Source: an uncultured Bacteroidota bacterium (GTDB lineage Bacteria; Bacteroidota; Bacteroidia; Bacteroidales; UBA10428). From it: a stretch of DNA of 64,000 nucleotides. This document shows positions 1-64,000 of this stretch, piece by piece (positions within the stretch are counted from its first letter, which is position 1; the number at the start of each line of letters is the position of its first letter). A program made the translations under genes and the position numbers. The notes beneath the pieces are model-generated. The model searched no databases and had not been told where the DNA came from. It saw only the letters and a program-made list of their open reading frames with translations. The stretch is from contig CAVTDR010000002.1 in the NCBI GenBank assembly GCA_963733535.1, positions 593,678 to 657,677 of the forward strand. Reading direction: 5' to 3'.

Positions 1-1
1 G

Positions 2-595
2 TTCACATGAATAGCCTGGCGAAGTTCGGGGCACCAGAATGGCCGACAATTCCTTACCACCGTTCTTTGCTCCGGTAACCACTTGCAAAGTTGCACCTAT
101 CGATAAATCGGATGCAGAATTAGTGATAAAAATTTTCGAGCCATTGATGATCCATGAACCGTTTTCTAATACCGCAGATGTTTCTGTGGCTCTTGAATCG
201 GAACCAGAATTTTCCTCGGTAAGTCCAAATGCCCAAAGCTGATTGCCCGAACACAAGCCCGGTAACAGGTCCATTTTTTGCTTTTCGGTGCCGAATTGAA
301 AAACAGGACCTATACCCAGCGAATTATGTGACGCTACCGTCGCCGCCTGAGAGCTGTCCACTCTGGCGAGCTCTTCCACAGCTATAATATAGGATAGGGT
401 GTCCCTTCCGCTACCCCCATATTTGTGAGGAATAGTGATGCCAAATAATCCAAAGCTTCCCATTTTCCGGGTCAAATCGACAGAAAATTCGTTTTTTTCA
501 TCCAGGGCTGCGGCAACCGGTTTTATTTCCGATTCAGCAAAAGCGCGCACATCATTCCGGTATGCCTCATGTATATCTGTAAGTAAAGGGTGCAT
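2..595 (-). CDS. Acyl-CoA dehydrogenase, N-terminal part (runs off the window start)
   Basis: Not in the ORF track. Manual translation from ATG at 595 gives MHPLLTDIHEAYRNDVRAFAESEIKPVA...GLFGITIPHKYGGSG...AVEELARVD...FGLTEENSGSD...WIINGSKIFITN, which carries typical ACAD motifs. Lies downstream of the MCC genes. Confidence 0.9.
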   Translation of the reverse strand, partial: MHPLLTDIHEAYRNDVRAFAESEIKPVAAALDEKNEFSVDLTRKMGSFGLFGITIPHKYGGSGRDTLSYIIAVEELARVDSSQAATVASHNSLGIGPVFQFGTEKQKMDLLPGLCSGNQLWAFGLTEENSGSDSRATETSAVLENGSWIINGSKIFITNSASDLSIGATLQVVTGAKNGGKELSAILVPRTSPGYSCE

Positions 596-619
596 CTATT
601 ACATATTGGTTAATAATGG

Positions 620-2587
620 TTATTGTAAATAAATCAGGGGTTCGTTCTTCTTCACTTTATCTCCCTTCTTAATGCTTATTTTTTTAATCATTCCCGGCTG
701 TAAAGCCAAAATGGTATTTTCGAGTTTCATGGATTCCAGGGTAATCAGATTGTCACCGGCTTTTATTTTCTGGCCTTCGGTTACTTTAATATCCAGAACA
801 GTTCCAGGTTGAGGTGCCACAATAAGTAACGAATGATCCGCACAGGGTTCCGATTCTGTATTCAGCATAAATGGCACAGGTAAAAAGAAGCGTTCCAACA
901 GATACTGAATGTGTCCGTTGGAGATTTCAATGGTTCCTTCTTTTTCCGGCACGTAATATAGCGTCATCGGTGTATGATTTATGTTGAAATGTATGGCATG
1001 CCATTCAGTAACAATTTCCGAAACATAAAAGCATCTTTCATCTGTATAAAATTCAAAGGCGTTTCCCAGATACCTGTAATCGGCCTCCATGATATGGCGG
1101 TTTAGCCGGAATCGGATTTGTTGTACATTGCGCCAATATTGACCCCAGACAGATTCCTTTTTCATATTCTGCATGATCACCAGAACGGACGCTGCCACAA
1201 ATAAGTGCCAGTGATCAATGGTCTGACGGGTTTCTGCAATAGCCTTCAGATAAAATGTCTTTTTTTGTTTCAGGAATTGTGTAGAAGTGTGATGATACCG
1301 GTAATCATGGTCCGTAAAAATCTGTTTCAGCAAGGCGAGATTATGTCGGACACCGGTGATAACAAAGTCGCTGATAGCCTGGGTAATTTTTAGAATAGCT
1401 TCATCACGGTTTTGAGCGTGAACCAGAATTTTTGCAATCATCGGATCATAGCTGCCGGAAACTTCAGATTGATTTCCCACGGCTGTTTCCAAACGGATCT
1501 CAGTATTTAGAGGCGGCAGGAAAGCATGAATTTTTCCAGGGGAAGGTGAAAAGTCCGATTCAAAGTCTTCTGCATAAATACGGGCTTCAATAGAATGGCC
1601 TTGCACACAGAGGTCTGAATTCAAAACAGACAGCAGGTTGCCCTGTGCGATGCGGATTTGTTCCTTTACGATATCCACACCTGTAATCATTTCGGTAATA
1701 CCGTGTTCCACCTGAATGCGGGGATTGATTTCCAGAAAGCTGAAATCGCCCTGTTCATTTACCAGAAATTCAATAGTGCCCGCATGGGTATAACCTATAT
1801 GTTGGCCCATAGCCAGCGCAGCTGAATAAATCAATTCTTTAATGGATTGATCCAGACAGGATGGTGCTTCTTCAATTATTTTCTGATGTCTTCTTTGTAA
1901 AGAGCATTCACGGTCGAATAAATGCATGATGTTACCATGCAGATCGGCCAGCAGCTGCACTTCGATGTGTCTGACATGATCTATATATTGTTCCAGATAA
2001 ATCCTTTCATCTCCAAAATACAAGATGGCCTCGCTGGAAGTAATATCTATCGCCTGTTCCAATTCTTCCGGTGAGCGAACGAGTCGCATACCCTTACCTC
2101 CCCCTCCATAAACGGCCTTTACCATAACCGGATATTTAAACGTACTTTTTCGCTTCAGAATCTCTGAAACCGATCCCGTATAGGATTCAGGTACCGGAAT
2201 GCCCAATGAAATGGCTACTTTTCTGGCTTCCAGTTTATCGCCTGTGAGTCGCAAAACTTCTGGTGCGGGACCGATAAATGTAATATTAGCGTCGGCACAT
2301 GCCTGAGCAAAAGAAGGATTTTCAGCAAGGAATCCATATCCGGGATGAATGGCGTTTGCACCACATTTCAGGGCAATGGAGATAATTTTTTCAATATTCA
2401 GATAGGTATCCGAAATAGCTCCTTCTCCCAGTGAATATGATTCCGGTATCTTTTTCAGCCATTCGCTCTCCCGGTCATTATCTGCAAAAATGCCGGCAAC
2501 AGGTATACCCATATTGCCGGCAGAGGCGGCTACCCGCAAAACAATTTCACCACGATTGGCGATTAATATTTTATGAAAAGTATTCAA
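620..2587 (-). CDS. liuD: Biotin carboxylase + biotin carrier subunit (3-methylcrotonyl-CoA carboxylase alpha-like)
   Basis: ILIANRGEI, IHPGYGFLAEN, GGGGKGMR, RECSLQRRHQK, EINPRIQVEH; C-terminal biotinyl domain ESMKLE. Confidence 0.85.
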   Translation of the reverse strand: MNTFHKILIANRGEIVLRVAASAGNMGIPVAGIFADNDRESEWLKKIPESYSLGEGAISDTYLNIEKIISIALKCGANAIHPGYGFLAENPSFAQACADANITFIGPAPEVLRLTGDKLEARKVAISLGIPVPESYTGSVSEILKRKSTFKYPVMVKAVYGGGGKGMRLVRSPEELEQAIDITSSEAILYFGDERIYLEQYIDHVRHIEVQLLADLHGNIMHLFDRECSLQRRHQKIIEEAPSCLDQSIKELIYSAALAMGQHIGYTHAGTIEFLVNEQGDFSFLEINPRIQVEHGITEMITGVDIVKEQIRIAQGNLLSVLNSDLCVQGHSIEARIYAEDFESDFSPSPGKIHAFLPPLNTEIRLETAVGNQSEVSGSYDPMIAKILVHAQNRDEAILKITQAISDFVITGVRHNLALLKQIFTDHDYRYHHTSTQFLKQKKTFYLKAIAETRQTIDHWHLFVAASVLVIMQNMKKESVWGQYWRNVQQIRFRLNRHIMEADYRYLGNAFEFYTDERCFYVSEIVTEWHAIHFNINHTPMTLYYVPEKEGTIEISNGHIQYLLERFFLPVPFMLNTESEPCADHSLLIVAPQPGTVLDIKVTEGQKIKAGDNLITLESMKLENTILALQPGMIKKISIKKGDKVKKNEPLIYLQ

Positions 2588-2592
2588 GCCTG

Positions 2593-3387
2593 TTACATTT
2601 TAAGTGAATTCCATACCGGCTTTCTTTTCTCAAAAAAAGCATTCATGCCTTCCTTTGCTTCATTTCCAATGCGGGTGTGCGCCAGAATAGATGCAGTTTT
2701 GGATATCCATGATGGGTTTACAGGCTCGTCTATTTCATGAATCAGCGTTTTTAGGGTTGTTTGTGCTTGTGATGCTCCACTGAGTAATTGGGAAGTGATC
2801 TGTTCAATAGACTGTTCCATCATTCCTGCAGGGATTACATCATTGATGAGTCGCGATTCTTTTGCTGTTGTTGCGCTGATTTTTTTGCCGGTAAGCATAA
2901 ATTCAGCGGCTTTAGCCTTTCCGATTTTAGATACCACATAAGGAGCAATTGTCGCAGGAATCAGTCCCCACAACACCTCACTAAACGAAAAAATAGTCTG
3001 ACCATCGGCAAAAGCCATGTCGGCAGCTGTAACGAATCCATTGGCCCCTCCCATTGAAAAGCCCTGTGTGAAGCATAGTGAAATTTTCCGGGATTGGTGA
3101 ATTTCGTAGAAACATTGCGCCAGAAGGTGACATTCTCTTTCATTCTCATCTGAGGAGATTTGAGCGGCAGATTTCATCCAGGCCAGATCTGCACCACTGC
3201 AAAATGAAGCCCCTTTACCTCTGATGATAATAATCCTGATTTCTGAACGATTCTGAAGCGAGAGCCAGGAATCAAGAAATCCTGTAATCATTTCAGGAAT
3301 CAGGGCGTTTTGCTTTTCGGGCCGGTTGAGCCATATTGTTGCTATAGATTCATGAATTTCTGTTAGAATCAGGTTGTTTTTCATCAT
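2593..3387 (-). CDS. liuC: Enoyl-CoA hydratase family (methylglutaconyl-CoA hydratase-like)
   Basis: LNRPEKQNAL, FCSGADL, GLIPATIAPYV, EGMNAFFEKRKP. Start moved to MMKNN (3387) to remove the overlap with the upstream gene. Confidence 0.85.
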   Translation of the reverse strand: MMKNNLILTEIHESIATIWLNRPEKQNALIPEMITGFLDSWLSLQNRSEIRIIIIRGKGASFCSGADLAWMKSAAQISSDENERECHLLAQCFYEIHQSRKISLCFTQGFSMGGANGFVTAADMAFADGQTIFSFSEVLWGLIPATIAPYVVSKIGKAKAAEFMLTGKKISATTAKESRLINDVIPAGMMEQSIEQITSQLLSGASQAQTTLKTLIHEIDEPVNPSWISKTASILAHTRIGNEAKEGMNAFFEKRKPVWNSLKM

Positions 3388-3395
3388 GGGATAAA

Positions 3396-5018
3396 TTACA
3401 TGCGGTAAATGCCATTTTTCGGTTCCGGATATGGACGGTTGAGCGAAATTTGAATGCCAAGAGCCAATGTATGCCTGATTAACAATGGATCTATAATGCC
3501 ATCGTCCCATAATCTTGAAGTGCTATACCATGGCGAACTTTCCAATTCATATTGTTCAGAGATTTCTGTCTTCATACCCGACAAATCTTGCTCTGAACTG
3601 CCGTTTTCCCTGATTGTCCCTAATACACTTGCTGCCTGTTCGGCCCCCATAACAGCGGTGCGTGACAGGGGACATGTAAATAAAAACCTTGGATTATAGG
3701 CTCTGCCAGCCATTGCATAATTTCCTGCCCCAAACGATCCTCCAGTAATGATTGTGAATTTCGGTACCGTTGCTGTGGCAACAGCATGAACCAGTTTTGC
3801 TCCGTCTTTAACAATTCCTCCGTGTTCTGCCTCACGGCCCACCATAAAACCAGTAATGTGTTGGAGAAAAACGATGGGTATTTTTCTATAATTGCATAAT
3901 TCAATAAAGTGCGTTGCTTTAAGTGCCGATTCGGCATGAATGACCCCATAATTGGCCACAATACCTACCGGATATCCCTTGATACAGGCAAATCCGGTGA
4001 CCATTGTTTTTCCATAACCCGATTTGAATTCATGAAATCTGCTACCATCTACTATCCGTGCTATAACTTCATGGGGATCAGGGTTTTCCCGTACTGTTTG
4101 AGGTAAAATTCCATAAAGCTCTAAAGGATCGTATGCAGGTTCCTCACTTTCCTGCATGTGAAGATGCTGTTTAAGGGGCAAAGGGAGTGTTTCAAAAATC
4201 GATCTGCAAATGCTGAGTGCATGTTCATCATTCATGGCGAGATGGTCAGCCACACCGGATATGGTTGTATGTACAAGGGCTCCTCCCAGTTCTTCTGCTG
4301 AAATCTCCTCACCTATTGCTGCATTTACGAGTGGAGGGCCACCCAAAAAAATAGTTCCCTGATTTCGTACAATAATGGTTTCTTCACTCATGGCAGGAAT
4401 GTATGCACCCCCGGCAGTACAGGATCCCATAACTACAGCAATTTGCGGAATAGAGGCTGCCGAGAGAACCGACTGATTATAAAAAATCCTCCCGAAATCG
4501 TTTTTATCCGCAAAAACCCGGGCTTGTTCGGGAAGATAAATACCCCCCGAATCAACCAGATATACACACGGTAAATTGTTTTCATGCGCAATTTCCTGTG
4601 CCCTCAGGTGTTTCTTAATGGTTTCAGCTACATATGTGCCTCCCTTAACCGTTGCATCGTTGGCAACAATAATGGCTTCATGTCCATGAATCACTCCAAT
4701 TCCTGTAATGATGCCTGCCCCCGGAAAATTGTTTTGATACTGGTTGAATGCTGCCAATGGGGATAATTCCAGAAATGCGGTATTCCGGTCAATGAGCAAA
4801 TCAATTCGTTGTCGCGCGGTTAATTTACCTTTTTCCTTGTGCAACCTGAGTTTTTCGGGTCCTCCTCCATGTGAAACTTTTCGTATTGCCTGGTATAATT
4901 CATCTACTGCAAGTCTGTAGTTTTTTTTCCGGTCTTTGAATGATGCTGTTTCCGTTTTGATATATGATCGGATCGGTTCCAAGGGAGTTTGTTCATTTTG
5001 CTGATTAACACACCCCAT
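3396..5018 (-). CDS. liuB: Carboxyltransferase subunit (3-methylcrotonyl-CoA carboxylase beta)
   Basis: KGKLTARQRI, ANDATVKGGTY, KKHLRAQEIA, GSCTAGGAY, GGSFGAGNYAM, SRLWDDGIIDP. Start uncertain (5018 or 5042). Confidence 0.9.
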   Translation of the reverse strand: MGCVNQQNEQTPLEPIRSYIKTETASFKDRKKNYRLAVDELYQAIRKVSHGGGPEKLRLHKEKGKLTARQRIDLLIDRNTAFLELSPLAAFNQYQNNFPGAGIITGIGVIHGHEAIIVANDATVKGGTYVAETIKKHLRAQEIAHENNLPCVYLVDSGGIYLPEQARVFADKNDFGRIFYNQSVLSAASIPQIAVVMGSCTAGGAYIPAMSEETIIVRNQGTIFLGGPPLVNAAIGEEISAEELGGALVHTTISGVADHLAMNDEHALSICRSIFETLPLPLKQHLHMQESEEPAYDPLELYGILPQTVRENPDPHEVIARIVDGSRFHEFKSGYGKTMVTGFACIKGYPVGIVANYGVIHAESALKATHFIELCNYRKIPIVFLQHITGFMVGREAEHGGIVKDGAKLVHAVATATVPKFTIITGGSFGAGNYAMAGRAYNPRFLFTCPLSRTAVMGAEQAASVLGTIRENGSSEQDLSGMKTEISEQYELESSPWYSTSRLWDDGIIDPLLIRHTLALGIQISLNRPYPEPKNGIYRM

Positions 5019-5080
5019 TAATATTTGTTCATAATGCAACAAAAACCAACCATTTGTCGTAAATCAACAAAAACATTGCT

Positions 5081-5362
5081 ATGTCCAACAAGCTTGCAAT
5101 AAAAAGAGGCCAGAAGAAATATAACGTACCGGTTATCGGTCACTTCGGGGATAAAAGCGTTCGTTTCAGAACTATTCTGGAAGCCGAACAGTTGGTTGGA
5201 ATCAATTACAATCTGATTTTCGAAGCGTGCATAGGTAAAATTTATCGTGCCGGAAATGTATTCTGGGAATTCGAAAAAGGAAACCATTACATTAAGTATA
5301 AGGCCTATTATCTTCGCGCCAAAGAGAAGATCAAAGAACTTGAACACAAAACAGCAAGCTAG
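5081..5362 (+). CDS. Small basic protein with a NUMOD1/IENR1-like DNA-binding motif
   Basis: RFRTILEAEQLVGINYNLIFEACIGKIYRAGNVFWEF resembles the NUMOD1 pattern F.S..EA....G.....I..C..GK...AGG..W. Followed by its own terminator. Confidence 0.65.
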   Translation: MSNKLAIKRGQKKYNVPVIGHFGDKSVRFRTILEAEQLVGINYNLIFEACIGKIYRAGNVFWEFEKGNHYIKYKAYYLRAKEKIKELEHKTAS

Positions 5363-5387
5363 ACAGAAATTATTTCTGTCTTTTTTT
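5361..5387 (+). terminator. Intrinsic terminator
   Basis: AGACAGAAAT-T-ATTTCTGTCT hairpin followed by a T tract. Confidence 0.6.
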
Positions 5388-5417
5388 ATTAATTTCCCCT
5401 TTTGAATTCACCACCGG

Positions 5418-6188
5418 ATGGATGCACTTTTGGACAAGCCCGTTGAGAATCAGGAACAACTTCCTGTTGAAACACCACCATCTTTTGAAGGATCACGGTT
5501 CAGGAAAATCCTGAAAAAAGTCGCAGGATATGCGAAATGGATGGTTATTGGTTTTTTTGGTTCTACCCTGCTGGTAGTAATTCTGTTTTCATTTATTAAT
5601 CCACCTGTTACACCGCTCATGGTAAAAAGAGCGCTGATCAGAAAAAGTAATGGCGAATTTACAGGCATTCACAAGAGTTGGGTGTCATACCGCAATATCT
5701 CGCCGCATATGATACAGGCTGTTGTTGCAGCCGAAGACAACCGGTTTAATGAGCATTGGGGCATAGATGTGGAAGCGGTTCAAAAAGCAGTTGATTATAA
5801 CAAAAAACACCGGCGCAAAAGGGGTGCAAGCACCATATCCCAACAAGTAGCAAAAAATGTATTCTTATGGCCCGCACGCTCATATATAAGAAAGGGATTT
5901 GAATTGTATTTCACTGTTTTAATTGAAACAGTATGGAGCAAAAAGCGGATTATGGTTGTATATCTCAATGTTATGGAAACAGGAGATGGCCTATATGGTG
6001 CAGAAGCTGCTGCACAGAAATATTTTCATAAAAAGGCATCACAACTTACCCGGGGAGAAGCAGCACTGATCGCTGCATGCCTCCCAAATCCCCGTCAGAG
6101 AAATCCAGCACGGCCCACTTCCTATTTATTGAGAAGACAAGCAAGGATTTTAAATATTATGCGCAAAATAGGACCCGTACAATTCTAA
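5418..6188 (+). CDS. mtgA: Monofunctional peptidoglycan transglycosylase (GT51)
   Basis: AAEDNRFNEHWG, RGASTISQQVAKN, RKGFE, N-terminal TM helix. Confidence 0.93.
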   Translation: MDALLDKPVENQEQLPVETPPSFEGSRFRKILKKVAGYAKWMVIGFFGSTLLVVILFSFINPPVTPLMVKRALIRKSNGEFTGIHKSWVSYRNISPHMIQAVVAAEDNRFNEHWGIDVEAVQKAVDYNKKHRRKRGASTISQQVAKNVFLWPARSYIRKGFELYFTVLIETVWSKKRIMVVYLNVMETGDGLYGAEAAAQKYFHKKASQLTRGEAALIAACLPNPRQRNPARPTSYLLRRQARILNIMRKIGPVQF

Positions 6189-6287
6189 GAAGTACTCTTT
6201 CTCAAAATCCTGATTTTAATCATAAAACCTGATCCTTTCAGGTGGACATAATATTGATCAAAATGTTAATTTTGGTGTTATTCAATT

Positions 6288-9134
6288 ATGCCTCAAATTA
6301 TTTATTACAAAATCTTCATTATGATTATGAAAAACATAAAGCACCTTGTTTATGGAGTTGTCGTAATGCTTATTCTGGTATCCTGTACCAAAAAGGCTTC
6401 TGACAAATTATCCATCAATTTTGAAAAGTATACCTTGCCCAATGGTTTGGAGGTAATTCTGCATCAGGATACATCTGACCCCATTGTAGCTACAACAATC
6501 ATGTATCACGTTGGCAGCAGCCGGGAAGAAGTTGGTAAAACCGGTTTTGCACATCTGTTTGAACATATGTTGTTTCAGGAATCAGAGCACATTCCGCAGG
6601 ATCAGTTTTTCAAAAAAATACAAAATGTAGGCGGAACCTTAAACGGTTTCACTTCCAATGATATTACCACCTATTATGAAGTGGTGCCGAAAAATGCACT
6701 CGAATTGATATTGTGGATGGAATCGGACCGTATGGGTTATTTTGTAAATACAATTACACCCAATGCTTTTTCCGTTCAGCAGAATGTGGTTCAGAATGAA
6801 AAACGCCAAAGGGTAGACAATGTTCCTTTCGGACATACCGATTATGTAATTGACAAGAATCTTTGGCCTGCAGGACATCCTTACAACTGGCAGGTAATCG
6901 GAGAAATGGCCGATCTGCAGAAAGCTACTATTGCTGATGTTAAGTCCTTTTATGAAAAATTTTACGGACCCAACAATGCAACCCTGGTATTGGCTGGAGA
7001 TTTTGATAAAGACTGTGCCAAAGTCCTGATTGAAAAATATTTTGCCGAAATCAAATCGCATGGTGATGTTCCCAAACGGACACCTATTGCATCCAATCTT
7101 TCTGAAACCAAGAAACTCTTTCACGAAGACAATCTGGCCACTGTTCCTGAATTGAATATGGCCTGGGCAAGTCCCGAAGAATTCAGCAAAGAATCGTATG
7201 CCATGAATTATCTGTCACGGATTCTGGCATCCGGAAAAAAAGCACCGCTTTACCGGGTATTGGTTAAAGATAAACAATTGACTTCCGAAGTAAACGCATG
7301 GAATTATGCCATGGAACTGGGTGGACGTTTTACCATTAACATACGCGCCAACGAAGGAGTTTCTCTGGATGATATGGATAAAGGTGTAAAGGAAGCTTTT
7401 GAATTGTTTGAAAAGGAAGGAATTACGCAGAAAGATATCGACAGGGTGAAAGCGTTGATTGAAACTGAATTTTACGACAATATCAATAATGTATTCAATA
7501 AAGCGCTTCAACTGGCCTACTATAATACTATGAAGGATGACCCGGGCTTCATTGAAAAAGATATCGAAAACATGAAATCGGTTACGATTGAAGATGTGAA
7601 AGCAGCTTACAATAAGTATTTAAAAGACAAGCCGGCGATCATCACCAGCTTTGTTCCCAAGGGCAAAAGCGCATTCATTGTGGCCAATTCGGTTAATGCA
7701 GGCGTTGTGGAAGAGAAGGTAAGTGAAGCTGTTCAGGCAGAAATCGCTGCCGTTTCAACAAGCGATTCCATTGCAAAAACGCCTTCTGCGATCGATCGGT
7801 CAAAGGAACCTATGGTTGGATCTGATCCTCACATAAAAATTCCTGCTGTTTGGAAAGAAGAATTAAGCAACGGATTAAAAATCAGAGGAATCCAGCACGA
7901 TGAACTTCCTATGGTTACCTTTGAACTGGCTGTAGATGGTGGATTATTCCTTGATGAACCTACCAAACCAGGTGTTGCCAATCTGATCAGCGATATGATG
8001 AGTGAAGGTACCAAAAACAAAACGCCTGAGGAACTTGAAGAAGAAGTTGAGTTGCTGGGTGCCCAAATTCAATGGTATACCACACGTGAAGAAATCGTTG
8101 TAAATGTCAGTTGCTTATCCAGAAATTTCGAGCAAGTGATGGCATTGGTTGAAGAAATGCTTCTGGAACCCCGTTGGGACAGCCTGCAATTTGAACTGGC
8201 AAAGAAGAGAACCATCAATAATATCGAACAACGTGAAGCCGATCCGCGTTATCTTGCTTCCAATGCAATTTACAAGTTATTATATGGCCCTTCGCACATT
8301 TTTTCGTCTGAAGTTACCGGCACCAAAGAATCTGTTGCGAAAATCACAATAGATGATCTGAAAACATTCTATAACAAGAATTTTTCACCTTCGGTTTCCC
8401 GTTTCAATATAGCCGGAAATGTAACACAGGAACAGGTTGCAAAAACGCTTGCTTCTCTCGATAAAAACTGGAAACAGAAAGATGTTGTTTTCCCCAGTTA
8501 CACGCCTGCTCCCGCAACCAACAAAACAACCATTTACTTTATCGATGTTCCGGGTGCTCAGCAATCGGTTGTTTATGCCGGTATGTTATCGATTCCACGT
8601 ACCAATCCTGATTTTTATGCAGCAACTGTAATGAATTACAAATTGGGAGGATCTTTTAACGGCATATTGAATTTAATTCTTAGGGAGGAAAAGGCATTTA
8701 CCTATGGTGCTTCATCCAGTATTACATCTATGAAAAATCCAGCTCCCTATCTTGCGAATACCAGCGTCAGGTCGAATGCAACTTTCGAAACGGTTGAAAT
8801 ATTTAAAAACAGTTTTGAAACCTATCGCCAGGGCATAGCAGAAGAAGATCTGACATTCACAAGAAACTCCTTAATTAAATCGAATATGCGGCGGTTTGAA
8901 ACCATTAACAATCTTTTGTCGATGCTTTCAAATATCAGCAAATACAATCTTCCTGATGATTATGTTCAACAGGAGGAAAATGTTGTTCGTAACATGACTG
9001 CTGATCAGCATAAACAACTGGCTCAAAAATATCTTGTTCCCGACCAAATGATTTATGTAATCGCTGGTGATGCTGCAACGCAGCTAAAAAGCCTTGAAAA
9101 GGCAGGTTTTGGAAAGCCGGTTTTGATGAAGTGA
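6288..9134 (+). CDS. M16B zinc protease, two-module lipoprotein
   Basis: HLFEH (HxxEH) motif, LPNGLEVILH, second M16 module starting LSNGLKI, lipobox LVSC. True start may be 6327. Confidence 0.9.
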   Translation: MPQIIYYKIFIMIMKNIKHLVYGVVVMLILVSCTKKASDKLSINFEKYTLPNGLEVILHQDTSDPIVATTIMYHVGSSREEVGKTGFAHLFEHMLFQESEHIPQDQFFKKIQNVGGTLNGFTSNDITTYYEVVPKNALELILWMESDRMGYFVNTITPNAFSVQQNVVQNEKRQRVDNVPFGHTDYVIDKNLWPAGHPYNWQVIGEMADLQKATIADVKSFYEKFYGPNNATLVLAGDFDKDCAKVLIEKYFAEIKSHGDVPKRTPIASNLSETKKLFHEDNLATVPELNMAWASPEEFSKESYAMNYLSRILASGKKAPLYRVLVKDKQLTSEVNAWNYAMELGGRFTINIRANEGVSLDDMDKGVKEAFELFEKEGITQKDIDRVKALIETEFYDNINNVFNKALQLAYYNTMKDDPGFIEKDIENMKSVTIEDVKAAYNKYLKDKPAIITSFVPKGKSAFIVANSVNAGVVEEKVSEAVQAEIAAVSTSDSIAKTPSAIDRSKEPMVGSDPHIKIPAVWKEELSNGLKIRGIQHDELPMVTFELAVDGGLFLDEPTKPGVANLISDMMSEGTKNKTPEELEEEVELLGAQIQWYTTREEIVVNVSCLSRNFEQVMALVEEMLLEPRWDSLQFELAKKRTINNIEQREADPRYLASNAIYKLLYGPSHIFSSEVTGTKESVAKITIDDLKTFYNKNFSPSVSRFNIAGNVTQEQVAKTLASLDKNWKQKDVVFPSYTPAPATNKTTIYFIDVPGAQQSVVYAGMLSIPRTNPDFYAATVMNYKLGGSFNGILNLILREEKAFTYGASSSITSMKNPAPYLANTSVRSNATFETVEIFKNSFETYRQGIAEEDLTFTRNSLIKSNMRRFETINNLLSMLSNISKYNLPDDYVQQEENVVRNMTADQHKQLAQKYLVPDQMIYVIAGDAATQLKSLEKAGFGKPVLMK

Positions 9135-9214
9135 AGAAGTGAAGAAGTGAAGAGGTGATGAAGTAAGAAGTGATGAGGTGATGAAGTTTTTTCATCCCTC
9201 GTCATTTCTTACTT
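9124..9214. repeat. Degenerate octamer tandem repeat (TGAWGARG x8) with fold-back arm; probable bidirectional terminator
   Basis: Units span 9124-9186. The last units pair with 9191-9214 (TTCATCCCTCGTCATTTCTTACTT). Lies between convergent genes. Confidence 0.7.
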
Positions 9215-9366
9215 GTCACTATCTTCGTTTGGATAGAACAACCTGTACAACCACCACAATGTGCGGCAGATTTTTTGCCCGCAGTAAAGAAAACACCATA
9301 CACACGATATAAAGTGTACAGTGTTGCAGCAGCCACAATACTTAAAGTTATGATTTCCTGGCTCAT
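9202..9366 (-). CDS. FeoB-associated Cys-rich membrane protein
   Basis: MSQEIITLSIVAAATLYTLYRVY...HCGGCTGC; ATGA overlap with the feoB stop. Confidence 0.8.
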   Translation of the reverse strand: MSQEIITLSIVAAATLYTLYRVYGVFFTAGKKSAAHCGGCTGCSIQTKIVTSKK

Positions 9367-11759
9367 ATAAACAACATTCCGGTTTGGTAAATAATAAATG
9401 ACAACAACCATGCCATGCCCGTTGTAAAAACAATAGAAAACAACGCCCACTTCAAAGCGCCCGATTCGTTATAGATTGCTGTAACTGTTGGCAGGCAGGG
9501 AAAATAAAGTAATGTAAAAATAAGAAATGACAAGGTGGCAAGCGGCGTGAATACCCGCATTCCTTCCCGCTTCCCGTGTGTGTATCGTGCATTCTGTATT
9601 TTCTCTTCAAGTGTAAGGTTTTTCCCGTTATCCTGGTATACAACGCCCATGGTGCTCACTACAATTTCCTTTGCAGCAACGCCTGTAACAAGCGAGATGC
9701 CCATTCGCCAATCAAATCCCAGAGGCATTATTGCCGGCTCTATGAACTTTCCAATGCGTGCTATATAGGAATTCTCATTGGTTCCTGATTGCACTACGGT
9801 TTGATTAGCCTGACCTGACGCAGGTATCTTTTGAACCGGATAATGTCCCAGCGCCCAGATGATAATGGAAGCCAGCATAATTACGCCTCCCATTTTTTTA
9901 AGATATTGCGATGCTTTCATCCACATATGACGTGTAATAGACCTTACAGTTGGCAACCGATAAGGAGGAAGTTCCATTACAAAAGGAGCATCGGTAGTTT
10001 TAAAGAGGGTATTCTTAAATACCAGCGCTACCAGAATTGCCATTAATATACCGATCATGTATACCGAAAACAGCAGTGATCCTTTATTACTGGGGAATAC
10101 GGCTCCTATCAGTAAAATATAAACCGGTAAACGGGCACTGCACGACATAAAGGGATTAATCAGCATCGTTAATAAACGATTGTTTCTGTTTTCGATTGTA
10201 CGTGTGGCCATTATGGCGGGAACATTGCAACCAAAGCCCATTATTAATGGGATGAAGGATTTCCCATGCAACCCGATTTTATGCATGAGCTTATCCGTAA
10301 TAAAAGCAGCCCTTGCCATATAACCGGTATCTTCCATAATAGAAATAAAAAAGAAGAGGATCATAATGTTTGGAAGAAAAACAACGACTCCCCCAACGCC
10401 ACCGATGATTCCGTCAATAAGGAGTCTTTTCAGAGATCCTTCCGTCATAATTGAATTAAGAATTAGGGATATATAAGATACCCCGCTTTCAATCCACTGC
10501 TGTGGAAAGGCTCCCACATTAAAAGTGGCAGTAAACATAATCCACATAAAGAATAGAAAAACCGGAAATCCAAAATACCGGTGGGTCAGCAAATGATCGA
10601 TACTGTCAGATATCTTATGCCGGTTTTCAGTTCCCGGTTTGAATGTTTCCTTCAGTGCACCCGAAATAAATCCATATCGTGCATCGGTAAAAACCGATTC
10701 AATTGTATCGCCCATGATGCCTTCGATGCGTTCGGTCTCCAGCATGGACACCCGGATCACTTCATCGGCTTTTTTGTTTTTCCCAAGCATTTGTTGAATG
10801 GTATAGTCATTCACCAAAAGGCGCAATGCAATAAATCGTTTGGACAGTCCTTTCAGAGAAGTTGAATCTTCCGGCAAAAAAGGAATGATTTTACTGATGG
10901 CCGCTTCCGGTTCGCATCCGTAATTGATTTGAACACTTCGCTGATGGGGCTCATTGCCGGAATATACTTCAAGTACCTTGCGGAACAATTTATGAATGCC
11001 CCTTCCCCTTGCACCAATAGTGGGTACAAAAGGTATACCCAACATTTTACCCAGATTGTCATAATCAAACCGGTCGTGATGCCGGAACAGCTCATCGAAC
11101 ATATTCAGTGCCACCACAACTTTCACTTTCATATCAATCAACTGCGTAGTAAGAAATAAATTCCGCTCCAGATTTGCGGCGTCAACCACGTTAATCACCA
11201 CATCGGGTTTTTCGTTCAGAATGAAATTCCTTACATAGAGTTCTTCAGGAGAGTATGCTGATATGGAGTAAGTTCCGGGAAGATCGGTTAATTCAATTAA
11301 CGTTTCGTTAAAAGTAAAAGTAGTTGTTTTTGAATCGACTGTAACACCGGCATAATTGCCCACATGTTCGTGTGATCGTGACGAAAAATTAAATAAGGTT
11401 GTTTTGCCTGAATTCGGATTTCCAACCATCGCAACGCGAATGGTTTTGGAGTTATTAATTACAGGCTTTTTAGCAGTAAAAGGTTCAGTAAACAGCTCTT
11501 CCTCCCGATTAACCGGAGTGTATTCATGAGTAACTTCAATTAAAGATGCTTCGTTTCGGCGCAATGAAATATTATAACCCATTATGCTGAATTCAATGGG
11601 ATCATTTAATGGCGCATTTTTAACAACAGTAATCTTTTTACCCTTTACAAAACCCATCTCACTAATCCGCTGCCTGAAAGCGCCTTTCCCTCTAACGAGT
11701 TTGATATATACGCTATCTCCTGCACCTATTTCTGATAATCTTCGAACGCCAATACCCAT
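9363..11759 (-). CDS. feoB: Ferrous iron transporter, FeoA-FeoB fusion
   Basis: N-terminal FeoA domain (EMGF..G..APLNDPI), GTPase motifs GNPNSGKT, GNYAGVTV, DLPG, NMFD; membrane domain GFGCNVPA. Confidence 0.95.
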   Translation of the reverse strand: MGIGVRRLSEIGAGDSVYIKLVRGKGAFRQRISEMGFVKGKKITVVKNAPLNDPIEFSIMGYNISLRRNEASLIEVTHEYTPVNREEELFTEPFTAKKPVINNSKTIRVAMVGNPNSGKTTLFNFSSRSHEHVGNYAGVTVDSKTTTFTFNETLIELTDLPGTYSISAYSPEELYVRNFILNEKPDVVINVVDAANLERNLFLTTQLIDMKVKVVVALNMFDELFRHHDRFDYDNLGKMLGIPFVPTIGARGRGIHKLFRKVLEVYSGNEPHQRSVQINYGCEPEAAISKIIPFLPEDSTSLKGLSKRFIALRLLVNDYTIQQMLGKNKKADEVIRVSMLETERIEGIMGDTIESVFTDARYGFISGALKETFKPGTENRHKISDSIDHLLTHRYFGFPVFLFFMWIMFTATFNVGAFPQQWIESGVSYISLILNSIMTEGSLKRLLIDGIIGGVGGVVVFLPNIMILFFFISIMEDTGYMARAAFITDKLMHKIGLHGKSFIPLIMGFGCNVPAIMATRTIENRNNRLLTMLINPFMSCSARLPVYILLIGAVFPSNKGSLLFSVYMIGILMAILVALVFKNTLFKTTDAPFVMELPPYRLPTVRSITRHMWMKASQYLKKMGGVIMLASIIIWALGHYPVQKIPASGQANQTVVQSGTNENSYIARIGKFIEPAIMPLGFDWRMGISLVTGVAAKEIVVSTMGVVYQDNGKNLTLEEKIQNARYTHGKREGMRVFTPLATLSFLIFTLLYFPCLPTVTAIYNESGALKWALFSIVFTTGMAWLLSFIIYQTGMLFI

Positions 11760-11780
11760 TCCTTTGAAATATGCGTAATA

Positions 11781-11803
11781 TTATTTGTAAATAATCTAAA
11801 TAA
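11781..11803. promoter_or_regulatory. Putative Fur-family (iron-responsive) operator
   Basis: Imperfect palindrome TTATTTGTAAATAATCTAAATAA about 22 bp upstream of the feoAB start. Confidence 0.6.
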
Positions 11804-11916
11804 CAATACCTAAAGTATGGGATTTTAGAAAAGTTTTTCTTCATTATTTAATTGTACTATAGGAATATTGATTTACAATTTTTAACTTTATTTATACCGT
11901 TAATTAAATTTTTAAG

Positions 11917-12663
11917 GTGGTGGAACAGTATGAAAACATTTATGATAAAATTCAGGAATTGTTAGGTGGTATCTCAGGAAATGTTTCCATTCTTGAAGAG
12001 CAGATTGATGCCGATGTTCAACTGGAATATTATAATTATACCCAAAACCTGAAGGATCTTTCGGATCCTGAGGAAATACTTAAAAATTGTGATTCCATTT
12101 TCCAGCACGATATAGCATTGGAGGCCAAAAAGCACATGATTGTGCAGCTTGCCGGAATAGACCGTATTGAAGCTTACAGGACATTAGAAAGATATTACAG
12201 CGAAAAACACAATCAGTTAAAGGATTGGGCAATGCTTGCCATGCAGGAATGCCGTTTGCTTATTGAGAGTAAGTTACTCGATAAGAGCCAGGTATTAATT
12301 TCTACCGGTCTGGGTGGTAAAGGAATGAAACTCAGGTATTTTTCGGTTCTTTTATCGGCAACCAGTGAGCCTTACAATGCTTTTCAGAAAAAAATAATTA
12401 CCGGCGAACTCAATTATTTACTGCGGCGTAAGCATGGTGAACTGGAGAAAATGCGGTTCAGTAAAGAATTGTGTTTTATTACCAGTATGATTCCTTTGCC
12501 TGTTTCTGTTCAGGGATTATTTGATGATCTGATACAGGAATGCAACAATTACGGAAACTTTGTCAACAGGGATTACATTATTACCAATGTAAAAGTATTG
12601 CCTGCCAGAGAGGTAAGGGAATTAATTGAACGAACCAAATTAAAAGCAAAAACCCGGACTTGA
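11917..12663 (+). CDS. Hypothetical protein
   Basis: 248-aa ORF containing ISTGLGGKG; converges with the next gene on a shared terminator. Confidence 0.75.
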   Translation: MVEQYENIYDKIQELLGGISGNVSILEEQIDADVQLEYYNYTQNLKDLSDPEEILKNCDSIFQHDIALEAKKHMIVQLAGIDRIEAYRTLERYYSEKHNQLKDWAMLAMQECRLLIESKLLDKSQVLISTGLGGKGMKLRYFSVLLSATSEPYNAFQKKIITGELNYLLRRKHGELEKMRFSKELCFITSMIPLPVSVQGLFDDLIQECNNYGNFVNRDYIITNVKVLPAREVRELIERTKLKAKTRT

Positions 12664-12677
12664 TAGCCGGGTTTTTG
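12648..12677. terminator. Bidirectional intrinsic terminator
   Basis: AAAAACCCGGACT-TGAT-AGCCGGGTTTTT between convergent genes. Confidence 0.75.
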
Positions 12678-12694
12678 TTGAAAGCTGTAGGGGA

Positions 12695-13099
12695 TTAATT
12701 TTTATGCTCCCCGTCTTCAAATTCAACGCTTTCCAAATCGTCAAATTCAACATTGGTGTATTCATCAGTTGCCGAATCGGTATTTTCGTTGCTTATACCT
12801 TCACCCATATGATCTGAACTTTTAACGGTTTTAATGAATTCAATCACTTCCTGGAAACCATCTGCAAACTTTTCAAAATCTTCTTTATACAGGAAGATTT
12901 TGTGTTTCTCAAAGAAGAAGCGACCATCTTTCTGAAAACGTTTTTTACTTTCTGTGATAGTCAGGAAATAGTCATTTCTTCGGGTTGCCTTAACATCAAA
13001 AAAATAGGTTCTTTTTCCTGCTCTGACCGCTCTGGAGAAAATTTCACGATGTTCTGACTCTTCGGCGATCTGGTTTTTGTCATTCCGATCTTCAATCAT
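12695..13099 (-). CDS. PUR-family DNA/RNA-binding protein (DUF3276)
   Basis: VRAGKRTYFFDVK..DYFLTITESKKR..EKHKIFLYKEDF; divergent from nusB. Confidence 0.9.
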   Translation of the reverse strand: MIEDRNDKNQIAEESEHREIFSRAVRAGKRTYFFDVKATRRNDYFLTITESKKRFQKDGRFFFEKHKIFLYKEDFEKFADGFQEVIEFIKTVKSSDHMGEGISNENTDSATDEYTNVEFDDLESVEFEDGEHKN

Positions 13100-13307
13100 A
13101 CGTCAGGGGTTTTTTTGTCGAGTTTATTAGCTATTTCAAAAGTAAAAAAATTTCTTTTTGAAGTTAACTTTCATGAATTTAAAAATAGCTTTTTTGACGA
13201 ATGTGCTTTATTGACGAAAATTGAAACTAATTCTTAAAGTTAAGAAAAATACATTTAATTTGCAGTTATTATTATAACCTCATTGCGGAACACAGGTTCT
13301 TTTATAT

Positions 13308-14259
13308 ATGATTAGCAGACGGATTTTAAGAATTAAGATTTTACAGCTTTTATACGCTTATTTTCAGGGTGCAGATAGTTCGATGAATAAACACGAGAAG
13401 GAATTATTTTTCAGCATCCAGAAAGACTTATGATCTGTACCATTATTTACTTTTACTTATCGTTGATATTGCAGATTATGCCAATTCACGAATTGAAATA
13501 GCCAGACAGAAAATGGTCCCCACACGCGAGGACCTGAATCCGAATACCAAGTTCGTTGATAACAAGGTCATTCAATTATTGCGTGTCAATAAACAACTCA
13601 ATCAGTATTTGCATGCCACTCCTTTATCCTGGGTGAACAGTCCGGAATTGATTAAAAAACTGCACAACCGGATCCGGATGACTCCTTATTTCAAGGAATA
13701 TATGGAAGATCCCAAGCGAAGCTTTGAACAGGATAAAAAACTGATTATCGAAATTTATTCCTCTGAGATCATCAACACGGAAAGTATTTACCAGACTCTT
13801 GAAGAACAAAGTATTTACTGGAATGATGAAGTGGAATTCATTATCAGCATGATCGCAAAAACCGTGAAGGACTTCAAAGAAGACGATAATGAAAATGCTG
13901 CGCTGTTGCCTTTATTTAAAAACGATGACGACAAGGATTTTGCGCAGGATCTTTTTCGTAAGTCGGTGCTTTGTAAAGAAGAATACTGTAAACTGGTTGA
14001 ATCTTTTACTGAAAACTGGGACGTGGAACGTATTGCCTTTATAGATATGCTTATTCTGGTTATGGCAATCACAGAAGCAGTTGCATTTACTTCAATACCT
14101 ACAAGGGTAACCATTAATGAATATCTGGAAATAGCTAAATTCTACAGCACAGAAAAAAGCAGCGTATTTATCAATGGCTTGCTTGACAAAATATTCAAAC
14201 ATTTAAAAGACGAACAGAAAATCCGGAAAACCGGGAGGGGATTAATTGGGGAAGTTTAG
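13308..14259 (+). pseudogene. nusB: Transcription antitermination factor NusB with a +1 frameshift near 13422-13424
   Basis: ATG 13308 gives MISRRILRIKILQLLYAY...ELFFSIQK, then TGA at 13431. The +1 frame continues TYDLYHYLLLL...MVPT...NWDVERIAFID...NEYLEIAKFYS..FINGLLD. Confidence 0.85.
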
Positions 14260-14326
14260 ATATTAAACCAATTCTTTCACAGATTTTCCTTAATTTTGTT
14301 TTTTAATAATCAATAACAAATAAACG

Positions 14327-14659
14327 ATGATGAATCTTTTAGCAACTATTTTAATGACTCCTGCACAACCCGGAGCTCAATCCAGTCCTTTTTCGATGTT
14401 GGTTCCTCTTTTGCTGATCATGGTAGTATTTTACTTTTTCCTGATCCGTCCACAAATGAAACGGCAGAAAGAATTGAAGAATTTCAGGGATACACTGAAA
14501 AAGGGTGATCATATTATTACTGCAGGTGGAATTTATGGTAAAATCAATAACATCACAGATAACGTGATTACTATTGATGCGGGAAATAATGTCCTTTTAA
14601 AAGTTGACAAAAGCGCTGTACTTCGCGATACCACTGACGTTCAAAATCAACAGCAATAA
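14327..14659 (+). CDS. yajC: Preprotein translocase subunit YajC
   Basis: YFFLIRPQMKRQK, LKKGDHIITAGGIYG. Confidence 0.95.
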   Translation: MMNLLATILMTPAQPGAQSSPFSMLVPLLLIMVVFYFFLIRPQMKRQKELKNFRDTLKKGDHIITAGGIYGKINNITDNVITIDAGNNVLLKVDKSAVLRDTTDVQNQQQ

Positions 14660-14710
14660 TTACTAAATTTTTACAGCGTTTAAGGTATATTTGTATTATA
14701 CTTTAAACGC

Positions 14711-15739
14711 TTGCTTTTGGATAGTGCCTTACCAAACAACAACAGGAAGTCCGTTTTCAGAGGATTCCTTCAGCGCTTATATGGATCTCCATTTCTGCAA
14801 CAGCGCAGGTTTATAACATTTTTCTTTTTTCTCATCTTATCTGCTGCTTTTTGGTTTATTCGTTCTCTTGGAGAAGAATATGAAACCCAGCTGGATTATC
14901 CTGTCCGGTATATCAACTTTCCTGAGGATAAGGTTCTTGTTGGAAAAGTTCCCTACAAACTTTTGTTAACAGTGAAAGCAAAGGGTTTTAGCATTTTCAA
15001 GAATAAACTGAAATTTGATTTAATTCCCTTACGTTTCAACGTCAGTTCCTTCTCCCTGAATAGTATGGGTGCTGACACCTTTTATATTGACACCCGAACT
15101 GTAAAAGAAGTGCTGTCGGCAGAATTAAACGGGATGACAATTCTGGACATTTATCCGGATACGTTGTTTTTTAAGCTTACAAATATATTAGTTAAGAAAG
15201 TTCCTGTAGAACCCGTTCTGGCTATGCATAGTAAATTTTTTCAACAACAATTTATGCTTAACGGCAATATAGAAGTTTCACCGGACAGTGTGATCATATC
15301 CGGGCCTAAACCTCTTGTGGATTCTATAAATTATATTACCACTATAGCCCTGAAATACAACAACCTGTCTGACACCATTGAAGATCAGGCAGATTTAAAG
15401 GAAATTCATTTAATTACTTTTTCTCAACCCTCGGTGAATATTTTGATTCCTGTTGATCGATTTACTGAAGTCGAAAACCAGCTTGCTATTGAAACAATAA
15501 ATGTCCCCGATTCTTTACACATGATTGCCATTCCAGGGCAGGCAACCGTAACCTTTCGCATATGCCTGAGCAATTATAACCGGATCATTAATAGTCCCCT
15601 GATTCCCCGAATTGATTATAATGAGATCAGAGAGCAAAATAAAAGCCGGCTCACCGTGTTTCTTATTGATACCCCTCAGTTTATCAGTAATCTGAGATTT
15701 AATCCAAAGGTCACTGAATATTTAATAACGCGGGAATGA
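14711..15739 (+). CDS. YbbR/CdaR-like membrane-anchored protein
   Basis: N-terminal TM, KKVPVEP...PDSVIISGP repeat motifs, usual position between yajC and coaE. Confidence 0.75.
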   Translation: MLLDSALPNNNRKSVFRGFLQRLYGSPFLQQRRFITFFFFLILSAAFWFIRSLGEEYETQLDYPVRYINFPEDKVLVGKVPYKLLLTVKAKGFSIFKNKLKFDLIPLRFNVSSFSLNSMGADTFYIDTRTVKEVLSAELNGMTILDIYPDTLFFKLTNILVKKVPVEPVLAMHSKFFQQQFMLNGNIEVSPDSVIISGPKPLVDSINYITTIALKYNNLSDTIEDQADLKEIHLITFSQPSVNILIPVDRFTEVENQLAIETINVPDSLHMIAIPGQATVTFRICLSNYNRIINSPLIPRIDYNEIREQNKSRLTVFLIDTPQFISNLRFNPKVTEYLITRE

Positions 15740-16332
15740 TGGTTGTTGGAATTACGGGTGGAATTGGTAGCGGTAAATCATTGGTATGCCAGGTATTTTC
15801 AACACTTCAGATTCCGGTATTCTCTTCCGACGACGAATCCCGAAATATCTCCCAGACCGATCCTGAAATTCAGAATGCGCTGGTTGCCTTACTTGGGTCC
15901 GAAATATATCACAACGGCATCTTAAACCGGCCTTTAATGGCTGAAAAAATATTTAAGGATGCAGTTCTTCTTGATAAAGTGAATCGAATCATTCACCCTA
16001 AAGTTGCAGATCATTTCAGGATGTGGCTGAAAAACCACAGATTTAAACCCTATGTTATACAGGAGAGTGCCATTTTATTTGAAAGCAATGCGTATCAGTT
16101 ATGTGATAAAACAATAACCGTATCATCCCCCGAATCCCTTCGGATAGCACGGGTAATCCAAAGAAAAAATATGTACATGGAAAAAATCCGGGCTATTATG
16201 CATCATCAGATTCCGGAGACAGATAAAATCCTCCGTTCAGATTATGTCATCGTTAATGATGAATCTCAGTTGCTGATACCGCAGATTTTAAAACTTCATC
16301 AAATCTTTTCTAGTCAACATGCTGTTTCATGA
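15736..16332 (+). CDS. coaE: Dephospho-CoA kinase
   Basis: VGITGGIGSGKS, IIHPKV, ESAILFE. Confidence 0.95.
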   Translation: MMVVGITGGIGSGKSLVCQVFSTLQIPVFSSDDESRNISQTDPEIQNALVALLGSEIYHNGILNRPLMAEKIFKDAVLLDKVNRIIHPKVADHFRMWLKNHRFKPYVIQESAILFESNAYQLCDKTITVSSPESLRIARVIQRKNMYMEKIRAIMHHQIPETDKILRSDYVIVNDESQLLIPQILKLHQIFSSQHAVS

Positions 16333-17051
16333 ATAAATTGGGAAAGTGGATTGGGATAGGACTGGGATGGACAATTGGTGGTCCGATTGGTGCTGTTTTG
16401 GGTTTTGCTTTTGGAAGTTTTGTGGATTCGTCCGATATGGAACAATTCGGGAATACTTCAGACAAAACAACTACGGGCGACTTTATCGTGAGTCTTCTGG
16501 TTTTAGTTGCAGCAGTGATGAAAGCGGATCAACGCGTCTTAAAGTCAGAGCTGTCCTTTGTTAGAAATTATCTGATCCATTCGTTTGGCGAGGATGAAAT
16601 TGGCGAGATGTTGAGAGTTCTAAGGGATTTATTGAAAAAAAATATTCCGTTAAAAGATGTAAGCAAGCAGATTCAGACACGTATGGATTATGCTTCACGG
16701 CTTCAGCTCATGCATTTTTTATTTGGAATTGCTTTCGCAGATGGAGCTGTCACTGAATCGGAATTGATTATGATTGAACAAATAGGAGTGGATATCGGAT
16801 TATCCCATGCCGATATCGAATCTTTGAAAAATATGTTCCGAAAAAGTAACGACTGGGCATATTCCATTTTGGAAATCAGTCGTACCGCCAGCAATGAAGA
16901 AATCAAGAAAAAATACCGTCAGATGGCCTTAAAAAATCATCCCGATAAGGTGGCTTATCTGGGTGAACAAATCCGCCAAAACGCGCAGGATAAATTCCAG
17001 AAAATTCAGGAAGCCTGGTTAACCATTAAAAAAGAAAGAGAAATTCTTTAG
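16329..17051 (+). CDS. DjlA-like co-chaperone (TM + TerB + C-terminal J domain)
   Basis: Gly-rich N-terminal TM, AAVMKAD, J domain with HPD (KNHPDKV). Confidence 0.88.
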   Translation: MNKLGKWIGIGLGWTIGGPIGAVLGFAFGSFVDSSDMEQFGNTSDKTTTGDFIVSLLVLVAAVMKADQRVLKSELSFVRNYLIHSFGEDEIGEMLRVLRDLLKKNIPLKDVSKQIQTRMDYASRLQLMHFLFGIAFADGAVTESELIMIEQIGVDIGLSHADIESLKNMFRKSNDWAYSILEISRTASNEEIKKKYRQMALKNHPDKVAYLGEQIRQNAQDKFQKIQEAWLTIKKEREIL

Positions 17052-17560
17052 TCCTTTTTCGTTTTGCGGACAGCAGTGGTAGCTTTTTTAGCTTTTGGAG
17101 CTGGTTTTTTTGCAGGAACGGCTTCCGCTACAGCTTCAGCAGGCTCTGCAGGTTTTTCAACCACTTCTTCTTCTTCAAATTTCAGAAGATCCAATTCCAA
17201 CAATGTATTATACCAGGTAACCAGTTTCTTGATATCAGAAACATAAACCCGGTTCCGGTCATAATCGGGTAACACTTTTTCCAGAAACTTTTTCAAATCT
17301 TCAGGAGTGGTCGATTTTGCATCAGGAGCAGGACCACCGGCATTCAGATCAAAAATGTTCTTCAATACTTTCTTTAAAGGAACTTCCTCCCCTTCCGTAA
17401 AAATGGCAATATCACTCAATGCACTTACTTTCTGAGATGCACTGACAAAAATTCGCTTTTTATCCGAAAACGCTTCTACAATGATACCGTTCCTTCCCTG
17501 TGAAACGAACTTAAATAAACCGCTTTGTCCGGAAACAGACATAATTTCCTTTAAATCCAT
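17048..17560 (-). CDS. DUF5606-family protein
   Basis: MDLKEIMSVSGQSGLFK...LPDYDRNRVYVSDIKKLVTWYN; Lys/Ala-rich tail. Confidence 0.85.
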   Translation of the reverse strand: MDLKEIMSVSGQSGLFKFVSQGRNGIIVEAFSDKKRIFVSASQKVSALSDIAIFTEGEEVPLKKVLKNIFDLNAGGPAPDAKSTTPEDLKKFLEKVLPDYDRNRVYVSDIKKLVTWYNTLLELDLLKFEEEEVVEKPAEPAEAVAEAVPAKKPAPKAKKATTAVRKTKKD

Positions 17561-17711
17561 GATGTCAAAAGATAAGTTTAATGTGCTGCAAAAATACAAA
17601 CAAATCTGAATTGGTAATCATTTTATGGTCTTGTTGTTTGAAAGTCTGCATTTTCACTTTGTGATGCCGATGAGTGAACCGGTTCATGGTTTCTCTTAAA
17701 AAAGAAACAAC

Positions 17712-17830
17712 TGTCCGTATCCGGACAATGTTTGTATCAAATCCGGTTATTTTCAAGGTTAATGAGTTGTTAAAATCCTTTATATAACACTGTATATTAG
17801 TATTTTATAAATTGTGGCACACTATATGTA
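17712..17830 (+). promoter_or_regulatory. Putative sigma-54 promoter with upstream activator palindrome
   Basis: TGTCCG-TATC-CGGACA at 17712-17727; TGGCAC-N7-TGTA (-24/-12 variant) at 17815-17830. Confidence 0.55.
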
Positions 17831-17861
17831 ATAATCCTGTCAAACATTAAACATAGAAACC

Positions 17862-18338
17862 ATGAAAAAAAATCTGAGCATACGCAGCCTAAGAGGTTTA
17901 GCAATAGGTGCAGTAGCTGCTGCATTACTCACAAACGGAGTAATTGCTCAACCCAATGCAAACAAAAATTCAGCAGACAACAATTATATGGACCGCCTGG
18001 AAAAACATATGGTTATTGCTCAGCAGAATATGAAATACGAAGCCCCTGTTGAAAACGAATGGATGGCATCTGAAGATCTTGTTCAAAATATGGACCTTAT
18101 GGCAGCTATTACAGAAAACACACTAAAATATAAAGCACCGGAAGCTGAAACAGAAAATGAACTTGCAGCTATTCCGGAATACGGAAAGAATCAGCCAAAC
18201 CCGGTAAAAGCCATATTACATAAAACATCAGGAAATGCACAATTTATGACTGCGGGATATCACCCTGCAACTTCCGGAAAACATTATAGAAAAGCCAAAT
18301 GTCGGCCAGCCCGTGGACAAATGGCTCAGAAAAACTAA
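17862..18338 (+). CDS. Secreted hypothetical protein with two KY.AP repeats
   Basis: Signal peptide; repeats MDRLEKHMVIAQQNMKYEAP and MDLMAAITENTLKYKAP. Confidence 0.7.
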   Translation: MKKNLSIRSLRGLAIGAVAAALLTNGVIAQPNANKNSADNNYMDRLEKHMVIAQQNMKYEAPVENEWMASEDLVQNMDLMAAITENTLKYKAPEAETENELAAIPEYGKNQPNPVKAILHKTSGNAQFMTAGYHPATSGKHYRKAKCRPARGQMAQKN

Positions 18339-18390
18339 GTTTCTTTTCATAGATTTTTGGGTTAATAATTAGAGTAGTAGTTAGGTAGGT

Positions 18391-18423
18391 AAGGGGGTGT
18401 TGCAAAACATCCCCTTCTTATTT
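18391..18423. terminator. Intrinsic terminator
   Basis: AAGGGGGTGTT-GCAA-AACATCCCCTT followed by CTTATTT, between convergent genes. Confidence 0.7.
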
Positions 18424-18434
18424 GTATTAAACTG

Positions 18435-19127
18435 TTATTTTACAATCTTAAAATTAAAAACTTCTGTATCCATGCTGGCCATAATACGAAGCCATATAGG
18501 AAGCAGCATTTCAGTACCTCTTGATGCTGTTATATCGCCCAAATCGATAATATTTGTCCGCCTCCAGCCTATTTGTTCCAATAAACTGATTACCGCGTTT
18601 TTTGACCGCTCTTCGTTACCACAAATAAACACATTGTGATCCCCGGCTCCAATTTTTCCAGGATCCACCATCAATCCACACCACATACTATTCAATGCCT
18701 TCACCACATTCACCCGGGGGAATGTACGCTGAATTTCTTCCCCCAGAGAGTTGTTGTTGCATAAAGTATCAGAGAGAACAGGGATCATATTTTTTGCCGG
18801 CTCCAGTGGATTGGCAACATCAACTAATGTTTTGCCATTCAGATTTGAAGCTCCGGCAAGTTTTAAGGCAGCTACAGAATTTCTTCCATTCGTTGCATTA
18901 ATAATCAACTCTCCGAATGCAGCAGTTTCCCCGAAAGTGCTGATTCTGATTTGTTTAAAATTTTTCGCCCATTCTGAAAAAGGTGGTCTTCCAAACTGAT
19001 CGTTTTCTGTTTGCTCAAAAGTTTTTTCCACATTTCTGGTACCCATCATCACCTCATGTCCCAGATCTTCCAATTTTTCATACAGCGTCTGGCCCACACT
19101 ACCCGTTCCCAATATTCCAATTTTCAT
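18435..19127 (-). CDS. NADP-dependent oxidoreductase, F420-dependent NADP reductase-like family
   Basis: IGILGTGSVG, VDVANPL, SLGEEIQ, VVKALN, IIDLGDITASRGTE. Confidence 0.85.
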   Translation of the reverse strand: MKIGILGTGSVGQTLYEKLEDLGHEVMMGTRNVEKTFEQTENDQFGRPPFSEWAKNFKQIRISTFGETAAFGELIINATNGRNSVAALKLAGASNLNGKTLVDVANPLEPAKNMIPVLSDTLCNNNSLGEEIQRTFPRVNVVKALNSMWCGLMVDPGKIGAGDHNVFICGNEERSKNAVISLLEQIGWRRTNIIDLGDITASRGTEMLLPIWLRIMASMDTEVFNFKIVK

Positions 19128-19410
19128 TTTATTCCTTTCTGTTTAATCTGAATCATCTTTAATTTCTGCTCGTGATAAACCCGAAATAGCACGACCATTC
19201 AGTACCTCTCCGGTTAGTTACCGTGAAAAGCGATCCATGTACGGGATTTTTTACCTCACCCGGATTCATATATCTGTTTAACTTGTTTAACCATTGTAAT
19301 GTGATATAAACAAATCAGAATCCGAATTAGTTAAGGAGAATTTACCTGCCTCTATTTTTTTCTTTGAACAAAACTGGGATATACATGCAAAACAGAATTA
19401 CCTCCTGTTA

Positions 19411-20544
19411 CTATCCTTTGGCATCAAGTTTAAAATACATAATGATATCCTGTAACTGTGACGCAAGTTCATTTAGTTTATCTGAACCGTTAGCCATTTC
19501 CTCACTGGCCGACAAATTTTGCCGACTCACATTGTTTAACTGTTGTACTGCCGTATTTATCATTTTTGCACCAGCAGATTGTTCATGGCTGGCGGCCGTT
19601 ATTTCTTCGAGCATGCCCGTTGTTTTAACAATATCGGGTATTAAAGTATCTAGCAAATGACTGGAATTTTCTGTAATGCGAACACTTTCTGTTGCAAGTG
19701 AAACGATCTCTGCGGCAGCAATTTTGCTCCTTTCTGCAAGCTTTCTTACTTCAACGGCCACAACCGAAAATCCCCTACCCTGATCCCCAGCGCGGGCTGC
19801 TTCTACAGCAGCGTTTAAAGCAAGCAGATTGGTCTGAAAGGCAATGTCATTAATAATGCTGATTTTATCCGCAATTACCTGAATGGAATTCAAACTTTCT
19901 TTGGATGAACTACCTACTTTACGCACACTTTCTGACAAATGAGTGGATATCAAACCGGTTTGTTGGGCATTCTGTGTAGTCTGCTCGATATTTGCAGTCA
20001 TCTGTTCCATGGAAGTGGATACCGTTTCCACAGATGAAGATAATTCTGTTGCACTGGATGACAATTGCCGGGATACCAAATTCAGGTTCTTGCCTGATAG
20101 ATCCAGATTATTCACATTTTCACTAATCTGAGATACAACCTGCGTTAAATTATTTTTAATTTTCTCACCGGCACGAATCAACCTGCCCAAATCCTTTTTT
20201 TCGTCGATCGCAAAATTTTCGATCTCCACATTGAGGTTTCCTTCTGCCAACTCCTCGAGCTTTTCAACAACACTGGCAATGGGCCGCACTACCACAATGG
20301 AACCATAAAAGAAGCAGGCAACACTAACTAAGATATTTCCAGCGGTAAAAATCAAGCTTATTCCCGTCTGTCCATCAAAATACTTGTATTTTACTCCTAC
20401 AGAAACCATTATAAACAAGAGATTGATCATCCAGATGATACCTACCCGGATGAATACCGAGTTTTTATAAACTCTTTTTAGTAAAAATGCCGCAACAATA
20501 CTTGCTGCAACAAAGCTTATCAAGTTACTAATAATGAAATTCAT
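19411..20544 (-). CDS. Methyl-accepting chemotaxis protein
   Basis: About 3 TM helices, HAMP domain, signalling tip [36 protein letters not shown]. Confidence 0.93.
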
Positions 20545-20742
20545 GGTTCAGTTGAAAAATTAGGGTGGCTAAATCTAAATACATAAATGTGCTTACGGAT
20601 AATCCTTTAAATTGGTTCCGATTCAAACCTCCCTTTTTACCCTTCCGCGACGAACCCGGATCTCAAAGCCGTCAATATTTAGGAATATAAAGTGTCACTG
20701 AGCACGCGGAGTGAAATCTTTACGAAGAACCGAAATGGTACG

Positions 20743-22527
20743 CTATCTTTCCTTCTTATAAATCCAAACGGTCAGCGGAAATAGAATGGCTGTTATCGCA
20801 ACTGAAGCACCCAAGGCTTTCAGAATTAACGGAAGTGATGCATTTTTTGCAAGCAGTCCCCGCACAGCATCCACCTGCCACGCAAGCGGGTTATATGAAA
20901 TAAACGACTGAAGCCAACCTGGCATGGTAGCCGGTTCGGCAAATATATTTGACATGAATACCAGAGGCATGAGAATGATCCATCCAAACGACATTACCGC
21001 AGATACACTGCGCATGACCAGTCCCATGATGATAAAGAAAAATGAAATACTCATGGCAAACAGAATCATAATGGCAAAGGAGCCGGTTATAGCGCCAATT
21101 CCGGCTTCCGTCCTAAATCCGAGAATAAATCCGAAAAGGAACACCAGACTTCCCGATACCAGATGCCGGAAAAAATCACCTATAAATATGCCCGAAAGCG
21201 GAGCCGGTAACCAGATGGGCATGGACCGGAACCGGTCGAATATGCCTTTGGAAATATCATTGTTAATATTTATGCCGGCATACATGCTGTTAAAAGTCAG
21301 GGTCTGAACCAGAATACCCGGAATGAAAAATTGTAAGTAAGCTTTAGTAGATCCTGCCAATGCCCCTCCAAAAATAAAAGTAAACATAAAGGTGAACATC
21401 ACCGGCGTTATCAAAGCATCAAAAAATTGCTCCGGTATGTGTTTTATTTTTATCAGATTTCTCCACCCAAACATCATTTTGTTACCCAAAAAACCCGATT
21501 TGTGATCTGGCATGGAATGTTCCAGTACTTGTGAGACAGAAATGTTCAATGGTTCTGCTTCTTCAGATTCCGTGTCGCCTTCGGTATCAGAATTTTCTTT
21601 ATGTGGCTTACCGGTTAAGGATAAAAACACTTCATTCAGATCGGGCCGCGATAAGTTGAAGGAAGAAACCGGAATCTGGTTTTTTTCGAGCTGGTCTAAA
21701 ATAGCAACGGCCTGCTTTTGTCCCTCTACCTGAAAGGAAAGCTTCTTTTGCTCATTGACAAAAGATCCTGCAATAGCTTCCACCTTTTTTAACACCTTGT
21801 CCAGATGGGCAGGACTCACACCGTCGAGATGGACATGCAGGAGATTGTTGCCTACAGAAGCTTTTAGTTCGTTACTGGTTCCTTCCTTGATGACCCGACC
21901 ATGATCGATTACTGTAATTTTATCTGCCAGTTGTTCCGCTTCATCCAGATATTGTGTAGTAAGAAGAATGGTGGTTCCCTTTTTGGCCAGATTCCGGATA
22001 ATGGTCCAAAGCGCATTCCTGCTTCGTGGATCCAGTCCGGTAGTTGGTTCATCCAGAAACAGCACATCTGTTATTTTAACAATGCTGGCTGCTATATCCA
22101 GCCTGCGTCGCATTCCGCCCGAAAAATCCTTCACAAGTTTGCCCGCCGCCTCTTTTAAATCAAAAGCCTGTAATAGTTCATTGGCGCGCTGTCGGGCCTC
22201 TCTGGCGGGGAATTTCAACAGGCGGGCAATCAGATATAAATTTTCATAACCGGTAAGTTCTTCATCCATGGAAGCACTCTGTCCGGTAAGGCTGATGCAT
22301 TCCCTCACTTTACCGGGTTCATCTGTAACGCTGTGTGTGGATATTGTAACACTACCGGAATCCGCCTTAAGCAATGTAGACATGATTTTGATAAGGGTGG
22401 TTTTACCTGAACCATTGGGTCCCAGAATGGCATGTATGGATCCTTTCTGAATACGCAAATCAATACCTTCCAAAACAACTTTTTTTCCAAACGATTTCCG
22501 GATACCAGAAGCTTCAATAGCAATCAT
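20743..22527 (-). CDS. DrrA-type ABC ATPase fused to DrrB-type ABC-2 permease
   Basis: GPNGSGKT, FSGGMRRR, LFLDEPTTGLDP, acidic linker, then a 6-TM ABC-2 domain (GIFDRFRSMP, MSNIF...MPGWLQ). Confidence 0.9.
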   Translation of the reverse strand: MIAIEASGIRKSFGKKVVLEGIDLRIQKGSIHAILGPNGSGKTTLIKIMSTLLKADSGSVTISTHSVTDEPGKVRECISLTGQSASMDEELTGYENLYLIARLLKFPAREARQRANELLQAFDLKEAAGKLVKDFSGGMRRRLDIAASIVKITDVLFLDEPTTGLDPRSRNALWTIIRNLAKKGTTILLTTQYLDEAEQLADKITVIDHGRVIKEGTSNELKASVGNNLLHVHLDGVSPAHLDKVLKKVEAIAGSFVNEQKKLSFQVEGQKQAVAILDQLEKNQIPVSSFNLSRPDLNEVFLSLTGKPHKENSDTEGDTESEEAEPLNISVSQVLEHSMPDHKSGFLGNKMMFGWRNLIKIKHIPEQFFDALITPVMFTFMFTFIFGGALAGSTKAYLQFFIPGILVQTLTFNSMYAGININNDISKGIFDRFRSMPIWLPAPLSGIFIGDFFRHLVSGSLVFLFGFILGFRTEAGIGAITGSFAIMILFAMSISFFFIIMGLVMRSVSAVMSFGWIILMPLVFMSNIFAEPATMPGWLQSFISYNPLAWQVDAVRGLLAKNASLPLILKALGASVAITAILFPLTVWIYKKER

Positions 22528-22688
22528 AAACTAAAAATTATTGGTTCATTTTAGGGCAACAGCGATCCTTAAAAAGAGTTTTATTTTGAAAATAAAATTA
22601 TGCAAAAAATACAAGGATGGAAGAATGGAGTGTGCCTTTAAACATATTCTCCCTTAAGTTGCTTTATAATTATGGCTAAACAATATTC

Positions 22689-24170
22689 ATGCATCTGACA
22701 TCAGAAAACATATTGCTGGTTGGTGCCGTCTTACTGTTTATTTCGCTGCTGGCAGGGAAAACTTCATTTCATTTAGGAATTCCGGTTTTGGTATTGTTTG
22801 TGGCTATTGGAATACTTGCAGGATCTGAAGGAATAGGAGGTATATACTTTGACAGTCCCCGAATCGCACAGTTTATTGGCATTGTAGCTTTAAACTTTAT
22901 ATTATTTTCGGGCGGACTCGATACCAGCTGGCAATCCGTAAAGCCCATCCTGTGGCAAGGCATAACGCTGTCTACTATTGGCGTATTAATTACAGCAATA
23001 TCACTTGGAACGTTCGTTTGGGCAGTCACCGATTTCACCATTTACGAAGGATTATTGTTGGGATCCATTGTATCCTCCACCGACTCGGCAGCAGTATTCT
23101 CCATATTGCGATCCAAAAGTCTTGCCTTAAAGGGCAATCTGCGTCCCGTTCTTGAATTGGAAAGCGGCAGCAACGATCCCATGGCTTATGTGCTGACCAT
23201 TATGTTCACCGGTTTGGTGGTAAATCAGGATTCCAGTATTTTACACTCACTTCCATTGCTGTTACAGCAGCTTATCCTGGGAGGCATCATGGGATATTTA
23301 TTTGGAAAAATCGGAAAATGGGTTATTAATAATATCCGGCTTGAATATGAAGGATTATACATAGTTCTGATGATTGCGATGATGTTGTTTGTATTCTCGG
23401 CCACTACATTTTCAGGAGGAAACGGTTTTCTGGCCCTTTATGTTTGTGCCATTTATCTGGGCAATCAAAATCTGGTTCATAAAAAGAAAATCGTAAAGTC
23501 GTTTGACAGTTTTGCATGGCTGATGCAGATTGTGCTTTTTCTGACGCTGGGATTGCTGGTATTCCCAAGCAAAATTGTGCCGGTGATAGGCATTGGACTG
23601 TTAATTTCTGCCTTTCTCATAGTTGTTGCGCGGCCAGTAAGTGTATGGATAAGTCTTTTTTTATTTAAGGTAAAATCCAGAAGCCGCTGGTTTATTTCCT
23701 GGGTTGGCTTGCGGGGAGCAGTACCCATTGTATTTGCCACATATCCGTTACTGGCTGGTGCCGAAAAAGCCGATATGATCTTTAATATTGTTTTTTTCGT
23801 GTCATTGACGTCGGTATTGATCCAGGGAACAACCCTGCCAGTGGTGGCAAAATGGCTTCATATCATACTGCCAGCGCGGGCAAAACACAGGCAGGAAACA
23901 GATGTAAACTGGAACGATTATGAAAGGTCAGCCTTCAGGGAAGTATTGGTGTCACCTGAAGGAAATGCTGCAAAAAAACCACTGGTGGATTTGAATATTC
24001 CAAAAAGCATTTTGATATCGTTTATTCAAAGAAATCATAAATTCTTTATGCCGGACGGATTAACCATATTGCAGCCAAACGACAAGCTATATGTGCTGCT
24101 GGAAAAGGGTGAGGATGTAGAAAAACTTCATCAGGCGCTGCATGCACATCCTGAAACTGAAGAAGCATAA
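22689..24170 (+). CDS. cvrA: K+/H+ antiporter NhaP2/CvrA
   Basis: SSTDSAAVFS, LELESGSNDP, SWVGLRGAVPI, C-terminal TrkA-C domain. Confidence 0.9.
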   Translation: MHLTSENILLVGAVLLFISLLAGKTSFHLGIPVLVLFVAIGILAGSEGIGGIYFDSPRIAQFIGIVALNFILFSGGLDTSWQSVKPILWQGITLSTIGVLITAISLGTFVWAVTDFTIYEGLLLGSIVSSTDSAAVFSILRSKSLALKGNLRPVLELESGSNDPMAYVLTIMFTGLVVNQDSSILHSLPLLLQQLILGGIMGYLFGKIGKWVINNIRLEYEGLYIVLMIAMMLFVFSATTFSGGNGFLALYVCAIYLGNQNLVHKKKIVKSFDSFAWLMQIVLFLTLGLLVFPSKIVPVIGIGLLISAFLIVVARPVSVWISLFLFKVKSRSRWFISWVGLRGAVPIVFATYPLLAGAEKADMIFNIVFFVSLTSVLIQGTTLPVVAKWLHIILPARAKHRQETDVNWNDYERSAFREVLVSPEGNAAKKPLVDLNIPKSILISFIQRNHKFFMPDGLTILQPNDKLYVLLEKGEDVEKLHQALHAHPETEEA

Positions 24171-24197
24171 ATCGCGGTAAATGCCAACCGCAAAGGG

Positions 24198-25556
24198 CTA
24201 TATCGGAAATTTCAATGTAAAAGTGGTTCCCTTGTTTACCGACGAATTTACAGTGATGGCTCCTTTGTGATTTTGCATGATCTGTTTGGATAAACTCAAT
24301 CCAATACCGGATCCATAATCCTTTGTGGTAAAAAAAGGAACAAAGATTTGATCCATGATATCCTCCGGAATTCCGCTGCCATTATCATGAACCTGTATAA
24401 AAATATTTTCATGGTCTGAGGATGCTTTCAAGGTTATGCTGCCTTTGGAGATATCGGCCAGCGCTTCCTGCGCATTTTTAACCAAATTGATAAGTATTTG
24501 CTCTATCTGGCTGTAATCCGCTTTTAATGACAGATTCACCGGGTGAATATCTGTTGAGATACGAACATTACGAGGTAAACCAGGTTCCAGCAATAGTTTA
24601 CAATGGAAGAACAACTCATCCAGGGTAAAAGTCTTTAGTACCGGATCGGGTAATAAAGTAAGACTCCTGTATTTGTCTACAAAATCAAGGAGTCCTTTAC
24701 CTGTTTCTTCAATGGTATTCAATCCGGCAAGTGTTTTTTGTATGATTTTATGATCGATTTTTTCCGGATCGATTGGGCCGGCGTTTTTGCCGTCTTTAAA
24801 ATAAGCTGAAATCACAGAAGTTAAAGATGTAACAGGACTTATGGAATTCATAATTTCATGCGTTAACACGCGAATAATTTTATGCCATGAATCGAGTTCC
24901 TTTTTATCCAGTTCCTGGGTAATATCATCTAATGAAACCAGTTTGATCACTTTGCTTTCAAATTTCATTGCCACCGCTTTAATCAGAATCTGCCGAAGGT
25001 CAACCTGTCCCTTACTTTTATAAAGAATCTCCTGTCCGGGATTAATGTTACCCGCTATATGTTGAAATTCATGATATGATTTTCCAAAGTCTGCAGTAGG
25101 TTGCAACAAGTGAAAATATTTTTTTGCCGCCTTATTGTATAGTTCAATGTGCCCCTCCGCATCAAAAGTTAAAAGTCCAACATCTACATGATCCATCATG
25201 CACTGTAAAAATTGTTTGGAACGTTCGTTCTCGATTTTTGCGTTTTGCATGAGCCGGTTCATCTCATTCAACCTTTCATATAATTTATGAAATGTACGAT
25301 TTGTAATAGGTTCGGTGAACCTGACAGAGGTATCATGATCCATTACGGATGATAAAAATTTCTCAAGATCTGCATTGGTTTTATTTACCTTTTTAATCAG
25401 CAACATGGTTTGTAACCCAATGAAGATAATCATCCCACAGAGTGTATAATAGTATCCGTGTTCCAGGTTTTGAATGACAATACCTGTGAATATCGCCGAG
25501 ATTACAATGAACAGTACCCGGATTACGATATGGAAATAGAAATTTTTTAATAACAT
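24198..25556 (-). CDS. Sensor histidine kinase (NtrY-like)
   Basis: H-box HEIMNS, N-box NLVKNA, DNGSGI, FFTTK, GSGIGL. Confidence 0.92.
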   Translation of the reverse strand: MLLKNFYFHIVIRVLFIVISAIFTGIVIQNLEHGYYYTLCGMIIFIGLQTMLLIKKVNKTNADLEKFLSSVMDHDTSVRFTEPITNRTFHKLYERLNEMNRLMQNAKIENERSKQFLQCMMDHVDVGLLTFDAEGHIELYNKAAKKYFHLLQPTADFGKSYHEFQHIAGNINPGQEILYKSKGQVDLRQILIKAVAMKFESKVIKLVSLDDITQELDKKELDSWHKIIRVLTHEIMNSISPVTSLTSVISAYFKDGKNAGPIDPEKIDHKIIQKTLAGLNTIEETGKGLLDFVDKYRSLTLLPDPVLKTFTLDELFFHCKLLLEPGLPRNVRISTDIHPVNLSLKADYSQIEQILINLVKNAQEALADISKGSITLKASSDHENIFIQVHDNGSGIPEDIMDQIFVPFFTTKDYGSGIGLSLSKQIMQNHKGAITVNSSVNKGTTFTLKFPI

Positions 25557-25567
25557 GCCCGTGCGTT

Positions 25568-26926
25568 TTACAGATTGTATTTTTGCATTTTATTGTACAT
25601 TGTCTGGCGTGCCAATCCTAATTCTTTTGAAGCTTTTAAAACGTTACCATTATGATTGATGAGCGCATTCTGAATGGCCTGCTTTTCAATTTCTGCATAT
25701 GTGATCGGAATTTGCTGAGAAGTCGGCCTGGTGTAAAAGATACTGAAATCTTCAGGTTTTAAAATATCAGAATCCGACAATATAACGGCCTTTTCAATGG
25801 TATGACGCAGTTCACGTACATTTCCCGGCCAGTGATACTTCATTAACTTATCAATGGCTCTGGTATTGAATCGAAGCGAATGCTTGCCATATTTTTGCGC
25901 ATATTCTTTGAGAAAGTGTTCTGCAAGCAAAATCATGTCTTCTCCCCGGTCTCTTAAAGGCGGTATTTCAATCACAATCGTATTGATGCGGTAATATAGG
26001 TCTTCCCGAAATATACCCTGTGAAACCATTTCCTGAAGGTTCTTATTGGTGGCACAAATCAATCGGGTATCAAAAGGAACAGGCGTGCTGGAACCCACTT
26101 TATAAATTACACGATTCTGAATGGCAGTCAGTAGTTTTGCCTGCATGGAAAGCGAAAGATTTCCAATTTCGTCAAGGAACAGGGTTCCCCCGGAAGCAGT
26201 TTCCATCCATCCGGTTTTATCTTCGCGTGCATCTGTAAATGCACCACGGATATGTCCGAATAGCTCACTTTCGAAAAGCGTTTCAGCAATTGTTCCCATA
26301 TCCAGACTGATGAATGCTTCTTCTGCTCGGGGTGACCGGTTATGAATTTCTTTCACTACCAGTTCCTTTCCTGTTCCGTTTTCTCCAACAACAAGTACAT
26401 TGGCATCCGTTCGGGCAACCTTGCTTACAATCCGCAACACATTTTCCATGGCGGGTGATTTGCCGAGCAAGGACCCATACTGATTCAGGATTCCACGGTT
26501 TATCTGTTTTTGTTTTTCCCGAAGCTTCCTGTTTTCCATTTTGGATTGCCTCAACTGAAAGGCCGCCTGCAGGGAAGCAATCAGTTTACTATTGTCCCAT
26601 GGTTTTACTATAAAATCTGTTGCCCCTTCTTTAATTGCACGTACGGCAAGGTTTACCTCTGCATAGGCGGTAATCATGACAACAACTGCCAAAGGATCCA
26701 ACTTCAGAATAATGTTCAACCAGTAAATTCCTTCATTGCCGGTGTTAATACCTGCAGAAAAATTCATGTCCAGCAATATTACATCCGGAACTTCTTTTTT
26801 CATCAGAGCAGGTATCTGGTTTGGAGTGGATAGCCCGACTAACTTTTCAAATTCCGGCTCAAGAAGCTGAACCAGCGCTTTAAGAACCGATTTGTGATCA
26901 TCAACAATGAGTAAATTGCCTTTCAT
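25568..26926 (-). CDS. Sigma-54-dependent response regulator (REC-AAA+-HTH)
   Basis: LLDMNF, GENGTGKE, GAFTDA, WPGNVREL, Fis-type HTH. Start set at MKGNL (26926). Confidence 0.93.
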   Translation of the reverse strand: MKGNLLIVDDHKSVLKALVQLLEPEFEKLVGLSTPNQIPALMKKEVPDVILLDMNFSAGINTGNEGIYWLNIILKLDPLAVVVMITAYAEVNLAVRAIKEGATDFIVKPWDNSKLIASLQAAFQLRQSKMENRKLREKQKQINRGILNQYGSLLGKSPAMENVLRIVSKVARTDANVLVVGENGTGKELVVKEIHNRSPRAEEAFISLDMGTIAETLFESELFGHIRGAFTDAREDKTGWMETASGGTLFLDEIGNLSLSMQAKLLTAIQNRVIYKVGSSTPVPFDTRLICATNKNLQEMVSQGIFREDLYYRINTIVIEIPPLRDRGEDMILLAEHFLKEYAQKYGKHSLRFNTRAIDKLMKYHWPGNVRELRHTIEKAVILSDSDILKPEDFSIFYTRPTSQQIPITYAEIEKQAIQNALINHNGNVLKASKELGLARQTMYNKMQKYNL

Positions 26927-26928
26927 GC

Positions 26929-27046
26929 TGTCTAATATATGGACATTTTTTGTCTTTTTTTTAGACAAATATAGAAATATTTTCAAAATCATTATTCATA
27001 ATTCGTTAAATGACAGAGATATCAATAAATAGGCATATAAATTGAA
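26929..27046 (+). promoter_or_regulatory. Tandem TGTC-N9-GACA activator sites and putative sigma-54 promoter for the ABC operon
   Basis: TGTCTAATATATGGACA (26929-26945), TGTCTTTTTTTTAGACA (26951-26967), AGGCATATAAATTGAA (27031-27046, GG-N10-GA). Confidence 0.65.
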
Positions 27047-27073
27047 TTTGGATGAAAACCAAATTTTCATTTT

Positions 27074-27757
27074 ATGATCAAGACAAAATTCCTATCAAAA
27101 ATTTTCCAGACTGATGAAGTGGAGACAAGAGCACTCAATCAGGTTGACCTGAGTATCAGCAAAGGAGAATTTGTTGCAGTAATGGGGCCCTCAGGTTGTG
27201 GTAAATCAACGTTGCTGCATATTATCGGTTTACTCGACACCCCTTCAGAAGGGCAATATTTTTTTATGGACAAAGACGTATCAGGTTCTTCCGAAGGAAG
27301 GTTAACCGAAATTCGGAGAGGAAATATTGGCTTTGTATTTCAGAGTTTCAATCTCATTGATGAGCTAACCGTATTTGAAAATATTGAATTACCGCTTTTG
27401 TATCTCCGTATGACGTCACGGGAAAGAAAGGATAAAGCCAATGAGGTTCTTGAAAAGATGCAGATATCCCACCGTAAAAATCATTTTCCACGGCAATTAT
27501 CGGGTGGTCAGCAGCAACGGGTGGCAATAGCAAGGGCAGTCGTAACAAATCCGCCACTTCTGCTTGCCGATGAACCCACAGGAAATCTTGATTCTGAAAG
27601 AGGTGAAGAAGTAATTGCATTATTGGAAGAACTCAACAGCATGGGAACAACCATAATGATGGTAACCCATTCTGCAAGCTATGCCCAAAGGGCACATCGG
27701 ATGATTCACTTAATCGATGGAAATATTGTAACCGAAAATATTAAAAAGAAATTATAG
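27074..27757 (+). CDS. ABC transporter ATPase (MacB/LolD type)
   Basis: GPSGCGKS, LSGGQQQRVAIARA, ADEPTGNLD. Confidence 0.93.
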   Translation: MIKTKFLSKIFQTDEVETRALNQVDLSISKGEFVAVMGPSGCGKSTLLHIIGLLDTPSEGQYFFMDKDVSGSSEGRLTEIRRGNIGFVFQSFNLIDELTVFENIELPLLYLRMTSRERKDKANEVLEKMQISHRKNHFPRQLSGGQQQRVAIARAVVTNPPLLLADEPTGNLDSERGEEVIALLEELNSMGTTIMMVTHSASYAQRAHRMIHLIDGNIVTENIKKKL

Positions 27758-27788
27758 TATTCTTCTTATTTCATTAACTTTTGTGATT

Positions 27789-30137
27789 ATGATCAGCAAT
27801 TATTTCAGAACAGCACTTCGCAATGTACAAAGACATCCTGTTCACACACTTCTCAATTTGGGAGGGTTATCTATAGGTATGGCGTGTGCCATATTAATCC
27901 TTCTATGGGTTCAGGACGAATGGAGTTACGACAGGCATATCAAAAATGCGGATGATATATACCGGGTTATTGAAAACGAAAACCCGGTGGATAAGGCGTC
28001 CATGATTGTACCTGTACCTGGTGCGCTGGCATCGGGATTAAAAGAACAATATCCTGAAATCATACGGTCTGCACGCTATATTCCAGAAATTCCATTAACC
28101 CTTCAAAAAGGTCAGGAATTTATAGAGGAAAAAGTGGCTGTAGCTGATGCCCATTTTCTGAAAATATTCGACATCTGTTTACTTGAAGGAGATATCCAAA
28201 CCGCTTTAAGCGATCCACACAATATTATACTCACAGAAGAAACAGCCAGAAAATTTTTCGGCAATGTGGCGGTTGTGGGTAAAACGATTCCATCCAGGGG
28301 TTTTGACATGAAAGTCACCGGTGTCATTAAAGATAATCCCAATCACAGTCACATTCAGTTCAAATATCTGGTTTCTCTTCTATTATTAGAGGAATTTGGC
28401 GGGAATACAGACGGATGGAATGAACGGTTTCATGTTTATGTGCAACTTAGAGAAGGTGTGTCGGTCTATTCGATGAATGAAAAGATAAAAGATTTTGTAA
28501 AAATCCATGTGAATGGATCATCCTCAGAGATATTTCTTCAGAATATTCAGAAGATTCATTTATTCTCTGCAAATAAATATGCTTATGATGTTAGCGGAAA
28601 CGGAGACATTCAGTATGTAAGAATTCTCGGATGGGTAGCTATTTTTATTCTTTTGATTGCCTGTATCAACTTCATGAATCTGTCCACAGCCCAATCGTCC
28701 ATGCGGGCGAAGGAAATCGGGGTTCGTAAGCTTGCGGGTGCCGGAAGAAAAAAGCTGATCTTTCAGTTTATGGGAGAATCACTGATTATTGTTCTGGTGG
28801 CGCATATCCTGTCCATGATCCTGGTAGAACTATTATTGCCGGCGTTTAACCATCTTTCAGGAAAAGATCTTGTTGTACATTATGGAAGCATGAGATTGTA
28901 CGCAAGTTTATTGTCTGTAATAATCTTATGCGGATTGTTAGCCGGAAGTTATCCGGCGCTATTTTTATCTTCTTTAAAGCCACTGCAGATATTCAAAGGA
29001 ATTTATACGGAAAGTGCAGGGAATATAAAATTCCGCCGATACCTTGTTATTTTTCAGTTCACTTTGTCTGTTGCCCTCATCATTTGTACAATTACAGTAG
29101 GAAAGCAGCTTCATTATATGCAAAGTAAAAATCCGGGGTTCAATAGAAATCATATGGGATATTTTATGTTTCCGACGCGACCCGGAGATCCCCGACTTGA
29201 ATCGATAAAGAGAGAACTTGAGGAACGTCCCGAAATAACGGACGTTACAAAAGGACATAACCCTATAAATTTCGCGAATGCGATAAACGGCTTTAATTGG
29301 GTGGGTAAAGAGCAGGAGCATGATATGCCCATATATTTTCTGGATGTGGATGCAGATTATGCCAAAACATTTCAGATGGTAATGCAAAGGGGGCGGTTTT
29401 TCTCATCTGCTTTTCCCACTGATTCGTTCGCTGTAGTAATTAATGAGCAGGCAGCCTCCCTGCTTGCATTTAATAATCCCCTTGGAGAAAAAATCACAAC
29501 ACCATGGGGTGCTACATTTGATATCATTGGTATAGTAAAAGATTTTCACTTCAAATCGTTGCATTACAAAATAGAACCTTTGATCATGCATATCAGTCCG
29601 TCCAATACCTTCTTTATTCGTATGAAAGCCGGAGATAACACCGCCATGCTTGAATCGGTTAACAATATCTTTCAATCTTATAATCCGGGGTTGCCACTGG
29701 ATTTTCATTTCATGGACAGTGATTTTGAAGGCCAATATCAAACTGAACGAAAAATGAGAAAAATATTCTTGTGTTTTTCCCTATTGGCAGTTTTAATATC
29801 CTGTTTGGGACTGATCGGACTTTCCTCGTTCATGACAGAGCGAAGGACGAAAGAAATCGGGATCCGTAAGGCAAACGGGGCAAAGTCGAGCCAGATTTTC
29901 TTGCTTTTGTCGAAACAATATATGCTCTGGATACTCATTTCAATTATGGTTGCAAGTCCGGTTGCCTGGTATTTCATGCATAAATGGCTTCGCAATTTTG
30001 CGTACAGAACAGAGATGGGGATTCAGATTTTTTTGTGGGCCGGGGCAATGGCAATGGTGATCGCTTTTGCCACTGTAGGTTTCAAATCGTATCAATCTGC
30101 TGCAAAGAATCCGGTGAAGGCTTTACGCTATGAATAG
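27789..30137 (+). CDS. ABC permease, duplicated MacB/FtsX type
   Basis: IACINFMNL, RAKEIGVRK, RTKEIGIRK, NPVKALRYE. Confidence 0.92.
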   Translation: MISNYFRTALRNVQRHPVHTLLNLGGLSIGMACAILILLWVQDEWSYDRHIKNADDIYRVIENENPVDKASMIVPVPGALASGLKEQYPEIIRSARYIPEIPLTLQKGQEFIEEKVAVADAHFLKIFDICLLEGDIQTALSDPHNIILTEETARKFFGNVAVVGKTIPSRGFDMKVTGVIKDNPNHSHIQFKYLVSLLLLEEFGGNTDGWNERFHVYVQLREGVSVYSMNEKIKDFVKIHVNGSSSEIFLQNIQKIHLFSANKYAYDVSGNGDIQYVRILGWVAIFILLIACINFMNLSTAQSSMRAKEIGVRKLAGAGRKKLIFQFMGESLIIVLVAHILSMILVELLLPAFNHLSGKDLVVHYGSMRLYASLLSVIILCGLLAGSYPALFLSSLKPLQIFKGIYTESAGNIKFRRYLVIFQFTLSVALIICTITVGKQLHYMQSKNPGFNRNHMGYFMFPTRPGDPRLESIKRELEERPEITDVTKGHNPINFANAINGFNWVGKEQEHDMPIYFLDVDADYAKTFQMVMQRGRFFSSAFPTDSFAVVINEQAASLLAFNNPLGEKITTPWGATFDIIGIVKDFHFKSLHYKIEPLIMHISPSNTFFIRMKAGDNTAMLESVNNIFQSYNPGLPLDFHFMDSDFEGQYQTERKMRKIFLCFSLLAVLISCLGLIGLSSFMTERRTKEIGIRKANGAKSSQIFLLLSKQYMLWILISIMVASPVAWYFMHKWLRNFAYRTEMGIQIFLWAGAMAMVIAFATVGFKSYQSAAKNPVKALRYE

Positions 30138-30206
30138 CCCGCATCGCTTGCTGAGTCGATAATTGCTTAATTTTTTCATTTTTTTTTCTTTGTTAAGCAA
30201 AAATTA

Positions 30207-30214
30207 TATCTTTG
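30207..30214 (+). promoter_or_regulatory. Bacteroidota -7 promoter element for the tRNA
   Basis: TATCTTTG matches TAnnTTTG, about 50 bp upstream of the tRNA. Confidence 0.65.
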
Positions 30215-30261
30215 CGCACTCTAAAAGATACACCGGATATATTTATGTATCGGTGGTCTAT

Positions 30262-30335
30262 GGCGAGGTAGCTCAGCTGGTTAGAGCGCATGATTCATAA
30301 TCATGAGGTCGGCAGTTCAATCCTGCCTCTCGCTA
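30262..30335 (+). tRNA. tRNA-Met (CAT), elongator type
   Basis: Cloverleaf: acceptor GGCGAGG/TCTCGCT, D arm GCTC/GAGC, anticodon arm CATGA-TTCATAA-TCATG, T arm GGCAG-TTCAATC-CTGCC. CCA is not fully encoded. Confidence 0.95.
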
Positions 30336-30476
30336 CAACAAAAAATCACCCCTCAACCCGGCATCAGCCGGGTTTTTTGTTTTGCCTATGGCAAGTGCCA
30401 TGTTCACATGAGCACTTGCCATAGGCAAAACAAAATAAACCTCACGCAGTGAGGTTGAGGGGTGATTTTTTGTTGT
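30335..30476. repeat. 142-bp four-armed (cruciform) palindromic element abutting the tRNA 3' end
   Basis: Perfect 22-bp outer IR (30335-30356/30455-30476), perfect 24-bp central IR (30375-30398/30412-30435), and two side hairpins. Confidence 0.9.
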
Positions 30477-30636
30477 GAAGCTAAGCTATGCGATGATTAG
30501 GGCGGCAATAATTCAATAAAACTATAGCAAGAGATGTTTGAATGGGTGGTGTACTAGTCTTCGACATTTTATATTGGAATCAAATGAATTTTCATATTCT
30601 TATTGTTAATTGGCTGAAATAAAATATCTTTACAAA

Positions 30637-30732
30637 ATATACTTAATATGATACAACTAAATATACTTAATACGACACAACCAGATATACTTAAAGTAAT
30701 ACAGCATTATTTACTTAAAGAAATACAGATGT
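30637..30732 (+). repeat. Four 24-bp direct repeats in the fic leader
   Basis: ATATACTTAATATGATACAACTAA / ATATACTTAATACGACACAACCAG / ATATACTTAAAGTAATACAGCATT / ATTTACTTAAAGAAATACAGATGT. Confidence 0.85.
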
Positions 30733-30756
30733 TGATGTAAATACTATAAGGCAAAT

Positions 30757-32289
30757 ATGGCAACCCCTCCCGAAAAACTCGCAGAATCTTTGGCTGAACT
30801 TCAAAAACTTCAAAACAACAGAGGCATAGCTATCATCAAGGCAGATGACTTGTCTCGGACACATAAAGAACGTTTGCTTGAAAATGGTTTCATACAAGAA
30901 GTAATAAAAGGTTGGTATATTTCTCATCCTCCCGAAGAGAAAAGTGGGGACACAACTTCATGGTATGTTTCATTTTGGAGCTTTATAGCATCTTATATAG
31001 ATTCCCGCTTTGCTAAGGAGTGGTGTTTATCTCCTGAACAGTCATTATCGCTGCATAGCGGTAATGTTACAGTTCCAAAACAACTGCTTGTTCGTTCGCC
31101 CAAGGCTTCCAATAACCGAGTAAATCTAATTCACGATTGTTCGGTATTTGATTCTAAAGTCGAAATTCCTTCTAATAACGACCGTATTGAAATCAACGGA
31201 GTTCAGACCTATTCTCTGACATTGGGTCTTGTTACGGTATCAGCCGATTTCTTCATCCGACAACCAACCGATGCCCGCATTTGCTTGGCAATGGTAAAGG
31301 GTTCATCGGAAGTTTTGGCAAAACTTCTGGATGGAGGGAAAAGTGTTGTTGCAGGACGTTTGGCTGGGGCGTTTCGGAATATCGGTAAAGACAAAGTAGC
31401 GGATGATATTATCAAAACTATGAAATCAGCCGGATATGATGTTCGGGAAACTGACCCTTTTGATGATAAGTTACCTGTTTTGCTCAATAGTCGTGAAGTA
31501 TCACCTTACGTCAATCGTATTAAAATTATATGGGCACAAATGCGCCAAACTGTTATTGATAACTTTCCAAAAGCTTCGGAATCTATGCCTGATGTTGAAG
31601 CGTATTTGAAACAGGTTGAAGAAAACTATAAGAGTGATGCCTATCATTCTCTTTCAATTGAAGGATACCGTGTGAATACTGAACTGATTGAGAAAGTAGC
31701 CAAAGGGAATTGGAATCCTGAGAGAAATGAAACAGATAAACAACAAAAAGATGCAATGGCCGCAAGAGGTTATTATCAGGCCTTTCAAGTGGTTAAGAAA
31801 AGCATCAAATCAATACTTGAAGGTAAAAACTCAGGTGAAGTTGTTAATGATGATCATGGTACCTGGTACCGGGAATTATTCGCCCCAAGTGTAACCGCGG
31901 GTCTTGCAAAAGCATCTGATTTAGCCGGATATCGAAATGGTCCCGTTTATATCCGTGGTGCAATGCATACACCTCCAAATCATGAGGCAGTTCGCGATGC
32001 CATGCCTACATTATTTGAGTTGCTTAACGAAGAAAAGGAGGCATGTGTTCGAGTAGTTTTAGGTCATTTTATTTTTGTTTATATCCATCCTTATTTTGAT
32101 GGTAACGGTAGAATGGCAAGATTTTTAATGAATGCTATGCTTGCATCGGGTAATTATCCCTGGACAATAATAAAGGTTGATGATCGCGACACTTATATGG
32201 CTTCATTAGAGAAGGCTAGTGTAAATAATGATATAACAGATTTTACAAAATTTATCGCCGGATTATTGAACTCTGGTAAAGCAAGTTAG
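30757..32289 (+). CDS. Fic-domain protein with N-terminal AbiEi-like region
   Basis: Fic motif HPYFDGNGRMAR; inhibitory-helix-like SLSIEG upstream of it; N-terminus LENGFIQEVIKGWY...LSPEQSLSLHSG..VPKQLLV resembles AbiEi antitoxins. Confidence 0.88.
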   Translation: MATPPEKLAESLAELQKLQNNRGIAIIKADDLSRTHKERLLENGFIQEVIKGWYISHPPEEKSGDTTSWYVSFWSFIASYIDSRFAKEWCLSPEQSLSLHSGNVTVPKQLLVRSPKASNNRVNLIHDCSVFDSKVEIPSNNDRIEINGVQTYSLTLGLVTVSADFFIRQPTDARICLAMVKGSSEVLAKLLDGGKSVVAGRLAGAFRNIGKDKVADDIIKTMKSAGYDVRETDPFDDKLPVLLNSREVSPYVNRIKIIWAQMRQTVIDNFPKASESMPDVEAYLKQVEENYKSDAYHSLSIEGYRVNTELIEKVAKGNWNPERNETDKQQKDAMAARGYYQAFQVVKKSIKSILEGKNSGEVVNDDHGTWYRELFAPSVTAGLAKASDLAGYRNGPVYIRGAMHTPPNHEAVRDAMPTLFELLNEEKEACVRVVLGHFIFVYIHPYFDGNGRMARFLMNAMLASGNYPWTIIKVDDRDTYMASLEKASVNNDITDFTKFIAGLLNSGKAS

Positions 32290-32301
32290 AAGTGCTTAAC
32301 C
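32275..32301. repeat. REP-like hairpin, copy 1
   Basis: GGTAAAGCA-N9-TGCTTAACC; contains the fic stop codon. Confidence 0.6.
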
Positions 32302-32545
32302 TTTGTATGTATTCATTATTGAAAGCTCCGAATAAAATCCGGTTCAAACGGATTTAAGGAGCGGAAAATGGTTACATAGAAATTCATTCTACCGATATTG
32401 TCTATAAACCTATAGACAAGCTTATCAGCTGGCCGATTATAACTATAAATGATGCACATTCATTGTTTCGGAAAAACTGGGATTCCATGAAAATAGGCAA
32501 AGTGACAAATTTGCACTTTTCAAAGTTAAAATATGGAAACACACG

Positions 32546-32579
32546 CACGCAGTGAGGTTGAGGGGTGATTTTTTGTTGT
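32546..32579 (+). repeat. Exact direct copy of the right arm of the tRNA-linked element
   Basis: CACGCAGTGAGGTTGAGGGGTGATTTTTTGTTGT is identical to 30443-30476. Confidence 0.9.
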
Positions 32580-32921
32580 ATAGCACCCCCCTTATATTTG
32601 TTGATTGGTTGATTGGTTGATTGGTGATCACGCAGTAATCTCTCCATTATATTGCAACACTCATTGCTTGAAGTTGAACGGTAATTATTTCTGTAAGGCC
32701 CCCAACGAGGAACCACTCACTTATTCCCGATCTCACTACAAAGAGACAGTTGGGAATCTCCAATCACTTTTAATTCAAATCAGAATTTCTTTAGATTTTA
32801 CGATTTAGTTTGAAGAATTAGGACAATTATCTTAATTGTTTGAAAAAACCTTGAACAAAATTGATAATCGCACAGTTTATCAGTATTATACTCTTCAAGT
32901 TCAACAAAAACCACCTGCATC

Positions 32922-33455
32922 ATGAATAGATATTTAATTCCTATGAAAATCATTCCTTTGCTTGGCATTTGTATTTTACTTACGAACTGCACCCAACAAC
33001 AACCTGTGATAAATGCAGTTGATTTTGAAAAGGAAAAAACAGCCATTCAGACAGTAATCGCCAAGGAAACGGAATCTTACTACAAGCAGGATTATGAGGC
33101 ATGGAAAAGTACCTATCTTCAATCGACCGCTTTCCGCAAAGTCGGCTATTGGGATGGATACCCCGAAAAAGTTATAGCCATTAGCGGCTTTGACTCTTTG
33201 GCAGCAGAAAAGAAAAAGCAGTTTGATGCCAATGAAACACTTTGGCAAGGATCGACCGAGGTGCGTACAAACGAGAATTTTCGCATCACCAACGATATGG
33301 CTTGGTACACTTTTGAGCAAAATTCCTATGAAAAAGACACCCGGAAGTTCCTTGGAAAGTCAATAGAGACGCGCATCCTAGAAAAGGAAAATGGGGAGTG
33401 GAAGATTGCTTATTTGGGATTTCATTATTATCCGATGGAGCAGGAGATAAATTAA
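32922..33455 (+). CDS. NTF2/SnoaL-like lipoprotein
   Basis: Lipobox LTNC, EKTAIQTVI..E...Y...DYEAW, C-terminal RILEKENGEWKI. Confidence 0.7.
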   Translation: MNRYLIPMKIIPLLGICILLTNCTQQQPVINAVDFEKEKTAIQTVIAKETESYYKQDYEAWKSTYLQSTAFRKVGYWDGYPEKVIAISGFDSLAAEKKKQFDANETLWQGSTEVRTNENFRITNDMAWYTFEQNSYEKDTRKFLGKSIETRILEKENGEWKIAYLGFHYYPMEQEIN

Positions 33456-33510
33456 TGGGGATTTAAAAACCTTGCTGAATATTTGTCTATACTTCAAAAC
33501 CTTCAAAAGC

Positions 33511-33539
33511 AGGTTAAGCAGTTTGGAAGTGCTTAACCT
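33511..33539. repeat. REP-like hairpin, copy 2
   Basis: AGGTTAAGCA-GTTTGGAAG-TGCTTAACCT, perfect 10-bp stem. Confidence 0.7.
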
Positions 33540-33607
33540 CTCTGCGTAGTGGATGATTTGACTTGGTAATTGTTCTGGTAATTGTTATTTTTGAAAGAAA
33601 CAATCTC

Positions 33608-34645
33608 ATGTCCCGTTTACAATTAGCAATTTTGCTGTGTCTTTTCACCTTTTCCCAATTTGCCCTTGCCAGTAGTCATCAGGAAGAACAAGGGTATTAT
33701 GAAGCCCTCTTCACAGTTACTACTCCTGTTATTGACGGAAATGGCAATGACACCTGCTGGAATAAAGCAGGTTGGGCTCCGATTGATCAGATCTGGATCG
33801 GAAATGCCGTTACAGAAACCGACTATTCAGGAAAATTTAAAGTTCTCTGGACACAAAACAGGTTGTATCTGCTCATTCAAATCGTCGATGATTCTTTACG
33901 AATCCAGCCATCGGGACTTGCTGATGTATGCAGCAACATCTACAATTATGATTGTTCAGAAATATTTATTGATGAAAATCATTCGCGCGATGCGAATTAT
34001 ACCGGCACCTATAAAGCCATTGCCTATCATCTGGATACCACACATGTTTGTTATTACGTAGGAGGATCAACAGGTTGGGACAGGCTGGATGATCATTTAA
34101 ATTATAAGATGACAAGAGTAGCCGCTCATACCTTTGAATATGAATATGAAATAAAGATTTTCAATGATACGTATATCCATGGCGGATTGAACACCCCTAT
34201 TCAACTTTTCTCCGGAAAGCTTATGGGCTGGTCAGTAGCTTATAACGACAATGATATTGGGACCACCCGGCAAAATATGTTCGGTTCGAAATTCATTGAA
34301 GGACCCGACAAAAACATCAGCTACTTTAATGCATCCGCTTTTGGTGAATTAAAACTTATCGGGGGTATAGCCACAGCCACTTCTGAGATAAAGTTGGATA
34401 ATACCCGGTTAGAAGTGAGTCATTCTGATAATTCTCTGCAGATTCAATATTCCAGCAATTTTAACCCTGTGGAGGTTTCGATTCAGCTATTTGATGTTTT
34501 CGGCAGACAATGGATGCGGACCACTGCCTATAAATCAGAAAATACCCTTGAAAAAACACTCAATATATCGAATTTGCCCAGGGGCGTTTATTTCATCCGT
34601 ATTATTGAAAAAGGCCTGACCCAAACAGAGAAAATTTATTTGTAA
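33608..34645 (+). CDS. CBM9-like sugar-binding protein with T9SS C-terminal sorting domain
   Basis: PVIDG..D..W..A.W, FKVLW...LYLL, D..EIFIDE, YNDND; CTD LNISNLPRGVYFIRI...TEKI. Confidence 0.8.
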   Translation: MSRLQLAILLCLFTFSQFALASSHQEEQGYYEALFTVTTPVIDGNGNDTCWNKAGWAPIDQIWIGNAVTETDYSGKFKVLWTQNRLYLLIQIVDDSLRIQPSGLADVCSNIYNYDCSEIFIDENHSRDANYTGTYKAIAYHLDTTHVCYYVGGSTGWDRLDDHLNYKMTRVAAHTFEYEYEIKIFNDTYIHGGLNTPIQLFSGKLMGWSVAYNDNDIGTTRQNMFGSKFIEGPDKNISYFNASAFGELKLIGGIATATSEIKLDNTRLEVSHSDNSLQIQYSSNFNPVEVSIQLFDVFGRQWMRTTAYKSENTLEKTLNISNLPRGVYFIRIIEKGLTQTEKIYL

Positions 34646-34657
34646 CAAAGTTTTATA

Positions 34658-35067
34658 CCCAATAGCCGTAAAGCTACGACAGTATTCCATAACATTTTTA
34701 GGAATAATCGACTATGAGTTTCAAATGATAATCGTCGGATGCCTTGCCCTGTAAGGGCATCAGGCAAAAGGATAGGGCATCGCCCTATTTTACAGGGATT
34801 ACACGACAAATAGCCCTGTAAGGGCGGAAGCAAGCTAAATTGATTGAATTCAAAAATGAATTATTACGAATCGTGATGCATTCAATTTTTATTTACGCTG
34901 AAATTTATAATAGATCAGGGTAATTGTGCTGTTGCCCTTACAGGGCAATTGATAATTGCGTATAAAACCAATAGGGCTATGCCCTATTCTAGTGCTCAGG
35001 CCCTTTCAGGGCAAAAAAGCAATTCAAATTTTCAAATTTATACATCTTAGCTTGACCGCTATGAGGG
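34658..35067. mobile_element. MITE/REPIN-like non-autonomous element
   Basis: Imperfect terminal IRs (34658-34679/35045-35067) enclosing inverted clusters of GCCCTGTAAGGGC and ATAGGGC-N3-GCCCTAT palindromes; no ORF. Confidence 0.7.
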
Positions 35068-35147
35068 TCGACCCTCAGCAGATAAAATTCCAACTGCATT
35101 GCATACAATTCCGCGGTTTATTTGTTCCTACATAAACCATTGTAAAC

Positions 35148-35882
35148 ATGTCCAGAATATTCATAACAGGGTCAACTGACGGACTGGGAAAACTGGCTGC
35201 CAAAAAGTTGATCAACCAGGGTCACCGCGTGGTTGTTCATGCACGTAATGCAGAAAGGAAAAAAGTGGCAAGCCAGGAAATCCCAGGTGCTGAACACATT
35301 CTTATCGCTGATTTATCCGATATGGAAGAAACCAAAAAGCTGGCTCAACAGGCAAATTCACTGGGCCTTTTTGATGCAGTTATTCATAATGCAGGCATTT
35401 ATCAAAAACCGAATGCCATTACCTTTGCTGTTAACAGTCTGGCCCCCTACATCCTGACCTGTGCAATGGAAAAACCGGAGCGACTCATTTATCTGACTTC
35501 GGGATTACATATGCAGGGCAAATCCGACTTTAACGTAAACACGTATAATCATGAGCAATTTAACTACTCCGATACTAGACTTCATGTAATTCTTCTTTGT
35601 AAGGCCATTTCCAGAAAATGGCATTCAGTTTATGCCAATGCAGTAAATCCAGGCTGGGTACCAACCAGAATGGGCGGTCCGGCTGCGCCTGACGATCTCA
35701 TGAAAGGCATGGAAACACAAGTATGGTTAGCCACAAGCAATGATCCGGAGGCCCAGGTGAGTGGCCGATATTTTTTTCATAAACAGGAAAAACAATGCCA
35801 CCCTGAAGCTACCGATATATTGCTTCAGGAAAAATTCCTTTCCCTGTGTGAACAGATTACCGGCATATCTTTTCCCTATTAA
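35148..35882 (+). CDS. SDR family oxidoreductase
   Basis: ITGSTDGLG, HNAG, NPGWVPTRMGG. The catalytic YxxxK appears as YSDTR. Confidence 0.88.
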   Translation: MSRIFITGSTDGLGKLAAKKLINQGHRVVVHARNAERKKVASQEIPGAEHILIADLSDMEETKKLAQQANSLGLFDAVIHNAGIYQKPNAITFAVNSLAPYILTCAMEKPERLIYLTSGLHMQGKSDFNVNTYNHEQFNYSDTRLHVILLCKAISRKWHSVYANAVNPGWVPTRMGGPAAPDDLMKGMETQVWLATSNDPEAQVSGRYFFHKQEKQCHPEATDILLQEKFLSLCEQITGISFPY

Positions 35883-36061
35883 GTTGTAAAGGGATACCCC
35901 GCTTTTATCTATAAACCTAAGCCATTCGTCGAAAGAACAAATTCCGGTATACAAAATGCAAATTTTTAGATAAATTTAAAACTTAATTGCCGGTACGCGA
36001 ACAAATAATACCTGCTTTTCAAGTTGGCAAACAGATTACATTTTAATATAACATTCTAACC

Positions 36062-38203
36062 ATGAGAAAAATAACGCTTAAAATCGTGATGCTGCTATGC
36101 ATTGTCACCCTGGTCAGTTATTCCTGTAACAATGGTTCTCCCGGGGGAAATACGGCATCAAAACCTTTTACTGCTCAAATTAAGGACAACCCGCTCACTT
36201 ATTGTAATCCGATTACTTTTACCGGAGCAGGACGCGCAGGAGAGCCTATCGTGCTTATCCATGAAAATGAATATTATCTGTTTATCACAGGAAGAAGAGG
36301 ATATTGGAATTCAGACAATATGAGGGATTGGAAATATATTGATTCTCCTACATTCCCAGGCGGTGTCCCGGGGGTTGTGTCAGATGGAAAAATCCTGTAT
36401 GCCTGTGCGATGAATTCAAAAGATTTATATTCCTGTACGGATCCCAAAAGCGGAGTATGGACAAAGACGGCCACTATGGACAGCGACCGGTACGGAGATG
36501 CAGATATTTTTATTGATGACGATGGCCGTGTGTATATGTATTATGGATGGTCACAACTGTTGCCCATCCAGGTTGTAGAACTTGACCCCAAAAATGGATT
36601 TAAGGAAAAAGGGAAGCCGGCAGTTTGTTTCTTTGGCGATCCTGAAAATCATGGCTTCGAACGCAGGAGACCTGATGATGTAATTTTTCCCATCATGGAA
36701 TATAGACCTTACTATCCTGAAGAAAACCCATGGATTGAAGGCCCCTGGATGGTAAAGCACAACGGCAAGTACTATCTCCAATATGCTGCAATCGGATTGG
36801 AGTTTTCTACCTATTCACATGGTGTTTATGTGGCTGATAATCCAATGGGACCTTTCACCTATTCAGAACATAATCCACTCACTTTCAAAACTACCGGATT
36901 TGTTGTAGGCGGCGGCCATGGCAGCACCTTTCACGATAAAAACGGCCAGTTATGGACCATTTGTATGATTCCTTCTTTCTATGGAAACAGAGGAAGCGGA
37001 GAACTTGCAATGTTTCCCTCTGCAGTGGACGCACAGGGCGTAATGTACTCAAACGTAGCATTTGGCGACTATCCGCATTATTATCCGGGTGTTAAAGAAA
37101 ACGCTGTTGACAATGGATTTACCGGATGGATGCTGATATCCAACAAAAAATATGTGGAAGTATCCTCCACCCTTAAAGGATTTGAACCCATCAATGCTGT
37201 TGACGAAAACTTCATGACTTTCTGGAGTGCTGAATCCGGAAAACCCGGAGAATACATGACGGTTGATTTAGGTAAAGAATGCTCTATATATGCTTTACAA
37301 ATTAATCTGGATCAGAAAGACGCCTTATTACCTGAGATGCCACGACGTGGTTTTAGCATGCCTGCAAATGATGGTAAACCAAGACAACGCTATACCGTTC
37401 ATTTTTCAAACGACAATAAAAACTGGACATTACTGGTTGATAAAAGCAATAATACGGTTGAAACACATCACGACTATACCGAGCTGGCAGAACCTGTAAA
37501 AGCCCGGTATGTTAAGCTTACTAATGTTTACACGCCCGATAGCGGAAAATTTGCGGTTAAGGATCTGAGAATATTTGGCAATCCGGAGATTACCAAATTC
37601 TCTAAAGTAAGTAATATAAAGGTGGTAAGAAATCCGGAAGACCGCCGTGAAGCAACCCTGTTGTGGGATCCGGTAGTGAATGCTGACGGTTACGTAGTCC
37701 GCTATGGCATTGAACCCGACAAACTTTACAACAGTGCTTTGATATACGATGCCAATACGACAACCATTCACAGTCTGAACAAAAATCCCGAATATTATTT
37801 TGAAGTAGAAGCATTTGACAACGGTACAGATTATTATAATGCAAAAACCCGAGAAATTTATGGAAAAGGGGCTGAAATTGAGCTGTCAGAAGACACCGGA
37901 AATCCTATGGCTTTCTGGGGAGGAGAGGTGCTCGATCGGAAAATGGTAAAAGAAGGAATCAACGAATATACCTTTGAAAATATAAAACCTGGCGACTATA
38001 TTTTGAGACATACCTTCGGTCCGGTATTGTGGAAAGGAAAATTGACGCCAGCAGAATTAATTGGTGCGGGTGATCAACCTACCCTTGCTGATACTTTATC
38101 GAAGCTGGGTGTGGGTAATCAGGTAACCGGGCAGATTGAAATGAAGGTTATGCCTGGAAAGGAAAGCGGCAACATTGTAGTGATTTTTAATTACAATAAG
38201 TAA
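36062..38203 (+). CDS. GH43-family glycoside hydrolase with F5/8 (CBM32) and FN3 domains, lipoprotein
   Basis: Lipobox SYSC, DADIFIDDDGRVYMYYG, WIEGPWM.K.NGKYYLQY, GGGHGS, discoidin and FN3 motifs. Confidence 0.85.
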   Translation: MRKITLKIVMLLCIVTLVSYSCNNGSPGGNTASKPFTAQIKDNPLTYCNPITFTGAGRAGEPIVLIHENEYYLFITGRRGYWNSDNMRDWKYIDSPTFPGGVPGVVSDGKILYACAMNSKDLYSCTDPKSGVWTKTATMDSDRYGDADIFIDDDGRVYMYYGWSQLLPIQVVELDPKNGFKEKGKPAVCFFGDPENHGFERRRPDDVIFPIMEYRPYYPEENPWIEGPWMVKHNGKYYLQYAAIGLEFSTYSHGVYVADNPMGPFTYSEHNPLTFKTTGFVVGGGHGSTFHDKNGQLWTICMIPSFYGNRGSGELAMFPSAVDAQGVMYSNVAFGDYPHYYPGVKENAVDNGFTGWMLISNKKYVEVSSTLKGFEPINAVDENFMTFWSAESGKPGEYMTVDLGKECSIYALQINLDQKDALLPEMPRRGFSMPANDGKPRQRYTVHFSNDNKNWTLLVDKSNNTVETHHDYTELAEPVKARYVKLTNVYTPDSGKFAVKDLRIFGNPEITKFSKVSNIKVVRNPEDRREATLLWDPVVNADGYVVRYGIEPDKLYNSALIYDANTTTIHSLNKNPEYYFEVEAFDNGTDYYNAKTREIYGKGAEIELSEDTGNPMAFWGGEVLDRKMVKEGINEYTFENIKPGDYILRHTFGPVLWKGKLTPAELIGAGDQPTLADTLSKLGVGNQVTGQIEMKVMPGKESGNIVVIFNYNK

Positions 38204-38224
38204 TTGCTGCACAACAAACATAAA

Positions 38225-38256
38225 AGAAGCTGTCTCCAAAAGAGGCAGCTTTTTTT
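38225..38256. terminator. Bidirectional intrinsic terminator
   Basis: AAGCTGTCTC-CAAAA-GAGGCAGCTT followed by a T tract, between convergent genes. Confidence 0.75.
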
Positions 38257-39775
38257 AATGATTCACATATTTGTATTTATGTTTGAGGCATAAATTCTGA
38301 GCCAGGTCATGCGCTGATTTGATCACCATGGGTAGTCCGCCTCCCGGGACGGCCCAATGATTGGTGTAAAAGAAATTTTTCAATCCCGGTAGCTCTGTAG
38401 AAACAGGGGTTGATGCAATCAGGTTTTTCGAAGGGAACCAACCCTGCGCACTACCTTTCCAGTTTCCGGTATACCGGTGATACGTTGCCGGTGTAGCCAC
38501 ATCTATGATTTCAATACAATCTTTGATTCCCCCCATTTTTTCATCCAGCATATCCACCATGGTTGCAGCAAATTCGCCTTTCACCTTGTTATAGGCAGCC
38601 CGGTCGTTGTTTCTAAGATCGATCCAGAAATCGCCCTGTCGGGTATAAAAGCTCAGCGAAACTACCGTCTTTCCTTCAGGAGCAAGCAGCGGGTCGTAGT
38701 TATAGATATGTACTTCCATCCTGTTATAAGTGGTGCCGTCGGGCGACTGGTATGCCACTTTCATGGGAAATCTGAAAAAATGCGGATATTCCTTTAAATC
38801 GCGACTTACACCCAGTGAAATCAGGAATATGGACGGGTATACTTCGAGTCGCTTTAATGCATTCAGTTCCAAAATATTGCGGTCTACATATTTTCCCTCA
38901 AGTGCCTTAAAAACAGAAAAGTGCCAGTCGGCTGCTGATATGGTGATATCTGAATAAACCGCACCTGCATCTTTTATGAGAAGGCCTTTGGCAACATGAT
39001 CCTCAACCAGTATTTTTTGAATTTCTTTTCCGTAGTGAATGACACCTCCAAGCGATTCGTATCGGTCGGCAATTCTACGGGCAAACCGGGCGGATCCGCC
39101 CAGGGGGTAGCCGGCGCTTTTCTTATCATGAAAAGCCAGGGGCATGGTCATCGTAAGCAAATTGACTTCTTCGCCATCATACATCAATTCAAAAGCTTCT
39201 TTCAGAAACGGATTCTTTAATCGGGATGCAAAAGAATAATTTGTGGTGCGTTTCCATTTCAGAAACTGGATGATTACCGGAAGGTAAAAGATCATTTTCA
39301 TTTTTCTTTGCATCGTCTGCATCTGACTGATGCTGTCGATCATTGGAGGCATATCAAATTGCTGTACCACCCTGATTAATTTCAACCAACTGAGTATGCT
39401 CTTTTTGTCTTCGGGAGCAATATCCAGCAAATACGATTTGAGCCTGTCCATATCTGTATATAGCGTAAAGACTTTCTCACCGTATTTATTGACATTATTT
39501 TTGAGTTCAATAGCTACTTTCACCTCATGGTTGACGAAGGGAATGGATTTCATATCCAGTATTTCCGACCAGAGTTGGTAAAAAGAACTGCCGGTATCGG
39601 ATCCCATAATCCAGTGAAGGCATCCATCGAAGGTATAAGCGCCCTTTTTCCAGCTCATGCATAATCCTCCAGGTACGGCGTTCTTCTCGTAAATTGCCGT
39701 TTCATAGCCGTTCATCTGTAGATAGCAACCTAAGGATAAACCGGAAATCCCCGCACCAATGATACTTACCTTCAT
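38255..39775 (-). CDS. FAD-dependent oxidoreductase, phytoene desaturase-like
   Basis: IIGAGISGL, EKNAVPGG, YTFDGC, DVATPATYHRYTGN, PGGGLP. Start set at MKVSII. Confidence 0.85.
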   Translation of the reverse strand: MKVSIIGAGISGLSLGCYLQMNGYETAIYEKNAVPGGLCMSWKKGAYTFDGCLHWIMGSDTGSSFYQLWSEILDMKSIPFVNHEVKVAIELKNNVNKYGEKVFTLYTDMDRLKSYLLDIAPEDKKSILSWLKLIRVVQQFDMPPMIDSISQMQTMQRKMKMIFYLPVIIQFLKWKRTTNYSFASRLKNPFLKEAFELMYDGEEVNLLTMTMPLAFHDKKSAGYPLGGSARFARRIADRYESLGGVIHYGKEIQKILVEDHVAKGLLIKDAGAVYSDITISAADWHFSVFKALEGKYVDRNILELNALKRLEVYPSIFLISLGVSRDLKEYPHFFRFPMKVAYQSPDGTTYNRMEVHIYNYDPLLAPEGKTVVSLSFYTRQGDFWIDLRNNDRAAYNKVKGEFAATMVDMLDEKMGGIKDCIEIIDVATPATYHRYTGNWKGSAQGWFPSKNLIASTPVSTELPGLKNFFYTNHWAVPGGGLPMVIKSAHDLAQNLCLKHKYKYVNH

Positions 39776-39993
39776 TTTCCCAGTGTTATGTATGAATGGC
39801 ATAAAAGTAATCATTAACATCAGCAAATCCATTGTTGGGCATAAAAACTCCCAAAAACAGGGGATAAATCTGTAGCTCCAGGTTAGATTGAGATTAAATA
39901 CAAAACATTGTACGGTATGTTTCAAGTAAATCAGGCAAGGGTAATTGGAGTAATAAGGGTCATGATATGTGATACATACCAGTAATTCTCTCT

Positions 39994-40986
39994 ATGAAAT
40001 CAAACATACACCTCGCTGTCTATTTTCTTGTCCTCTTCACGGTAAGCATTTCGTGCGAAAATGAAGAATACCAACCTGAAGCAAATTACCACAGCCTGAT
40101 TGTATATCAGGACGGTCAGATTATAAATGAAGATTACTATCCTGAAGGAGATTCCATATCACCCCGTGATGTGCGTTCGGTAACCAAAAGCGTGGTCTCT
40201 ACCTTGATCGGTATTGCCATTGATAAGGGCTTTATCCAATCTGAAAACCAAAAAATTGGCGATTTCCTGAGCCCATTGGTTGATCATATCGATGAGGCCA
40301 AAGCAAATATTACCATAGGCAACCTGCTTTCAATGAGTAGCGGGCTTGAAGGAAATGATCTTACCAGTGTTCCGGAGTATGAAAACTGGCGTCAAGCCGG
40401 CAATCAGTTACAATATACTATGTCAAAGCCTTTGATTTGTCAGCCTGGAGATGTTTTTATATATAATTCGGGAGCATCCCATTTGTTATCGATAATTTTG
40501 ACCCGGGCAACGGGAATGTCCACCCTTGAGTTTGCCAAAATTTACCTTTTTCAACCGCTTCACATCAAGGATCATTCATGGGAACAGGACCAGCAAGGCT
40601 ACTATAATGGTTCCGCGGGACTGTTTCTTACCCCGCATGATATGCTAAAAATAGGACAATTGTATATGAACAAAGGCATGTATCGGAGCATAAGAATTGT
40701 TTCTGAATCCTGGATAAATAAAGCCTCTTCGTTTAAGATAGGCACCAACAATATCGAACCTTTTGCACCCGGATATGGATACTTGTGGTGGATTGGAAAT
40801 ACACAGGGTCATGATTATTACTTTGCAAATGGATATGGCGGTCAGTTCATAGTTGTTACTCCTGACATCAATTTGATTGTAGTGGCAACGAACCGCTGGT
40901 CAGGACTTCCATCAACAACGGCAAACCAACAGTGGTATACAACGCTGGACCATATAATAAACACTATAATTCCTTCCAGGGAGTAA
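39994..40986 (+). CDS. Serine hydrolase, beta-lactamase/class C fold, lipoprotein
   Basis: SVTK (SxxK), YNS, YGYLWW, GYGGQ; lipobox SISC. Confidence 0.88.
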   Translation: MKSNIHLAVYFLVLFTVSISCENEEYQPEANYHSLIVYQDGQIINEDYYPEGDSISPRDVRSVTKSVVSTLIGIAIDKGFIQSENQKIGDFLSPLVDHIDEAKANITIGNLLSMSSGLEGNDLTSVPEYENWRQAGNQLQYTMSKPLICQPGDVFIYNSGASHLLSIILTRATGMSTLEFAKIYLFQPLHIKDHSWEQDQQGYYNGSAGLFLTPHDMLKIGQLYMNKGMYRSIRIVSESWINKASSFKIGTNNIEPFAPGYGYLWWIGNTQGHDYYFANGYGGQFIVVTPDINLIVVATNRWSGLPSTTANQQWYTTLDHIINTIIPSRE

Positions 40987-41173
40987 TTGGGAACCTCATA
41001 GAAAAGGGCATCATTTTTAGTATTGAATAGCAGTCGTTCCTCTAGTCACACAGCAAAATTTGATTACTTTTGAAACAGGCAATCCGTTTCATCAAAAGTT
41101 TCAGAGTATAAAAATTTGCGTGAATCGGGGCGATTTGTAATGGATAAAAATGGCTGTTTAAAATCCGCGCACT

Positions 41174-43207
41174 ATGAATACTTTAAAGAACAGAATGATA
41201 TTGAAACTACTGGTAACAGGAATTTTAGGCATTGTTTTATACGGATGTAATACCTCTGACAACGCCATTTTAGATACCCAAAATCTGGCATCCCAATATT
41301 TTGAGGAAGACGCACCCTGGTATATGGAAAATATACCCTTTTTTGAATGTTCCGATGAGAAGATACAGGAAGTATACTATTACCGTTGGAAGTTATATAA
41401 AGCTCATATCCGGAATGTGGGTGAAAAGGGGTATGTTATCACAGAATTTCTGGATAATGTAAGTTGGGATTTGGATCCATACAGTTCACTAAACGATGCT
41501 ACCGGATTTCACATCTATGAAGGCCGGTGGTTGCATAATACCCAATATGTGAACGGTTATATCCAATATATGTACAGGAATGGCGGAAACGACCGTCATT
41601 TTAGCGAGGGCATTGCTGATGCTGCCTATGCAAGCTTTCTGGTGAATGCGGATGCCGGATTTATTACCAGTCATTTAGATTCGATGCAACATTTCTATAA
41701 TCTGTGGTATGATCACTTCGATAGTTCCAAAAACCTGTTTTACATTGAGCCCTTACTTGATGCCACCGAATATACAATTTCTTCCATTGACGCTTCGGGA
41801 GCTAAGGATGGATTCAGGGGCGGTCATTCCTTCAGGCCAACTATTAACAGCTATATGTACGGTAATGCACTGGCCATTTCCAAAATCGCCTTATTAAAAG
41901 GCGATTCTGCAACAAGCAGTTTATATATTGATAAGGCGGCCAGTATAAAAGCAAACCTGCAGCAGAGTTTATGGAACGATTCATTGGGTCACTTTATCGA
42001 CCGCTATAAGGCGAGTAATGAGTTCGTGCATTACTGGGATTTTATCAGAGGTCGCGAATTAGCCGGATATGTACCCTGGTGCTATTCCCTGCCCGTTAAT
42101 ACATTAAAATACAACTCTGCATGGAGCCATTTGCTGGATACTGCCAAACTGATGGGCAGATATGGTTTGCGAACGGTTGAGCCTTCATACCCCTATTACA
42201 TGAAACAATACCGCTATGAAGGTTCAAATCCTGAATGTCAGTGGAACGGACCCAGCTGGCCATTCCAGACCACTCAGGCGCTTTTGGCCATGGCCAATCT
42301 GCTCAATGATTATACACAGAAGATGGTTTCAACATCGGATTATGTCAGTTTGCTACGAAAATATACCCAACAACATTATCTGAATGGCAAGCTTAACCTG
42401 CAGGAAGATTATAATCCCGATTCGGGAGAACCGATTGTGGGTTTACCCAGAAGTCACCATTACAACCACTCGGGATACAACAACCTGATAATAACAGGTT
42501 TGTGCGGTATCCGGCCGGGTGAAGGGAGTACATTGGCAATTAATCCGCTGATAGATGAGACCATCCGGTATTTTTGCCTCGAAAACATAATGTACCATGG
42601 AAAAACTGTAACCGTAGTTTACGATAAAGATGGCAGCCGATACCATTTAGGAAAAGGGATTACCGTGTTTATCAACCATAAAAAAGCCACAGTAAAAAAC
42701 AACCAGGGAAAATATGAAGTGGAAGTTGGCCCCCCTGTTGTTACCCAATCCATATCCACTGTAAATTTTTCGCTGAATATTGCGCGTAAGGATTATCCGG
42801 TACCCACAGCTTCTGTCAACGCCATTCCTGATTCAATGTATCAGGCCATTGACGGGCGCTGCTGGTATTTTTCAGAGATCAGGAACAGATGGTCATCCTT
42901 TGGATCATCTTCATCTGTGGATTGGTATGCCATTGATTTCGGAACCATACATACCATTTCCTCCGTTTTAATGGGCTTTTATGCCGACGGTCTGATTTAT
43001 AAACAGCCCGTTAATTACAAAATTGAGTATTGGAGCGGCAGCCAATGGTTGCCGGTAACCCATGAAGCACGAAGTCCTGAATTACCGGTTAAAAACACGA
43101 TGAATAGAGCAAATTTTGATCCGGTGGCGACTTCACGAATCAGAGTGATTTTCGTCAGAAATGATCTGCAGCATCATACTGCCATAGCAGAGCTTGAGGT
43201 TTACTAA
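41174..43207 (+). CDS. (alpha/alpha)6 glycoside hydrolase (MGH1/GH63-like) with C-terminal discoidin domain, lipoprotein
   Basis: YYYRW, RPTINSYMY, CQWNGPSWP, EDYNP, HYNHS; lipobox LYGC. Confidence 0.78.
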   Translation: MNTLKNRMILKLLVTGILGIVLYGCNTSDNAILDTQNLASQYFEEDAPWYMENIPFFECSDEKIQEVYYYRWKLYKAHIRNVGEKGYVITEFLDNVSWDLDPYSSLNDATGFHIYEGRWLHNTQYVNGYIQYMYRNGGNDRHFSEGIADAAYASFLVNADAGFITSHLDSMQHFYNLWYDHFDSSKNLFYIEPLLDATEYTISSIDASGAKDGFRGGHSFRPTINSYMYGNALAISKIALLKGDSATSSLYIDKAASIKANLQQSLWNDSLGHFIDRYKASNEFVHYWDFIRGRELAGYVPWCYSLPVNTLKYNSAWSHLLDTAKLMGRYGLRTVEPSYPYYMKQYRYEGSNPECQWNGPSWPFQTTQALLAMANLLNDYTQKMVSTSDYVSLLRKYTQQHYLNGKLNLQEDYNPDSGEPIVGLPRSHHYNHSGYNNLIITGLCGIRPGEGSTLAINPLIDETIRYFCLENIMYHGKTVTVVYDKDGSRYHLGKGITVFINHKKATVKNNQGKYEVEVGPPVVTQSISTVNFSLNIARKDYPVPTASVNAIPDSMYQAIDGRCWYFSEIRNRWSSFGSSSSVDWYAIDFGTIHTISSVLMGFYADGLIYKQPVNYKIEYWSGSQWLPVTHEARSPELPVKNTMNRANFDPVATSRIRVIFVRNDLQHHTAIAELEVY

Positions 43208-43249
43208 CCATTTCTGATCGGAAGAAACAATACGCCCGTCCGGCTCCAT

Positions 43250-44293
43250 TTACTTCTTTGGAATATGTCTGGTCATAAAGGCATTCACAGAATTATTCCA
43301 GGCGTCAATGTTATTGCCTCTTTGATTATTTAAATTACTATTCGTGGTATTGAATTTGGTCAACCCTTTATTATAGGCGTTTACAGACTCATTATATTTA
43401 TTTATTTCCTCATTTGATAAGGTCATCCGATCCTTTGAATCAAAAAGTGCCGACATTTTTTTGTATTCCTCTGAAACTAAAAGAAAGTCTGCAATAATTG
43501 GAATTTTATTCCCGGCTTCATCAATATAAAATGTCAATAATTTCTTGCAGGAGCCATTTATGGTATTATCTCCTTTGTAATGCTTTATTACATCCAGCTT
43601 TTTTACACCCTCCTCCGATATACTCTTTAATGCACTGCGATTTTGTTCTATTGCATTGATATCATTTCTTTTTATTGCATCCATAAGGTACATCTCTTGT
43701 TTATAGGCTTTAAAAAAAACCAAATAAACCTTATTATAGTAATTAAATGCCTCAGCTGACCTCTTTAATTTAATACTGATATTATCTTCTTTTTCAACCA
43801 GTGTTACTCCATGTTTTTCAGCAAAGGCCAGGTATTGAACATCAATCCGATCAGATGCTTCATCCAGTTTTTTATTGGCTAATTCCTGGGCCAACAAATA
43901 TACTTCCATCAAATCGTAGGATTGTTCAGCAACTGCCTCCATGTCGATTATCCTGGCAAAATCATTATTTAGCACATTGTAATCCAATGTCAAAAAAGCA
44001 ACAACAGAATCTCTTAAACTATAATCCTTATTGAAAGGCTGCATATTACTTACAACCTTTATGGATTTTCCAATTGCTTTCAAAAGTTCAACTCTTTTAT
44101 TTTCAACTATTTTAGCGCTTCTACTGTGCGCCATTGTACTGGTATAATCCCACATTTCACTTCGGATATTCTCATATTGCTCACCAATTATATTCAGGTA
44201 AGATACTGCATCGCTTGTGGATTGTGAAAAGGCTGGAACAGAAAAAAACAGAAGCATATAAAAGCTTATTGAGAATAGCTCTTTTTTGTACAT
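43250..44293 (-). CDS. Secreted alpha-helical protein (LIC11966-like)
   Basis: Signal peptide, all-helical composition, EQSYDLME.YL; tightly coupled to the S41 protease gene. Confidence 0.65.
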   Translation of the reverse strand: MYKKELFSISFYMLLFFSVPAFSQSTSDAVSYLNIIGEQYENIRSEMWDYTSTMAHSRSAKIVENKRVELLKAIGKSIKVVSNMQPFNKDYSLRDSVVAFLTLDYNVLNNDFARIIDMEAVAEQSYDLMEVYLLAQELANKKLDEASDRIDVQYLAFAEKHGVTLVEKEDNISIKLKRSAEAFNYYNKVYLVFFKAYKQEMYLMDAIKRNDINAIEQNRSALKSISEEGVKKLDVIKHYKGDNTINGSCKKLLTFYIDEAGNKIPIIADFLLVSEEYKKMSALFDSKDRMTLSNEEINKYNESVNAYNKGLTKFNTTNSNLNNQRGNNIDAWNNSVNAFMTRHIPKK

Positions 44294-44294
44294 A

Positions 44295-46349
44295 CTAATT
44301 TTTTTTAATGTGTATATAATCAATTAAAATTCTAAATGTTTCTTCAATATAGGGGTCCGCCAAAATGGCGTTAGTACTTTCATTATATAAATCAGCATAA
44401 AACTTATTCATTTTTGCCATTCCTTCTTCTTTTGGCAATAATTGAACAGTAAAAAAATCAGTTTTTAAGTCTATGTAGGCAACAATTTTCTGGTCAAGCA
44501 CCTCTTTTTGTTGAATTATTTTATAATAATGTTTAAAATCCAGGGGTAGGTATTTTTTTTGTAGAAATAAATCAGAATAAATATGGTCAATTGATCTGAG
44601 ACTTTGGTATTTGTTGTTATGGCTTATTCTTTCCCGGGATTTTAACTGGAGGCTGTCTTTTGGAAAGGATGGTAAAGGATTATAGAATGTTTTTCTGTTA
44701 ATGGTATCCATCCGGTTTTTTCTGAGGGACATATTTTTAAAATCCGACTGGTAAAAATAATCAGGTAAAACAACATCTGGTATAACGCCTTCTGTATCAT
44801 AGGTATGGCCTGTAACTCTGTAATACTTGCTGGTGGTTAATTTCAGTACTGTTTCATCATTTTCCATTATGGGCTGCAATATTTGTCCGGTAGCTTTGCC
44901 ATATGTAGTATCGCCGATTATAACAGCCCGATTGTAATCCTGCAACACTGCGGCAACCATTTCAGATGCAGATGCACTATTTGAATTTACGAGAATTGCC
45001 AGGGGATCAGCATACAAAGTTCCCCGGTTAAAATCTTTGATTGAAACAAGCTCATTATTTTTGCTCCTTTCAACTGATAATGTGCCAAAGTCAATAAAAA
45101 TCCCTGCCAGATCAATTGCCTCTCCAATAGAACCACCGGAATTATTTCTTAGATCAATAATCAACGATTCAATATTTTCTTTCTTCAGGAAATATATTGC
45201 TCGTCCAACATCCTGAGCGCAACCAAACTGATTTTGACTCTCCCATGAAGTATAGAATGCTGGTAAAATAATGTATCCGATTTTATGTTTTCCCTGCAAA
45301 ATAAACGCTTGAACAGAATTCTCAACATTTTCAAGCTTTTCCCGATATAAATCAACCTTTACTGTTTTTTTATCTGCCTTTAGTAAAGTGACAATTAGTT
45401 TTTCATTAGTGATGTTTGAAAGGAAATCAATAACCTCCGAAATTTCATTTTCTTCAATAATAATGGAAGCCTTATTTTCAGTTTCAAATTTTACTATTAT
45501 ATCGCCCGAATTAATCATACCGGTTTTCCAGGCATTGCTGCCTGGAATAACCGATGCAATTATGATATCTCCCAGCTTATTCATTTCTATCTGAAACCCA
45601 AAATAACTTGAATTGCTTGACAATGCTTCTTTAAATTTATTGTAGGCATTGCTTGAAAATAAGTAGGCATAAGGATCGTATTGCGTCATAAAATTATTCA
45701 TAAAAGCACTGAATAATTTTTCGTGATATTCATCAGGATGACTTAAAAGCTTTTTGATCTGGCTGATCTCTTTTTGAATCCTTTTTACTTTTATCGAATC
45801 GATATAAGCAAGCAGCAAATCCGGATTTTCTTTTAAGGAATCATATTGAGTTGTCGATTCAAGAACCTTTTGAATGATGATGGATTTGATAAAGACCCTG
45901 CATCGGTTCATCTTGTCCATTTCATAAGTATTTTGCAGCGATTCGGGATTCACACATATTGAATCCGGCTTATTGAGTTCAAAGCGTTGTGTGCTAAGTC
46001 TTTCAAGGATTTGAATCGTGCTTTCACAATTACGCTTATAAATATCGCGGAAATCTGCTTCTATTGTGCAATAGGAGGAAGTATAGTCATTTTGAATGAC
46101 CTGTTGAACTGCATCAAATAGCTTCAGATCATCCGCCGAAAAGATAATAGCATTGGGGTCAATAGACGCCAGAAAATCCCTCTCAAACTTAATCATATCA
46201 AATTTTTCAGGTTTGATGGGAGTCAATGAATTCTCATTGTATGACTGAAGGGTCTTTTTAAACAAATCACAATAATTCTGGGTATGCTGAGAAATACAAT
46301 ATTCAGAACCAAAAATCGCTATGAAAAATAGAATTGAGAATCGAATCAT
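44295..46349 (-). CDS. S41 carboxy-terminal processing protease
   Basis: PDZ domain, IDLRNNSGG, SASASE (Ser), TYGKATGQ (Lys), GVIPD. Start set at MIRFS. Confidence 0.9.
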   Translation of the reverse strand: MIRFSILFFIAIFGSEYCISQHTQNYCDLFKKTLQSYNENSLTPIKPEKFDMIKFERDFLASIDPNAIIFSADDLKLFDAVQQVIQNDYTSSYCTIEADFRDIYKRNCESTIQILERLSTQRFELNKPDSICVNPESLQNTYEMDKMNRCRVFIKSIIIQKVLESTTQYDSLKENPDLLLAYIDSIKVKRIQKEISQIKKLLSHPDEYHEKLFSAFMNNFMTQYDPYAYLFSSNAYNKFKEALSSNSSYFGFQIEMNKLGDIIIASVIPGSNAWKTGMINSGDIIVKFETENKASIIIEENEISEVIDFLSNITNEKLIVTLLKADKKTVKVDLYREKLENVENSVQAFILQGKHKIGYIILPAFYTSWESQNQFGCAQDVGRAIYFLKKENIESLIIDLRNNSGGSIGEAIDLAGIFIDFGTLSVERSKNNELVSIKDFNRGTLYADPLAILVNSNSASASEMVAAVLQDYNRAVIIGDTTYGKATGQILQPIMENDETVLKLTTSKYYRVTGHTYDTEGVIPDVVLPDYFYQSDFKNMSLRKNRMDTINRKTFYNPLPSFPKDSLQLKSRERISHNNKYQSLRSIDHIYSDLFLQKKYLPLDFKHYYKIIQQKEVLDQKIVAYIDLKTDFFTVQLLPKEEGMAKMNKFYADLYNESTNAILADPYIEETFRILIDYIHIKKN

Positions 46350-46353
46350 GAGG

Positions 46354-46578
46354 TTAACCTTTTTTCTTCTGAAACGTCCGTTGTTTTTCAATAGAAGCAA
46401 TTCCTTCGACATGGAGTTCATCCAGTTTTTGATTGGCATTTACCCAGCCGGATATCACTCCGGTAATGGGTAAAATTTGTGTAATCTCACACCCTTTGAT
46501 ACGAAGCTTTTGGGCAACTTGTTCAATCTGCTCCAGGTGTTCGTTCTGAACCGATGCTATAAAATTTTGTTTTCTCAT
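46354..46578 (-). CDS. Small I9/propeptide-like protein
   Basis: 74 aa with an alternating beta/alpha pattern (VAQKLRIKGCEITQILPITGVISG...VEGIASIE), directly after the S8 gene. Confidence 0.65.
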   Translation of the reverse strand: MRKQNFIASVQNEHLEQIEQVAQKLRIKGCEITQILPITGVISGWVNANQKLDELHVEGIASIEKQRTFQKKKG

Positions 46579-46585
46579 ATTCTTT

Positions 46586-47875
46586 TTAGTCAATTGGGGC
46601 CTGAACCAATCCAGAACCTACATCCATGGAACTCAGATTCAGACGTTTTGCATGTTGAATCAGCAAGGTCCAAATTTCCGAGGGAGATGCCTCGGGATGT
46701 TTTTCGCAAAACAATCCGGCAATTCCTGCAACAAAAGGGGTAGCCATGGAAGTGCCATCCCATCTGTCGTGTTCATTCTGGGTATTAATCATGCTATATA
46801 CTGCCACTCCCGGAGCTACGATATCAATCTGTCCCCCGTTTCTGTTAATCCCTCCGCAAGAAAAATCCGCAATATTCAGCATCGGATCGATAGCACCGAC
46901 AGCCATTACCGACGGACAGTTAGCAGGGTGGCCTACTGGAGCAATTTGCATAGGTCGGTAACTTTCATTCCCGGCAGCAGCCACTATGAGTGATCCCTGT
47001 TGCATGGCACGCTGCGCTACATTTTCATATATTTCAGAATACGTTTCGCCGGGTTCACAGGGCGAGCCCAATGACATGCTAATGATTTTGCATTTCTCGG
47101 AAATGGCCCATTCAATACCTGCAAGTATTCCTGCATCCGTTCCTTCACCATGATCATCCAATACTTTTCCACAATAGATGAGCGATTTATTCGCCACTCC
47201 ATATCGCATTCCGGCACTATCTGTGTATCCACATGCAACGCCCACGCAATGCGATCCATGACCGTCTGCATCGCCGTCTGAACCTTCCTCAACAAATCTT
47301 TTTGTTACGGCCTTCCGACCCGTCAGATCAATATGTTCCTTAAATAATCCGGTATCCAGAATGGCAATTCTGACCCCTTTACCCGAATATTTTGTTTCCG
47401 AAGTACGGGTTGCCAATACACCCCAGGATGCCTGTAAGGTATCTGAATACTGTTGCTCCAATAATTGCATCTCTTCGAACGGCAACAGGTTACCTCCCTG
47501 CTCTTTCACCTTCTCCATTGCAGCCTGTATGCCATCGCGATAACCCCTGAGATAGTCATATCCGGTAATCTTATACACATAACGCTCAGGTTCGGACGTA
47601 AGAATTGCTTTTGCCGGAAGTGCCCTGCGAATTCGCTTTATTCCTTCTGCGATTCCTCCATTGACAACAGCAACATGAATGGATTCAAAATAAATACCAT
47701 CACCATCTGTAAAGGCCTGAATAAAATTCCGGGGTTTCCGGATAAAATCATTAAAATGTACCAATCTGAAAGATGATTTACGGACTCCTGTAAACAGAGA
47801 TTCCCAAGGGAATCCGGGATTCAGCAAAACAAGTTCTCTGCCGGTGTTTTTCTTTTTTGGAATTTGGGTTTTCAT
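46586..47875 (-). CDS. S8 subtilisin-like serine protease
   Basis: ILDTG, HGSHCVG, AAAGNE, GTSMATP; no clear signal peptide. Confidence 0.93.
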   Translation of the reverse strand: MKTQIPKKKNTGRELVLLNPGFPWESLFTGVRKSSFRLVHFNDFIRKPRNFIQAFTDGDGIYFESIHVAVVNGGIAEGIKRIRRALPAKAILTSEPERYVYKITGYDYLRGYRDGIQAAMEKVKEQGGNLLPFEEMQLLEQQYSDTLQASWGVLATRTSETKYSGKGVRIAILDTGLFKEHIDLTGRKAVTKRFVEEGSDGDADGHGSHCVGVACGYTDSAGMRYGVANKSLIYCGKVLDDHGEGTDAGILAGIEWAISEKCKIISMSLGSPCEPGETYSEIYENVAQRAMQQGSLIVAAAGNESYRPMQIAPVGHPANCPSVMAVGAIDPMLNIADFSCGGINRNGGQIDIVAPGVAVYSMINTQNEHDRWDGTSMATPFVAGIAGLFCEKHPEASPSEIWTLLIQHAKRLNLSSMDVGSGLVQAPID

Positions 47876-48120
47876 AATAAAGGGGGTTAGAAATAACGGG
47901 ATCAATTCACATATTCAAATGTAAAGAATTTTGATTTACGCAGAATAACATCTGCTATTCTAATTGGATATTCCTGTATCACAGAAACAAAGATCAATTC
48001 AAGTGAAGTGCTTACGGACATACTTAATTTACCGGATGCTTGCAATACATCAACATTTTTTATATATTGCACAATAACAAGAAAAACTGCATTCATAACC
48101 ACTATCTGAAATTGCATTGA

Positions 48121-48507
48121 TTGAACATGAAGAAAAAAATTGTACTGGAATACACCCTGAATTCTTCCCCCAAAGTTTTATTTCCCCGATTGAGTACGCC
48201 CGGTGGATTATCGGAATGGTTTGCCGACAATGTGAATATTCATGGTAGCCAATATTCCTTTATATGGGATGATTCTGAGCAAAAAGCCGATATTATTCAG
48301 CGGAAAGAAAACAAATATATTCGTTTTCGTTGGGTTGACTCTTCGGAACCAGAAGCGTACTGGTTTGAATTCCGTTTAAACACCGATGAACTCACAGGAG
48401 ATACCGCACTTATTATTACTGATTTTGCTGAAGATGATGACAAGGACAGTACGGTGGAACTCTGGAATTCACAAATCACCAAACTCAGGCATGTAATAGG
48501 CGTATAA
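48121..48507 (+). CDS. START-like/SRPBCC domain protein
   Basis: STPGGLSEWFADNV, IRFRW, LIITDFAE. Confidence 0.85.
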   Translation: MNMKKKIVLEYTLNSSPKVLFPRLSTPGGLSEWFADNVNIHGSQYSFIWDDSEQKADIIQRKENKYIRFRWVDSSEPEAYWFEFRLNTDELTGDTALIITDFAEDDDKDSTVELWNSQITKLRHVIGV

Positions 48508-48551
48508 CCAAGCATGTTTCCTGAAAATATCCTAGCTTTGTAATTCGAATT

Positions 48552-50738
48552 TTGGTATTTCGATTCAACGTGAAGCGCTTACACAGATTAGTCATTTCGT
48601 CCTTTCTAGGTCCTTTTGTAATGACCTTCTTTATTGTATTGTTTCTCCTTCTTATGCAATTCTTATGGAGAATGATTGATGAGTTGGTGGGCAAGGGACT
48701 ACCTTTTTCCATTATTGGTGAATTTTTAATGTATGCATGTATAGGGCTTGTGCCTCTGGCACTTCCTCTTGCGGTGCTTTTATCAGCGTTGATGACTTTT
48801 GGAAATATGGGAGAATTTTTTGAATTGACTGCCATCAAAGCATCGGGTATTTCTTTGCAACGCATTATGTCGCCTATTATTATCCTCGTTATTTTTATTT
48901 CCATTGGTGCATTTTTCTTTTCGAATAATGTGGTTCCCTATACCAATTCAAAAATGCGCTCACTCCGGTATGATGTTCAGCATTTGCGACCGGAAGTGTC
49001 CATTCAGGAAGGCGTTTTCTTTAAGGGAATCGATAATTACAGCATCCGTGTAAGCAAAAAAGATCCTGTTAGCAATATGCTTTTTGATATCAAAATATAC
49101 GATCATTCCAAATCAAGGGGAAATCTGGATATTACCATTGCTGATTCTGGTGTTATGAAAATGACCACAGACAAGCGAAATATGATTATTACCTTGTGGA
49201 GCGGATACAAATACACTGAAGTTGAGGAGCCACGCCGCAAAAAAGATAAAACACGCCCGCACCAATACATGAAATTCAGGGAAGAAAACATTCTGATATC
49301 GTTATCCGGGTTTGAGTTATCCCGATCTGAAGATAGTAAATTCAGAGGTTCCTATCAAATGATGGATGTAATGCAGCTCAATTATGCCATTGATTCCTTA
49401 AAAAAGACACTGGAAATAAGGAGTCGAAGCTTCAAAGATAACCTGATTCGAAACAGCTTCTTCAAGATGAACCGGTTGGCACAACCTGTTCAGATTGGCC
49501 AAAGCCAATGGATTCGGGACCAGCAATTCATTGACGGCAAAACTGGCGCCAGGGAAAAAGATTCAGCATCTATCAATAGAAATATAAGGGCTGCAGAACA
49601 TAAACTGGCTGCAATGAAATTAGCCGCAAAAAAGGCGGCAAAAATGCCACGGGCTGACCTGGGTCAAAAATCAAATCCTGCAAAAATTGATACCATTAAA
49701 AAACAAGATACCATTGTTGCTCCGGTACTTGCTGTTAAAGTGTTCAATAATTTTGACAGCCTCTTTTATTCTTTTGATCTGGAAAATAAGGAACGATTTC
49801 TGGGCATAGCATCTACAGCTGTTTCATCGAACCAGTACATGGTTTTTGGTAATATTCCTAACATGGATATTGAAACAAGAGTTCTTAGAAGGCATGAAAT
49901 TGAATGGCACAGGAAATTCACCCTGTCACTGGCCTGTCTGATATTTCTCTTTATAGGAGCTCCTTTGGGCGCCATCATTAGAAAAGGAGGTTTGGGATTG
50001 CCTACCGTGATTTCCACCCTCATGTTTATTTTATATTATATTCTCTCGCTTACCGGGCAAAAATTTGTTGAAGAAAGTGTACTGACTTCATTTGAGGGTA
50101 TGTGGTTTTCATCCTTTATCTTAATTATTGCAGGAGTATTTCTTACGTACCAGGCTACCAACGATGCTGCCATACTCAACATTGACACGTATATAAACTG
50201 GATAAGAGAAAAAGCCGGACTAAGAAGAGGTTATGCAATGGAAAAGAAATCACATATTCTGGGACGATTTGAATTGAATGAAATTGAAAGAACCCATCTG
50301 CAGACCGATTTTAAGGCCATGGGAGATATGGCACTGACAACTGCAGATGCAATTAAAAAGGATGCGGGATGGCTGAAACTTACTGCTAAATCTTTTAGAA
50401 ATGAAGGCTATCCGTATCTTATTGAATTTGGTATTCACTATAATGCCTTCCTCGATATGATCATCCTGAGTCAATGGTTTAAAATTCCTTATTTTGAAAA
50501 GCGGATTAGTGAGTTTCCTGCCATCAACGGAAGAATTACGTCGGAAATATTTACGAAAAAATGGCTCAGACTTTTAGCCGTAATAATATTCCCAATCGCT
50601 ATAATCAGGATTATCCATTTGAAGATAAAGATTCGCATTTTGCAGCGAAATATAAAGCAAGTAGCGGATTTGTCCTCAGGCATGATTAATCTTTTAAATA
50701 GTTCAACATATAGAAACGTGGCTGTCCCTTTACAATGA
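48552..50738 (+). CDS. LptF/LptG (YjgP/YjgQ) permease
   Basis: LALPLAVLLSALMTFGN.GE..ELTAIKASGISL, EWHRKF, IGAPLGAIIRKGG. Confidence 0.9.
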   Translation: MVFRFNVKRLHRLVISSFLGPFVMTFFIVLFLLLMQFLWRMIDELVGKGLPFSIIGEFLMYACIGLVPLALPLAVLLSALMTFGNMGEFFELTAIKASGISLQRIMSPIIILVIFISIGAFFFSNNVVPYTNSKMRSLRYDVQHLRPEVSIQEGVFFKGIDNYSIRVSKKDPVSNMLFDIKIYDHSKSRGNLDITIADSGVMKMTTDKRNMIITLWSGYKYTEVEEPRRKKDKTRPHQYMKFREENILISLSGFELSRSEDSKFRGSYQMMDVMQLNYAIDSLKKTLEIRSRSFKDNLIRNSFFKMNRLAQPVQIGQSQWIRDQQFIDGKTGAREKDSASINRNIRAAEHKLAAMKLAAKKAAKMPRADLGQKSNPAKIDTIKKQDTIVAPVLAVKVFNNFDSLFYSFDLENKERFLGIASTAVSSNQYMVFGNIPNMDIETRVLRRHEIEWHRKFTLSLACLIFLFIGAPLGAIIRKGGLGLPTVISTLMFILYYILSLTGQKFVEESVLTSFEGMWFSSFILIIAGVFLTYQATNDAAILNIDTYINWIREKAGLRRGYAMEKKSHILGRFELNEIERTHLQTDFKAMGDMALTTADAIKKDAGWLKLTAKSFRNEGYPYLIEFGIHYNAFLDMIILSQWFKIPYFEKRISEFPAINGRITSEIFTKKWLRLLAVIIFPIAIIRIIHLKIKIRILQRNIKQVADLSSGMINLLNSSTYRNVAVPLQ

Positions 50739-51943
50739 AAATTCTTCAACTGTGCAACAAACCTCCCTATCCACCCAATGACGGCGGTTCCCTCGCCATG
50801 TTCAACCTTTCTCAGGCTTTTAAAAATCTGGGGCATGAAGTTACAGTGCTAACAATGACAACAGACAAACACCGCCTGACTCACGACCAGCTCTGGCAAT
50901 TTAACCAGTTAATGCCGGTACGTGCTGTATATGTGAATACCCATATAACTGGCTGGGGATTGGCTAAGAATTTGCTGTTTTCCCGGATCCCTTTCACTGC
51001 CAGCCGTTTTATATCGGATTCATTTAGCAATGAACTGATTCATTTTTTGCAGACGCAGACATTTGACATTATTCAGCTTGAAGGTGTATACCTTCTGCCT
51101 TATGCAAAAGTGATCCGCGCCTATACGAATGCTAAAATCGTTCTCAGGTCTCATAATATTGAGCATGAAATTTGGAAACGTATTGCAAGCCAGGAAGCCG
51201 ACTTCTTCAAGAAAATTTATTTTGGCATATTGGCCGAACGAATCCGGCTCTTTGAAATCAGGTTACTCAATACATATGATTTGCTGGTTCCAATAACTGA
51301 GAGAGATCTGCATAAGTACAATGAGTTGGGAAACAGAAAACCTGCCAGTGTAAGTCATGCAGGAATTAATGTTTCTGAAAACGACCCGGTAATTCAAACC
51401 CAAAGAGAATTTTCGTTATATTTTCTGGGATCGCTCGACTGGATTCCTAACCAGGAAGGAATCATCTGGTTCATTACAAAAGTATTTCCCATATTGCTCC
51501 GCAAACACCCCTATCTTAAATTTCATATTGCGGGTCGCAATGCGCCTGTTTCACTACTCAGGAAATTCAATCAGCCTGGTATTATTTATCATGGCGAAGT
51601 TCCTGATTCTCGCCAATTTGGGTCGGAACATAGTGTGCTTGTTGCTCCCTGTTTTGCCGGAGGTGGTATGCGCGTTAAAATTATTGAAGCCATGTCACTT
51701 GGTAAAGCTGTAATCACTACAACTACCGGAGCAGAAGGTATTTCAGTGACTCACAACCGGAATATCCTCATTGCCAATACGAAAACAGAATTTGCCGGAT
51801 GTATCGAAGCCATGCTGAAGTATCCCCATGTAGGCCGTCAAATTGGAAAGAATGCTTTGGTATTTGTAAATAAGAATTACAATATTTATAATATTGCGCG
51901 ATCACTGGCTGACTTTTTCCAACAAAACCTTTCTACAAATTGA
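50735..51943 (+). CDS. GT4 glycosyltransferase
   Basis: PYPPNDGG, HNIEH, GSLDW.PN.EG, GGGMRVKIIEAM. Confidence 0.9.
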   Translation: MKILQLCNKPPYPPNDGGSLAMFNLSQAFKNLGHEVTVLTMTTDKHRLTHDQLWQFNQLMPVRAVYVNTHITGWGLAKNLLFSRIPFTASRFISDSFSNELIHFLQTQTFDIIQLEGVYLLPYAKVIRAYTNAKIVLRSHNIEHEIWKRIASQEADFFKKIYFGILAERIRLFEIRLLNTYDLLVPITERDLHKYNELGNRKPASVSHAGINVSENDPVIQTQREFSLYFLGSLDWIPNQEGIIWFITKVFPILLRKHPYLKFHIAGRNAPVSLLRKFNQPGIIYHGEVPDSRQFGSEHSVLVAPCFAGGGMRVKIIEAMSLGKAVITTTTGAEGISVTHNRNILIANTKTEFAGCIEAMLKYPHVGRQIGKNALVFVNKNYNIYNIARSLADFFQQNLSTN

Positions 51944-53115
51944 TCTGGACTTTTTGGATATTACTCGGAATTGTTTTTTATACGTACATCGGATATACGT
52001 TGGTATTATTGGTTTTTACACTTTTTAAAAAATTATTAGCGCTCCCGACACCCAAACCTACACAGCAGGATCATTTTGAACCTTCAGTAACCCTGATTAT
52101 CCCTGCTTATAATGAAGAACAATTTGTCAGGCAGAAAATCCAAAATACGTCTGAACTGGACTATCCTTCGGAAAAACTTAAAATTATTTGGATAACAGAT
52201 GGTTCAACAGATAACACCCTTACATTACTTAAAGATATTCCCGAAGTTTTAATATTGCATGAAGAAGAACGCAAGGGCAAGGTACATGCCATGAACCGTG
52301 CCATGAAAATGGCGGTCACCCCTATTACTGTTTTCACCGATGCCAACACCATGTTAAACAGGGGGGCTATTCGGGCAATTGTACGGCCTTTTTCCAGTAT
52401 TAAAACGGGTTGTGTAACAGGGGAAAAAAGAATCGCAGGATATGAAAAACAGGAGGCAGCAGGAGCTGGAGAAGGACTATATTGGAAATATGAATCTTTT
52501 ATAAAGCGACTGGAATCAGAAACAGGTTCTGTAGTTGGCGCGGTAGGGGAAATTTTTGCTGTACGTACGCACCTATATGAAGCAATTAAAGCAGATACCC
52601 TGTTGGATGATTTTACCATTTCACTTCAGATGATTCAGAAGGGATTCCAGACAAAATATGCACCTGAAGCCTGGGGAGTAGAAACAGCTTCTTTATCGGT
52701 TGCTGAAGAAATAAAAAGAAAAATCAGAATTGCAGCAGGCGGTATGCAGTCTCTTGTTCGAATGATCAATTTATTGAACCCTTTTCGTTGGAGAATGATC
52801 GCATTCAAATACTTTTCCCATAAAGTGCTACGATGGACTCTTGTTCCGTTTTCATTTCCTTTGGTGTTTTTATTGAATCTTTTTATTCTGTTTACTTCTG
52901 AGAATAATATACTATATGAGACCATTTTTACGGTACAATGTATTTTTTATGGCTTGGTTGGTTTAGGCCATATTTTTGAGCATAAAAAAATCAGGGCTGG
53001 TTTCTTATTTGCACCTTATTACATTTTTATAATGAATGTGGCCATATTGCGGGGCGTATGGCAGTTTATTACAGGAAATTATTCTGTGAACTGGCAAAAA
53101 GCAAAGCGTACCTGA
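51940..53115 (+). CDS. GT2 glycosyltransferase (PgaC/IcaA-like)
   Basis: [32 protein letters not shown]-terminal TMs. Confidence 0.88.
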
Positions 53116-53215
53116 CGAAATTCATTGGATATGTCCCGGTATTTTAATTGATTCGTTTTCTCTTCTTTTATTTACAAATTGTACCTTTGCACGATTATAT
53201 ATTTCAAGCAAGATT

Positions 53216-54484
53216 ATGCCAGACAAAGCCATGAACAACATGTTGATTGAGCTGAATACCATTAAGGAAGCAGTAGCTGATATCAAAGCGGGTAAGGTGA
53301 TTATTGTGGTAGACAATGAAGATCGTGAAAACGAAGGCGATTTTATATGCTCAGCTGAACTCATTACACCTGAAATAGTAAATTTCATGGCGACATACGG
53401 ACGCGGCTTAATTTGTGCTCCGATCCCTGAAAAAAGGTGTGAACAACTCGAGTTGGAATTGATGGTTCACAGCAACACCTCACTGCACAGCACTCCTTTT
53501 ACAGTGAGTGTAGATTTGCTAGGTAACGGATGTACTACCGGGATCTCAGCCAATGACCGGGCAAGAACAATTCGTTCCCTGGTTGATCCGCAAACCAAGC
53601 CAGAGGACCTTGGAAGGCCGGGGCATATTTTTCCTCTCAAGGCAAAAACAAAAGGTGTCCTCCGACGCCCGGGGCATACAGAAGCTGCTGTTGATCTCTC
53701 AAGGCTGGCAGGTTTAAAACCAGGCGGTGTTTTGGTTGAGATTATGAATGAAGACGGAAGCATGGCCCGTTTGCCGGAATTGATTGAAATTGCAAAAAAG
53801 CATCACCTGAAGATTATTACCATTAAATCGCTTATTGCGTATTTGCTGGAACAGGAAAGCATTATTATTAAAGGCGAGAAAGCCAAGCTGCCTACAAAAT
53901 ACGGAACATTTGCTGTAGTTCCTTTTATTCAAAAATCGAATCGTATGGAGCACCTGGCTTTGATTAAGGGTACATGGACCCAGAATGATCCTGTCCTGGT
54001 GCGTGTACATTCATCCTGTATGACCGGCGATATTTTTGGCTCATACCGCTGTGATTGTGGCTCTCAGCTGCATGCTGCCATGAAAATGATAGAAAAAGCC
54101 GGACAGGGAGTTATTGTATATCTGAATCAGGAAGGTCGCGGAATTGGATTATTCAATAAAATAAAAGCCTACACACTGCAGGAAAAAGGACGTGACACTG
54201 TAGAAGCGAACCTCGATCTGGGATTCGAAGAAGATGAACGTGATTATGGAGTAGGAGCCAGTATTCTGCATGAACTAGGTCTTGGAAAAATAAAGCTTAT
54301 TACAAATAACCCAGTAAAACGCGCAGGATTAGAAGGATATGGGATTACTGTTGTTGAAAATGTTCCCCTCAACATACCCCCAAATGAACACAATCACTTC
54401 TATCTTAAGACCAAAAAAAATAAAATGGGACATTTTCTGGATCTTTTGGAGGATAAAGATTTTAAGATCGATAACGGAAATTAG
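53216..54484 (+). CDS. ribBA: Bifunctional DHBP synthase / GTP cyclohydrolase II
   Basis: [48 protein letters not shown]. Confidence 0.96.
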
Positions 54485-54493
54485 TTTCTGATT

Positions 54494-55456
54494 ATGCAAA
54501 AACCCACGATCGTTTTTATGGGCACCCCCGAATTTGCCGTTGCCTCACTTGATGCAATTGTGAATGCCGGGTATCCGGTAAAAGCGGTTATTACTGCTCC
54601 TGACAAGCCTTCAGGCAGGGGCTTGCAGTTGCATGCTTCTCCGGTAAAAGAATATGCCATCACCCATGAAATTCCGGTATTGCAGCCATTAAAACTGAAG
54701 GATGCTGATTTTCTTAAAACATTGCATGATCTGCATGCCGATTTGCAGGTAATAGTTGCATTTCGTATGCTTCCCGAAGAAGTATGGAATATGCCCCCAT
54801 TAGGAACGTTTAACCTTCACGCATCTTTGTTGCCGCAATACCGGGGAGCCGCTCCAATACACTGGGCCATTATTAACGGAGAAAAAAGTACAGGTGCCAC
54901 CACGTTCTTTCTGAATCATGAAATTGATAAGGGATCTGTTATTTATAAAAAAGAAATTTCCATTGGTGAAAACGACACCGCCGGAGATATTCATGATGTT
55001 TTAATGAATTTGGGTGCCGGCCTTGTTGTTCAAACGATCAGAGATATTGCTGAAAACAAGGTTGTACCTGTGGAACAAAATAAAATGGAACATACAGGCC
55101 CATTGCATTCGGCGCCGAAAATTTTCAAACATGATTGCAGAATCAACTGGTCGTATCAAACGCAGCAGATTCACAATCTCATACGCGGACTAAGTCCCTA
55201 CCCTGCTGCATGGTCTGAAATTAAAAGTGCTTCAGGCGCTCCAATGACTGTAAAAATATTTATGGGATATATGATACTGCAAAAACCCAATGTCCCACCC
55301 GGAACCATTAAATCAGATGGAAAACAATTTCTGCATGTGGCTACTTCAGATGGATATTACCGGATTGACAAAATTCAACTACAAGGCAAAAAACAATTGG
55401 GTATTGCTGATTTTCTCAGAGGCTTTCCGGAGATCGACCAATACCGGTTCATCTAA
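54494..55456 (+). CDS. fmt: Methionyl-tRNA formyltransferase
   Basis: FMGTPEFA, NLHASLLPQYRGAAPI, RGLSPYP. Confidence 0.96.
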   Translation: MQKPTIVFMGTPEFAVASLDAIVNAGYPVKAVITAPDKPSGRGLQLHASPVKEYAITHEIPVLQPLKLKDADFLKTLHDLHADLQVIVAFRMLPEEVWNMPPLGTFNLHASLLPQYRGAAPIHWAIINGEKSTGATTFFLNHEIDKGSVIYKKEISIGENDTAGDIHDVLMNLGAGLVVQTIRDIAENKVVPVEQNKMEHTGPLHSAPKIFKHDCRINWSYQTQQIHNLIRGLSPYPAAWSEIKSASGAPMTVKIFMGYMILQKPNVPPGTIKSDGKQFLHVATSDGYYRIDKIQLQGKKQLGIADFLRGFPEIDQYRFI

Positions 55457-55464
55457 CACCCGGC

Positions 55465-56484
55465 TTATTCGAGATTCATTTCAATCCGGATTTCTTCTTC
55501 TTCCTCAACAGATTCTTTAGGCAAACTCAAAACTTTTCGCGTATCTTTCTTTGCGGCTTTTCTTAGCTGTAGAATAGTGCCCACAGAAGGACGGACGCCC
55601 GGACTCAAATTATTGAGTGAATAAAGAACCGAAAGCTTTATAGCATACATCTGTGAGATGGTATACATAGTTTCACCTTCTTTTACAACATGTGTGTTTT
55701 TTCCAGTTTCTGCACGTGATCGTTTGGGTTGAATATAGATAATCTGTCCTTCGGCGATAGAATCCATTTTTTTTATATCATTATACTCCGGAATTTCCCA
55801 GGGAAGCTTATCAAGTTCTTCGGTAATGGACGTATAGGTATCGCCTTTTTTTGCAAGGACATATTTTACCCGGTTCCGTTCCAGAATATCATGTTTCAGA
55901 CCCGTCTCATTTTTTGTGCCTGTTGGAGTTTTTTCTGTCTTTCGATCGTGGTTCCGCTTTACCGTAGCCTCCATACGGTCGTAAATAAAGAGATTATGTT
56001 CTTCAATGATTTTAATAAGCGCTTCGGCGTATGTTGGACTTGTGGCGTAGCCTGCCTTTTTTAATCCCCTTGCCCATCCCTTATAATCTGTAAGTTTTAG
56101 TTCGAATAAAAAGGCATATCGGGTTTTGCTTTTGAGATAATCAGAATGGTCGCGAAAAGATTCTTCAACGGAACCATATTTTCGGAAACACTCATTTTTG
56201 GCATCATCATCTTCAAAAATACGTTTTCCATTCCAGTCGTTATGGCATTTGATCCCGAAATGGTTATTGCCTTCTCTGGCCAGTCGACTGTTGCCATCTC
56301 CGCTTTCCAATGCTGCCTGTGCCAATGTTATACTGGCAGGAACACCTGAACGGTTCATTTCTTTAATCGCAATTTCCTTGTAGGTTTCGAAATACACAGG
56401 ACGTGTCATTCTTCCGGAATGCTGTGTAAAAGATAACCCTATCAAAGAAAATATGCCCAACCCAAAATAGACCCATCGTCTCAT
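55465..56484 (-). CDS. GH73 glucosaminidase with LysM domains
   Basis: PASITLAQAALESG, NNHFGIKC, AGYATSP.Y, LysM HVVKEGETMY.IS. Confidence 0.92.
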   Translation of the reverse strand: MRRWVYFGLGIFSLIGLSFTQHSGRMTRPVYFETYKEIAIKEMNRSGVPASITLAQAALESGDGNSRLAREGNNHFGIKCHNDWNGKRIFEDDDAKNECFRKYGSVEESFRDHSDYLKSKTRYAFLFELKLTDYKGWARGLKKAGYATSPTYAEALIKIIEEHNLFIYDRMEATVKRNHDRKTEKTPTGTKNETGLKHDILERNRVKYVLAKKGDTYTSITEELDKLPWEIPEYNDIKKMDSIAEGQIIYIQPKRSRAETGKNTHVVKEGETMYTISQMYAIKLSVLYSLNNLSPGVRPSVGTILQLRKAAKKDTRKVLSLPKESVEEEEEIRIEMNLE

Positions 56485-56658
56485 GAAAAATATTTTCTGC
56501 AAAAGTAACGAGGGAATGCAATCACATGTTGTTCATTAACCGAAAGGTTTTCAACAATATTGCCATCACGCAATTTTTTTTAAATAACCGATAGGGTAAA
56601 ACTATCGAACAAGGTCTTAAATATGCATACAGTTTTAACAGGGATTAGCAGATTAGTC

Positions 56659-56694
56659 AGGGGGATGTCTCAAATGGGGCATCCCCTCTTTTTT
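56659..56694. terminator. Intrinsic terminator hairpin at the arcC 3' end
   Basis: GGGGATGTCTC-AAATG-GGGCATCCCC flanked by a T tract. Confidence 0.6.
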
Positions 56695-57640
56695 AATGCA
56701 TGGTAATCCGGCTTCCGTATTTTTTATTTTCGAGTTTGGTGGCTTCAGTAATGACACTTTTACTCCCTCCATGTTCAATAAAATAAAGGGCTGCTTCCAT
56801 TTTCGGAGCCATGCTTCCTTCACCGAACATACCCATTTTCAGATATTTCCGGGCCTCATCCCTCGTTATAAACTCGGCAATTTGCTGATTCGGCTGTTTA
56901 TAATTCAGATACACATAAGCTACATCGGTGAGAATATAGAATTCATCTGCACCAATGGTAACAGCAAGATGCGCAGATGCCATATCCTTATCAATTACCG
57001 CTTCAACAGGCCGGTAATTTCCTTTTGCATCCACATAAACGGGGATGCCTCCTCCGCCTGCAGCCAGCACAATGTTTTCGGAAAGCACAAGACTCTTAAT
57101 AATATCGTGGTTTAGTATTTCAACAGGATCTGGAGAAGCAACCACACGGCGCAGGCCTCCATCTGATTTCTTCTCTTCCTTAAAAATCCAGCCCTTTTCA
57201 AGGTGTAACTTTTCCGCCATTTCCGGCGAATAACTTCGGCCCACCCTCTTAACGATGTTCTTAAACGACTTGTGTTTTTTATCAACTACTACCTGAGAAA
57301 TCAGGCTGATTACATTTTTCCGAATGCCGTGTTTGTTCAACACATTTCTCAGTATGCGTTCTATCATATATCCGATTTCCCCCTGTGTTCCGGCCACACA
57401 AATATCCAAGGGCATTTGTGGTATTCCATACACCTGTTCACCCGCATCATTCCGCTGAAGAAGGTCGCCCACCTGCGGACCGTTACCATGTGTAATTACC
57501 AGTTCATATCCCTCGCGCAGCAAAAAAACAAGATTCTCCAGGGTTTTGAAAGTATTCTTTTCCTGTTCTTCAATAGTTCCTTTTTGATTGTCGCGTTGCA
57601 GCGCATTACCGCCCAAAGCAACCACTGCCAGTTTTTTCAT
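56693..57640 (-). CDS. arcC: Carbamate kinase
   Basis: VALGGNAL, ITHGNGPQVG, RRVVASP.P, GGGGIPV, EAVIDKD, GSMAPK. Confidence 0.95.
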   Translation of the reverse strand: MKKLAVVALGGNALQRDNQKGTIEEQEKNTFKTLENLVFLLREGYELVITHGNGPQVGDLLQRNDAGEQVYGIPQMPLDICVAGTQGEIGYMIERILRNVLNKHGIRKNVISLISQVVVDKKHKSFKNIVKRVGRSYSPEMAEKLHLEKGWIFKEEKKSDGGLRRVVASPDPVEILNHDIIKSLVLSENIVLAAGGGGIPVYVDAKGNYRPVEAVIDKDMASAHLAVTIGADEFYILTDVAYVYLNYKQPNQQIAEFITRDEARKYLKMGMFGEGSMAPKMEAALYFIEHGGSKSVITEATKLENKKYGSRITMH

Positions 57641-57765
57641 AAAACGAGATTAAAAGTATTAAAAGGTAGTGCATCTGCTCTTCTTAAAAAATGATAATGA
57701 TCCATATTATAGGTTTACAAAATATGCTCAATATCGTTATATTTGAATCGCATTAAAAGCAAAAC

Positions 57766-59565
57766 ATGGAGTTACAAAGAACATTTGATATTCTCGACAA
57801 TATTGCTAAGTTATGCCCGGATAAGGATGACATACTGGCCAGTAAGGAAAAAGGTGTATGGCTCAAATATACGGTAAAAGACTATTTACAACTTGTTGAG
57901 CTTACCAGTTATGGTCTGATGTCAATGGGCCTTATTAAGGGCGATTTGGTAGTAACCATCTCTAACAACCGACCTGAATGGAATATTATGGATATGGCAA
58001 TGAGCCAGGCAGGTATTATTCATGTTCCCGTTTATCCTACTATCAGTGAAGATGATTACGCCTATATCCTTGCAAATTGCCAACCTAAGCTGGTGGTGGT
58101 TTCCGACCGGTCTCTGCACGATAAAATAAAACCCATTGCAGATAAAATCTCCAGCATCCGTTACGTTTTCAGCTATAATGAAGTGGAAGGTATACGCAAC
58201 TGGAAGGAAATTCTTGAAACAGGCAGACAGCATACCGAAAAATATGCTTCAAGCCTTGCAAAAATTAAAAGTAGTATTGCTCCCGAGGATATCGTAACTC
58301 TTATATATACTTCAGGGACCACAGGAAATCCAAAAGGGGTTATGCTTTCTCACAGGAATATCATGGGAAATGTATATTCTATATCTCAGACGTATGAGTT
58401 TAATCCCTCTCACAGAACCTTGAGCTTCCTGCCAATCAGCCATGTTTTTGAACGAACCATCAACTATTATTTTCAAAGCGTGGGTGTTAGCATTTACTAT
58501 GCTGAAAATCTGGGTACCATAGCAGACAATCTGCGTGAAGTAAAACCCCATGTTTTCATCAGCGTTCCAAGATTGCTCGAACGTACTTATGATAAAATTA
58601 TTGGAAAGGGAAGAGCGCTTTCCGGAATCAAAAAACAAATCTTTTTCTGGGCGGTTAATCTGGGAATGAAGTATAAAATTCCTGATACTAATAGTCGCCT
58701 TTATAAAATTTTGCTTTCTGTTGCAGATAAGCTTGTTTTTTCAAAGTGGCGCGAAGCGTTGGGTGGCAACGTTCAGTTAATTGTTGTAGGTGGCGCTGCA
58801 TTGCAACCCCGGCTATGTATTATTTTTAATGCTGCCGGAATTCCTGTAGCCGAAGGATATGGAATGACTGAATCTTCACCGGTTATTGCTGCTAATCGGA
58901 CACCTTCAACAGGTGACATCAGGGTTGGCACAGTAGGACCTCCTGTAGCGGGAGTCACCGTAAAAATCGCGGACGATGGAGAAATTTTGTGCAAAGGATC
59001 CAACGTTATGGCCGGATACTATCTGGAACCCGACCTTACGCGTGAAGTTATTGATGAAGAAGGCTGGCTGCATACCGGAGATATTGGCATACTCGTTGAA
59101 GGCCGGTTTCTGAAAATTACCGACCGCAAAAAAGAAATGTTTAAATTATCGAGCGGTAAATATGTGGCTCCTCAGGTTATAGAAAACAAACTCAAAGAAT
59201 CGAATTTCATTGAACAGGTTATGGTAATTGGCGAAAATCAAAAATTCGCCAGTGCCATCATTTCTCCCGATTTTAATTATCTCCATAATTGGGCCGTTCT
59301 GCATAGTATTGAATTCCGTGATAATGCAGAACTTGTTGAAATGCCCCAGGTTTTGGCACGTTATCAGCGCGTGGTGAATGAGATGAATAAACAATTGGGA
59401 CAAACCGAGCAAATTAAGCGTTTCCGACTTGTTCAGGAAGAATGGTCGCCCAATACAGGAGAACTCTCTCCTACCCTTAAATTAAAACGTAAATTTCTGA
59501 CCAACCGTTATTCCAACATTATTGAGGAGATTTTTTCGGTTCAAAAAGGAGATATTGGAGATTAA
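57766..59565 (+). CDS. Long-chain fatty acid-CoA ligase
   Basis: IYTSGTTGNPKGVML, EGYGMTE, WLHTGDIG, ITDRKK, GELSPTLKLKR. Confidence 0.93.
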   Translation: MELQRTFDILDNIAKLCPDKDDILASKEKGVWLKYTVKDYLQLVELTSYGLMSMGLIKGDLVVTISNNRPEWNIMDMAMSQAGIIHVPVYPTISEDDYAYILANCQPKLVVVSDRSLHDKIKPIADKISSIRYVFSYNEVEGIRNWKEILETGRQHTEKYASSLAKIKSSIAPEDIVTLIYTSGTTGNPKGVMLSHRNIMGNVYSISQTYEFNPSHRTLSFLPISHVFERTINYYFQSVGVSIYYAENLGTIADNLREVKPHVFISVPRLLERTYDKIIGKGRALSGIKKQIFFWAVNLGMKYKIPDTNSRLYKILLSVADKLVFSKWREALGGNVQLIVVGGAALQPRLCIIFNAAGIPVAEGYGMTESSPVIAANRTPSTGDIRVGTVGPPVAGVTVKIADDGEILCKGSNVMAGYYLEPDLTREVIDEEGWLHTGDIGILVEGRFLKITDRKKEMFKLSSGKYVAPQVIENKLKESNFIEQVMVIGENQKFASAIISPDFNYLHNWAVLHSIEFRDNAELVEMPQVLARYQRVVNEMNKQLGQTEQIKRFRLVQEEWSPNTGELSPTLKLKRKFLTNRYSNIIEEIFSVQKGDIGD

Positions 59566-59586
59566 TGGTTTTCAACTTAAGATACT

Positions 59587-60843
59587 ATGAATTCACAATT
59601 GCTAGGGCCCTTTGAAGGTAGTGTCCTGAATTACATGAACTTCTCGGGGAAAACCCTATCAGAAAGGTATGCACCATTCGATCATTGGGTTACGTTGCGT
59701 GAAGAACATAATATTTGGCCCTATGGAATGGAAAATGATAATCGCAGACCCTTAAATTTCGGAACACAGGACTATCTTGGACTTTCCACCAATGAAAGCA
59801 TGATTGAATCGCTTATCCAATTTATTAAATCCAATAGAATTTTACACAGCGCCGGTTCGCCTACGCTAACAGGCAGGACTTCCTGGACCGGAGATCTGGA
59901 AAAAAAGCTTGCAGGTTTGCTGCAACAAGAAACCAGCCTTATTTTTCCTTCAGGGTGGATGGCTTGTTTTGGAGCAGTTGCAGGTTTGGTTAATGGAAAA
60001 GATACTGTTGTTATTGATGCACTTGCACATAATTGCCTTCAGGTAGCCACAAAATTTTCCACCAATAACATTTTCAGGTTCAACCATAACGATATGCATC
60101 ACCTGAATACCGTTTTGGAGAAATGCAGGCAGGCTGATGAACGAAATGGTCTGTTCATTGTTACCGAAAGCCTGTATTCTATGAATTCGGACGCCCCCGA
60201 TTTGAGAAGGATTATGGAACTTGCTCATAAATATGAAGCCATTGTGATTATTGACACAGCGCATGATTTGGGTGCTATGGGGAAAAAGGGACTGGGACTT
60301 CTTGAAACGGTAGACATAGAATATGCAAAAAACCTGATCATCTGCGGTGCTTTTAGTAAAGTATTCGGTACCAATGGGGGTTTTGTTGCAGGACCTGCTT
60401 CAGTAAGAAGGCAGCTTACCGTGATGGCTCCAACCTATATGTTTTCTACAGGTGCTTCACCCCTTCAATGTCATATTGCCGGAAAAAGCCTTGATCTGGT
60501 GTTTTCAGAAGAAGGTCAAAAGATGCGTGCCCGTTTGAAAGAACTGGTATCGTTTACAGTGGAGCAATTTGTATTGAATGGTTTTACCATTAACGGAATA
60601 CCATCCCAAATCGTTCCTGTTCATATTGGTCATGAAAGAATCGCCCGTATGATATTTAAAAGAATCTTTGAACAAGGCCTGCTGGTTAATCTGATTGAAT
60701 TTCCTGCTGTTCCTAAAGGTAAAGCGATTTTCCGCTTTCAGCTTATGGCCACTCATAAAGAATCAGATATTATTCAGGCAATAAAAATGATGCAGGAAGC
60801 ACGAATAGAAGTTGAAAAATTAATGCCCGAACTTATCGACTGA
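59587..60843 (+). CDS. PLP-dependent alpha-oxoamine synthase family (BioF/SPT/CqsA-like)
   Basis: NFGTQDYLGL, FPSGW.A, DALAHNCL, ESLYSM, DTAHDLG, FSKVFG (PLP Lys), FPAVP. Confidence 0.88.
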   Translation: MNSQLLGPFEGSVLNYMNFSGKTLSERYAPFDHWVTLREEHNIWPYGMENDNRRPLNFGTQDYLGLSTNESMIESLIQFIKSNRILHSAGSPTLTGRTSWTGDLEKKLAGLLQQETSLIFPSGWMACFGAVAGLVNGKDTVVIDALAHNCLQVATKFSTNNIFRFNHNDMHHLNTVLEKCRQADERNGLFIVTESLYSMNSDAPDLRRIMELAHKYEAIVIIDTAHDLGAMGKKGLGLLETVDIEYAKNLIICGAFSKVFGTNGGFVAGPASVRRQLTVMAPTYMFSTGASPLQCHIAGKSLDLVFSEEGQKMRARLKELVSFTVEQFVLNGFTINGIPSQIVPVHIGHERIARMIFKRIFEQGLLVNLIEFPAVPKGKAIFRFQLMATHKESDIIQAIKMMQEARIEVEKLMPELID

Positions 60844-60904
60844 CAAACTAAATATAAATGAGTCTTTATTTATTTTTGATGAATCTAATTCAAATATCTC
60901 ACAT

Positions 60905-62428
60905 ATGGTAATTGTAGGAACAATCCTGCAAGAGGTGATGAAAAACAGAAAGAGCCACCTCGACAAGAAGCAGCTCAATTTTGATGTTCAGAAGGACACC
61001 TTGCGGCAGTTGCTTAACAAAGCAAAAAAAACTCAATTTGGGATTGACCACAAGTTCCAGGAAATCCTAAAAAGCGAAGATATTGTGGACCAGTTTCAAA
61101 GTCAGGTTCCCATTTTTGAATACGAAAAGCTTTTCGGCCAATATTGGCACAAGCTGCTTGATGGGGAAACCAATATAACCTGGCCCGGGAAAGTGAGATA
61201 TTTTGGACTCACTTCCGGAACTTCAAATGATTCCAGTAAAAGAGTTCCAATCACACGCGACATGATTAAATCCATGAGGCGGACTGGCATTCGTCAGCTG
61301 CTTTCTCTTGTTGATCTGGAACTTCCACCCCATTACTTTGAAAAAAGTGTGCTTATGCTTGGAGGAAGTACCTCTCTGGTAAAAATGGAGAAATACTTTG
61401 AAGGAGATCTTAGCGGTATTCTGGCCGGCAGATTGCCATTTTGGTTTAACAGTTTTTACAAGCCTGGGTATATTTCCAAAGAAAAAGACTGGAATACGAA
61501 ACTCGATAAAATTGTACTGAAGGCAAAGGATTGGGATATTGGGGGTATTTCCGGCGTTCCGGCCTGGGTTCAGATTCTCCTGGAAAAAATTATAGCGCAT
61601 TATCATTTGAACACCATCCACGATTTATGGCCCAACTTCAGGGTATATGCCCATGGTGGTGTGAATTTGTCTCCTTACAAAAAGAGCTTCGAAAAATTAA
61701 TTGGCAGAGAAGTTTACTACCTCGAAACCTATCTGGCTTCTGAAGGTTTTATTGCTTATCAGCGAAAGAAGGATCATGCCATGCAACTCGTTTTGGATAA
61801 CGGCATTTTCTTTGAGTTTGTGCCCTTTAATAATACCAATTTCAACTCTGATGGTTCCATGGTTGAGCATCCTCAGGTATTGCTGATGAACCAGATTACC
61901 GAAAACGAAGATTATGCACTGCTAATATCCACCAATGCGGGTACCTGGAGGTATCTGATTGGTGATACCATACGTTTTACATCCTCCAAAGATTTTGAAA
62001 TTGTCATTACAGGACGCACCAAGCACTTTCTGAGTCTTTGCGGGGAACATCTCAGTGTTGATAACATGACCCGGGCCATCAGTAATGTGTCGGAGAAAAT
62101 CAACGTCGAAATTAAGGAATTTACAGTTGCCGGCATACCTTATAACAATCGCTTTGCGCATAAATGGTTTATCGGAACAAACGACACCATCGCAGATAAA
62201 GAAGCCTTTATCGACCTGCTAGATAAGAATCTGATGTTATTAAACGACGATTATGCTGTGGAAAGGAAGGCAGCGCTAAAAAACGTACTTTTGGAAATAG
62301 TACCAGTTCAGGTATTTTACGATTGGCTCAAGATGAAAGGGAAAGAAGGCGGACAGCATAAATTCCCCAGAGTAATCGGAGCGCAGTTTAATGAATGGGA
62401 AGAGTTTATCCGCCAATACCAGAGTTAA
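60905..62428 (+). CDS. GH3 acyl-acid amido synthetase family protein
   Basis: TSGTS...SKRVP, YLASEGF, WRYLIGD, GRTK, GGQHKFPR. Confidence 0.9.
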   Translation: MVIVGTILQEVMKNRKSHLDKKQLNFDVQKDTLRQLLNKAKKTQFGIDHKFQEILKSEDIVDQFQSQVPIFEYEKLFGQYWHKLLDGETNITWPGKVRYFGLTSGTSNDSSKRVPITRDMIKSMRRTGIRQLLSLVDLELPPHYFEKSVLMLGGSTSLVKMEKYFEGDLSGILAGRLPFWFNSFYKPGYISKEKDWNTKLDKIVLKAKDWDIGGISGVPAWVQILLEKIIAHYHLNTIHDLWPNFRVYAHGGVNLSPYKKSFEKLIGREVYYLETYLASEGFIAYQRKKDHAMQLVLDNGIFFEFVPFNNTNFNSDGSMVEHPQVLLMNQITENEDYALLISTNAGTWRYLIGDTIRFTSSKDFEIVITGRTKHFLSLCGEHLSVDNMTRAISNVSEKINVEIKEFTVAGIPYNNRFAHKWFIGTNDTIADKEAFIDLLDKNLMLLNDDYAVERKAALKNVLLEIVPVQVFYDWLKMKGKEGGQHKFPRVIGAQFNEWEEFIRQYQS

Positions 62429-63042
62429 TGGATGTACTATTTGGAGGCTTTTTTACCGGCCTGCTATTGAGCATATTTGTAGGAGCCACGTTTTTTATGC
62501 TAATTGAAACCAGCATGACCCGTGGTTTTCGTGCTGCACTTTGGTTCGATTTAGGTGTTGTGCTCAGTGATGCCTCTATCATTATTGCAGTATATTTCTT
62601 TGCATCATGGATTGACAGGATCGTTATAAAAAACGATTATTTTAATCTGGTTGGAGGATTGGTATTTATTGCTTTCGGACTTAATTATGTGTTTTCGAGA
62701 AAAAAGAATGATGCTGATCCGGTGGTCCGGAAACGAAATGTACGGTTGTTTTTTAGCGGATTTCTGATTAATCTGCTGAATCCGTCGGTTGCCCTATTCT
62801 GGCTTGGAACCATGGCGATATCCATTTCTAAATTCAAATATACAGGAACAGAAATATGGATATATTACTCAGCAGCACTTATAACAATGGCCATGTTTGA
62901 TGTAATAAAAGCTTATTTTTCTTACCGGTTAAGTGCCTTCATTCATACCAGGGTTCTTCGGATCATCTATATATTCTCGGGTATATTGATGATCGGCCTG
63001 GGTCTTTACTTTATTCTAAACGATAAAATCAGCATTCACTAA
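62428..63042 (+). CDS. LysE-family exporter
   Basis: VGATFFMLIETS..RGF, G...SD, GFLINLLNP..LFW; 6 TMs; ATG overlaps the GH3 stop. Confidence 0.85.
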   Translation: MDVLFGGFFTGLLLSIFVGATFFMLIETSMTRGFRAALWFDLGVVLSDASIIIAVYFFASWIDRIVIKNDYFNLVGGLVFIAFGLNYVFSRKKNDADPVVRKRNVRLFFSGFLINLLNPSVALFWLGTMAISISKFKYTGTEIWIYYSAALITMAMFDVIKAYFSYRLSAFIHTRVLRIIYIFSGILMIGLGLYFILNDKISIH

Positions 63043-63052
63043 TTCGTGTGTT

Positions 63053-64000
63053 ATGATTCATAGATTCAAACAAACCGTCTTCATTATTTTGTTCATGATC
63101 TCTGAATGCACTATAAGTGCTCAGTTTTATGATGATTTTAAAGAGGACAGTATTAAAGGCTGGTTTTCTATGACAGGTGATGGAAACGCAGTTATGCAGT
63201 TTATTCAGAGGGATGACTTTGCAAGTATTTTGATAGATGCAACGGCTGACAAATACAACGTTTATTGGGCCCTCATAAAACAGGATGTAACAAAATACCT
63301 GGATCTTAGTCTGCTCAAAGATACATCGTATCAATTAAGGGTGGAAGCCAGAGTACGTGTTCACAATGCACCCCGCCGTGTCAATTTTATGGTGAACACC
63401 CAACGAACGGTAAATTATCATATTGATCTGATGGAGTATGACCTTCAGGATACCAACACCTGGTATACGATTAGCATGACGACTAAAAGATTTGACGCAA
63501 TTCCGGGCGATCATGTATTCGTACAACTTGCCGCAACAGATTTTGGAACGGGCAGGTATACTGTGGATGTTGATTATTATCGTGCAGATATTATAAACAT
63601 TAAGCAAGCCGCACCAGATAAGGGTCCTCTTGTACCTTATCATCCAATCATGCCCGGAGTTGATACTTACAAAAATCATGTGAAGGCTACCCATGATTGC
63701 ATGATTCATTCTGATTTTCCTGATGTTAATTTTAATAACTGGATGGCACGGGGAAAGGATGGAAATAATAGCATCCTCACTGTACATGCCAACCAATGGA
63801 TTGTCATGCGTTGGGATTTGAGTGACTTTAAAAATGTGAAACCGGCAGAAGCCGGAATTCTGGAGCTAACTACCAGTGCTGTATCCGCAGGAGGCAATTA
63901 TAGTATCGTTTTTGGCGAAGATCTTGGAATAGAATTCGGAAAAGTACGGGTTATTGAAATTCTTGGAGGCGATACTGCATGGAATCAGGAAAACGTGACA
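63053..64000 (+). CDS. Secreted hypothetical protein, truncated by the window end
   Basis: Not in the ORF track. Open frame from ATG 63053: MIHRFKQTVFIILFMISECTISAQFYDDF...GWFSMTGDG... continues to the window end; signal peptide and beta-rich sequence. Confidence 0.75.
   Translation, partial: MIHRFKQTVFIILFMISECTISAQFYDDFKEDSIKGWFSMTGDGNAVMQFIQRDDFASILIDATADKYNVYWALIKQDVTKYLDLSLLKDTSYQLRVEARVRVHNAPRRVNFMVNTQRTVNYHIDLMEYDLQDTNTWYTISMTTKRFDAIPGDHVFVQLAATDFGTGRYTVDVDYYRADIINIKQAAPDKGPLVPYHPIMPGVDTYKNHVKATHDCMIHSDFPDVNFNNWMARGKDGNNSILTVHANQWIVMRWDLSDFKNVKPAEAGILELTTSAVSAGGNYSIVFGEDLGIEFGKVRVIEILGGDTAWNQENVT

Follow-up and report, generated by a model that had tools for sequence, protein, structure and literature searches.

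tRNA genes are the classic landing sites of genomic islands, and the site is usually thought of as the tRNA alone. The NBU1/NBU2-type elements of Bacteroides are integrative/mobilizable and target tRNA genes, direct repeats of the tRNA 3' end are the hallmark of an ordinary tyrosine-integrase insertion, and integrase-less, CIME-like remnants that accrete in tandem are known from ICESt1/3. In integrons, the attC site folds into one imperfect hairpin that has extrahelical bases and R''/L'' - L'/R' boxes, while attP(+) of the CTX phage is a forked hairpin that XerCD uses only as folded single-stranded DNA.

In the order analyzed here, whose bacteria are abundant, a conserved folded DNA unit with a mimic of a tRNA arm lies at many tRNA genes between the tRNA and accessory DNA. 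The cruciform at the tRNA-Met gene of this locus belongs to a widespread folded-DNA family found directly behind Bacteroidales tRNA genes, and the units mark places where accessory genes such as a Fic defence gene accumulate. The family is apparently undescribed so far; literature word searches returned no description of such a tRNA-tail unit.

The tRNA-Met locus and its inserted segment

The features of the locus are collected in Table 1, with positions counted in the window, that is, the whole 64-kb stretch of DNA that was analyzed. The outer stem of the module begins at the last two bases of the tRNA-Met gene. Folded as DNA, the 142 nt of the module reach a minimum free energy (MFE) of -69.1 kcal/mol, compared with -18.1 ± 2.9 in 200 shuffles (z -17.7), none of which was equally stable, and the MFE shape consists of three hairpins and an outer stem. 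The cruciform fold reported behind tRNA-Met in the preliminary description is thus upheld, as are its perfect 24-bp central stem (arms 30375-30398 and 30412-30435, 24 nt, 100%), the CATG-TTCA-CATG apex and the bulged A, all recovered by repeat search and folding. The outer stem itself also stands; its length, given earlier as 22 bp, falls between the 24 nt of the repeat search (30335-30358 and 30453-30476, 100%) and the 20 bp paired in the MFE structure, in which h1 and h2 have 8 bp each. Each of these two hairpins scores as a predicted intrinsic terminator, h1 when the plus strand is read and h2 when the minus strand is, with an A-run, a G+C-rich hairpin and a T-run. In a scan of Rfam 15 only the tRNA passed, and the six other matches scored at most 29.8 bits against a threshold of 67.

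Table 1. Features of the tRNA-Met locus, with positions in the 64-kb window
Feature	Position	Strand	Basis
tRNA-Met(CAT) gene	30262..30336	+	ARAGORN; Rfam RF00005, 66.2 bits
Four-way palindromic module (outer stem X/X', h1, central hairpin, h2)	30335..30476	+	DNA fold; model R1, 144 bits; homologues have the same fold
h1 (AACCCGGC-ATCA-GCCGGGTT) and T-tract, terminator-like for the tRNA	30355..30384	+	Terminator scan
Central hairpin, 24-bp stem, apex CATG-TTCA-CATG, extrahelical A at 30411	30375..30435	+	Repeat search, DNA fold
h2 (AACCTCAC-GCA-GTGAGGTT), terminator-like, GNA-type triloop	30438..30456	-	Terminator scan: minus strand 30456-30438 and T-rich tail
Inserted accessory segment, 2069 bp	30477..32545		Missing from syntenic G013 locus (BLAST against L043)
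Putative degenerate mini-like piece (GAAGCT...GCAATAATTC), left end of insert	30477..30527, end approximate	+	By-eye comparison with minis
Putative operator/promoter region of fic, with three upstream direct repeats of 24 bp	30632..30718	+	Repeat search; also in G003
fic gene, 510 aa, SoFic-like	30757..32289	+	Pfam Fic 1.1e-12; PADLOC SoFic 2.4e-23
radC-like (JAB) 5' fragment, in-frame TAG as fourth codon, truncated	32368..32494	+	81% identity to G021:C9
Second right-arm copy (3' half of h2 and X')	32546..32579	+	34/34 identical to 30443-30476
Mini piece: ATAGCACCCCCC, loop expanded by (GATTGGTT)n, GGTGATCACGCAGTAATC, decayed tRNA-3'-like tail	32580..32650, end approximate	+	Same order and sequence in G013; family consensus

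The fic segment, which carries the SoFic-like gene and a broken radC, is an insertion, and the related genome G013 provides its syntenic empty site. When the window was compared by BLAST with the G013 locus, the equivalents of 30162-30476 and 32546-32592 were found adjacent there, and the genes downstream are common to both. As first described, the enclosed ORF has a Fic domain and the 34-bp right arm is duplicated exactly; a 24-nt probe matches at three places in the window and in none of 100 shuffles. The same description held that the tRNA 3' end is not duplicated here; the 34-mer is indeed what is repeated, but the locus is not free of tRNA-end duplication, since a degenerate tRNA-3'-like piece follows the second 34-mer, its copy of the tRNA 3' end (32640-32650) being decayed. 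The cargo is flanked by the 34-mer and not by a tRNA-end repeat. Both 34-mers are native, while the left end is a foreign-type mini which, compared by eye, seems to resemble the minis of lineages with an AATTCC T-arm. Such a set of flanks is not what a simple accretion model would predict.

A copy of fic that is 95% identical adjoins the same tRNA in G003. The intact ORF corresponding to the radC fragment (G021:C9) matches Pfam RadC at 8.5e-35. In public reads, with no RNA sample among those listed, a 172-nt contig of sample X1, which may be the source sample, covers 32391-32559 with one mismatch; among the public-read contigs matching the locus, which are relatives' tRNA and fic/radC pieces, none spans either 34-mer or the empty junction.

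A family of folded units behind tRNA genes

BLAST of the element against its own genome (G000) found no second copy, a uniqueness that proved misleading, since a covariance model (R1) built from four homologues later found further family members. Within the genus, 19 of 35 genomes have R1 matches, as do 9 of the 149 further genera that were sampled from the order, figures that are rough owing to the incompleteness of metagenome-assembled genomes (MAGs) and the sensitivity of the model; in G000, a whole-genome scan gave three units and direct inspection at least eight. The latter lie at Met, Ser-TGA, Ser-GCT, Ser-CGA, Lys-TTT, Cys and Arg-CCG genes and at a displaced Ser-GGA end. For 29 of the 42 tabulated copies, the unit begins at -2 to +3 nt relative to where a complete tRNA gene ends, while ten follow tRNA 3' fragments or minis and the remaining three, which are weak matches, adjoin neither; at loci from other families, six of nine adjoin a complete tRNA. 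The association with tRNA 3' ends foreseen in the preliminary description thus extends over Met, four Ser, Lys, two Arg and Cys genes.

A motif scan of the genome contigs returned three true and three chance matches, the pattern being too narrow, and scans of viral contigs gave one real match (L048), where a prophage ends and the unit belongs to the flanking host DNA. Four further viral-contig matches (L047, L112-L114) had neither module nor tRNA, and a third pattern matched none.

The nearest match of a copy shares its tRNA type in 32 of 39 cases and its genome in only 6 of 39, and the left arms of copies in one genome are 48% identical. The copies cluster according to tRNA type, not genome, which indicates that they are old residents; the cruciform is therefore not a recently mobile non-autonomous element.

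The complete unit, of about 190 bp, consists of the four-way palindromic module and a T-arm-like hairpin, the "mini". In the module, the outer stem is joined by a central hairpin, which has a bulged A on its 3' side, and by two terminator-like hairpins that face opposite ways; the mini has a GGRAT/ATYCC stem and a conserved CAYG..ARTA loop, followed by a copy of the 3' strand of the local tRNA. Minis lie behind 39 of the 42 modules (32 recognized by pattern, 7 by eye), and in G010, G017, G046 and G156 the 17-18 nt at their ends are identical to the tRNA 3' end. Conserved motifs, namely the h1 stem, the apex and the mini loop, are common to different tRNA types and families of the order; the CCCGG stem of h1 is conserved family-wide, and the h1 stem is invariant in all ten Ser-type copies. 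Many of the h2 and mini loops are GNA triloops closed by C-G, among them GCGAAGC, which is an unusually stable DNA mini-hairpin.

Unconstrained folding gave an outer stem of at least 12 bp and three branches in 32 of 39 copies. Outer-stem arms pair at 13.7 of 14 positions within copies, compared with 8.2 ± 2.0 between copies, and in a structure-blind alignment both sides had changed in 34 of 62 pairs, a value that none of 500 shuffles equalled. G-T occupies 3 of 591 cells of the alignment and 1.2% of the MFE pairs, compared with 6.6% G-U in the tRNAs of the genome. Alignment A3, made by the covariance model, mixes both strands of the palindrome and was left out of the counts. Covarying homologues thus exist, and the many double changes, together with the near absence of G-T pairs, point to pairing conserved at the DNA rather than the RNA level. 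The bulged A flagged at the tRNA-Met locus proved to be a family-wide, strand-asymmetric feature: 27 of the 38 modules have an extrahelical A or AA on the 3' side, and none is bulged on the 5' side only. A terminator or insulator role leaves this one-sided bulge and the required outer-stem pairing unexplained.

Cargo bounded by units is also present in G046, G018 and G156. G156 has a single ORF that is enclosed by two near-identical units and flanked by 17-18-nt tRNA-end repeats; the cargo between units comprises Mrr, AbiEii/AbiEi and DUF4160/DUF2442 in G046 and an ORF6N gene in G018. Direct repeats of the tRNA 3' end bound the cargo in G156, G046 and G010, and cargo orientation at units is mixed. 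Next to the G046 array is an integrase/primase element that borders, at its end, on a piece of tRNA-Met beginning in the T-loop. Between the window and the G018, G009 and L052 arrays, the position of the left edge of the repeated right arm varies, and tandem partial units are joined at microhomology, so that no fixed hairpin cut site is evident. In G019, a bare tRNA is followed by the trailer and terminator that follow the mini in G001; this "empty site" and the start of X have 9 nt in common, and the site could therefore be a deletion product and not a virgin site. A prophage and a 19.4-kb island each lie between a tRNA and its unit, leaving the unit unused.

Candidate enzymes and competing explanations

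In agreement with the earlier remark that no integrase is nearby, none of the 17 PF00589 matches of the genome falls within the window. Integrases are present in all 35 genomes of the genus, and their positions are not consistently near units, with G046 as the sole exception. The unit-adjacent integrase of G046, of the Arm-DNA-bind_5/SAM_5 type, was rejected as an explanation of the units, since close homologues occur in 3 of the 35 genomes and their loci in G003 and G021 are without a module. That units form the ends of ordinary integrase islands was likewise rejected, as the G000 islands at tRNA-Arg(ACG) and tRNA-Val(TAC) have neither module nor mini; the 19.4-kb island, which lies at tRNA-Ser(GGA), has no integrase, and its left end no module. 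A Y1/RAYT link fared no better, Y1_Tnp genes being present in 32 of the 35 genomes irrespective of unit matches. The flanks of the four G000 Y1 loci held nothing that resembled a module or a mini; unrelated REP-like hairpins, for example GTCCC..GGGAC, accompany at least two of these loci. Taking into account that integrases are absent from the window and inconsistently placed near units, that close homologues of the G046 integrase occur in only three genomes and that the two ordinary islands have neither module nor mini, no enzyme can be tied to the family, neither an IntI-like recombinase nor the Y1/HUH enzyme envisaged in the preliminary description.

The anatomy of the unit, its tie to tRNA 3' ends, its pairing at the DNA level, its vertical inheritance, and the cargo and the whole or partial extra units behind the first are established by these comparisons. 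The explanation that we favor, with a confidence a little short of even, is that the cruciform is a resident tRNA-tail unit, an old integrase-type insertion that has become an insulated landing pad for accessory DNA. The unit would have originated by a tyrosine-recombinase-type insertion at the tRNA T-loop, which would account for the displaced copy of the tRNA 3' end and for the empty site in a relative. In its present state, h1 would serve as a terminator for the tRNA and h2 as the opposed terminator, the mini would mimic the tRNA T-arm, and the whole would act as an insulated landing pad. Incoming accessory DNA may recombine at the tRNA-like site of the mini or at the tRNA itself, with integrases acting in trans, while slippage and deletion between hairpin-rich repeats may make and trim extra copies of the unit. 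In the window, a decayed mobile-element piece with the SoFic-like fic and the broken radC would have settled between module and mini, and the 34-bp repeat would be a remnant of the right arm of a duplicated or second unit. Against this explanation stand the failure to tie any enzyme to the family, the flanks of the cargo in the window, the outer-stem pairing and one-sided bulge that terminator or insulator duty leaves unexplained, and the possible deletion origin of the G019 site.

A different possibility, unlikely but far from negligible and in line with the preliminary description, is that the module, the mini or both are recognized as folded single strands in the manner of attC and of CTX attP(+), the bulged A sets the strand, and a recombinase supplied in trans captures cassettes behind tRNAs. 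Conservation of structure and not of sequence, with Watson-Crick-only covariation, would suit such a site, as would the one-sided extrahelical A/AA, the islands of conserved sequence at apex, h1 and mini loop, the many C-G-closed GNA triloops of h2 and minis, and the single-gene, often defence-type cassettes between repeated units in G000, G156, G046 and G018. However, partial-unit left edges vary and tandem copies join at microhomology, so that no fixed crossover is apparent; the cargo of G156 and G046 has tRNA-end repeats, as double-strand integrase reactions leave; no IntI-like gene adjoins the arrays; Y1 transposases occur with or without units, and those of G000 are flanked by their own hairpins; and the units are vertically kept. 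A fuller form of the idea, of equally low probability in our judgment, is a host-maintained gene-capture platform in which a four-way DNA junction and a T-arm decoy, read strand-specifically through the bulged A by a recombinase in trans, would insert and exchange small defence cassettes and leave the tRNA unharmed; such a platform would be a functional analogue of the integron built from different parts. The preliminary reading of a recombination site or non-autonomous element is thus supported in part: its checks were positive for covariation, the tRNA tie and the empty site, unit-bounded cargo is now seen in three further genomes and the bulged A is a family feature, but recent mobility, a fixed cut site and a linked enzyme are not supported.

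The unit could also be only a host insulator, a conserved double terminator shielding a highly expressed tRNA and its neighbours, copied by slippage and accompanied by cargo because tRNAs are hot spots. This would leave unexplained the conserved loop and tRNA-end copy of the mini, the G019 empty site, the need for outer-stem pairing and the one-sided bulge, and we consider it unlikely, even though the predicted h1/h2 pair forms canonical opposed terminators, the units form stable sets of orthologues, microhomology marks the joins between tandem partial copies, and the 19.4-kb island and the prophage passed the unit by. Template-switch "quasipalindrome correction" is a mutational process that keeps arm symmetry, and it could have preserved a neutral palindromic scar, the remnant of an old attL-attR pair, without selection. 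Arm-to-arm copying gives what is seen in the stems, where nearly all changes are perfect Watson-Crick doubles with few one-sided intermediates; yet correction should erase bulges, and the 3'-side A persists in most copies, h1 and h2 remain unlike at mirror positions, and the h1 stem, apex and mini loop motifs are conserved across tRNA types and families, all of which makes a scar improbable. It is very improbable that the unit, or the minus-strand mini with X and h2, encodes a tRNA-like small RNA, a Y-RNA-like mimic: no Rfam family rises above chance, G-U pairs are only about one fifth as frequent as in the tRNAs of the genome, and the terminators within the module would cut a full-length transcript, although the mini does resemble a T-arm and is followed, on the minus strand, by the predicted terminator h2.

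If the unit guides or buffers integration, as a landing pad would, it would explain how SoFic-like Fic, AbiE and Mrr stack behind undamaged tRNAs, and it would offer a natural docking site for genetic tools. Even as an insulator or a scar, it would be a clean case of long-term Watson-Crick-only covariation in DNA, and it is a ready marker for annotating island boundaries in Bacteroidales.

Comparison with known systems

Bidirectional intrinsic terminators share with the unit the A-run, G+C-rich hairpin and T-run seen in h1 and h2; unlike a plain terminator, the module has three hairpins, a 12-23 bp outer stem and a one-sided bulge, far beyond what termination needs. Like MITEs (surveyed in PMC11602168) and the REP/BIME/REPIN, ERIC and Correia repeats (for Prevotella repeats, PMC4755523), modules are intergenic palindromes of 100-150 bp with inverted arms. 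Unlike these, the copies are dissimilar, number from a few to about eight per genome and all lie at tRNA 3' ends; the many near-identical copies that, with terminal inverted repeats and a short target duplication, typify a MITE were not seen, given the lack of a second BLAST copy in G000 and the grouping by tRNA type. Nor do they match REP/RAYT pairs or IS200/IS605-type hairpin ends, since the REP-like hairpins at the RAYT-like genes of G000 are of a different kind.

With CTX attP(+), the unit has in common its inverted repeats and a putative folded single-stranded form, but it lacks a dif-like core, and neither filamentous nor single-stranded phages are represented among the genes here. As in integron attC sites, structure prevails over sequence, an extrahelical base marks one strand, and the cassettes are short and often single-gene. 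Unlike integrons, there is no intI/attI/Pc platform, and no gene of the window matches PF00589; the site is a four-way junction instead of one bulged hairpin, tRNA genes serve as the anchor of the array, and the edges of the cargo carry tRNA-end repeats, with cargo in mixed orientation.

With tRNA islands and CIMEs, the family shares insertion at the 3' part of the tRNA, a direct repeat of the tRNA end, and minis that end in copies of the local tRNA 3' strand and so bound the element. Short integrase-less pieces and cargo stand in tandem in both, one array adjoining an integrase/primase element; the ssrA islands of Dehalococcoides (PMC3146451) are a further case of integrase-less remnants accreting in tandem. 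Unlike tRNA islands and CIMEs, including the ordinary islands of G000, which lack the unit, the family is built on a recurring unit of 190 bp in which a four-way fold is conserved and a T-arm is mimicked, and whose copies are orthologous across species and stand at many tRNA types.

A folded DNA module behind tRNA genes

The preliminary description had placed a cruciform directly behind the tRNA-Met(CAT) gene of the window, and its fold, stems, apex, bulge and exact 34-nt repeat were all borne out. As single-stranded DNA, this module folds at -69.1 kcal/mol, a value equalled by none of 200 dinucleotide shuffles (mean -18.1 ± 2.9), into an outer stem of 20-24 bp (X/X') that encloses three hairpins: h1 on the left, h2 on the right and a central one. 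The central hairpin is a perfect 24-bp stem with the apex CATG-TTCA-CATG and a single bulged A.

Features of the tRNA-Met locus (window positions) and of other loci (G, genome, G000 being the window's own and the others related genomes of the same genus or order; C, contig; L, locus)
Feature	Position	Remarks
tRNA-Met(CAT)	30262-30336	
Four-way module	30335-30476	142 nt, from the last two tRNA-Met bases
Bulged A	30411	central hairpin
34-mer, first copy	30443-30476	right-arm end of module
Inserted segment	30477-32545	2069 bp; degenerate foreign-type mini at start, three 24-bp repeats, fic, radC-like 5' piece
Three 24-bp direct repeats	30632-30718	ATATACTTAA core, just upstream of fic
34-mer, second copy	32546-32579	exact repeat
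8-nt tandem repeat	32596-32625	GATTGGTT
Three complete tandem units	L110 (G130:C8), 6095-6578	period ~180 nt
Two complete tandem units	L109 (G156:C22), 4489-4782	period ~175 nt
Island behind tRNA-Ser(GGA)	L094, G000:C6:961482-980946	19.4 kb
Tandem tRNA-Pro(TGG) genes	G000:C6:1423404-1425336	11-12 genes, 152-bp period
tRNA-Pro(GGG) and repeats	G000:C7:78012-78700	four 140-bp repeats
RAYT-like Y1 transposase genes	G000:C6:64739-65083; C6:1854807-1855151	

The element is not unique. The search for further copies that the preliminary description proposed found no second one in the own genome by BLAST, and did find homologues in relatives belonging to the genus, where the same architecture stands behind tRNA-Met with very different sequence. 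A covariance model (R1) built from four genus copies of the module behind tRNA-Met recovered all known copies and detected many more, with matches at E ≤ 1e-3 in 19 of 35 genus genomes (13 of the 22 high-quality ones) and, under stricter filters, in 9 of 149 further genera sampled from elsewhere in the order. The compared genomes are mostly MAGs, and these prevalences are lower bounds, since the whole-genome scan reported three units in the window's own genome and direct inspection at least eight tRNA loci.

The 42 best-strand R1 matches were tabulated for their position relative to tRNA genes, and the suspected association with tRNA 3' ends proved real: in 29 the start lies at -2 to +3 nt relative to the 3' terminus of a complete same-strand tRNA gene, 10 are preceded by a tRNA 3' fragment, a mini (the T-arm-like piece described below) or a contig-cut tRNA, and three weak matches have none of these before them. 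The tRNAs concerned are Met(CAT), Ser(GGA, TGA, CGA), Lys(TTT), Arg(CCG) and Cys(GCA), with Ser(GCT) added by direct inspection of the own genome; in other families the module adjoins a complete tRNA, Arg(TCT) included, at six of nine loci. For 32 of 39 copies the best-matching other copy belongs to a different genome and lies behind a tRNA of the same type; only six, all tandem copies at one locus, have their best match within their own genome. Judged by sequence relationships, the units are old residents of their tRNA loci.

Pairing is conserved far beyond sequence. Unconstrained folding gave a 12-23-bp outer stem with three branches in 32 of 39 copies, the other seven comprising two parser offsets, three with alternative h1/h2 pairing and two truncated copies. 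With ends anchored and no gaps allowed, 13.7 of 14 outer-stem positions pair within a copy, and 8.2 ± 2.0 when left and right arms are taken from different copies (1332 ordered pairs), left arms being just 48% alike. Ten Ser-type copies, aligned with MAFFT without regard to structure, again gave the four-way junction in RNAalifold. The stem covariation that had been proposed as a check is present, with both partners changed in 34 of 62 pairs, a count reached in none of 500 shuffles (16.2 ± 2.1), and sliding the partners gave at most 11.

Unit anatomy and apparent insertion signature

X' is followed by the mini in 39 of 42 cases, 32 of them recognised by pattern and seven, as variants, by eye; the mini completes a unit of about 190 bp. 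It consists of a C-rich run, a hairpin whose stem is GGRAT/ATYCC and whose conserved loop reads CAYG(N or GCGAAGCG)ARTA, and a copy of the local tRNA from T-loop to 3' end; this copy retains 17-18 identical bases in G010, G017, G046 and G156 and is decayed in others, including the window. Changes in the mini stem go along with those in the T-stem of the adjacent tRNA. Sequence is conserved across tRNA types in the h1 stem (CCCGG...), the mini loop and the apex (AAGCTTGCTT or GC-CTTCCTG-GC types). A simple terminator scan was passed by h1 with its T-run and by h2 with an opposite-strand T-run. The h2 loops and the mini-loop insertion are often GCGAAGC, an unusually stable DNA mini-hairpin, or C-GNA-G triloops (many modules, e.g. 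L095 5428-5561, L083 and L090), replaced in some copies by the complementary TTC or TTT form. In the window, an 8-nt tandem repeat enlarges the mini loop; matches to this short repeat are numerous and spread over many genus genomes.

The arrangement of the unit suggests insertion at the tRNA T-loop. In G019, tRNA-Met is directly followed by a trailer and terminator with no unit between, and in G001 this same trailer and terminator are found behind the decayed tRNA end of the mini. G017 carries two complete tandem units, the second beginning after the tRNA-end copy of the first mini. In the own genome, partial extra units stand behind the first at Ser-TGA, Ser-GCT and Lys (period 121-148 nt) and two further ones at Cys, and the joints fall at short C-runs, the pattern expected of slippage. 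Complete tandem units were also seen in other families of the order (L110, L109), and the L110 array has no full tRNA in the 13 kb examined. In the own genome, tandem tRNA-Pro(TGG) genes are found roughly 1 kb behind tRNA-Ser(GCT), which bears a unit. Each repeat behind its tRNA-Pro(GGG) contains a tRNA-Pro-like copy, altered in the D-arm region, and has a terminator of its own; some 1.6 kb downstream there is an integrase.

Accessory DNA behind the units

The gene between the two 34-mers had been called fic, correctly: it encodes a 510-aa Fic protein that matches the PADLOC SoFic defence model (2.4e-23). The absence of a nearby integrase also held, as none of the genome's 17 integrase-domain matches lies inside the window. 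G013 has the order tRNA, module, mini and then the window's downstream genes, so that the inserted segment and one 34-mer are extra in the window. The radC-like piece is the first 127 nt of the gene, with an early stop. In G003 the same fic (95%) follows tRNA-Met as part of another island, which has an AlpA-like gene and lacks the module. Given the flanks shared with G013 and this independent fic-tRNA-Met linkage, the assembly across the 34-bp repeat appears plausible. The three 24-bp repeats, kept with fic in G003, probably form an operator or promoter array.

Other loci hold other cargo. G156, of another family, has tRNA-Ser(TGA), module and mini, one gene for a 294-aa secreted protein and, after a tRNA 3' piece, a further module and mini nearly identical to the first. 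G046 has three modules within 8 kb, with genes of the Mrr-like, AbiEii/AbiEi, DUF4249, LRR and DUF4160/DUF2442 kinds between them; the first module adjoins a tRNA-Met piece starting in the T-loop, upstream of which lie a 454-aa tyrosine integrase and a primase, an NBU-like mobilizable element. An ORF6N gene sits among five minis in G018. At a further locus, a prophage end (lysis genes) separates the tRNA from its displaced 3' end, and the unit, as part of the host flank, lies on the far side; the old unit of tRNA-Ser(GGA) likewise lies beyond the L094 island. That island, without integrase, has a 23-bp repeat of the tRNA 3' end at its borders and carries GH2, MacB-like permease, hydrolase, beta-lactamase-fold and AraC genes.

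Origin and role of the units

These results firmly establish the tRNA-tail units as a family. Its members share a conserved DNA fold and a mimic of the T-arm, and both accessory DNA and additional unit copies accumulate behind them. Wobble pairs occupy 3 of 591 alignment cells, a count free of the bias that DNA folding parameters bring to the MFE share (25 of 2096 pairs, 1.2%); the stems of the own genome's 55 tRNAs have 79 of 1193 (6.6%). We read this scarcity as a DNA-pairing constraint or arm-to-arm copying rather than RNA structure, and an RNA gene is highly improbable. A pure 3'-side bulge lies 3-8 bp below the central apex in 27 of 38 copies (A in 20, T in two, AA in five), a pure 5'-side one in none of the 38. 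Because arm-to-arm copying would erase the 3'-side bulge, this feature at least appears to be under selection; a neutral scar, its symmetry maintained by template switching, is an improbable account of the unit.

The one-sided bulge and the Watson-Crick-only covariation speak for the earlier proposal that the folded DNA is itself a recombination site capturing cargo, but the left edges of partial units vary, cargo is bounded by tRNA-end repeats and no enzyme was found linked to the units. We regard this proposal as live though unlikely, and a pure insulator role as slightly less likely. Tentatively, we favour an origin by tyrosine-recombinase-type insertion at the tRNA T-loop. The unit may now serve as an insulated landing pad, at which integrases acting in trans would place cassettes at the tRNA-like site of the mini or at the tRNA itself; slippage and deletion would have shaped the repeats, and the 34-mer of the window would be the leftover of a duplicated or second right arm.

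No earlier description of such a unit was found in the open-access literature searched. Two RAYT-like Y1 transposase genes of the own genome are flanked by REP-like hairpin arrays (GTCCC-loop-GGGAC and GCCC-loop-GGGC) that are unrelated to the tRNA-tail units.
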